This document shows positions 1-6,589 of a DNA stretch of 6,589 nucleotides, piece by piece. A program made the position numbers and the translations under genes. A model generated the notes under the pieces. It made no database searches. It was not told where the DNA came from and was given only the letters and a program-made list of their open reading frames with translations. The stretch lies in IMG/VR virus record IMGVR_UViG_2563366849_000001; one strand, written 5' to 3'. This stretch comes from a virus. Lineage: Duplodnaviria; Heunggongvirae; Uroviricota; Caudoviricetes. How positions within the stretch are numbered: position 1 is the stretch's first letter; every line of letters starts with the position of its first letter.

Positions 1-198
1 GTTTTTTACTACGAGCGCGCCGTGTGTGCGATGGCGACCGCGTCGCTTTATGAGCGTTACCGCGGCGTGGATGCCAGTGCGAAAGGCGACAAGAAGGCCG
101 ACAGCATTGACAGCACCATTGATGAACTGTGGCGGGATATGCGCTGGGCGGTGGCGCGTATCCAGGACAAGCCGCGCTGCATCGTGAGTCAAATCTGA
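1..198 (+). CDS. L: 3' end of head completion/stabilisation protein gpL (5' part lies upstream of the window)
   Basis: Frame 1 is open from the window edge to TGA at 196-198 (…DELWRDMRWAVARIQDKPRCIVSQI*). The stop overlaps the ATG of the next gene (TGATG). Position immediately upstream of X matches P2 order L-X-Y. Identity is by synteny rather than a recognised motif. Confidence 0.6.
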   Translation, partial: VFYYERAVCAMATASLYERYRGVDASAKGDKKADSIDSTIDELWRDMRWAVARIQDKPRCIVSQI

Positions 199-401
199 TG
201 AAGACCTTTGCGCTACAGGGCGACACGCTCGACGCCATTTGTGTCCGGTATTACGGGCGCACTGAGGGCGTGGTCGAGACTGTGCTCGCCGCAAATCCGG
301 GACTGGCTGAACTGGGTGCGGTGCTGCCGCACGGCACCGCCGTCGAACTGCCCGACGTTCAGACCGCGCCCGTGGCTGAAACTGTCAATCTGTGGGAGTA
401 A
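198..401 (+). CDS. X: Tail protein gpX, small LysM-like protein (67 aa)
   Basis: ATG at 198 overlaps the upstream stop; 67 aa (MKTFALQGDTLDAICVRYYGRTEGVVETVLAANPGLAELG…NLWE), the size and sequence type of P2 gpX with a LysM-like 'DTLDAIC…YYG' signature. The ORF-track start at 129 is an in-frame upstream extension that overlaps L and is unlikely to be used. Confidence 0.85.
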   Translation: MKTFALQGDTLDAICVRYYGRTEGVVETVLAANPGLAELGAVLPHGTAVELPDVQTAPVAETVNLWE

Positions 402-404
402 CGC

Positions 405-689
405 ATGACAGCAGAAGAAAAAAGCGTCCTGTCGCTTTTCGTGATTGGGGTGCTGATTGTTGTCGGCAAGGTGCTTGCCGGTGGTGAACCCATCACCCCG
501 CGTCTGTTTATCGGGCGCATGTTGCTCGGTGGTTTTGTCTCGATGGTTGCCGGTGTTGTTCTGGTGCAGTTTCCTGACCTGTCACTGCCTGCGGTGTGCG
601 GCATCGGCTCCATGCTGGGTATCGCCGGTTATCAGGTGATTGAGATTGCCATTCAGCGCCGCTTTAAGGGCAGGGGGAAGCGGAATTAA
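405..689 (+). CDS. Y: Holin gpY (class I, three predicted transmembrane segments, basic C-terminus)
   Basis: GGGAG Shine-Dalgarno at 394-398, ATG at 405. 94 aa with three hydrophobic stretches (SVLSLFVIGVLIVVGKVLAGG / LFIGRMLLGGFVSMVAGVVLV / LPAVCGIGSMLGIAGYQVI) and a charged tail QRRFKGRGKRN. Follows X as in P2. The last few codons may be altered by the adjacent deletion junction. Confidence 0.8.
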   Translation: MTAEEKSVLSLFVIGVLIVVGKVLAGGEPITPRLFIGRMLLGGFVSMVAGVVLVQFPDLSLPAVCGIGSMLGIAGYQVIEIAIQRRFKGRGKRN

Positions 690-951
690 AACGGCCAGCG
701 TGACGGCTTCTGATTCTGTTACTGCCACGGTGCCGGTGGTCATGGTGAAAGCATCAACCCGCGTCACCCTGGACACACCGGAGGTGGTCTGCACCAACAG
801 GCTGATTACCGGCACGCTGGAAGTGCAGAAGGGCGGGACGATGCGCGGCAACATTGAACACACCGGCGGTGAACTCTCATCAAACGGGAAGGTACTGCAT
901 ACCCATAAACACCCCGGCGACAGCGGCGGCACAACCGGGGGACCTCTATGA
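679..951 (+). pseudogene. V: 3' fragment of baseplate spike gene V (about the C-terminal 90 codons; N-terminal domain deleted)
   Basis: Frame open from 640 but no plausible start or RBS of its own; its 5' part overlaps the Y 3' end. Translation …VPVVMVKASTRVTLDTPEVVCTNRLITGTLEVQKGGTMRGNIEHTGGELSSNGKVLHTHKHPGDSGGTTGGPL* resembles the C-terminal beta-helix tip of P2-type gpV spikes, including the His-x-His cluster. The TGA at 949-951 overlaps the W start (ATGA), as in an intact V-W junction. The full-length gene in P2 is roughly 210 codons. Confidence 0.7.
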
Positions 952-1295
952 CAGCGCGTTATCTCGGAATGAATCGCAGTGATGGCCTGACTGTCACTGA
1001 CCTTGAGCATATCAGCCAGAGTATCGGCGATATCCTGCGCACGCCGGTCGGCTCACGGGTGATGCGTCGTGATTACGGCTCGTTGCTGGCGTCAATGATT
1101 GACCAGCCGCAGACCCCGGCGCTTGAGTTGCAGATTAAGGTCGCCTGTTACATGGCGGTGCTGAAATGGGAACCCCGCGTCACCCTGTCATCTGTCACCA
1201 CGGCGCGCAGTTTTGACGGGCGAATGACGGTCACGTTAACCGGCCAGCACAACGACACCGGCCAGCCACTTTCGTTAACCATCCCTGTGAGTTGA
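948..1295 (+). CDS. W: Baseplate assembly protein gpW (gp25/GPW family, 115 aa)
   Basis: ATG at 948 coupled to the V stop; 115 aa (MTARYLGMNRSDGLTVTDLEHISQSIGDILRTPVGSRVMRRDYGS…) typical of the GPW/gp25 baseplate wedge family and the P2 gpW size. The stop at 1293-1295 lies 4 nt before the J start. Confidence 0.9.
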   Translation: MTARYLGMNRSDGLTVTDLEHISQSIGDILRTPVGSRVMRRDYGSLLASMIDQPQTPALELQIKVACYMAVLKWEPRVTLSSVTTARSFDGRMTVTLTGQHNDTGQPLSLTIPVS

Positions 1296-1299
1296 AACT

Positions 1300-1473
1300 A
1301 TGCCGATTATCGACCTGAACCAGCTACCCGCACCGGATGTGGTCGAGGAGCTGGACTTTGAAACCATTCTTGCCGAACGCAAGGCGACACTGATTTCCCT
1401 TTATCTGGGAGCTTTACGCCGCAACCGGTGTGGATGCCGTACCGATTCGTTTTGCAGGCTCTTACCAGCGTGA
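1300..1473 (+). pseudogene. J: Truncated baseplate gene J: about 35 native N-terminal codons, then out-of-frame read-through into FII sequence ending at TGA 1471-1473
   Basis: ATG at 1300 follows W as in P2. Translation MPIIDLNQLPAPDVVEELDFETILAERKATLISLY matches the gpJ N-terminus; from about 1405 the frame continues as LGALRRNRCGCRTDSFCRLLPA*, which is FII DNA read in the wrong frame. The intact gene in P2 is about 300 codons. Confidence 0.75.
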
Positions 1474-1708
1474 CGATACCGGCGAAACGGTGGCCGTCGA
1501 GGTGGTCATGCGTGGACGTCAGAAAGAAATCGACACCGGCGAGGGTAAACAGGGAGAAGACACCGAGTCGAAAATCTCCGTGGTCTGCACTTATTTCCGG
1601 CTGACGATGGACGGTAAGGAGCTGGTCGAAATTGACACCATCAACATGATTGAGAAGGTGAACGGCGTCGACCGGCTGGAGCAACACCGCCGCAATATCG
1701 GCCTGTGA
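1403..1708 (+). pseudogene. FII: 3' fragment of tail tube gene FII (about the C-terminal 100 codons, no native start)
   Basis: In the frame ending at TAA/TGA 1706-1708 the translation is IWELYAATGVDAVPIRFAGSYQRDDTGETVAVEVVMRGRQKEIDTGEGKQGEDTESKISVVCTYFRLTMDGKELVEIDTINMIEKVNGVDRLEQHRRNIGL*, which I recognise as the C-terminal part of P2-type tail tube protein FII (about 172 aa when intact). An in-frame stop at 1391-1393 lies just upstream; the ORF-track 'start' at 1430 is a GTG inside the gene. Located immediately upstream of E as in P2. Confidence 0.75.
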
Positions 1709-1715
1709 TTTTCAT

Positions 1716-1736
1716 CCGGTCAGCCTGGCTGACCGG
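1716..1736 (+). repeat. Perfect inverted repeat (CCGGTCAGCC-T-GGCTGACCGG) in the FII-E intergenic region; potential RNA stem-loop
   Basis: Read directly from the sequence: 10-nt arms that are exact reverse complements, 8 nt after the FII stop and about 28 nt before the E start. It is not followed by a U-run, so it is unlikely to be a classical intrinsic terminator; possibly an RNA stability or processing element. Confidence 0.45.
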
Positions 1737-1764
1737 TTAACCCTGATTCATAAGTGAGAAAACC

Positions 1765-2040
1765 ATGAACAAAGAAAATGTCATTACCCTGGACAATCCG
1801 GTCAAACGTGGTGAGCAGGTTATCGAACAGGTCACGCTGATGAAACCCAGTGCCGGGACGCTGCGCGGTGTCAGTCTGGCAGCGGTCGCGAACTCCGAAG
1901 TCGATGCACTGATTAAGGTGCTGCCGCGCATGACGGCACCGATGCTGACCGAGCAGGAAGTCGCCGCGCTGGAACTGCCTGACCTTGTGGCGCTGGCCGG
2001 TAAGGTGGTCGGTTTTTTGTCGCCGAACTCGGTGCAGTAA
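1765..2040 (+). CDS. E: Tail assembly chaperone gpE (91 aa)
   Basis: ATG at 1765, 91 aa ending TAA 2038-2040; contains the T TTT TTG slippery heptamer near its 3' end. Position between FII and T and the size match P2 gpE. Confidence 0.85.
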   Translation: MNKENVITLDNPVKRGEQVIEQVTLMKPSAGTLRGVSLAAVANSEVDALIKVLPRMTAPMLTEQEVAALELPDLVALAGKVVGFLSPNSVQ

Positions 2041-2192
2041 CGTTCCCGAAAAATCTGTCGGTCGATGACCTGATGGCGGATGTGGCAGTGATATTTCACT
2101 GGCCGCCATCAGAACTGTATCCCATGAGCCTGACCGAACTCATCACATGGCGCGAAAAGGCGCTCCGGCGAAGCGGAAACACGAATGAGTAA
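1765..2192 (+). CDS. E+E': gpE+E' tail assembly chaperone made by programmed -1 ribosomal frameshift (142 aa predicted)
   Basis: Slippery heptamer T-TTT-TTG at 2013-2019 in the E frame. The -1 frame is open from there (FFVAELGAVTFPKNLSVDDLMADVAVIFHWPPSELYPMSLTELITWREKALRRSGNTNE*) to TAA at 2190-2192, which overlaps the T start at 2185. 85 E codons plus 57 E' codons gives 142 aa. Same architecture as the known P2 E/E' and lambda G/GT chaperone pairs. Confidence 0.75.
2013..2019 (+). promoter_or_regulatory. -1 programmed frameshift slippery site (T TTT TTG)
   Basis: X-XXY-YYZ heptamer in the E reading frame (GGT TTT TTG), with a 57-codon open -1 frame downstream that ends exactly at the T start region. 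Confidence 0.7.
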
Positions 2193-4632
2193 CAATGTAA
2201 AATTACAGGTATTGCTCAGGGCTGTTGACCAGGCATCCCGCCCGTTTAAATCCATCCGTACAGCGAGCAAATCGCTGTCGGGGGATATCCGGGAAACACA
2301 AAAATCACTGCGCGAGCTGAACGGTCACGCATCCCGTATTGAGGGATTCCGCAAGACCAGTGCACAGCTCGCCGTGACTGGTCATGCACTTGAAAAGGCA
2401 CGGCAGGAAGCCAAAGCCCTTGCCACACAGTTTAAAAACACCGAACGTCCGACCCGTGCTCAGGCGAAAGTGCTGGAATCAGCAAAGCGAGCGGCGGAAG
2501 ACTTACAGGCGAAATATAACCGCCTGACGGATTCCGTTAAACGCCAGCAGCGGGAACTGGCCGCTGTGGGAATTAATACCCGCAATCTTGCACATGATGA
2601 GCAGGGGCTGAAAAACCGTATCAGTGAAACCACCGCACAGCTTAACCGTCAGCGCGACGCACTGGCGCGTGTCAGTGCACAACAGGCAAAACTTAACGCA
2701 GTCAAACAGCGTTATCAGGCCGGAAAAGAACTGGCAGGAAATATGGCCTCAGTGGGCGCTGCCGGTGTGGGGATTGCTGCTGCGGGAACGATGGCCGGAG
2801 TTAAGCTGCTGATGCCCGGTTATGAGTTTGCGCAGAAAAACTCAGAATTGCAGGCTGTGCTCGGTGTGGCAAAAGACTCCGCCGAAATGGCTGCACTACG
2901 CAAGCAGGCGCGCCAGCTCGGTGACAATACCGCCGCCTCAGCGGATGATGCGGCCGGTGCGCAGATTATCATTGCGAAAGCGGGTGGAGATGTTGATGCC
3001 ATTCAGGCGGCAACGCCGGTCACGCTGAACATGGCGCTGGCGAACCGTCGCACGATGGAAGAAAACGCCGCCCTGCTGATGGGGATGAAATCTGCCTTTC
3101 AGCTTTCAAACGATAAGGTCGCTCATATCGGGGATGTTCTCTCCATGACGATGAACAAAACCGCCGCCGATTTTGACGGTATGAGCGATGCGCTGACCTA
3201 TGCCGCACCTGTGGCAAAAAATGCCGGTGTCAGCATTGAAGAAACCGCCGCAATGGTCGGGGCGCTGCATGATGCAAAAATCACCGGTTCAATGGCGGGG
3301 ACGGGAAGCCGTGCCGTGTTAAGCCGCCTGCAGGCACCGACGGGAAAAGCATGGGATGCACTCAAAGAGCTTGGAGTGAAAACCTCAGACAGCAAGGGAA
3401 ACACCCGGACAATATTTACCATTCTGAAAGAAATGCAGGCCAGTTTTGAGAAAAACCGGCTCGGTACTGCCCAGCAGGCTGAATACATGAAAACTATTTT
3501 CGGGGAGGAGGCCAGCTCAGCCGCCGCCGTGCTGATGACTGCCGCCTCAAGCGGAAAGCTGGACAAACTGACCGCTGCGTTTAAAGCCTCAGACGGGAAG
3601 ACCGCCGAGCTGGTAAATATCATGCAGGACAACCTCGGCGGCGACTTTAAGGAGTTTCAGTCCGCTTATGAGGCGGTGGGGACTGACCTGTTTGACCAGC
3701 AGGAAGGCGCACTGCGTAAGCTCACTCAGACGGCCACAAAGTATGTGTTAAAACTCGACGGCTGGATCCAGAAAAACAAATCACTGGCGTCAACCATCGG
3801 CATCATTGCCGGTGGCGCGCTGGCGCTTATTGGCATCATCGGTGCAATTGGTCTTGTAGCCTGGCCGGTTATCACCGGCATCAATGCCATCATCGCGGCA
3901 GCAGGCGCAATGGGTGCAATCTTCACGACGGTTGGTAGTGCCGTTATGACGGCCATCGGGGCGATTAGCTGGCCGGTTGTGGCCGTGGTGGCTGCAATTG
4001 TCGCCGGGGCGTTGCTTATCCGTAAATACTGGGAGCCTGTCAGCGCATTCTTTGGCGGTGTGGTGGAAGGGCTGAAAGCGGCATTTGCGCCGGTGGGGGA
4101 ACTGTTCACGCCACTTAAACCGGTGTTTGACTGGCTGGGTGAAAAGTTACAGGCCGCGTGGCAATGGTTTAAAAACCTGATTGCCCCGGTCAAAGCCACC
4201 CAGGACACCCTGAACCGTTGCCGTGACACGGGCGTCATGTTCGGGCAGGCACTGGCTGACGCGCTGATGCTGCCGCTTAATGCGTTCAACAAACTGCGCA
4301 GTGGTATTGACTGGGTACTGGAAAAACTCGGTGTCATCAACAAAGAGTCAGACACACTTGACCAGACCGCCGCAAGGACTAATGCCGCCACGTATGGCAC
4401 CGGTGGTTATATTCCGGCGACCAGCTCTTATGCAGGCTATCAGGCTTATCAGCCGGTCACGGCACCGGCTGGCCGCTCTTATGTGGACCAGAGTAAAAAC
4501 GAATATCACATCAGCCTGACCGGTGGTACTGCGCCGGGGACACAGCTCGACCGCCAGTTACAGGATGCGCTCGAAAAATACGAGCGGGATAAACGTGCGC
4601 GCGCCCGTGCCAGCATGATGCATGACGGTTAA
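2185..4632 (+). CDS. T: Tail tape measure protein gpT (815 aa)
   Basis: 815-aa ORF directly after E/E'. The N-terminal third is Ala/Gln/Arg/Lys-rich and predicted coiled-coil; the central part is alpha-helical and Ala-rich; a long Gly/Ala/Ile-rich hydrophobic segment lies at about nt 3778-4030 (IGIIAGGALALIGIIGAIGLVAWPVITGINAIIAAAGAMGAIF…); C-terminal globular part. Size and architecture are typical of a myovirus tape measure and equal P2 gpT length. Confidence 0.9.
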   Translation: MSNNVKLQVLLRAVDQASRPFKSIRTASKSLSGDIRETQKSLRELNGHASRIEGFRKTSAQLAVTGHALEKARQEAKALATQFKNTERPTRAQAKVLESAKRAAEDLQAKYNRLTDSVKRQQRELAAVGINTRNLAHDEQGLKNRISETTAQLNRQRDALARVSAQQAKLNAVKQRYQAGKELAGNMASVGAAGVGIAAAGTMAGVKLLMPGYEFAQKNSELQAVLGVAKDSAEMAALRKQARQLGDNTAASADDAAGAQIIIAKAGGDVDAIQAATPVTLNMALANRRTMEENAALLMGMKSAFQLSNDKVAHIGDVLSMTMNKTAADFDGMSDALTYAAPVAKNAGVSIEETAAMVGALHDAKITGSMAGTGSRAVLSRLQAPTGKAWDALKELGVKTSDSKGNTRTIFTILKEMQASFEKNRLGTAQQAEYMKTIFGEEASSAAAVLMTAASSGKLDKLTAAFKASDGKTAELVNIMQDNLGGDFKEFQSAYEAVGTDLFDQQEGALRKLTQTATKYVLKLDGWIQKNKSLASTIGIIAGGALALIGIIGAIGLVAWPVITGINAIIAAAGAMGAIFTTVGSAVMTAIGAISWPVVAVVAAIVAGALLIRKYWEPVSAFFGGVVEGLKAAFAPVGELFTPLKPVFDWLGEKLQAAWQWFKNLIAPVKATQDTLNRCRDTGVMFGQALADALMLPLNAFNKLRSGIDWVLEKLGVINKESDTLDQTAARTNAATYGTGGYIPATSSYAGYQAYQPVTAPAGRSYVDQSKNEYHISLTGGTAPGTQLDRQLQDALEKYERDKRARARASMMHDG

Positions 4633-4646
4633 GGAGGTGACGAAAA

Positions 4647-5126
4647 ATGATGCTCGCGTTAGGTATGTTTGTTTTTATGCGCCAGACGCTGCCACACCAG
4701 ACCATGCAGCGTGAATCAGATTATCGCTGGCCGTCAAATTCCCGTATCGGTAAACGGGACGCCTACCAGTTTCTCGGTGTGGGTGAGGAAAACATCACGC
4801 TTGCCGGTGTGCTTTATCCAGAACTGACCGGCGGCAAGCTGACGATGACCACGCTCAGGCTGATGGCCGAGGAAGGCCGGGCGTGGCCGTTGCTGGATGG
4901 CACCGGCATGATTTACGGCATGTATGTCATCAGCAGGGTGAGTGAAACAGGGAGTATTTTCTTTGCAGACGGCACACCCCGAAAAATTGATTTTACGCTG
5001 TCGCTCACCCGCGTTGATGAATCACTGGCCGCGCTTTATGGCGATATCGGTAAACAGGCGGAATCGCTCATCGGTAAGGCCGGCAGTATGGCGACCAGAT
5101 TCACGGGTATGACGGGGGCGGGATAA
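4647..5126 (+). CDS. U: Tail protein gpU (tail terminator/tail formation protein, 159 aa)
   Basis: Strong SD AGGAGGT at 4632-4638, ATG at 4647; 159 aa; the stop TAA at 5124-5126 overlaps the D start (TAATG). Position and size match P2 gpU. Confidence 0.85.
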   Translation: MMLALGMFVFMRQTLPHQTMQRESDYRWPSNSRIGKRDAYQFLGVGEENITLAGVLYPELTGGKLTMTTLRLMAEEGRAWPLLDGTGMIYGMYVISRVSETGSIFFADGTPRKIDFTLSLTRVDESLAALYGDIGKQAESLIGKAGSMATRFTGMTGAG

Positions 5127-6289
5127 TGCTGGATGCACTGACATTTGATGCAGGCAGTACGCTGACGCCGGATTACATGCTGATGCTCGACAGCAGGGAT
5201 ATTACCGGCAATATCAGCGACCGTCTGATGAGCATGACCCTGACGGATAACCGGGGCTTTGAGGCTGACCAGCTTGATATTGAACTGAACGATGCCGACG
5301 GGCAGGTCGGGCTGCCGGTTCGTGGCGCTGTCCTGACGGTGTATATCGGCTGGAAAGGTTTTGCCCTGGTATGCAAAGGGAAATTCACCGTTGATGAGGT
5401 TGAACACCGGGGCGCGCCGGATGTGGTTACCATCCGCGCCCGGAGTGCAGATTTTCGCGGGACGCTCAATTCCCGCCGTGAAGGCTCATGGCATGACACC
5501 ACGCTCGGTGCGATTGTTGAGGCGATAGCCTCCCGTAACAGGCTGGAAGCCAGTGTCGCGCCGTCACTGGCCGGAATTAAAATCCCGCACATCGACCAGT
5601 CGCAGGAGTCTGATGCGAAATTCCTGACCCGTCTTGCAGAACGCAACGGCGGTGAGGTGTCGGTAAAAATGGGAAAACTGTTGTTTCTCAAAGCGGGGCA
5701 GGGAGTGACGGCCAGCGGTAAAAAAATCCCGCAGGTCACCATAACCCGCAGCGACGGCGACCGCCATCATTTTGCGATTGCTGACCGTGGAGCCTACACC
5801 GGTGTAACGGCAAAATGGCTACACACCAAAGACCCGAAGCCTCAAAAGCAGAAGGTAAAACTGAAACGCAAAAAGAAAGAGAAACACCTGCGCGCACTGG
5901 AGCACCCGAAAGCGAAACCGGTCAGGCAGAAGAAAGCGCCTAAAGTACCGGAAGCGCGTGAAGGTGAATACATGGCCGGTGAGGCTGACAACGTTTTTGC
6001 CCTGACCACGGTATATGCCACGAAAGCGCAGGCCATGCGCGCCGCTCAGGCGAAGTGGGATAAGCTGCAACGGGGCGTTGCGGAGTTCTCCATCAGTCTG
6101 GCTACCGGTCGTGCTGATATTTACACGGAAACACCGGTTAAAGTGTCAGGCTTTAAGCGCGTCATAGACGAGCAGGACTGGACAATCACTAAGGTGACAC
6201 ATTTTCTGAATAATAGCGGCTTCACGACGTCCTTGGAGCTTGAGGTCAGGCTTTCTGATGTGGAGTACGAAACAGAAGATGATGAGTGA
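5126..6289 (+). CDS. D: Tail protein gpD (phage late control gene D family, 387 aa)
   Basis: ATG at 5126 translationally coupled to U; 387 aa, the P2 gpD size; last gene of the F-E-T-U-D tail operon, directly upstream of ogr. Contains an unusually lysine-rich segment, residues about 233-280 (KDPKPQKQKVKLKRKKKEKHLRALEHPKAKPVRQKKAPKVPEAREGE). Confidence 0.9.
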   Translation: MLDALTFDAGSTLTPDYMLMLDSRDITGNISDRLMSMTLTDNRGFEADQLDIELNDADGQVGLPVRGAVLTVYIGWKGFALVCKGKFTVDEVEHRGAPDVVTIRARSADFRGTLNSRREGSWHDTTLGAIVEAIASRNRLEASVAPSLAGIKIPHIDQSQESDAKFLTRLAERNGGEVSVKMGKLLFLKAGQGVTASGKKIPQVTITRSDGDRHHFAIADRGAYTGVTAKWLHTKDPKPQKQKVKLKRKKKEKHLRALEHPKAKPVRQKKAPKVPEAREGEYMAGEADNVFALTTVYATKAQAMRAAQAKWDKLQRGVAEFSISLATGRADIYTETPVKVSGFKRVIDEQDWTITKVTHFLNNSGFTTSLELEVRLSDVEYETEDDE

Positions 6290-6307
6290 TGCTTTTATTT
6301 TATCTGT

Positions 6308-6336
6308 TTGTTTTATAAGGATAAATTAACTAAAAT
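6308..6336 (+). promoter_or_regulatory. Candidate sigma70 promoter for ogr (TTGTTT - 17 nt - TAAAAT)
   Basis: -35-like TTGTTT at 6308-6313 and -10-like TAAAAT at 6331-6336 with a 17-nt spacer, in the AT-rich gap between the D stop (6289) and the ogr start (6371). Sequence-pattern prediction only. Confidence 0.4.
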
Positions 6337-6370
6337 GGCACTATCAACAAAACCGGAAGAGGTGCTCGCG

Positions 6371-6589
6371 ATGTTTCATTGTCCTTTATGCCAGCATGCC
6401 GCACATGCGCGTACAAGTCGCTATATCACTGACACGACAAAAGAGCGTTATCACCAGTGCCAGAACGTGAATTGCAGCGCCACGTTCATCACTTATGAGT
6501 CGGTACAGCGATACATCGTGAAGCCGGGAGAAGTCCACGCCGTAAGGCCGCACCCGTTGCCGTCAGGGCAGCAAATTATGTGGATGTAA
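6371..6589 (+). CDS. ogr: Ogr, Cys4 zinc-finger activator of P2 late promoters (72 aa, complete)
   Basis: ATG at 6371 with GAAGAGG RBS about 8 nt upstream; 72 aa MFHCPLCQHAAHARTSRYITDTTKERYHQCQNVNCSATFITYESVQRYIVKPGEVHAVRPHPLPSGQQIMWM*, matching as far as I can recall the P2 Ogr / E. coli OgrK sequence with the C-x2-C-x22-C-x4-C zinc-binding motif (Cys4, 7, 30, 35). The stop TAA is the last three bases of the window. The ORF-track start at 6308 adds a 21-aa extension that I consider spurious. Confidence 0.9.
   Translation: MFHCPLCQHAAHARTSRYITDTTKERYHQCQNVNCSATFITYESVQRYIVKPGEVHAVRPHPLPSGQQIMWM

Follow-up and report, generated by a model that had tools for sequence, protein, structure and literature searches.

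Two deletions fuse the late operon remnants of a probable P2-like prophage portion in Escherichia coli

P2 has four Ogr-dependent late promoters (PMC3931495). A 6,589-bp stretch of DNA carrying P2-type late genes (hereafter the window; bases 1-6589 of scaffold KE137287.1, in which position 1 is the scaffold end) raises the question of whether late operons have here been merged by deletion and, if so, from where the genes of the merged string could be transcribed. A first-pass annotation had claimed that two deletions joined three P2 late operons into one co-directional array and removed the V and F promoters, so that T, U and D would depend on read-through or on a new promoter. The comparison of the window with P2 and with intact and defective relatives provides a basis for examining these claims.

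Two deletions in a P2-type late region

By using BLAST against P2 (AF063097), the window was found to align as three collinear blocks without gaps or indels within blocks, at approximately 97% nucleotide identity, and the retained genes share order and identity with those of the phage. The block overlaps of 5 and 11 bp reported by BLAST are imperfect matches, and base-by-base inspection revealed that the exact microhomologies are shorter. Breakpoints were set by three-way alignments of the window, P2 and the prophage of strain DETEC-S792.

Block 1: window 1-679 = P2 6312-6990, 97.9% identity (BLAST)
Block 2: window 675-1411 = P2 10667-11403, 97.2% identity (BLAST); P2 10672-11395 after trimming at the breakpoints
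Block 3: window 1401-6589 = P2 19066-24254, 97.3% identity (BLAST); P2 19069-24254 after trimming at the breakpoint
Junction 1: 678-680, break at 679/680; P2 6990 joined to P2 10672, exact AA microhomology at 678-679
Junction 2: 1401-1404, break at 1403/1404; P2 11395 joined to P2 19069, exact TTA microhomology at 1401-1403

The first deletion (P2 6991-10671; its length is 3,681 bp by P2 coordinates and 3,577 bp by those of the closer relative, the DETEC-S792 prophage) takes the end of Y, K, lysABC, R, S, the O-operon terminator, orf30, the activator site and start of pV, and V codons 1-121 (the 5' half of the gene). The second (P2 11396-19068; 7,673 bp by P2 coordinates and 6,592 bp by those of the same relative) takes most of J (its 3' part), I, H, G, the V-operon terminator, fun(Z), the activator site and start of pF, FI, and FII codons 1-71 (the 5' part). 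In the account proposed here, two illegitimate-recombination deletions at 2-3 bp microhomologies would have cut approximately 3.6 kb and 6.6 kb from a full-length prophage, removing the genes for lysis, those for tail completion (R and S), most of those for the baseplate, those for the tail fibre, the sheath gene and half of the tube gene. What was left would be L-X-Y'-V'-W-J'/FII'-E-E'-T-U-D and, after it, ogr under its own promoter.

Several observations bear on the nature of this locus. An Ogr/Delta zinc-finger activator and collinear late genes, recognized by Pfam and by identity to P2, place it among P2-like (Peduoviridae) late regions. Directly beyond the window, 3' of ogr, a terminator is followed by pflB, and the match to P2 ends at P2 24342, short of the attP core; the prophage is thus inserted beside pflB, and P2's own sites are not used. 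The phage-derived block is flanked by the host genes pflB, focA and ycaO and has lost essential functions that are present in the intact prophages of strains DETEC-S792 and LR-45 at the same pflA/pflB site, as in a cryptic prophage. These two prophages are full length, carry K-S, V-G, FI and FII, and show 99.7% identity to the window in FII'-ogr and 98-99% in blocks 1 and 2, which makes them the best parent model on hand. The window is thus likely to be the right-hand (attR-proximal) portion of a defective P2-like prophage of the E. coli KTE156 lineage, adjoining pflB.

Retained genes and lost regulatory signals

The coding features of the window, together with the ogr promoter, are as follows.

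1-198, + strand: L', 3' part of the capsid completion gene (= P2 6312-6509; Pfam Phage_GPL), cut by the scaffold end
198-401, + strand: X (tail protein X), intact, 67/67 amino acids as in P2 gpX; its start overlaps the L stop (TGATG)
405-689, + strand: Y (holin; Pfam Phage_holin_3_2); junction 1 turns the C-terminal Q* into RN*, changing the length from 93 to 94 amino acids
676-951, + strand: V' (gpV amino acids 121-211), without native start and out of frame with Y; in-frame stop upstream at approximately 637-639
948-1295, + strand: W (baseplate, gp25-like), intact, 115/115 amino acids as in P2 gpW
1300-1473, + strand: J' chimeric ORF, 35 native gpJ codons and then out of frame through FII' to a stop at 1473
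1403-1708, + strand: FII' (tail tube amino acids 72-172), identical to P2 gpFII, without native start; first in-frame start GTG at 1430
1765-2040, + strand: E, intact, 91/91 identical to P2
1765-2192, + strand: E+E', -1 frameshift product, TTTTTTG slippery site ending at 2020, E' stop at 2190-2192; intact and identical to P2
2185-4632, + strand: T (tape measure), intact, 815 amino acids, 804/815 identical to P2, without internal stops
4647-5126, + strand: U, intact, 158/159 identical to P2
5126-6289, + strand: D, intact, 385/387 identical to P2
6308-6337, + strand: ogr promoter, -35 TTG at 6308-6310 and -10 at 6331-6337, equal to P2-annotated 23973-23975 and 23996-24002, both unchanged
6371-6589, + strand: ogr (late activator), intact, 72/72 as in P2 Ogr; Pfam Ogr_Delta

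The proteins X, W, E, E+E' and Ogr do not differ from those of P2, with which the window also shares the ogr promoter, the E/E' slippery site and a hairpin between FII and E. Translation against P2 gpY showed that Y is not truncated and that its last residue alone is altered. The exact gpD protein is common, being listed in 3,975 blocks of a public collection; the exact 57-amino-acid J' chimeric product is present in just two NCBI records. All members of the gene string named in the first-pass annotation are present, with the qualification that V' and FII' are fragments without starts of their own. The truncation of L', which had been counted among the products of deletion, marks the edge of the assembly, and J' and FII', described as a fusion, are out of frame with each other. 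All four stop/start overlaps that had been listed were recovered (TGATG at 196-200, ATGA at 948-951, the T start at 2185 against the E+E' stop at 2190-2192, and TAATG at 5124-5128). The segment 2040-2185, regarded as a gap in which a promoter might lie, is occupied by the E' frameshift extension.

Compared with the closest intact prophage, the window has 18 synonymous and 6 non-synonymous differences; with the surviving genes intact, no decay since the deletions is visible. The gene set for a complete tail and for lysis is broken: K, R, S, I, H, G and FI are gone, and V, J and FII are truncated. The remnant is unable to build a tail or lyse the cell, and the locus is a case of routine prophage decay by two ordinary deletions.

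The regulatory losses can be read from the annotation of the P2 record. The pV activator site (P2 10239-10266) and start (10308) lie within deletion 1, and the pF activator site (P2 17555-17583) and start (17626-17628) lie within deletion 2, so the possibility that these promoters were situated outside the deleted regions does not hold. In the DETEC-S792 and LR-45 prophages a pF-type dyad is found 90 nt upstream of FI, with a similar, less regular sequence upstream of V, and the DETEC-S792 dyad likewise falls in the lost interval. Among the four late promoters with an upstream dyad near -55 (pP, pO, pV and pF), pP and pO lie beyond the window, in sequence that is not assembled. An addition to the earlier account is the loss of the terminators of the O operon (P2 9397-9433) and the V operon (P2 15639-15666), which would have blocked read-through. 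With pV, pF and both terminators deleted and every retained gene on the + strand, what remains of the O, V and F operons has been joined by the deletions into a single string of genes in one orientation, as had been proposed; the ogr promoter is the sole annotated promoter that remains in the window.

A new promoter within the string was also looked for. Four sigma-70-like matches were detected in the window against 3.7 expected by chance, none of them at the junctions, in 1700-1765 or in 2040-2185, the last two being the places where a promoter would have contradicted the first-pass annotation. For activator sites, a strict TGT-N12-ACA pattern gave no match in the window; it was dropped as a probe because it also misses every annotated P2 activator site, and a matrix built from the four P2 sites was used instead. 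The best matrix score in the window was 7.1, compared with a best of 6.6 +/- 2.7 in shuffled sequence, and the same sequence is also present in P2. The power of this four-site matrix is low (leave-one-out scores from -10.6 to 16.3), such that a weak or atypical promoter could escape it. No dyad-like late-promoter motif above chance was found in the window, and an Rfam search of the window matched no family. By these scans, the part of the window upstream of ogr appears to be free of promoter-like signal above chance, in agreement with the view that no internal promoter is obvious.

Read-through and the hairpin between FII and E

Since the string has no promoter of its own, transcription could reach E, T, U and D only as read-through that starts further upstream; the most plausible source is the Ogr-dependent pO, if that promoter survives. 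The dependence of T-U-D expression on read-through is a reasonable expectation from the sequence, and it is strengthened because both inter-operon terminators are lost. Read-through from pO itself is plausible; the pO region lies beyond the scaffold end here and within an N gap in a sister assembly. Dependence on pO implies that the remnant would be silent unless Ogr or the activator of a satellite or helper (such as P4 delta) were made.

The spacer between FII' and E contains one further element that could affect such transcripts.

1716-1736, + strand: native hairpin in the FII-E spacer, arms 1716-1725 and 1727-1736, with a 9-bp GC-rich stem, a CUG loop and no U-tract

The perfect 10-bp inverted repeat that had been pointed out in the gap 1709-1764 is real; it corresponds to an inherited, terminator-like hairpin that folds as a 9-bp stem (centroid -16.5 kcal/mol) and predates the deletions. 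The stem is followed by UUAACCCUGAUUC without a U-tract, and a terminator scan was silent at this site, so that 1716-1736 does not have the form of an intrinsic terminator. P2 carries the hairpin too, there with a G.U pair. The stem hardly varies among 80 close relatives, and for this reason covariation in that set gave no compensatory evidence; support for the hairpin comes instead from its positional conservation in distant lineages. Taken together, the hairpin is native, conserved in the P2 family and terminator-like, and was not created by the deletions.

Across the P2 family more broadly, a hairpin 3' of the tube gene is conserved in position: 7 of 8 other lineages of the family have one at the same place, built from unrelated sequence, and in one of the lineages, a Mannheimia phage, a full terminator, annotated as such, occupies this position.

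Read-through along the string would probably be damped at the hairpin at 1716-1736, and probably also by Rho-dependent polarity over 690-947 and 1474-1764, two stretches without native translation. The C-over-G bias of the untranslated stretches, a proxy for Rho utilisation, is modest and marginal. The deletions, the missing promoters and terminators and the condition of each gene are seen directly in the sequence comparison; the transcriptional consequences, including the damping, we infer from the arrangement of the genes and signals.

Alternative readings and implications

The rarity of the junctions bears on whether they are real. Both junction-specific ORFs occur in only two draft assemblies, which differ at 8 positions and are not necessarily from different strains. 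A junction-spanning megablast of 5,426 complete E. coli genomes gave no match crossing either junction, exact searches of representative genomes and viral contigs (both junctions) and of metagenome contigs (junction 2) returned nothing, and neither junction was seen in any independently assembled source. The sister assembly is odd in this region: it contains a self-overlapping 3.2-kb contig with a 25-nt end/start overlap and two extra backward junctions, and its scaffold has N gaps of 6,695 and 4,290 nt and a total spacing of 14,184, near the 14,208 of intact P2. Moreover, the window starts at a scaffold end, and of the 8 positions that distinguish the assemblies, 7 have a KTE156 allele that is also found in other P2-like prophages, as mixing of repeats could give; this comparison fits either real strain differences or repeat mixing and is not decisive. 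All of this might be produced if the junctions were short-read artefacts of more than one near-identical P2-like prophage, or of a mixed or rearranging population, in which case the merged string would be a construct of assembly. We regard this as unlikely. An identity of 2-3 bp is too short for De Bruijn or overlap assemblers to join sequences, which means that the junctions must be covered by reads; the two assemblies agree exactly in both junctions; and the contig runs free of N from L' through both junctions and ogr into the unique chromosomal genes pflB-focA-ycaO. The forward jumps are a signature of deletion, unlike circularisation chimeras. Comparable deletions are also real in long-read genomes. 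Remnants in the complete genomes of NCTC9041 (at pflA/pflB) and ETEC1701 (at yegQ) have also lost the pF region and kept a co-directional attR-proximal FII-E-T-U-D-ogr end. The former has the breakpoint I'|FI' and keeps V, W, J and an intact FII; the latter has the breakpoints V'|H'|FI' and keeps an intact FII. The junctions of the window are absent from both, and the different breakpoints indicate independent events. The ogrK-yegZ remnant of E. coli K-12 is presumably another relevant defective P2-like remnant.

Two further readings accept the junctions and differ on how they arose or why the genes persist. The cluster of microhomology junctions, which besides the two deletions includes, in KTE156, a 565-bp tandem duplication and a junction from the 5' part of T to the M/L spacer that closes a 3.2-kb unit, might stem from one replication-based template-switching event that amplified a mini-cassette (L-X-Y'-V'-W-J'/FII'-E) in tandem within the prophage; E-T-U-D-ogr would then be a complementing reservoir, transcribed by read-through from pO on the arrival of an activator of P2 or P4 type. 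This is given a very low probability. Lower still is the chance that the remnant is a retained module under selection, in which a new or cryptic promoter drives E-T-U-D-ogr (perhaps with X and W) to the benefit of the host; within this reading, the module might for instance be a reservoir by which incoming P2-like phages or P4-type satellites are complemented, or with which they recombine. Neither frameshifts nor nonsense codons are present in the complete genes that survive, their substitutions are mostly synonymous, ogr retains its own promoter, and the attR-proximal end has been kept repeatedly in independent remnants. A synonymous bias is nevertheless expected from divergence of functional phages before a recent deletion, with no need for later selection, and retention of the att-proximal end is expected under random internal deletions. 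No promoter-like signal was found upstream of E or T by the sigma-70-like and matrix scans, no role is known for E, T, U and D where sheath, tube and baseplate are missing, and the junctions are private to one lineage.

Under the preferred reading, in which two ordinary deletions shortened a full-length prophage, annotators should regard T, U, D, E, W and X of this locus, intact as they look, as parts of a dead tail module. The window shows cleanly, and at base resolution, how a P2-type prophage is reduced by microhomology deletions to a promoter-less remnant, with little import beyond annotation. The hairpin at the tube gene may help in understanding tail-gene stoichiometry more generally. 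If the read-through is real, the locus would also be a small illustration of operon fusion through the loss of promoter-terminator pairs.

Two deletions in the late-gene region

According to the accepted scheme for P2, four Ogr-dependent late promoters, pP, pO, pV and pF, drive the operons PQ, O-to-S, VWJIHG and FI-FII-E-E'-T-U-D, respectively (PMC3931495). The first-pass annotation had described the window as a merged co-directional string of remnants of the late operons without pV and pF, an observation that is confirmed here, with its interpretation supported and several details corrected. Megablast against phage entries and the complete genomes of E. coli returned P2-family matches, and no single record spanned the whole window. 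By using the annotated P2 genome AF063097 as the reference for block mapping, BLAST resolved the window into three collinear blocks without gaps.

Collinear blocks shared by the window and P2
Block 1: window 1-679, P2 6312-6990, 97.9% identity
Block 2: window 675-1411, P2 10667-11403, 97.2% identity
Block 3: window 1401-6589, P2 19066-24254, 97.3% identity

When the window was compared base by base to P2 and to an intact prophage that is much more closely related, the breakpoints fell at 679/680 (junction 1) and 1403/1404 (junction 2), with exact microhomologies of AA and TTA; the longer BLAST overlaps are imperfect. Based on the P2 record, deletion 1 (P2 6991-10671; 3,681 bp, or 3,577 bp measured on the closer relative) comprises the last two codons of Y, K, lysA/B/C, R, S, orf30 and V codons 1-121, together with the O-operon terminator tO (9397-9433), the pV activator site (10239-10266) and the pV start (10308). 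Deletion 2 (P2 11396-19068; 7,673 bp, or 6,592 bp on the closer relative) comprises J codons 36-302, I, H, G, fun(Z), FI and FII codons 1-71, as well as the V-operon terminator tV (15639-15666), the pF activator site (17555-17583) and the pF start (17626-17628). The annotated sites and starts of both promoters thus lie inside the deleted intervals, as had been proposed. Both inter-operon terminators are gone too, a point absent from the earlier annotation, and their loss is what physically permits one read-through transcript. Two microhomology deletions have therefore removed pV, pF, tO and tV and left a co-directional gene string.

The junctions were found in neither 5,426 complete E. coli genomes nor the representative-genome and viral contig collections, and junction 2 was also absent from metagenome contigs. 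The junction-specific proteins could be detected in only two NCBI draft records, ELF21251.1 (from the sister E. coli assembly KTE156) and EOW62590.1, and in no independently assembled source. Moreover, the KTE156 scaffold KB733421.1 is anomalous at this locus. Its junction-bearing contig (L004 9444-12641; 3,198 nt) has a 25-nt exact overlap between end and start, contains two extra backward junctions (one from window 1935 to 1371, which duplicates 565 bp in tandem, the other from P2 19871 to 5903, joining the 5' end of T to the M/L spacer), and is bordered by N gaps of 6,695 and 4,290 nt; the M'-to-E' spacing of the scaffold is 14,184, compared with 14,208 in intact P2. These oddities could reflect tandem amplification, a mixed population or misassembly. 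Between the two assemblies there are 8 differing positions, and for 7 of these the KTE156 allele is shared by other P2-like prophages, a pattern that fits real strain differences and repeat mixing alike. The absence from the collections searched and the near-intact spacing, self-overlap, backward junctions and gaps of KTE156 count toward an assembly artefact or heterogeneity. However, identities of 2-3 bp are too short for assemblers to join sequences, the window contig is continuous and free of N between L' and chromosomal genes that are unique, and forward jumps are what deletions characteristically leave, which makes an artefactual or heterogeneous origin improbable and leaves genuine deletions as the preferred reading.

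Promoter search and the FII-E hairpin

The earlier statement that the string contains no obvious internal promoter holds. A sigma-70 consensus scan of the window yielded 4 matches, all of them weak (9 of 12 positions), compared with 3.7 expected by chance, and none at either junction, in 1700-1765 or in 2040-2185. Two + strand matches are also present in the P2 sequence, which differs by three bases in one and by one base in the other. A weak sigma-70-like element at 5100-5127 (TTCACG-16-GATAAT) lies across the stop of U and the start of D; P2 has TTCACA there, which is nearer to consensus, indicating native sequence that did not arise in the remnant.

For the activator site, the textbook pattern TGT-N12-ACA has no match in the window and also fails on real P2 sites, and the form TG[T/G]-N12-[A/C][A/C]A is present in all four annotated P2 late promoters, beginning at -64 to -66. 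Leave-one-out scores between -10.6 and 16.3 show the matrix built from these four promoters to be weak. Its top + strand score, 7.1 at 2081-2098 (TGTGGCAGTGATATTTCA), compares with best shuffle scores averaging 6.6 +/- 2.7. This sequence belongs to the E' extension and precedes the T start by about 90 nt; it was rejected as a promoter since the score is at chance level and the identical P2 sequence carries no promoter annotation. The matrix result is an absence of evidence and no proof of promoter absence. Apart from the two junctions, the whole window is native P2-family sequence without a known promoter except that of ogr, and this collinearity is the stronger argument against an internal promoter.

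The inverted repeat reported in the 1709-1764 gap is real (arms 1716-1725 and 1727-1736) and was inherited from the P2 family, not made by the deletions. It folds into a GC-rich stem of 9 bp capped by a CUG loop (centroid -16.5 kcal/mol), and P2 carries the same hairpin with one A-to-G change that leaves the + strand RNA paired there as G.U. The element is not a promoter. Among 80 close relatives, the stem is nearly invariant, and the loop and downstream spacer are variable. A GC-rich hairpin also lies just 3' of the tube gene stop in 7 of 8 other P2-family lineages examined (P2_4A7b, SW9, YenM_56.17, phiE202, Klebsiella phi8.4, phiCTX and Mannheimia 1127AP1), the exception being YenM_42.18. 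The stem of P2_4A7b is identical to that of the window, and SW9 has a related, extended stem; the stems of the five most distant of these lineages are unrelated in sequence. In 1127AP1, the hairpin at the equivalent position is annotated as a rho-independent terminator. No U-tract follows the hairpin in P2 or the window, and a terminator scan reported nothing there. The hairpin is likely a conserved attenuator or 3'-stabilising element that keeps expression of sheath and tube higher than that of the genes after it.

Surviving genes and related prophages

The X, W, E, E+E' and Ogr proteins are 100% identical to those of P2, the E+E' slippery site TTTTTTG is the same, and T (804/815), U (158/159) and D (385/387) are full length. 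Y (405-689) is essentially intact, with its C-terminal Q* changed to RN*; this holin ORF is kept, whereas the deletion took the spanins and K, its endolysin partner. The ogr gene is intact with its own promoter, whose -35 and -10 are unchanged from P2. All four proposed stop/start overlaps are present. On the other hand, J'::FII' is no in-frame fusion: J' consists of 35 native codons followed by out-of-frame reading to a stop at 1473, and FII' (aa 72-172) is in a different frame. V' (gpV aa 121-211) differs in frame from Y and lacks its native start. Nor is L' a deletion product, since the window corresponds to bases 1-6589 of scaffold KE137287.1 and its position 1 is thus an assembly edge. 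This edge lies inside gene L, and the prophage sequence upstream of it, pO and pP included, is unassembled in this genome, which may point to a repeat, or to a branch of the assembly graph, at this position.

Past ogr come its terminator, pflB, focA and ycaO. In the flank past ogr (L003 6590-6680), the P2 match stops at P2 24342, short of the P2 attP core (24356-24383), which fits a prophage lineage with an attachment site (pflA/pflB) other than that of P2. At the same site, E. coli DETEC-S792 and LR-45 carry full-length P2-like prophages with 99.7% identity to the window in the right block and 98-99% in the remaining two blocks. In these prophages, a pF-type dyad precedes FI by 90 nt. The differences between the window and DETEC-S792 comprise 18 synonymous and 6 non-synonymous changes and no frameshift or nonsense codons, so that a recent deletion from a functional phage accounts for the intact state of the surviving genes.

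Independently decayed remnants in complete genomes also lack the pF region: NCTC9041 at the pflA/pflB site (I' joined to FI') and ETEC1701 at the yegQ site (V', H' and FI' joined). The exact gpD protein occurs in 3,975 blocks of a public collection, with two further remnant variants among them. The attR-proximal FII-E-T-U-D(-ogr) end is kept repeatedly in independent remnants with differing internal deletions (NCTC9041, ETEC1701 and the loci L104 and L099). In L104, replication gene A is joined to tail-fibre assembly genes; in L099, T is in two pieces of 664 and 131 aa.

Transcription of E-T-U-D would come by read-through only, most plausibly from pO if retained, the position of which falls past the scaffold end in the window assembly and, in KTE156, within an N gap. 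Such read-through would require Ogr or a P4-type activator. The hairpin (1716-1736) would probably damp it, as would Rho-dependent polarity in two stretches that lack native translation, 690-947 (258 nt) and 1474-1764 (291 nt), in which C/G bias is marginal. The object belongs to a familiar class, that of decaying P2-like prophages, of which it is an ordinary though previously undescribed example. The remnant can neither assemble a tail nor bring about cell lysis, and Y, if ever expressed through read-through, would be a holin without an endolysin.

Follow-up and report, generated by a model that had tools for sequence, protein, structure and literature searches.

The decay of resident phages into pools of defective and "grounded" prophages is a process described in two published accounts (PMC2669165, PMC6379469). 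The locus considered here is compared with two intact elements, phage P2 (NC_001895) and a P2-like prophage of Escherichia coli USDA-ARS-USMARC-51408 (NZ_CP104114.1), which is complete from the terminase gene through ogr, has all lysis and tail genes annotated, and is followed after ogr by pflB, focA, and ycaO. The window (the whole 6,589-nt stretch of DNA that was analyzed) is 100% identical to positions 1-6589 of the draft scaffold KE137287.1 (GCA_000408785.1), in which the same three genes follow ogr. Gene order and orientation are as in P2, with 97.3 to 97.9% nucleotide identity and no indels inside the aligned blocks, but P2 positions 6991-10671 and 11396-19068 have no counterpart; relative to the USMARC-51408 prophage, the window lacks 3,575 and 6,796 bp. 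The best explanation, and one that we consider clearly probable, is a scar left by two deletions in a decaying P2-like prophage at pflA/pflB. The window would then cover the right-hand part of such a defective element (Peduovirus), carried by an E. coli lineage with KTE156 and the strain of GCA_000408785.1 among its members.

Retained genes and deletion junctions

Compared with P2 by blastn, the window consists of three ungapped collinear blocks with ~97.5% identity, each with E = 0, so that chance matching is of no concern. Window positions 1-679 correspond to P2 6312-6990 (97.9%; the 3' part of L, X, and Y), positions 675-1403 to P2 10667-11395 (97.5%; the 3' part of V, W, and the first 34 codons of J), and positions 1401-6589 to P2 19066-24254 (97.3%; the 3' part of FII, E/E', T, U, D, and ogr). 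Alignment with the closer USMARC-51408 prophage places the breaks at the same positions, with identities of 99.7%, 98.2%, and 99.2% for blocks 1 to 3, and there is not a single indel within the retained 6.6 kb relative to either intact relative. The collinear, high-identity late genes L-X-Y...V-W-J...FII-E-T-U-D-ogr mark the element as a P2-like (Peduovirus) prophage. Its contig has no K, R, S, 5' part of V, 3' part of J, I, H, G, FI, or 5' part of FII; with essential lysis and tail genes absent from the contig, the element is a defective prophage and not a functional phage.

All retained genes lie on the plus strand. The window opens with the last 65 codons of the head-completion gene L (positions 1 to 198; P2 6312-6509). 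This truncation is a draft scaffold boundary and not a third deletion. The same 65-aa C-terminal fragment of L is found, identical, on 39 contigs, which points to a recurrent contig-break position in P2-like L genes; the 61-aa N-terminal fragment seen at a contig break in KTE156, at P2 6159-6183, is found on 63. The tail protein gene X is intact (198 to 401; 67 aa; P2 6509-6712; Pfam family Phage_tail_X), as is W, which encodes the gp25-like baseplate wedge (948 to 1295; 115 aa; P2 10940-11287; Pfam family GPW_gp25) and whose start overlaps the stop of V. The tail chaperone genes E (1765 to 2040) and E+E' (1765 to 2192) align without gaps to P2 19430-19857 and keep the P2 -1 frameshift site, the slippery run TTTTTTG being readable in the sequence near 2013 to 2020. 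The tape measure gene T (2185 to 4632; 815 aa) and the tail genes U (4647 to 5126) and D (5126 to 6289) are intact and collinear with P2, and the late-gene activator gene ogr, also kept intact, occupies 6371 to 6589 (P2 24036-24254). The exact T protein is present in both assemblies that carry the junctions.

The holin gene Y (405 to 689; 94 aa) matches the Pfam family Phage_holin_3_2 (PF04550; E = 2.3e-42) over its full length (profile positions 1 to 86 of 86), and its product is identical to P2 gpY at 91 of 93 residues. Junction 1 lies at 675 to 679, within the last codons of Y, where P2 6990 is joined to P2 10672. In three-way base alignments with P2 and the USMARC-51408 prophage, G677 can be attributed only to the Y side, V having a T at this position, and G680 onward can be attributed only to V. 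The crossover is therefore placed in the AA at 678 and 679, a 2-bp exact microhomology inside an imperfect GGnAA repeat at 675 to 679. The frame of Y is unchanged across the joint: codon 92 is still Lys, codon 93 has changed from Gln to Arg, an Asn codon has been added, and the TAA stop (687 to 689) is supplied by the V sequence, so that the protein ends in ...GKRN* instead of the ...GKQ* of P2. A preliminary description of this DNA, made from the sequence alone, had placed the endpoint in the last codons of Y and contrasted the 94 residues of its product with 93 for P2; the alignment bears out the position and both lengths.

On the far side of the joint, positions 679 to 951 encode gpV residues 122 to 211, with 88 of 90 residues identical to the P2 baseplate spike protein (E = 6e-61), which upholds the homology to gpV proposed earlier. 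This remnant, V', contains only the Phage_spike (trimer) and Apex domains of Pfam, whereas full-length gpV also has Phage_base_V (PF04717) at residues 19 to 86. V' has no promoter, no start codon of its own, and no N-terminal OB-fold domain and is thus a gene fragment, not a spike gene. As had also been described, the stop of Y (frame 3) runs directly into the C-terminal ~90 residues of gpV (frame 1) with no start codon; the sole upstream in-frame start is the TTG at position 640, inside Y.

The gap at junction 1 amounts to 3,681 bp of P2 and to 3,575 bp of the USMARC-51408 prophage, which is 99% identical and occupies the same pflB site. According to the P2 annotation, the missing interval (P2 6991-10671) holds K, lysA, lysB, lysC, R, S, orf30, and V codons 1 to 121; it also covers the putative O-operon terminator (tO), the Ogr-binding site, and the start of the pV promoter. 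The check suggested in the preliminary description, alignment against an intact P2-like genome, yields intact reference sequence on both flanks and one gap between them, which opens in the last codons of Y and extends to V codon 121. The single deletion it proposed thus stands, but its estimate of ~3 kb was too low, the size being about 3.6 to 3.7 kb; likewise, its set of missing genes (K, lysA/lysB, R, S, and the 5' half of V) was correct and has to be extended by lysC, orf30 (or its local equivalent), tO, and pV, a promoter dependent on Ogr. At both joints of the window, reference sequence resumes immediately, with no insertion sequence (IS) element, att site, long repeat, or filler DNA. The reading of the Y|V' joint as a deletion junction is solid, and the lost genes are probably absent from the whole genome as well as from the contig.

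Junction 2, at 1401 to 1403, joins P2 11395 to P2 19069 at the microhomology TTA. The gap is 7,673 bp of P2 and 6,796 bp of the USMARC-51408 prophage; the missing P2 interval, 11396-19068, comprises the 3' part of J, I, H, G, Z/fun, the promoter pF, FI, and the 5' part of FII. What is left of the baseplate gene J is its first 34 codons (J', 1300 to 1403; P2 11292-11395), and J codon 34 runs, out of frame, into about codon 72 of FII, giving a 57-aa open reading frame (ORF) at 1300 to 1473. The tail tube gene FII is represented by its C-terminal ~100 codons (FII', 1404 to 1708; P2 19069-19373); the ORF called within it (1430 to 1708; 92 aa) begins with GTG and matches positions 76 to 165 of the 165-position Pfam profile Phage_tube.

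A 142-aa ORF on the minus strand (582 to 1010) crosses junction 1, and a 116-aa version of it has been called as a gene in both assemblies. No Pfam family is recorded for it, and most likely it is a spurious call due to the GC-rich antisense strand. A simple promoter and terminator scan of window positions 1 to 2300 detected no sigma-70-like promoter, and terminator-like matches in this region were at chance level (4 versus 2.3 +/- 1.8), so that the scan gives no hint that the joint created a new regulatory signal.

Host site and distribution of the joint

The exact 94-aa form of Y (WP_001572670.1) and the 57-aa J'::FII' ORF are each found on two contigs only in a collection of 153 billion genes. 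One is the window's own scaffold; the second carrier is scaffold KB733421.1 (GCA_000351965.1), taken to be E. coli KTE156 on the strength of its locus tags (A31A_01578 and A31A_01581) and its ELF accessions. In both carriers, T-U-D-ogr is followed by pflB, focA, and ycaO. A P2-like D-ogr block is contiguous with pflB in 402 complete E. coli genomes, the best of which is USMARC-51408, and in strain NCTC9041 the integrase end of its own P2-like element adjoins pflA; together, the ogr-pflB contiguity in the carriers and the integrase-pflA contiguity in NCTC9041 identify pflA/pflB as the attachment site of a P2-family prophage.

Scaffold KE137287.1 is continuous and free of Ns from L' across both joints to pflB-focA-ycaO. 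The two carriers differ at 10 single-nucleotide polymorphisms (SNPs) over the 9.4 kb of shared T-U-D-ogr-pflB-focA-ycaO sequence and show no difference across 1,401 bp in which both joints lie. Because the carriers are distinct by SNPs and identical at the joints, the joints belong to the DNA of two independent isolates, and we take the joint itself to be real. As a test for a repeat-mediated join in the window, the density of differences was compared between the rearranged part (0 to 1 in 1.4 to 1.9 kb) and T-U-D (7 in 3.35 kb), and the contrast is not significant.

The joint was searched for in 5,426 complete E. coli genomes, 50,697 phage records, and 72,556 plasmids and was found in none of them. 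A 241-nt probe centered on the joint matched 1,522 of these genomes, 104 phage records, and 20 plasmids, and no match in any of the three sets spans the joint; among the matches listed, the match starts at probe base 116, i.e., at window position 675. With window positions 1 to 1800 as the query, no place in the phage records or the complete E. coli genomes covered at least 80% of it. An exact 31-nt junction pattern had no match in a contig set with one genome per species, which is uninformative since that set holds species representatives alone. Absence from the Logan assemblies was discarded as evidence against the joint: the exact T protein, which is single-copy under any model, is absent there too, so the sequencing runs of these isolates are not represented in Logan.

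The KTE156 locus and alternative readings of the joint

In KTE156, the joint lies on a 3.2-kb contig (L002 9444-12641) placed between N runs of 6,695 and 4,290. Beyond junctions 1 and 2, this contig has two extra non-collinear joins: E (P2 19600) is followed by J' (P2 ~11366), with CG as the shared bases, and T' (P2 19871) by the M/L spacer (P2 5903), with AC as the shared bases. The same 25 nt stand at the start and at the end of the contig, making a 3,173-bp cycle, and FII'-E is present twice, with 2 differences between the copies. At position 1633 the single FII'-E copy of the window agrees with KTE156 copy 1 and at position 1917 with copy 2, as would a recombinant between the two or a collapsed consensus of them.

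These features would also fit a reading in which the joint is real but lies within a scrambled mosaic of ~3.2 kb, produced by serial template switching and present as a tandem duplication or array or beside an otherwise intact P2-like prophage, with the order L-X-Y | V'-W-J' | FII'-E' | J' | FII'-E-E'-T' | back to the M/L spacer. K, lysA/B, R, S, and full-length V would then remain in the genome. We regard this as unlikely, and we give still slightly less weight to its specific form, in which Y|V' would be just one of four joints in a tandemly amplified or circular template-switching product, possibly with intact genes beside it. The mosaic gains support from the four joints of the KTE156 contig, each with 2 to 3 bp of microhomology, from the shared 25 nt at its ends, and from the two FII'-E copies with the mixed alleles of the window; moreover, the window starts at the recurrent contig break in L, and an additional N gap between P and O in the KTE156 scaffold suggests unresolved repeats. 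From M to E' that scaffold measures 14,184 bp, close to the corresponding stretch of an intact prophage (14,208 bp in P2 and 13,225 bp in the USMARC-51408 prophage) and far from the ~2.9 kb left by a plain double deletion. On these grounds, intact K...V copies may coexist in the carrier genomes, the local structure may exceed two simple deletions, or the remnant may be confounded with another P2-like prophage. Against it, the window's own scaffold crosses both joints into T-U-D-ogr-pflB without a break or an N, although identically flanked intact copies, if present, should have led a de Bruijn assembler to break at Y/K and at V5'/V'. For the missing segments of 3.6 and 6.8 to 7.7 kb, the KTE156 scaffold holds only Ns and no contigs, and the E-to-J' fusion ORF is annotated in KTE156 alone, not in the strain of the window. 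Tandem 3-kb repeats, too, are unstable, yet the joints are common to strains that have diverged by ~0.1%. The sizes of the N gaps were rejected as a test of the models: their sum fits an intact prophage, yet neither gap fits any single anchor, and such sizes are too rough, the P-O gap of KTE156 also being off by about 600 bp.

That the joint could be an assembly or library chimera in a genome with an ordinary intact prophage is very unlikely. The joint is indeed known from only two scaffold-level draft assemblies, it is missing from every closed genome, phage, and plasmid searched, and the KTE156 locus is visibly misscaffolded. Graph or overlap misjoins, however, require shared sequence, and the two sides of the joint share only 2 bp; random library chimeras would not recur base for base in two SNP-distinct isolates, and circularization chimeras of jumping libraries should, given the library design, yield back-jumps and not forward jumps of the deletion type. 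There is next to no chance that Y followed by a short V-like gene is the natural order of some P2 relative or the outcome of recombination with a different phage, a view for which we found no support. Up to the joint itself, both flanks match ordinary P2-like prophages at 98 to 99.7% identity, no probe-matching phage record, complete E. coli genome, or plasmid spans it, and V' begins in the middle of a codon series, in a frame different from that of Y, with neither a start codon nor a promoter.

Probable consequences of the deletions and comparison with other P2 remnants

Under the preferred reading, two deletions in a decaying prophage, junction 1 would be the product of an illegitimate, microhomology-mediated deletion that joined the second-to-last codon of Y to V codon 122, with the shared AA making replication slippage or end-joining the likely type of event. 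Microhomology of 2 to 3 bp with no IS element, att site, or filler is the signature of illegitimate recombination (slippage or end-joining). By calculation, microhomology of at least 2 bp is expected in ~16% of random blunt joins; it is seen in 4 of the 4 joints of the two strains. Lost at junction 1 would be the gene for the endolysin (K), those for LysA and the two spanins (LysB and LysC), the tail-completion genes R and S, and cargo of the orf30 type. The terminator of the O operon, the late promoter pV, and the half of V that encodes the OB fold would have gone with them. The J'|FII' joint would record a second such deletion, to which the remaining baseplate, the fibers, the sheath, and half of the tube were lost. 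The lack of any frameshift or indel in the 6.6 kb suggests that the deletions are evolutionarily recent, and they are probably older than the split between the two host strains, which have diverged by ~0.1%.

Established P2 biology and the annotation suggest that the element can neither lyse its host nor assemble a tail, since K, LysA/B/C, R, S, the OB domain of V, J, I, H, G, FI, and full-length FII are all lost. V' is probably an untranslated relic, and V', J', and FII' are probably pseudogene fragments. The deletions together removed tO, pV, tV, and pF, i.e., both internal terminators and both internal late promoters. This loss leaves W, E, T, U, and D with no late promoter of their own, and these genes would be transcribable solely by read-through from pO; ogr would keep its own region. 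In practical terms, pseudogene fragment is the fitting annotation for V', J', and FII', and the "holin variant" of 94 aa (WP_001572670.1) is an artifact of the deletion at its C terminus and not a natural allele. The significance of the locus goes little beyond annotation, as one more precisely mapped short-microhomology deletion in prophage decay; only the multijoint mosaic of the KTE156 assembly is of some wider interest.

The 92-aa FII' ORF is also present in four independent P2-like remnants (L013, L014, L015, and L018), whose right deletion end lies in FII at P2 19053-19088. In three of them the left end is just inside the 3' end of Q (P2 264-368), so that the early genes-cos-Q'|FII'-E-T-U-D-ogr remain and ~18.8 kb are lost; this recurrent loss takes all head and lysis genes and most tail genes. 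Two of these three have a 9-bp overlap at the joint. A hot spot for deletion ends in FII (P2 19053-19088 in five remnants) was considered and rejected as an ascertainment effect. The remnants were retrieved through a single exact ORF, the 92-aa one, which arises only when the breakpoint falls between the in-frame ATG at 19032 and the GTG at 19095, so the right-hand clustering is an artifact.

Other P2-like elements in closed genomes illustrate the same kind of loss. The element of NCTC9041, at the pflA/pflB site, is a multideletion P2 remnant with the joints cox|S' and I'|FI', and that of ETEC1701, at the yegQ site, is another, with the joints A'|lysA and V'|H'|FI'. Both keep an intact FII/E-T-U-D-ogr block, and neither has the Y|V' joint. 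As P2-like prophages decay, the tail block nearest ogr seems to persist longest. The cryptic P2 remnant of E. coli K-12, ogrK with a gpD fragment, represents the end state of the same decay, in which the ogr end survives last. Decay there is far more advanced than in the window's element, which keeps 11 intact late genes. The feature described here is an ordinary deletion scar in a well-known kind of defective prophage, and nothing about it departs from that picture.

Follow-up and report, generated by a model that had tools for sequence, protein, structure and literature searches.

A P2-like holin gene beside a deletion in a defective Escherichia coli prophage: native gene Y, most likely a silent passenger

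Gene content of the window

The window analysed here is the whole of a 6,589-nucleotide stretch of viral DNA (IMG/VR record IMGVR_UViG_2563366849_000001; Caudoviricetes), whose features are collected in Table 1. It begins at the first base of its source contig, inside the head completion gene L, and ends with the stop codon of ogr. On the basis of sequence comparison, positions 405-689 are assigned to the native holin gene Y of a P2-like (Peduovirus) prophage from one Escherichia coli lineage. As read from the sequence and the ORF list, Y is a 94-aa ORF that starts with the ATG at 405. Its GGGAG ribosome-binding site lies 6 nt 5' of the ATG, with the X stop codon (399-401) falling between the two, and this position is the native P2 arrangement.

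Its match to the Pfam family PF04550 (Phage_holin_3_2) is complete, spanning profile positions 1-86 of 86 with E 2.3e-42 and 143.7 bits, where the cut-off is 25. The protein also matches PHROG 175, annotated 'holin' (E 1.3e-46), and falls in a 90%-identity cluster of 581 sequences named 'phage holin family protein'. At the protein level it is about 98% identical to a characterised holin, differing from P2 gpY by M13V, Q93R and one additional residue, N94. In a Kyte-Doolittle profile with a 15-residue window, hydropathy peaks near residues 7-27, 34-56 and 59-83, and the stretch after the third peak is basic (QRRFKGRGKRN); the protein thus has the three hydrophobic segments and basic C-terminal tail of a class I holin. 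The preliminary description of this DNA had read a three-transmembrane-segment holin ORF with a good ribosome-binding site at this place and had proposed a topology prediction as a check; the Pfam and PHROG matches, the GGGAG site and the hydropathy profile all agree with that reading.

Compared with P2 gpY (AAD03275.1), the window protein aligns natively over 92 of 93 residues and its DNA region is 97.9% identical, with the same ribosome-binding site, the same place after X, three hydrophobic segments and a basic C-terminal tail. The two differ at the end of the gene, where the window has Arg-Asn, encoded by V DNA, in place of Q93 of P2 (a residue that is P in most prophage alleles of E. coli), and in what comes after it, since K, lysA, lysB and lysC follow Y in P2 and are absent after Y in the window. 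No endolysin gene adjoins the holin gene as it would in a lysis cassette, because K, lysA, lysB and lysC have been deleted. This missing context is a secondary loss in a descendant whose ancestry is unambiguous. Y should be annotated as a holin with an altered last residue.

Three other stretches of the window are parts of genes. V' has neither a start nor a promoter of its own; its frame is open back to a TTG at 640, which lies inside the end of Y in another frame, and it retains complete spike-trimer and apex domains. The junction ORF that joins J' to FII' has no match in Pfam, and a possible ORF of FII' begins at a GTG at 1430. The slip site of E/E+E' is TTTTTTG at 2013-2019. An antisense ORF of 142 aa (582-1010, minus strand) overlaps the end of Y and V' and is treated as spurious, with no match in Pfam or PHROG. 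Both public assemblies annotate part of it (582-932) as a gene of 116 aa, a call that probably arose because V' lacks a start codon. V', J' and FII' should be annotated as gene fragments, the antisense call at 582-932 is probably not a gene, and for the region as a whole the fitting annotation is that of a defective P2-like prophage carrying two internal deletions. A Pfam search finds no muralytic domain in any ORF of the window, including the tape-measure gene T, and an Rfam scan of the window finds no known RNA families.

Table 1. Genes, fragments, P2-collinear blocks and deletion junctions in the window
Feature	Position	Strand	Evidence or correspondence
Block 1: L', X, Y	1-679		P2 6312-6990; 97.9% identical
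L 3' end (head completion)	1-198	+	PF05926 Phage_GPL, profile 75-139/139, E 6e-23; = P2 6312-6509
X (tail protein X), intact, 67 aa	198-401	+	PF05489, E 4e-32; length as in P2 and DETEC-S792
Ribosome-binding site of Y, GGGAG	394-398	+	Sequence reading
Y, class I holin, 94 aa	405-689	+	PF04550, PHROG 175, hydropathy, allele alignments
Deletion junction 1: Y codon 92 joined to V codon ~120	675-679		BLAST maps, three-way alignments
Block 2: V', W, J'	675-1411		P2 10667-11403; 97.2% identical
V' fragment, C-terminal ~91 codons, baseplate spike	680-951	+	PF18715 Phage_spike, E 6.5e-30; PF18946 Apex; = P2 10667-10943
W (gp25-like baseplate wedge), intact, 115 aa	948-1295	+	PF04965, E 2e-14; P2 length
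J' fragment, first ~35 codons of J, out of frame into FII	1300-1473	+	57-aa junction ORF; P2 map
Block 3: FII', E, E', T, U, D, ogr	1401-6589		P2 19066-24254; 97.3% identical
Deletion junction 2: J codon ~35 joined to FII codon ~71	1401-1403		BLAST maps, three-way alignments
FII' fragment, C-terminal ~100 codons, tail tube	1404-1708	+	PF04985 Phage_tube, profile 76-165/165, E 2e-34
E and E+E' tail assembly chaperone	1765-2192	+	PF10109; PF06528 for E'; P2 annotation
T (tape measure), intact, 815 aa	2185-4632	+	PF10145, E 9e-45
U, intact, 159 aa	4647-5126	+	PF06995, E 3e-44
D, intact, 387 aa	5126-6289	+	PF05954, E 5e-27
ogr, zinc-finger activator of P2 late promoters, intact, 72 aa	6371-6589	+	PF04606, E 2e-21; P2 annotation

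The two deletions

A BLAST comparison with P2 (AF063097) resolves the window into three collinear, ungapped blocks separated by two deletions, whose breakpoints were set by three-way alignments of the window, P2 and the closest intact prophage, that of DETEC-S792. Measured against P2, deletion 1 spans 3,681 bp, and against the DETEC-S792 prophage 3,577 bp; its junction has a perfect AA microhomology (678-679) with an imperfect form GGnAA. It removes the last codons of Y, the endolysin gene K, the antiholin gene lysA, the Rz/Rz1-type spanin genes lysB and lysC, and R and S, which the P2 annotation gives as tail-completion genes. Lost with them are the O-operon attenuator/terminator, orf30, the activator site and the start point of P_V, and ~120 codons from the beginning of V. 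Deletion 2 spans 7,673 bp of P2 and corresponds to 6,592 bp in DETEC-S792, and its junction shows a perfect TTA within an imperfect 11-nt match. It removes the 3' part of J, I, H, G, the V-operon terminator, Z/fun, P_F, FI and ~70 codons from the 5' part of FII. The essential functions lost in this way comprise K, R, S, the 5' part of V, the 3' part of J, I, H, G, FI and the 5' part of FII, all of which are essential in the P2 record; the cargo genes are not.

Both joins bring together unrelated genes at 2-3 nt of identity, which is the signature of illegitimate recombination and not of assembler collapse at repeats. The earlier reading that Y adjoins a deletion and has lost its endolysin partner together with lysA and lysB is borne out, with lysC gone as well. 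The deletion is, however, larger than had been described, as it spans 3,681 bp and includes R, S, orf30, P_V and the 5' part of V. The earlier listing of LysA among the spanins needs correction, since the spanins are LysB and LysC and LysA is a putative antiholin. In P2, Y acts as holin, K as endolysin, LysA as antiholin and LysB/LysC as the equivalents of Rz/Rz1 (PMC3091744), and the notes of the P2 record give the same roles to the lysis genes, with K essential for lysis.

The product of gene Y

Junction 1 falls within codon 92 of Y, which still encodes K. Alignments to P2 Y and to natural alleles show residues 1-92 to be native, while V DNA, read in a frame other than that of V, supplies codons 93-94 (Arg, Asn) and the TAA stop. 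The junction at the 3' end of Y that the preliminary description reported is thus real, with its breakpoint within codon 92, and the comparison with the P2 Y C-terminus that it proposed gives a divided answer: the protein is native up to residue 92, after which Arg-Asn stands in place of the last residue.

Whether this replacement matters can be judged from natural variation. The terminal residue of Y varies among phages and prophages, being Q in P2 and P in most E. coli prophages, and positions 90-91 vary among the cluster members as G/E and R/S/W, respectively. V13 is a common natural allele, present in the variant P0004 on 29 contigs, which matches the window protein except for its last residue, P. 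The PF04550 model stops at residue 86 and is fully matched by Y. In phage lambda, the charge of the cytoplasmic C-terminus of the holin S tunes triggering time. Junction 1 adds one positive charge to a tail that already carries six, and by analogy with S this extra charge could shift the timing of triggering, with abolished function unlikely.

The intact appearance of Y could be misleading if the loss of P/Q93 and gain of Arg-Asn, or the V13 allele, had abolished hole formation and made the gene an intact-looking pseudogene. A junction that falls inside the coding sequence and adds charge to an already charged tail, together with the behaviour of lambda S, would be compatible with such a loss. 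Against it stand three native hydrophobic segments within a native residue 1-92 portion, the spread of V13 over 29 contigs, the different last residues of functional phages and the tolerance of positions 90-91, and the complete match to a Pfam model that ends at residue 86. An inactivated holin is accordingly considered unlikely, as is the earlier suggestion that the junction disabled Y, given that only a naturally variable last residue is replaced. The predicted product, residues 1-92 followed by Arg-Asn, is probably still a competent hole-forming holin.

Genomic location and distribution

In a large assembly collection of ~15 billion proteins, the exact 94-aa Y protein occurs on only two contigs. 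The first is KE137287.1 (GCA_000408785.1), the first 6,589 bases of which are identical to the window, and the second is scaffold KB733421.1 (GCA_000351965.1) of E. coli KTE156. The J'::FII' junction ORF forms a singleton cluster containing the same two accessions and is identical in both assemblies. Downstream of ogr in KE137287.1 lie the ogr terminator, an attachment-site remnant (attR) and the host genes pflB, focA and ycaO. P2 gene order, high identity and the position of ogr next to attR together identify the locus as a defective Peduovirus prophage. Positions 6590-6910 of this contig hold the terminator hairpin of the ogr/F operon (AAAGCCCCTC...GAGGGGCTTTTTT), the attachment-site remnant and the 3' end of pflB; the window ends ~320 bp short of host pflB.

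The closest intact relative is the prophage of DETEC-S792 (NZ_CP116067.1, 1-27.5 kb). It occupies the same integration site, with ogr followed by pflB-focA-ycaO, and is 98.8%, 99.2% and 99.7% identical to the window's three segments with no indels. It differs in being complete and carries 10.2 kb that the window lacks, namely K, lysA, lysB, lysC, R, S, a cargo ORF, the 5' part of V, the 3' part of J, I, H, G, a second cargo ORF, FI and the 5' part of FII.

Among 5,426 complete E. coli genomes, no place covers at least 80% of window positions 1-1411, the matches being full prophages in separate pieces, and none gives a full-length, single-piece match to the whole window. Exact scans for junction 1 return zero matches in representative genomes (185,579 species), metagenomes and viral contigs, and those for junction 2 return zero in the same 185,579-species set of representative genomes. 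The deletion structure is a private, non-recurrent event of one lineage, represented by KTE156 and the window's own assembly.

The two junction-bearing assemblies differ at seven positions in T-U-D, and at four of these (2268, 2271, 5326 and 5386) KTE156 has the DETEC-S792 allele; they therefore come from distinct isolates, or reflect a consensus drawn from more than one P2-like copy. The KTE156 scaffold also contains a third illegitimate junction (L002 12340-12400), which joins T codon 7 (window 2206) to the spacer after M (L004 10287) at a 2-nt AC microhomology. Together with overlapping contig pieces, this junction closes a 2,615-nt cycle, L-X-Y-V'-W-J'::FII'-E-T5'. In a short-read draft, such a cycle is an assembly-graph signature that suggests tandem duplication or amplification of the Y-carrying unit. 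A tandem duplication may also explain why the window contig starts inside L and why the KTE156 scaffold has large N gaps.

The same irregularities raise the question of whether short-read mis-joins among several P2-like prophages produced the junctions, the true chromosome holding an intact Y-K cassette. The sequence comes in both cases from a draft assembly, the first base of the window is a contig end inside L, and the KTE156 scaffold shows three runs of N, a 565-nt overlap between contigs left unmerged and the odd third junction. Both junctions are nevertheless present in two separate assemblies that differ by scattered SNPs, and the junction ORFs are identical in the two. Moreover, the joins connect non-homologous genes at 2-3 nt, whereas assembler mis-joins need repeats of k-mer length. 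An assembly artefact is on this evidence very unlikely.

Expression and proposed origin

A consensus scan of positions 1-404 on the plus strand finds no sigma-70-like promoter before Y, the counts being at chance level. A terminator-like match inside Y (508-532) was set aside as native P2 sequence that does not exceed expectation. By the P2 annotation, Y belongs to the P_O operon, and the late operons of P2 depend on Ogr acting at TGT-N12-ACA promoters (PMC3931495). P_V, P_F and the terminators of the O and V operons lie within the deleted segments (P2 features 8399-10308 and 15639-17628), and the genes from L to D therefore form a fused, terminator-free unit that can be driven only by P_O. 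The presence of P_O itself is assumed, because its place is upstream of the window and, in the KTE156 scaffold, within an N gap. Read-through of the fused late unit would also reach ogr.

The origin proposed for the locus starts with two independent, illegitimate, microhomology-mediated deletions that would have gutted the late region of a prophage beside pflB. The first would have taken K, lysA, lysB and lysC along with R, S, orf30 and P_V, and the second the baseplate, fibre and sheath genes and P_F. Y would have survived because the left breakpoint of deletion 1 fell two codons before its stop, and a stop codon three codons into the V sequence would then have closed its frame. Transcription of Y would come only from the Ogr-dependent P_O, together with everything down to D, and would be off in the resting prophage. 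The trigger may be the element's own Ogr, or the Ogr or delta protein of a superinfecting P2-like phage or P4-type satellite. Once activated, Y would be expected to accumulate, trigger, collapse the membrane potential and kill the cell. The envelope would not be lysed unless another prophage or the infecting phage supplied an endolysin and spanins. Triggering would come somewhat earlier, because the antiholin LysA has been lost.

Endolysin-defective phages such as lambda R- and P2 K amber mutants set a precedent, in that their holin stops respiration and kills the cell without lysis. The same outcome is predicted for Y of the window if it is switched on. The difference is that those phages are laboratory point mutants that are otherwise complete, whereas the window is a natural multi-gene deletion that leaves tails unbuildable. 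To judge from P2 biology, Y is most likely a silent, Ogr-dependent passenger. The broader reading, in which Y is carried along in a young, decaying prophage, is silent at rest and has not been domesticated, is held with good confidence.

Passenger or domesticated gene

The preliminary description took an intact holin gene next to a deletion as the kind of signal seen at domesticated prophage loci. Its description of Y as an orphan holds in so far as the holin is left without K and the spanins; the domestication reading attached to it is not supported. The event is confined to two contigs, Y and K are otherwise inherited together, the neighbouring genes are equally intact and no promoter was found before Y in the consensus scan.

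Co-inheritance was counted over the complete E. coli genomes, a genome being scored when a place in it covers 80% or more of the query. The Y query finds 1,485 genomes, the K query 1,479 and the contiguous Y+K query 1,482. Y and K are thus inherited together almost without exception, with at most a few genomes carrying Y without K, and the orphan condition of Y is therefore not a recurrent, selected state. The other surviving complete genes (X, W, E, T, U, D and ogr; 5.1 kb) are uninterrupted and have the lengths found in P2 and DETEC-S792. With sheath, tube, baseplate and fibres gone, the products of W, E, T, U and D serve no purpose. As these useless neighbours are equally intact, the integrity of the 285-nt Y carries no information about selection; the remnant is too young for point decay and an intact Y is the expected outcome. 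The hot spots for cargo, defence and moron genes, orf30 and Z/fun, have been lost and not kept.

A domesticated remnant would be conserved across host lineages, would keep a gene while its neighbours decay and would show the orphan state recurrently. Here the remnant is found on two contigs and in 0 of 5,426 complete genomes, with zero junction matches in the scans; none of X, W, E, T, U, D and ogr is shortened or carries an indel relative to its intact counterparts; and the counts for Y, K and Y+K nearly coincide. A literature search for 'orphan holin' found no papers.

It might still be argued that orphan Y is kept for the benefit of the host, either as a suicide or premature-lysis device, triggered by Ogr or delta, against P2-like phages and P4-type satellites, or as a gate for the release of protein or vesicles. 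The Y ORF, its ribosome-binding site and the gene for its cognate activator, ogr, are intact, the surviving late genes form one terminator-free unit behind P_O, and the Y-carrying unit is possibly tandemly duplicated in KTE156. Holins of different phages, moreover, act without specificity for the endolysin. Yet the locus is private to two assemblies and absent from all other collections searched, orphan Y does not recur among the ~1,490 complete genomes that bear Y, and tail genes that can serve no purpose are preserved just as well. The consensus scan for an independent promoter was negative, and the region's hot spots for defence and moron genes, orf30 and Z/fun, are gone. Co-option is accordingly judged highly improbable.

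Other phage-type holins are known to work outside a complete phage, as in the release of toxin by TcdE of Clostridioides difficile and in the 'type 10' secretion of Serratia and Salmonella by a holin-endopeptidase pair. Those loci are conserved across lineages, linked to cargo, mostly accompanied by a muralytic partner and under host-type regulation, none of which is seen for Y of the window.

A more specific form of the defensive idea supposes that the 2.6-kb L-X-Y-V'-W-J'::FII'-E unit is tandemly amplified in KTE156 and its relative. Y, freed of antiholin and endolysin and wired to the Ogr/delta-responsive P_O, would act as a decoy timer: on infection by a P2-like phage or P4-type satellite that brings in the late activator, the additional, unregulated Y would trigger early and abort the burst. 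If true, this would be a defence built from a decayed prophage, but the proposal is extremely unlikely. A duplication of the Y unit, if real, could reflect selection on dosage rather than neutral decay.

Under the favoured passenger reading, nothing at the orphan-Y locus departs from known biology. An intact ORF beside a deletion says nothing about selection while the whole remnant is young, and the locus would be of interest only if Y were expressed or amplified, with an effect on phage infection. What the locus illustrates cleanly is the way in which orphan lysis genes arise through microhomology deletions at an early stage of prophage decay. In other complete E. coli genomes (NZ_LR134296.1, NZ_CP122938.1 and NZ_CM128561.1) there are P2-like remnants whose deletions end at different points, including a J-to-sheath deletion and a K fragment beside a portal gene, and independent internal deletions seem to be common in this prophage family.

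Follow-up and report, generated by a model that had tools for sequence, protein, structure and literature searches.

An out-of-frame join of the baseplate gene J and the tail tube gene FII in a defective P2-like prophage of Escherichia coli

The window analysed here, a stretch of 6,589 nt, contains an ORF that begins as the baseplate gene J of phage P2 and runs out in DNA of the tail tube gene FII, read in a different frame. This raises the question of how two genes that lie kilobases apart in P2 came to be joined, and of what the join has left of the prophage in which it is found.

Position of the window in a P2-like prophage

BLASTN comparison of the window with P2 (AF063097) yielded three collinear, ungapped segments of 97-98% identity (Table 1), and both the length and the identity of these matches are far beyond what would be expected by chance. 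Neighbouring segments overlapped by 5 nt and 11 nt. Gene order and nucleotide identity (97-98% for L, X, Y, V′, W, J′, FII′, E, E′, T, U, D and ogr) are those of P2, from which the window differs in that P2 positions 6991-10671 and 11396-19068 are missing and J and FII are fused out of frame. The window was identical to the start of contig KE137287.1 (GCA_000408785.1) over all of its 6,589 nt and thus begins at a contig end inside gene L. Beyond ogr, this source contig continued into the host genes pflB, focA and ycaO, with P2 homology running on to P2 24342; the window therefore represents the right-hand half of a defective prophage of the P2-like (Peduovirus) group, integrated next to pflB in E. 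coli. The assignment to Peduovirus was in agreement with the collinear late genes and with the ogr-pflB joint, which recurred in 393 complete genomes.

The nearest intact relative found was a complete P2-like prophage at the identical ogr-pflB site of E. coli DETEC-S792 (NZ_CP116067.1; locus L005). Its identity to the three window segments together with the host flank was 98.8%, 99.2% and 99.2%, and its J-to-FII region was continuous. In contrast to the window, it has the full K-to-V (3,577 bp) and J-to-FII (6,592 bp) intervals.

The first of the two gaps, here termed junction 1, lies between the holin gene Y and the spike gene V. The left segment matched up to position 679 and the right segment from 678. 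Compared with P2, the genes K, lysA, lysB, lysC, R, S and orf30, the O-operon terminator, the pV promoter and the 5′ part of V were removed. The Y ORF was still full-length, although three of its C-terminal codons were altered by the junction. Since Y was kept while the lysis genes were lost, the locus is left with a holin without an endolysin.

Between FII and E, the window carries at 1716-1736 an inverted repeat whose 9-bp arms are perfectly matched around a 3-nt loop (CCGGTCAGC CTG GCTGACCGG). The repeat was perfect in DETEC-S792 too, had one mismatch in P2 and was followed by no run of T; it is a native phage feature.

Table 1. Segments, genes, remnants and junctions of the window, with the corresponding P2 positions
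Feature	Window position	Strand	P2 position	Remarks
Segment 1	1-679		6312-6990	BLASTN; L 3′ end, X, Y
Segment 2	675-1411		10667-11403	BLASTN, 97.2%; V 3′ part, W, first bases of J
Segment 3	1401-6589		19066-24254	BLASTN, 97.3%; FII 3′ part, E, E′, T, U, D, ogr
L, 3′ end (capsid completion)	1-198	+		P2 match, Pfam Phage_GPL; source contig starts here
X (tail)	198-401	+		Intact; collinear with P2 X; Pfam Phage_tail_X
Y (holin)	405-689	+		Pfam Phage_holin_3_2, E 2e-42; 94 aa versus 93 in P2, end altered by junction 1
Junction 1 (Y-V′)	678-679			AA microhomology; Y joined to last 92 codons of V
V′, 3′ part of baseplate spike V	680-951	+	10672-10943	Pfam Phage_spike, GpV Apex; out of frame with Y
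W (baseplate)	948-1295	+		Intact; Pfam GPW_gp25; collinear with P2 W
J′ (baseplate)	1300-1403	+	11292-11395	First 104 nt of J (34 codons + 2 nt)
Fusion ORF	1300-1473	+		57 codons; 35 gpJ residues and 22 from FII DNA in the wrong frame; TGA at 1471-1473
Junction 2 (J-FII)	1401-1403			TTA microhomology within an 11-nt J/FII patch (1401-1411), 8/11 identical, TTAyCyGGrAG
FII′ (tail tube)	1404-1708	+		FII codons 72-172 and stop; without its own start codon at the join
GTG ORF	1430-1708	+		92 codons, within FII′; GenBank label: major tail tube protein
E and E+E′ (tail assembly chaperones)	1765-2192	+	19430-19857	Intact; gapless versus P2; Pfam Phage_TAC_7
T (tape measure)	2185-4632	+		Intact; 815 aa, same in P2
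U (tail)	4647-5126	+		Intact
D (tail)	5126-6289	+		Intact
ogr (late-gene activator)	6371-6589	+		Prophage right end and host pflB come next in source contig

The join of J and FII

Base-by-base comparison with P2 and with the closer relative showed that the J match ended at window position 1403 and that the FII match began at 1401, which places the crossover inside TTA (junction 2). An initial annotation, made from the letters of the sequence, had described the start of J, up to about 1404, as fused out of frame to the last ~100 codons of FII, beginning at about 1403, with nothing in between. The alignments bore this out on every point: the two BLASTN segments met at these positions, none of the intervening ~7 kb of P2 was present, gpJ residues 1-35 were identical to the window at 34 of 35 positions, and the FII part was recognised both by identity and by its match to the Phage_tube profile. 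Its estimate of ~7 kb for the lost interval held as to the absence of the interval, while the size depends on the reference, being 7,673 bp (7.7 kb) against P2 and 6,592 bp (6.6 kb) against DETEC-S792, the closest intact relative found.

The sequence at the crossover was CCCTTTACCCGGAAGA in J, TTCGGTTATCTGGGAGC in FII and CCCTTTATCTGGGAGC in the window. TTA was present at the J site and at the FII site in both P2 and DETEC-S792. The J sequence CCCTTTACCCGGAAGA was invariant in the intact J copies collected (57/57), so the exact shared stretch is TTA only; given this invariant allele, a longer microhomology in the true parent seems unlikely. A join guided by microhomology, as had been proposed initially, is reasonable in view of the TTA inside the 8/11 patch, but the pair CTTTAT/CTTTAC named for it does not mark the crossover: CTTTAC (1412-1417) belongs to FII itself, lies 8 nt downstream and had no visible part in the join. 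Of 200,000 random breakpoint pairs taken from the intact prophage, 5.6% showed a microhomology of at least 3 nt, 0.9% an 8/11 patch and 0.5% the two together. By both criteria, the homology at junction 2 is thus above random expectation (0.5% of pairs). No inserted or filler DNA, IS end, att or recombinase site or scar was found at junction 2, where the segments abut and overlap directly. This anatomy fits the class of deletions known to be associated with microhomology.

The first bases of the J codons fall on window positions with remainder 1 modulo 3 and those of the FII codons on positions with remainder 2, which puts the fusion out of frame. Translation of the fusion ORF gave MPIIDLNQLPAPDVVEELDFETILAERKATLISLY, followed by 22 out-of-frame residues and the TGA codon; just 35 of the 302 gpJ residues are left. 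A Pfam search with this 57-aa product returned no match, a Baseplate_J domain included. Translation of 1403-1708 gave IWELYAATGVDAVPIRF...NIGL and a stop codon and was identical to gpFII residues 72-172 at 101 of 101 positions. It covered positions 67-165 of the 165-position Pfam profile Phage_tube (PF04985) and not its full length, residues 1-71 being gone. The GTG ORF within this remnant was preceded by no Shine-Dalgarno sequence, the upstream sequence being CGCAACCGGTGTG. In the deposited records, the 57-aa ORF is named hypothetical protein A31A_01581 (ELF21251.1, KTE156) and EOW62590.1 (GCA_000408785.1). The 57-aa "hypothetical protein" and the 92-aa "major tail tube protein" are debris of one deletion, and should be annotated as pseudogene fragments.

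Strain range and remaining gene set

Among 5,426 complete E. coli genomes, 1,577 had a P2-like J or FII match and 393 had a P2-like prophage at ogr-pflB, while the junction was found in none of the 5,426. It was covered by none of 50,697 phage records, and the exact junction 26-mer was found in none of 185,579 species-representative genomes. The exact 57-aa fusion ORF was found on two contigs only, from KTE156 (GCA_000351965.1) and from GCA_000408785.1, both of them NCBI drafts; an exact-protein look-up in run-level (Logan) assemblies returned none. Whether the deletion is fixed or strain-specific, a question raised with the initial annotation, is thereby answered: the J-FII deletion is lineage-specific and is not fixed in E. 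coli.

The same records showed a peculiarity of genome deposition. In many complete E. coli chromosome records, FII of the pflB-site prophage lay at ~21-24 kb on the plus strand, and the DETEC-S792 chromosome record begins within the P2 replication gene A. A genome-rotation step thus seems to have taken the phage replication gene as the chromosome start.

In P2, the interval lost at junction 2 runs from the remaining part of J through I, H, G, the fun/Z cargo region, the pF promoter and FI to codon 71 of FII. As judged by gene content, the element is without the gene set that a viable phage would need, since K, R, S, the 5′ part of V, most of J, I, H, G, FI and the 5′ part of FII are gone. The ribosome site of J survives and would now drive a 57-residue nonsense fusion peptide, whereas the FII remnant would be either untranslated or made from the poor GTG start alone. 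As pV was lost with junction 1 and pF with junction 2, W, E, E′, T, U and D would be transcribed only by read-through from the upstream pO operon. The locus would no longer be able to build sheath, tube, baseplate wedge or fibres, and the initial statement that it can make no sheath, complete tube, baseplate or fibres would hold for this locus in view of the missing genes. The prophage at the window is, in this respect, presumably dead for tail production.

To form a tailocin, an element must encode sheath, full tube, baseplate, fibres and a lysis cassette. The window resembles R-type tailocins and the P2-related tail cluster of E. coli ST131, which is discussed in PMC9205054, in that P2-type tail genes lie in the chromosome; it differs from them, as far as the genes tell, in that sheath, most of the baseplate, fibres and endolysin are missing and the tube gene is truncated. 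The window is also like other decayed P2-like prophages of E. coli (ETEC1701 at yegQ; remnants of the type FII′-E-T-U-D-ogr), which are readily found, are internally deleted and have likewise kept the right-hand tail genes and ogr by the host flank. These have different breakpoints and left partners, however, and none has the J-FII join. Degeneration of prophages by deletion is a well-established general pattern (reviewed in PMC6379469).

Origin of the join

Junction 2 is best explained as the true scar of a deletion in a P2-type prophage undergoing decay; it very probably arose by a spontaneous loss of ~6.6-7.7 kb joined at TTA. The prophage would already have been resident at pflB in an ancestor of the two KTE-accession strains when the J-to-FII interval was spontaneously deleted and the ends were joined at TTA within a patch of imperfect similarity. 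The direct abutment at TTA, the distance of 6.6 kb between the two sites in intact relatives and a homeology above random together point to illegitimate recombination, and the anatomy of the junction suggests a RecA-independent route. Slipped mispairing or template switching at a replication fork and microhomology-guided joining of a break are candidate routes. The mechanistic inference is only modest, because a 3-nt microhomology alone occurs in ~6% of random joins.

It might further be argued that the FII end of the deletion was not random, i.e. that a stretch of ~20 nt, GCTTCCCGGATTCGGTTATCTGGGAGC (P2 ~19049-19075), is a recurrent breakpoint at which a hairpin may stall replication and promote template switching. 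A look-up of the exact 92-aa ORF of FII′ revealed other P2 remnants with different left partners. In L009 (gpO/FII), L010 (Q 3′ end/FII) and L015 (inverted U/FII), the breaks were at CTT/CCCGG, ~19986-19990 in L005 coordinates and 13-15 nt upstream of the window's position. The break of L012 (Q 3′ end/FII), at TA/TCTGGGAGC, was at the same point as in the window, and that of L011 was at 20023 (L005 coordinates), 20 nt further on. In an unbiased scan, the 23-mer just right of the breakpoint was searched in IMG/VR, JGI metagenomes and representative genomes. Three genuine breaks were obtained from 242 copies; one, in L203, joined FI to FII at TATC (20002-20005), again at the window's position, and the other two lay elsewhere, at 19834 and 19842. 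The window's FII breakpoint was common to three independent events within 5 nt, with three more 13-15 nt upstream. This would amount to at least six independent events at the FII stretch, with J, the Q 3′ end (twice), O, FI and inverted U as partners, and with the hairpin or homeology to the Q 3′ end as possible cause.

Such a hot spot is at most suggested by these breaks, and we consider it rather unlikely. Five of the junctions had come through the exact 92-aa ORF, by which only breaks within a 63-nt interval can be called, whereas two of the just three real breaks in the unbiased sample lay elsewhere. The predicted small imperfect DNA hairpin (CCCGGAT/ATCTGGG) spans both break positions, but it was no better than that of shuffled sequences (z -1.5). 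A contig-start control gave 44, 50, 36, 87 and 51 index blocks for five successive codons, without a spike, and the rough post-hoc probability of the clustering, ~1e-2 to 1e-3, is not decisive. The use of contig starts to detect a recurrent fork at the breakpoint was given up because the control showed no spike at the junction. To collect truncated copies free of bias, IMG/VR was scanned for a negative pattern in which the FII 3′ anchor was native but the bases 210 nt upstream of it were not; only L031 and one indel copy came back, too few to bear on a hot spot. In the FII listing of complete genomes, 1,545 of 1,565 records had an intact copy, and truncated FII is therefore too rare to be surveyed there.

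One further candidate break, at 1-170 of L202 (metagenome contig OJKE01001287.1), proved to be a Nextera adapter (…TCGTCGGCAGCGTCAGAATGTGTATAAGAGACAG) fused to FII at the contig end and not a deletion. This contig is contaminated with Illumina Nextera adapter, which mimics a breakpoint.

The remnants L009-L012 were found on contigs from GCA_050372215.1, GCA_021646645.1, ERZ19591200 and SRR13089975, beside fieF-like or yegQ-like host genes. All four keep gpA, cargo genes (DNA methylase and HATPase, Fic, or protein kinases) and the block FII′-E-T-U-D-ogr. L010-L012 have lost all head and most tail genes, with only ~300-410 nt of the cos/Q 3′ region left, and L009 still has Q, P and part of O. 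A homeologous patch, TTCCCGrATTC, is common to FII and the 3′ end of Q in L010 and L012 and may be the reason for repeated Q-FII deletions.

A deletion scar presupposes that the join exists in the genome, and the two assemblies in which it occurs are drafts with KTE-type accessions, presumably from the same sequencing project. The join could be an artefact, i.e. a contig made chimeric in the assembly of a draft genome in which an intact P2-like prophage is also present. The window begins at a contig end within gene L, and the fusion ORF is confined to NCBI drafts. The KTE156 scaffold KB733421.1 (L002) contains three N runs, which flank the junction region. Between 10600 and 11746 it carries a 560-bp repeat of J′-FII′-E, through a join of E (P2 19600) to J (P2 11367), and a further join of T (P2 19871) to M/L (P2 5903) lies beside N runs of 6.7 kb and 4.3 kb. 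These odd joins resemble assembler confusion; they may reflect a tandem amplification of the deleted segment (unit ~2.6 kb) or a mis-assembly, and together with the N runs they indicate that assembly quality is imperfect there. However, both deletion junctions were identical base for base in the two assemblies, which differed at 11 other positions and are therefore not copies of one assembly. Moreover, both were in deletion orientation (earlier to later), while the suspicious joins of KTE156 were in duplication orientation. As assemblers mis-join at long shared repeats and not at 3-nt identities, a twofold mis-assembly at a 3-nt identity is very unlikely, and we regard an artefact as highly improbable.

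Ten of the differences between the window and KTE156 lay in T-U-D, in clusters at 2268-2271, 3915-3936 and 5326-5428 and at an isolated site, 4548. The DETEC-S792 base matched KTE156 at six of these and the window at four. The pattern resembles that of short tracts of gene conversion, with other P2-like copies as donors, or that of two copies collapsed in assembly.

It is scarcely credible that the deleted prophage has been domesticated, with the survivors Y, W, E, T, U, D and ogr or the fusion peptide serving the host. Every surviving gene has indeed kept a full-length ORF of P2 size and the structure is common to two strains, but a recent deletion would leave the ORFs intact anyway, only two drafts among many thousands of genomes carry the structure, the surviving structural parts are of no use in the absence of sheath, tube and baseplate, and the fusion is out of frame, its tail being without relation to any family (no Pfam match). 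The possibility of an engineered deletion was dropped: neither scar nor cassette is present, and the annotated sources of the sequence are E. coli KTE156 and another NCBI draft.

A spontaneous deletion in a resident prophage remains the preferred reading, and the process is ordinary prophage decay. As an allele of this very familiar process, the J-FII join had not been described before; it has so far been seen in only two draft genomes, and beyond annotation the deletion matters little. Its value is that of a clean, base-resolved case of microhomology-associated prophage decay in which an intact parent is known at the same chromosomal site. If the FII stretch were indeed a recurrent breakpoint, the junction in the window would be one case of a predictable decay path that leaves FII′-E-T-U-D-ogr remnants, and such a recurrence, once confirmed, would tell how the common P2 prophage family erodes.

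Follow-up and report, generated by a model that had tools for sequence, protein, structure and literature searches.

The P2-type tail chaperone frameshift site E/E+E' in an internally deleted P2-like prophage

Tail chaperone frameshifts of P2 and related phages

A class of tail chaperone frameshifts in dsDNA phages has reportedly been described by Levin et al. in 1993 and by Xu, Hendrix and Duda in 2004, 2013 and 2014, and the programmed -1 frameshift between gpE and gpE+E' of phage P2 is said to have been described by Christie et al. in 2002. The slippery sequence of lambda is G GGA AAG, unlike the T TTT TTG considered here, and P2 furthermore differs from lambda in being a contractile-tail phage. 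P2 nonetheless has in common with the lambda G/GT class that a -1 shift of low level, placed close to where the upstream ORF ends, gives two products with a common N-terminus, and that the genes lie between the major tail or tube gene and the tape-measure gene. The analogy to lambda G/GT drawn in the original prediction is in agreement with this arrangement of overlapping ORFs and a -1 slip near the end. Chaperones of the lambda class have been proposed to link tube polymerisation to the tape measure (review PMC5009743), and PMC3091744, which cites Christie 2002, states that frameshifting at TTTTTTG in P2 gives a 91-aa E and a 142-aa E+E' without a downstream structure. The P2 GenBank record AF063097 describes E+E' as '-1 frameshift; essential tail protein'.

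Homologues of E/E+E' are likewise found as orf51/orf52 (gene H) of phage 186, as orf23/23.5 of PSP3, and in P2-like phages of Burkholderia, Ralstonia, Pseudomonas (phiCTX), Klebsiella, Yersinia and Vibrio. As at the site described here, the E homologue has T TTT TTG (or T6C/T7) in register close to its 3' end, and the -1 ORF of 54-73 codons carries the conserved motif ADIAxIFHWPP...W(R)E(K/R)A and ends at the tape-measure start, but these phages differ in protein identity (31-77%) and in the zero-frame tail after the heptamer, which is 2-16 codons long. Xuanwuvirus P88_4B11 differs in using A AAT TTT as heptamer.

The stretch of DNA that was analysed, hereafter the window, is 6,589 nt long, and its positions 1765-2192 are almost certainly the P2 E/E+E' programmed -1 frameshift pair of a P2-like (Peduovirus) prophage, intact since the deletions in this prophage are very recent. 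The heptamer, the six codons separating it from the E stop, the 57-codon extension and the ATGAGTAA overlap with T are the same as in P2 (AF063097), and so are the flanking genes, with FII (tube) upstream and T (tape measure), U, D and ogr downstream (Table 1). The element in the window, unlike P2, has neither FI nor the greater part of FII, and it has likewise lost the fibre genes, the baseplate genes and PF, the promoter from which the operon is driven in P2. The predicted gpE (91 aa) and gpE+E' (142 aa, E codons 1-85 plus the E' extension) are each 100% identical to their P2 counterparts, and the 428 nt of 1765-2192 differ from P2 at 7 positions, all of them synonymous in the frame being read; one of these changes the E stop from TGA to TAA and, in E', GTG to GTA (Val). 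Furthermore, E matches Pfam PF10109 Phage_TAC_7 (1.5e-12, 47.8 bits, cut-off 25), and E' matches PF06528 Phage_P2_GpE with residues 104-139 of the fusion (1.2e-21, 76.3 bits, cut-off 23). Among PDB sequences gpE+E' has no relative of solved structure, its single match (E = 0.88) being spurious, and NCBIfam has no model for the fused protein; a text search of Sharma et al. 2014 gave no match for the TTTTTTG heptamer, and a phage-assembly review makes no mention of gpE.

Judged by alignment, the frameshift site is the already known P2 tail-chaperone site with the same predicted proteins as in P2, and that it is intact is to be expected of a known site, coding for the same proteins, whose P2-like prophage sits in a chromosome of E. 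coli type and has suffered its deletions only recently. The scientific weight of the locus is small, as this is the textbook P2 E/E+E' recoding signal with P2-identical products, and its practical value lies in annotation: RefSeq/PGAP calls E and a separate 39-aa 'GpE family' ORF and not the joined product, and such loci should carry a ribosomal-slippage join.

Table 1. Features of the window, in order of position
Feature	Position	Strand	Basis
Gene X, tail protein X, intact	198..401	+	Pfam Phage_tail_X 4.4e-32
Holin gene Y; last residue Q -> RN at junction 1, otherwise complete	405..689	+	Pfam Phage_holin_3_2 2.3e-42
Deletion junction 1, last holin Y codons joined to mid-V	678..679	.	microhomology AA
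Gene W, gp25-like baseplate wedge, intact	948..1295	+	Pfam GPW_gp25
J' chimeric ORF, 57 aa: ~35 J N-terminal codons, then out-of-frame FII sequence	1300..1473	+	junction sequence
Deletion junction 2, J codon ~35 joined to mid-FII	1401..1403	.	microhomology TTA
FII (tail tube) C-terminal fragment, 92 codons, own start lost via deletion 2	1430..1708	+	P2 alignment
Perfect 9-bp hairpin CCGGTCAGC-CTG-GCTGACCGG, FII-E intergenic, without U-tract	1716..1736	+	-18.8 kcal/mol, z = -3.2
Gene E, tail assembly chaperone gpE, zero-frame, 91 aa	1765..2040	+	ORF; Pfam PF10109; P2 identity
Slippery heptamer T TTT TTG	2013..2019	+	P2 site 19685 = window 2020; kept in relatives
E' extension, 57 codons plus TAA	2019..2192	+	-1 frame translation; Pfam PF06528; P2 identity
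Gene T, tape measure protein, 815 aa	2185..4632	+	Pfam PhageMin_Tail 9e-45; matches P2 T
Gene U, tail protein	4647..5126	+	Pfam Phage_P2_GpU 2.8e-44
Gene D, baseplate hub / late control D family	5126..6289	+	Pfam Phage_GPD 5.4e-27
ogr, late-gene transcriptional activator, 72 aa	6371..6589	+	Pfam Ogr_Delta; P2 ogr 24036-24254

The slippery site and its conservation

The heptamer is read in the E frame as GGT (2011-13), TTT (2014-16) and TTG (2017-19), which gives T TTT TTG the X XXY YYZ register six codons ahead of the E stop (TAA, 2038-2040). From 2019 the -1 frame reads VAELGAVTFPKNLSVDDLMADVAVIFHWPPSELYPMSLTELITWREKALRRSGNTNE, that is 57 sense codons, and is then closed by the TAA at 2190-2192, which overlaps the T gene that starts with the ATG at 2185-2187. 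The original prediction, in which the heptamer was placed at 2013-2019 in the E frame, with the -1 frame open for 57 codons to a stop overlapping the T start and with the recoding signal conserved in P2, is upheld on all these points by the window bases together with the E start at 1765, by the translation from 2019 and by the P2 GenBank record, where the 'site of -1 translational frameshift' at P2 19685 is window 2020 in the alignment to P2. Nucleotides -30 to +19 around the heptamer are furthermore identical in the window and P2. The placement of the heptamer is not a chance event, and among the in-frame X XXY YYZ motifs in the genes of the window a long -1 ORF is found at the E site only (57 codons versus 5-33 at the other four). 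Going upstream, the -1 frame closes 5 codons before the shift site, which leaves the heptamer as its only entry. The mere count of TTTTTTG copies in the window was rejected as evidence, since it is within chance (2 versus 1.5 expected, with at least two copies in 94 of 200 shuffles).

Taking the slip mechanism and the chaperone roles from work on P2 and lambda, the majority of ribosomes would read E to its stop and make gpE, and a minority would slip one base back at T TTT TTG, with the P-site tRNA-Phe re-pairing from UUU to UUU and the A-site tRNA-Leu from UUG to UUU. The slipped ribosomes would resume at GUC 2019 and produce gpE+E' with the junction ...KVVGFL-VAELGAV..., terminating at the TAA that overlaps the T start. 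The junction first proposed, ...GFL/FVAELGAV, is one residue off from this product of tandem slippage. The predicted diagnostic tryptic junction peptide of gpE+E' is VVGFLVAELGAVTFPK, whereas gpE is predicted to end in VVGFLSPNSVQ. On the lambda G/GT model, binding of the tape measure would fall to the E part that both products share and recruitment of tube subunits to the E' domain, and the slip frequency would set a fixed low ratio of gpE+E' to gpE.

Conservation was followed in the close IMG/VR loci with full-length, gap-free alignments, 77 of 77 of which retain the heptamer and both open frames, and in 14 diverse relatives, all of which have an in-frame slippery heptamer (TTTTTTG in 10, TTTTTTC in 2, TTTTTTT in 1 and AAATTTT in 1, and hence T6N in 13) followed by a -1 ORF of 54-73 codons. 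Stop codons in the -1 frame of orthologous loci, which would have spoken against the original prediction, are thus absent from the 77 close and the 14 diverse relatives alike. Upstream of the heptamer, E-frame third positions hold 41 of the 43 polymorphic sites, and in 2041-2184 it is the -1-frame third positions that hold 14 of 20. Likewise pN/pS is 0.031 for E and 0.055 for E', as compared with 2-12 in the control (wrong) frames, and the check suggested for E', dN/dS across related prophages, thus has its counterpart in a low pN/pS in the -1 frame. Both frames are under purifying selection in the relatives, and it is at the heptamer that the bias towards third positions passes from one frame to the other. 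Of 417 phage records, 397 furthermore match at least 80% of the fused protein, nearly all of the matches listed consisting of two frame-shifted pieces.

Deletion history and alternative explanations

In the comparison with P2 the window falls into three gap-free colinear blocks, window 1401-6589 being P2 19066-24254. Deletion 1, about 3.7 kb (P2 6991-10666), removed K, lysA, lysB, lysC, R, S, the O-operon terminator, orf30, the PV promoter and the 5' part of V, and deletion 2, about 7.7 kb (P2 11404-19065), removed the rest of J, I, H, G, the V-operon terminator, fun(Z), the PF promoter, FI and the 5' part of FII. FII (P2 18855-19373) has through deletion 2 lost its N-terminal two thirds, with Pfam Phage_tube still matching the called ORF of the fragment, and the J' ORF is diagnostic of this deletion. 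Overall, lysis, baseplate, fibre and sheath genes and most of the tube gene have been lost together with the PV and PF promoters, and the description of the element as a tail-defective remnant is borne out by these two internal deletions on the P2 map, while resting on draft scaffolds. Deletion 2 took with it the PF activator site and start (P2 17555-17628), which leaves no Ogr-dependent transcription from PF, and no sigma-70-like promoter beyond chance is found upstream of E; this bears on how the remnant may be expressed and leaves the identity of the frameshift site untouched. Since both PF and PV are inside the deletions, the frameshift site may never be translated in the remnant; E-T-U-D could be transcribed only via read-through from the upstream O-operon promoter, which is conceivable because both intervening terminators are deleted. 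E. coli K-12 too has a cryptic P2 remnant, of which ogrK and a fragment of D are left; there as well the right end next to attR (D, ogr) has outlived internal deletion. The window differs from the K-12 remnant in being far larger and undecayed, in lying beside pflB, before which ogr is the final prophage gene, and in having complete E, T, U, D, X, Y and W.

As to the age of the deletions, the retained segments show no indel and no stop relative to P2, and this is true even of the V, J and FII fragments, for which a function is out of the question. The closest intact prophage, which occupies the same site beside pflB in E. coli DETEC-S792, differs at 25 positions in 6589 nt; 17 of the 23 differing coding positions are synonymous, the 6 nonsynonymous ones fall in 4 codons, and there are no differences at all in E/E', the FII fragment, the J fragment, U and ogr. 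Furthermore, the junction-specific ORFs together with the exact T protein occur in only two NCBI assemblies, both drafts and near-clonal, with 4.9 kb of flanking chromosome the same in the two. Among the GTDB species representatives an exact 30-mer spanning junction 2 has 0 matches, and the second deletion was therefore not found in these genomes. None of 5426 complete E. coli genomes has a colinear copy of the whole window, the best 'full' matches being pieces spread over 8.6-13 kb, i.e. intact prophages. At least 80% of E-D is found in 1620 and at least 80% of FI-FII in 1602 of the complete genomes, and E-D without sheath and tube (FI-FII) would by these gross counts occur in at most about 1%. 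Partial matches are found in about 450-560 additional genomes, which accords with other decayed P2-like prophages that keep the right end. The data fit a recent deletion history as far as sequence comparison goes: two segments would have been lost very recently through illegitimate recombination at 2-3 bp microhomologies, and the remainder would not have had time to decay.

The original prediction left the choice between a recent deletion and continued selection on the E-T-U-D block, and of these the recent deletion is favoured by the undecayed fragments and the two near-clonal assemblies, whereas selection finds no support. One could imagine that E-T-U-D and its frameshift are held by selection, either because, once co-opted, they supply or poison the tails of superinfecting P2-like phages or P4-type satellites, or because they have a host function, and this notion is in agreement with the facts that the complete retained genes X, Y, W, E, E', T, U, D and ogr are all intact, that loss of both internal terminators with ogr kept could in principle let O-operon read-through express the block, and that internally deleted P2-like prophages with the right end kept are present in other E. 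coli genomes too. It is nonetheless made very improbable by the V C-terminus, the J N-terminus and the FII C-terminus, which are as undecayed as E-T-U-D, and the intactness of the latter therefore does not discriminate. The differences from the DETEC-S792 prophage are mostly synonymous and clustered, as is typical of phage evolution before the deletion or of recombination, PF has been lost, and both the restriction of the junctions to two near-clonal assemblies and the rarity of E-D without FI-FII are in poor agreement with a maintained function. It is just as hard to credit that the deletions have made a single Ogr-dependent unit of the late operons O, V and F, and that this unit is kept to help or sabotage the tails of incoming P2-like phages or P4-type satellites; if this were true, the unit would still make holin, X, W, E/E+E', the tape measure, U and D, and the frameshift ratio would stay under selection in a host-domesticated setting. 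There is no evidence of selection on E-T-U-D, though the few substitutions that have occurred since the deletion leave weak ongoing selection conceivable. The intact 428-nt segment is in itself uninformative on selection, because nonfunctional fragments are equally undecayed, and as a point of method an intact short element in a remnant says nothing of selection unless its nonfunctional neighbours have visibly decayed.

It is conceivable, though unlikely, that the remnant is an assembly artefact in which the contigs of one complete P2-like prophage, or of two, have been mis-joined, the frameshift site then being that of an intact prophage. The window starts at base 1 of a draft scaffold, and in the sister assembly there are large N gaps, a 565-bp stretch that includes junction 2 is duplicated in tandem, and the 5' end of T is joined to a piece that matches the P2 L gene at 100% identity; in addition, 7 of the 10 differences between the assemblies are at positions where another P2-like prophage also differs, which suggests that a second prophage copy contributed reads. 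Both junctions are however continuous and without Ns, the 2-3 bp microhomology is too short for a mis-join, the junctions are reproduced in two separately deposited assemblies, and the window itself has no visible ambiguity. Nonetheless one can be less sure of how exactly the remnant is built than of the frameshift site, since the scaffolds are drafts and the sister assembly is garbled. As regards the site itself, it seems extremely improbable that E' is made separately, from an internal ATG at 2073 or by transcriptional slippage on T6, and not by ribosomal frameshifting, even though a separate 39-aa 'GpE family phage tail protein' is annotated by RefSeq in the closest prophage and the Pfam GpE model begins exactly at the Met of ATG 2073. 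A run of six T could permit rare RNA-polymerase slippage, but productive transcriptional slippage usually takes longer runs. In 2041-2072, -1-frame third positions hold 5 of 6 polymorphic sites, and the stretch before ATG 2073 is therefore under coding constraint. Furthermore, Val, Ile or Trp stands in place of the Met in Kp4860-7, Kp4875-2, phiT5282H, pZM36, VHML and P88_4B11, all six of which keep the heptamer (or a variant of it) and the open -1 frame; ATG 2073 is thus not conserved, and E' is therefore not independently initiated. No SD sequence precedes 2073, the -1 frame can be entered only at the heptamer, and -1 translational frameshifting is what both the P2 record and PMC3091744 give.

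RNA elements around the site

Frameshifting at the E site appears to proceed without need of an RNA stimulator. No significant downstream structure is found in the fold of 2020-2100 (-23 kcal/mol, z = -0.84, with 41 of 200 shuffles folding as well), the stable structure 5-9 nt after the heptamer that marks the stimulator-dependent class (dnaX / IS3-type, in which an SD-like element upstream is combined with a hairpin or pseudoknot downstream) is lacking, and Rfam gave no match anywhere in the window in permissive E-value mode. An SD-like AAGGTGG is found at 2002-2008, 4-5 nt before the heptamer, but is confounded with conserved K/E-V residues. The same AAGGTGG is present in P2, 186, PSP3, Yersinia 31.17 and Kp4882-2, and GAGGTG in Ralstonia and Aeromonas, and neither is found in others. 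Near AAGGTGG 1 of 7 synonymous sites is polymorphic versus about 50% overall (P ~0.06, binomial estimate), a difference that is inseparable from amino-acid conservation. A terminator-like hairpin at 1992-2013 before the T run was rejected, since its stem is G-U-rich and 7 such sites are found versus 7.5 expected. The perfect hairpin between FII and E (Table 1) is likely a partial terminator or attenuator ahead of E, and the record of phage 186 has 'tI; partial terminator' at the equivalent position.

Identity of the E/E+E' frameshift site

The slippery heptamer that the original prediction placed in the E frame is confirmed by the bases (...GGTAAGGTGGTCGG TTTTTTG TCGCC...) and by the codon register, since the zero frame from the E start at 1765 reads GGT TTT TTG and thus puts it in X XXY YYZ phase. 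E yields a product of 91 aa, whereas the -1 frame entered at 2019 runs for 57 sense codons (VAELGAV...SGNTNE) to a stop overlapping the start of T, an 815-codon tape-measure gene, again as predicted. The heptamer on its own is unremarkable, with two copies in the window against 1.5 expected, and it is the placement that counts: of five in-frame slippery heptamers in window genes, only that in E leads into a long -1 ORF.

The window is P2-like from end to end (97.3% identity to AF063097 in three gap-free blocks), and the P2 base that corresponds to window 2020 is annotated as a 'site of -1 translational frameshift'. The P2 record also lists both E and E+E' ('shares amino terminus with gpE; -1 frameshift; essential tail protein'). 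Neither predicted protein, gpE or gpE+E', differs from its P2 counterpart (100% identity), and the 428 nt hold 7 substitutions relative to P2, each of them synonymous in whichever frame is read; one of these turns the E stop from TGA in P2 into TAA here and leaves Val unchanged in E'. In Pfam, furthermore, E falls in Phage_TAC_7, and the -1 extension in Phage_P2_GpE (1.2e-21). Where PMC3091744 cites Christie et al. 2002 and Xu et al. 2004, the -1 shift of P2 at TTTTTTG is stated to give 91-aa and 142-aa proteins from a site devoid of downstream structure; folding of the window RNA downstream of the heptamer revealed no structure (z = -0.84), and an Rfam search gave no match. We conclude that this is the programmed -1 frameshift of P2 E/E+E', a correct rediscovery of a known site.

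A Shine-Dalgarno-like AAGGTGG lies 4-5 nt 5' of the heptamer and is common to P2, 186, PSP3, a Yersinia phage and a Klebsiella phage, while Ralstonia and Aeromonas relatives have GAGGTG and several others neither form. It could tune frameshift efficiency or merely represent the codons of conserved K/E-V residues.

Coordinates of the features in the window, with the P2 intervals missing at the two junctions as mapped on P2
Feature	Window	Missing in P2 coordinates	Details
Holin Y	405-689		last residue altered, Q to RN
Deletion 1	junction 678-679	6991-10666 (~3.7 kb)	microhomology AA; K, lysA, lysB, lysC, R, S, O-operon terminator, orf30, PV promoter and 5' part of V lost
Deletion 2	junction 1401-1403	11404-19065 (~7.7 kb)	microhomology TTA; most of J, I, H, G, V-operon terminator, fun(Z), PF promoter, FI and 5' two thirds of FII lost
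Hairpin	1716-1736		between FII fragment and E
Shine-Dalgarno-like motif	2002-2008		AAGGTGG
Slippery heptamer	2013-2019		T TTT TTG
E stop	2038-2040		TAA
Internal ATG in E'	2073		PGAP start
T start	2185		ATG
E' stop	2190-2192		TAA

Conservation and the route to E'

Among 80 close IMG/VR loci, the 77 that align full-length and gap-free were used for the conservation count, and in all of them the heptamer is present and both frames are open. Of the three others, one has two 1-nt deletions in E, one is interrupted inside E' and one carries a TGA stop instead of TAA. In IMGVR_UViG_2531839586_000013 (1501-1926), whose E gene is otherwise 98% identical, the loss of one base near codon 52 and of another near codon 57 disrupts the E frame 5' of the heptamer; the copy has decayed, or the sequence is in error. 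IMGVR_UViG_2695420821_000010 holds two E copies ~6 kb apart on a single contig, the second broken inside E' near codon 20, adjoining an N.

Across 67 haplotypes, E-frame third positions make up 41 of 43 polymorphic sites 5' of the heptamer, and -1-frame third positions 14 of 20 in 2041-2184. E has a pN/pS ratio of 0.031 and E' one of 0.055, where wrong-frame readings of the same DNA give 2-12. In the phage collection the fused protein is matched over at least 80% in 397 of 417 records, and among the matches listed nearly all are two-piece matches. Furthermore, 14 diverse relatives (186, PSP3, Yersinia, Klebsiella, Enterobacter, Burkholderia, Ralstonia, Pseudomonas phiCTX, Zymomonas, Vibrio VHML and Aeromonas elements) each carry a slippery heptamer in register at the equivalent position (T6G in ten, T6C in two, T7 and A AAT TTT in one each) and a -1 ORF of 54-73 codons.

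In the prophage of E. coli DETEC-S792, the PGAP annotation has no ribosomal-slippage join with E but gives E' a gene of its own from the internal ATG, a 39-aa 'GpE family phage tail protein' (RefSeq, L100 15673-15792). Independent initiation there is unlikely, since this ATG is not conserved among the diverse relatives, the -1-frame codon bias is already present between the E stop and the ATG, and five codons 5' of the shift point the -1 frame is already closed; for these reasons we regard E' as entered by frameshifting. The split looks like a systematic annotation gap in P2-like prophages.

Deletions and age of the remnant

The window comprises the first 6589 nt of scaffold KE137287.1 (GCA_000408785.1), where pflB, focA and ycaO lie 3' of ogr; the site belongs to a P2-like prophage, truncated recently, in an E. 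coli-type chromosome. The P2 map bears out the notion of a tail-defective remnant: two internal deletions leave X, W, E/E', T, U, D and ogr intact, as well as Y but for its end, and by gene content the element is tail-defective by itself. Of the two explanations originally offered for the preserved signal, recent deletion or continued selection on E-T-U-D, the former agrees with the retained segments, in which no indels or premature stops relative to P2 were found even in the non-functional V, J and FII fragments, while intactness is uninformative as to the latter. The nearest intact prophage, that of DETEC-S792 at the same chromosomal site beside pflB, differs at 25 of 6589 nt; 17 of 23 differing coding positions are synonymous and 6, in 4 codons, nonsynonymous, several differences are clustered as expected of recombination, and E/E', U, ogr and the fragments of FII and J are free of them. 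Divergence is 0.38% for the prophages and ~1.5%, four times more per kb, for the pflB-focA-ycaO flank (6590-11473 of the flanked scaffold, L003), and prophages closer than their hosts point to acquisition that was independent or recent. Only two assemblies carry the junction-specific ORFs and the exact T protein, the two being identical across 4.9 kb of chromosomal flank, and E-D-only remnants are rare among complete E. coli genomes by gross counts (1620 with E-D, 1602 with FI-FII). A very recent deletion is the parsimonious reading, and the intact 428 nt is then the default expectation and no evidence of selection.

With the internal late promoters PV and PF gone, along with the internal terminators of the O and V operons, the O, V and F operons would on paper be fused into one unit, L-X-Y-(V')-W-(J'/FII')-E-T-U-D. 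E-T-U-D has lost its promoter, and since the terminators in between are deleted too, transcription might conceivably reach it by read-through from the O-operon promoter, which lies outside the window. That a domesticated, fused late operon is kept under selection is very improbable and has no positive support. Somewhat less remote, though still unlikely, is that the remnant is an assembly artefact, since the sister assembly GCA_000351965.1 is anomalous at the locus: its scaffold KB733421.1 (e.g. L002 10102-11746) has two N gaps, one of 6.7 and one of 4.3 kb, and repeats window 1371-1935, including the second junction, as a 565-bp tandem duplication. It also has T codon ~7 joined to the M/L intergenic region, a stretch that matches the P2 L gene at 100% identity attached to the 5' end of T, and alleles in common with other P2-like prophages. 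These anomalies point either to another P2-like prophage in the strain or to scaffolding errors and assembly noise. Both junctions are however clean and reproduced in two assemblies, albeit both draft scaffolds, and their microhomology is too short for mis-joins; the identification of the frameshift site is in any case unaffected.

With endolysin K, antiholin LysA and spanins LysB/LysC deleted, Y is an orphan holin under a late promoter. The hairpin upstream of E has a perfect 9-bp stem and no U-tract (-18.8 kcal/mol, z = -3.2), matches the position of the 'partial terminator tI' annotated in phage 186, and probably reduces E-T-U-D transcription relative to sheath and tube.

Follow-up and report, generated by a model that had tools for sequence, protein, structure and literature searches.

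The window analysed here, a 6,589-nt stretch of viral DNA, corresponds exactly to bases 1-6589 of the Escherichia coli draft scaffold KE137287.1 (GCA_000408785.1) and carries the right-hand part of a P2-like (Peduovirus) prophage. Its last gene is ogr, which lies directly downstream of D and is the final gene before the prophage end, as in P2. The stop codon of D (6287-6289) is followed by an 81-nt A+T-rich spacer that leads to the ogr ATG at position 6371, from which translation yields an uninterrupted reading frame of 72 codons plus a stop (6371-6589). The features of the window, together with the three blocks that align collinearly with P2 and the codon differences of the intact genes from their P2 counterparts, are collected in Table 1.

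Table 1. Genes, regulatory features and P2-collinear blocks of the window, with codon differences from P2.
Feature	Position in window	Strand	Basis	P2 coordinates	Codon differences from P2 (synonymous / non-synonymous)
Block 1 (L', X, Y)	1-679		BLAST vs P2	6312-6990	
Block 2 (V', W, J')	675-1411		BLAST vs P2	10667-11403	
Block 3 (FII', E, T, U, D, ogr)	1401-6589		BLAST vs P2	19066-24254	
Gene L, 3' part, cut by scaffold start	1..198	+	BLAST vs P2		
Gene X, intact, 67 aa	198..401	+	Pfam, P2 comparison		5 / 0
Gene Y (holin), last codons altered by deletion junction 1	405..689	+	Pfam, P2 comparison		
Gene V (spike), 3' fragment	680..951	+	BLAST; Pfam Phage_spike, Apex	10672-10943	
Gene W, intact, 115 aa	948..1295	+	Pfam, P2 comparison		5 / 0
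Gene J (baseplate), 5' fragment, truncated at deletion junction 2	1300..1403	+	BLAST		
Gene FII (tail tube), 3' fragment	1404..1708	+	BLAST; Pfam Phage_tube, profile 76-165 only	19069-19373	
Gene E (tail assembly chaperone), intact	1765..2040	+	Pfam, P2 comparison		5 / 0
Gene T (tape measure), intact, 815 aa	2185..4632	+	Pfam PhageMin_Tail, P2 comparison		72 / 11
Gene U, intact, 159 aa	4647..5126	+	Pfam Phage_P2_GpU, P2 comparison		9 / 1
Gene D (tail/baseplate hub), intact, 387 aa as in P2	5126..6289	+	Pfam Phage_GPD		21 / 2
ogr promoter (candidate), -35, TTGTTT (TTG = annotated P2 signal)	6308..6313	+	aligns to P2 minus_35_signal	23973-23975	
ogr promoter (candidate), -10, TAAAAT	6331..6336	+	aligns to P2 minus_10_signal	23996-24002	
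Shine-Dalgarno core GAGG, 8 nt 5' of ATG	6359..6362	+	read from sequence; same in P2 and K-12		
Gene ogr, intact, 72-aa C4 zinc-finger activator of P2 late transcription	6371..6589	+	profiles, P2 identity	24036-24254	2 / 0

The protein translated from positions 6371-6589 (MFHCPLCQHAAHARTSRYITDTTKERYHQCQNVNCSATFITYESVQRYIVKPGEVHAVRPHPLPSGQQIMWM) matches the Pfam Ogr_Delta profile PF04606 over 47/47 profile positions (E=1.1e-21; 76.9 bits against a cut-off of 26.3), the NCBIfam equivalog NF007241 over 72/72 positions (177.6 bits against a cut-off of 116) and PHROG 603, which is labelled 'transcription regulation'. All 72 residues are identical to those of P2 Ogr (100%), and at the DNA level the two genes agree at 217 of 219 positions, both differences being synonymous. 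The protein departs from K-12 OgrK at a single residue (A57V; 71/72 identical), is 64% identical to PSP3 Pag, and shares 38% and 26% identity with the two halves of P4 Delta, a 166-aa tandem duplication. Its cysteines, at positions 4, 7, 30 and 35, are spaced as C-X2-C-X22-C-X4-C, the zinc motif given for Ogr (PMC3931495), and are invariant in a protein alignment of the window Ogr, OgrK, PSP3 Pag and each half of P4 Delta. PSP3 Pag and P4 Delta, which thus share the C4 zinc-finger signature, are also activators of P2/P4 late promoters (PMC8628076). A protein identical to the window Ogr is encoded in 71 phage records, and a PDB sequence search for Ogr relatives with a solved structure returned none, its sole match being a marginal one to the NrdR zinc-ribbon (E=0.039). 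Residue 42 of the window protein is the wild-type tyrosine; the ogr52 allele, which bypasses rpoA109, is Y42C. The first-pass annotation had described a complete 72-aa Ogr with all four zinc-coordinating cysteines and had proposed an alignment with P2 Ogr, P4 Delta and OgrK; reading frame, profile scores and alignment all bear that description out, and the gene is, as judged from its sequence, a complete orthologue of P2 ogr.

The candidate promoter of ogr consists of the hexamers TTGTTT and TAAAAT, 17 nt apart, within the D-ogr spacer. The P2 record AF063097 annotates a minus_35_signal (23973-23975) and a minus_10_signal (23996-24002) between D and ogr, and in the alignment to this record window positions 6308-6310 and 6331-6337 fall on these two signals without substitution. 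Both hexamers are invariant across P2, K-12 ogrK and the window. The site and spacing given in the first-pass annotation therefore stand, but its description of the promoter as near-consensus was overstated: TTGTTT matches TTGACA at 3/6 positions and TAAAAT matches TATAAT at 5/6, for a total of 8/12, and a match of at least 8/12 occurs at 73 sites in the window, counting both strands. A consensus promoter scan of the whole window did not call the site, which falls below the scan threshold, and the four sites that it did call are a chance number (3.7 expected). By consensus alone the ogr promoter is not above chance, and the argument for it therefore rests on orthology with the P2 annotation; the alignment makes the candidate orthologous to the ogr promoter annotated in P2. 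Compared with P2, the 81-nt spacer carries four substitutions (6292, 6297, 6315 and 6342), none of them in the hexamers. Two of these could matter, one lying in the 17-nt spacer between the hexamers (6315) and the other about 6 nt past the -10, near the expected start (6342).

In PSP3, pag has its own TTGCAA-N16-TATTAT in the same relative position, and it seems to be the position of a sigma-70-type promoter before the late activator gene, rather than its sequence, that is conserved. The PSP3 D-pag spacer (L009, 223-303) is unrelated in sequence to the D-ogr spacer of P2. Two further open reading frames overlapping ogr were rejected: a 93-aa TTG-initiated frame at 6308-6589, which is an in-frame upstream extension of ogr through the promoter, and a minus-strand 55-aa frame at 6386-6553, which is without support.

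Immediately after the ogr stop codon, 40 nt of the source scaffold are identical to the P2 'terminator for ogr transcript and F operon' and fold into a strong hairpin (-21.3 kcal/mol, z = -5.3) with a U run behind it; a search of the source locus against Rfam gave no match. With promoter, ribosome-binding site, reading frame and terminator all in place, the ogr transcription unit is predicted to be complete. It shares its -35, -10, Shine-Dalgarno and terminator sequences, as well as its place after D and before att, with P2 ogr (AF063097 24036-24254).

BLAST of the window against P2, read together with the P2 feature table, resolves the remainder of the element into three collinear blocks separated by two internal deletions (Table 1). 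The first deletion spans approximately P2 6991-10671 (~3.7 kb; junction at window 679/680). Lost with it are K, lysA, lysB, lysC, R, S and orf30, the O-operon terminator, the activator site and start of pV, and the 5' part of V. The second spans approximately P2 11396-19068 (~7.7 kb; junction at window 1400-1404). Its losses are I, H, G, fun(Z) and FI, the V-operon terminator, the activator site and start of pF and, at its two edges, the 3' part of J and the 5' part of FII. Only two to three bases are shared at the junctions (AA at 678-679 for the first deletion, TTA at 1401-1403 for the second), which points to an origin by illegitimate recombination. The resulting layout, X-Y-V'-W-J'-FII'-E-T-U-D-ogr, contains no annotated promoter or terminator before the ogr terminator, and the Ogr-binding dyad TGT-N12-ACA has no match in the window (0 against 1.7 expected), because pV and pF are both deleted. 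Judging by this gene content, the element would be without the capacity to make sheath, tube, baseplate, fibres or endolysin. The first-pass annotation had called the structural module crippled, which agrees with the loss of essential late and tail genes through the two deletions relative to P2; its statement that the element is dead is supported as regards tail assembly and lysis, whereas for the head, replication and immunity genes it would be no more than a possibility, as the window starts inside L, at the scaffold end.

Deletion junction 1 falls within the last codons of Y, and the predicted holin consequently ends in ...GKRN, compared with ...GKQ in P2; it also carries an additional M13V difference. 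The endolysin K, which holin Y would serve, is among the deleted genes. In gene E, the slippery site of the E/E' programmed -1 frameshift (GGTTTTTTG, window 2012-2020) is the same as in P2. A terminator scan flagged a hairpin followed by a T run at 1992-2014 as 'terminator-like', probably a false positive arising from the slippery T run.

Beyond the ogr terminator, the source scaffold continues into the P2 Int P-arm and then into pflB, focA and ycaO. Within scaffold positions 6670-6907 the prophage end ceases to match P2 some 13 nt short of the annotated attP core. The scaffold flank is 99.9% E. coli. The prophage that carries the window ogr sits between pflA and pflB in the source E. coli strain, and the ogr-pflB junction is shared by 403 of 5426 complete E. 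coli genomes. In one strain, E. coli LR-45, the pflA/pflB site is occupied by an intact P2-like prophage of 33 kb that has the same gene order and likewise ends on the right with ogr; this prophage is 99.7% identical to window positions 1401-6589. Given the divergence in the att region and the use of the pflA/pflB site instead of a classical P2 site, the integrase/att specificity of the element is probably different from that of P2.

The gene itself is widespread. Of 5426 complete E. coli genomes, 2072, more than one third, contain the 300-bp ogr segment (window 6290-6589) at an identity of at least 95%, and it is annotated as ogrK in all of them; some 470 of the carriers are without an intact U-D region. 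In K-12, the defective P2 remnant PR-X holds ogrK (b2082) and the D pseudogene yegZ in about 0.6 kb adjoining cyaR, which agrees with the remark in the first-pass annotation that ogr-like genes persist in cryptic P2 remnants. K-12 ogrK likewise encodes 72 aa and has the same promoter hexamers. Whereas PR-X comprises only ogrK and yegZ, the window element keeps L', X, Y, V', W, J', FII', E, T, U and D and adjoins pflB. The window ogr is thus an ordinary gene in a common situation that is already known.

We consider it highly likely that the window ogr belongs to a P2-like prophage and is served by a sigma-70 promoter of its own, in an element that has lost two blocks of late genes and in which the ogr unit was left untouched. 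By extension from the P2 system, RNA polymerase holoenzyme would initiate at Pogr a few bases past position 6336, transcription would be low and constitutive, and a short monocistronic ogr mRNA would end at the hairpin just beyond the window. Birkeland and colleagues reportedly described in 1991 two routes of P2 ogr transcription, one starting at the gene's own promoter and one, in the late phase of infection, by read-through from pF; in the window element, pF is deleted and late read-through into ogr is therefore impossible. The 72-aa product, given its 100% identity to P2 Ogr, would bind one zinc through Cys4, Cys7, Cys30 and Cys35. It would be expected to bind the dyad TGT-N12-ACA, a recognition sequence described previously (PMC3931495), whose centre lies close to position -55 in P2/P4 late promoters, and to activate these promoters through contact with the alpha C-terminal domain of RNA polymerase; Ogr binding to inverted repeats near -55 and its requirement for the alpha subunit have both been reported (PMC3152322).

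As no dyad is left in the window, an effect of Ogr must be exerted in trans. Candidate targets would be P4-like satellites and other P2-like elements, whether resident as a second prophage or arriving as phage, and the promoters pO and pP of the same element might be added to them if they survive beyond the scaffold end. The first-pass annotation had cited trans-activation of incoming P2/P4-family elements, and trans-activation of P4 by Ogr is indeed established in the literature (PMC7552001, PMC8628076). For the window ogr itself, we infer both expression and trans-activation by analogy with these systems.

Whether this ogr belongs to a crippled element at all depends on the deletions, which we accept as real with very high confidence, since the same junctions occur in two separate assemblies and the bases shared at them are too few for an assembler artefact. 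The competing view, that the crippled module is a product of draft assembly and that ogr comes from an intact prophage, is very unlikely. It draws on the position of the window start, at a scaffold end within L, on the state of the only other assembly with the junction (GCA_000351965.1), where N runs, a second copy of FII'-E and an isolated piece of L occur, and on a whole-window search in which the two deletions together were found in no complete E. coli genome, the high-coverage matches there being multi-piece alignments to intact or differently deleted prophages. Yet the same J'/FII' junction, with an identical 57-aa fusion product, and the same minus-strand 116-aa open reading frame across the Y/V' junction are present in both assemblies, two to three exact shared bases are far too short for an assembler misjoin, and the source scaffold KE137287.1 is without N runs. 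With the deletions taken as real, the state of the undeleted genes bears on how the presence of ogr should be read. X, W, E, T, U and D match their P2 counterparts exactly in length, are free of internal stops and, like ogr, differ from P2 mostly by synonymous changes; because genes untouched by deletion are equally intact, the deletions look recent and the remnant young, and ogr does not appear to have been singled out for preservation in this lineage. The first-pass annotation had ogr surviving next to a crippled module, which holds for its intactness but not as selective retention. We put at about even the chance that ogr is a neutral passenger, intact only because the deletions are recent, so that its survival would be uninformative on selection or function in the host; the near-identity to the intact same-site prophage of LR-45 over window 1401-6589 fits this reading as well. 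It is nonetheless compatible with a functional ogr, removing only the selective-retention argument, and within the species as a whole ogr does tend to be kept longer than the genes beside it: 2057 genomes retain at least 80% of the 300-bp segment, compared with 1584 genomes for at least 80% of U+D, and K-12 retains ogrK next to a D pseudogene.

A separate matter is whether the intact gene is expressed. A silent ogr, with Pogr inactive in this element, no pF read-through and no Ogr made, would be in keeping with the poor -35 hexamer (3/6; 8/12 for the promoter as a whole), with the loss of both pF and pV, and with the two substitutions relative to P2, one in the promoter spacer and one near the start site. 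We regard this as unlikely, however, as the hexamers are the same as in P2 and in K-12 ogrK, and as the cryptic ogr genes of E. coli K-12 and B, as reported by Slettan and colleagues in 1992, are constitutively transcribed at a low level and allow both strains to support a P2 ogr-deletion phage. Moreover, genomic SELEX in vitro places the K-12 ogrK-yegZ spacer upstream of ogrK among the sites that RpoD holoenzyme binds by itself (PMC3946193), and an ogr amplicon was obtained by RT-PCR in uninduced BL21(DE3), which its authors blamed on primers annealing elsewhere (bioRxiv 10.1101/2022.11.09.515794). The gene layout by itself would also accommodate a remnant that acts as a positive-feedback amplifier, in which Ogr, if pO survives, would drive its own synthesis through the X-to-ogr string; we attach next to no probability to this arrangement. 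Were it true, the remnant might be kept because it either mis-times late expression of incoming P2-like phages or primes resident P4-like satellites and their defence cargo.

Under the favoured reading, that of an intact ogr with its own promoter in a twice-deleted prophage, the window is of value mainly for annotation, since it represents the right-hand end of a common P2-like prophage, integrated at pflA/pflB, in a form derived by deletion. P2 Ogr, to which the window protein is identical, is among the best-studied phage late activators, and working ogr genes in cryptic E. coli P2 remnants that complement ogr-defective P2 have reportedly been known since 1992. In a strain carrying the window element, complementation of ogr-defective P2 derivatives would be expected, as would background activity in reporter or packaging systems based on P2/P4 late promoters (pF, Psid).

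As regards the source assemblies, the J'/FII' junction has no exact match among species-representative genomes, a set to which the source, a draft assembly of E. coli, does not belong. In the sister assembly GCA_000351965.1, N and a truncated M lie upstream, amid N-run gaps; the long N runs, the duplicated FII'-E segment and the stray L fragment lie around its prophage (L005, 1854-8548 and 11747-16036). This suggests that a repeat, either an IS element or a second P2-like prophage, breaks both assemblies near gene L. In the intact LR-45 prophage, genes for a reverse-transcriptase family protein and an AAA ATPase (L010, 9971-12314) occupy the place where P2 has its old/tin cargo, and this pair looks like anti-phage defence cargo.
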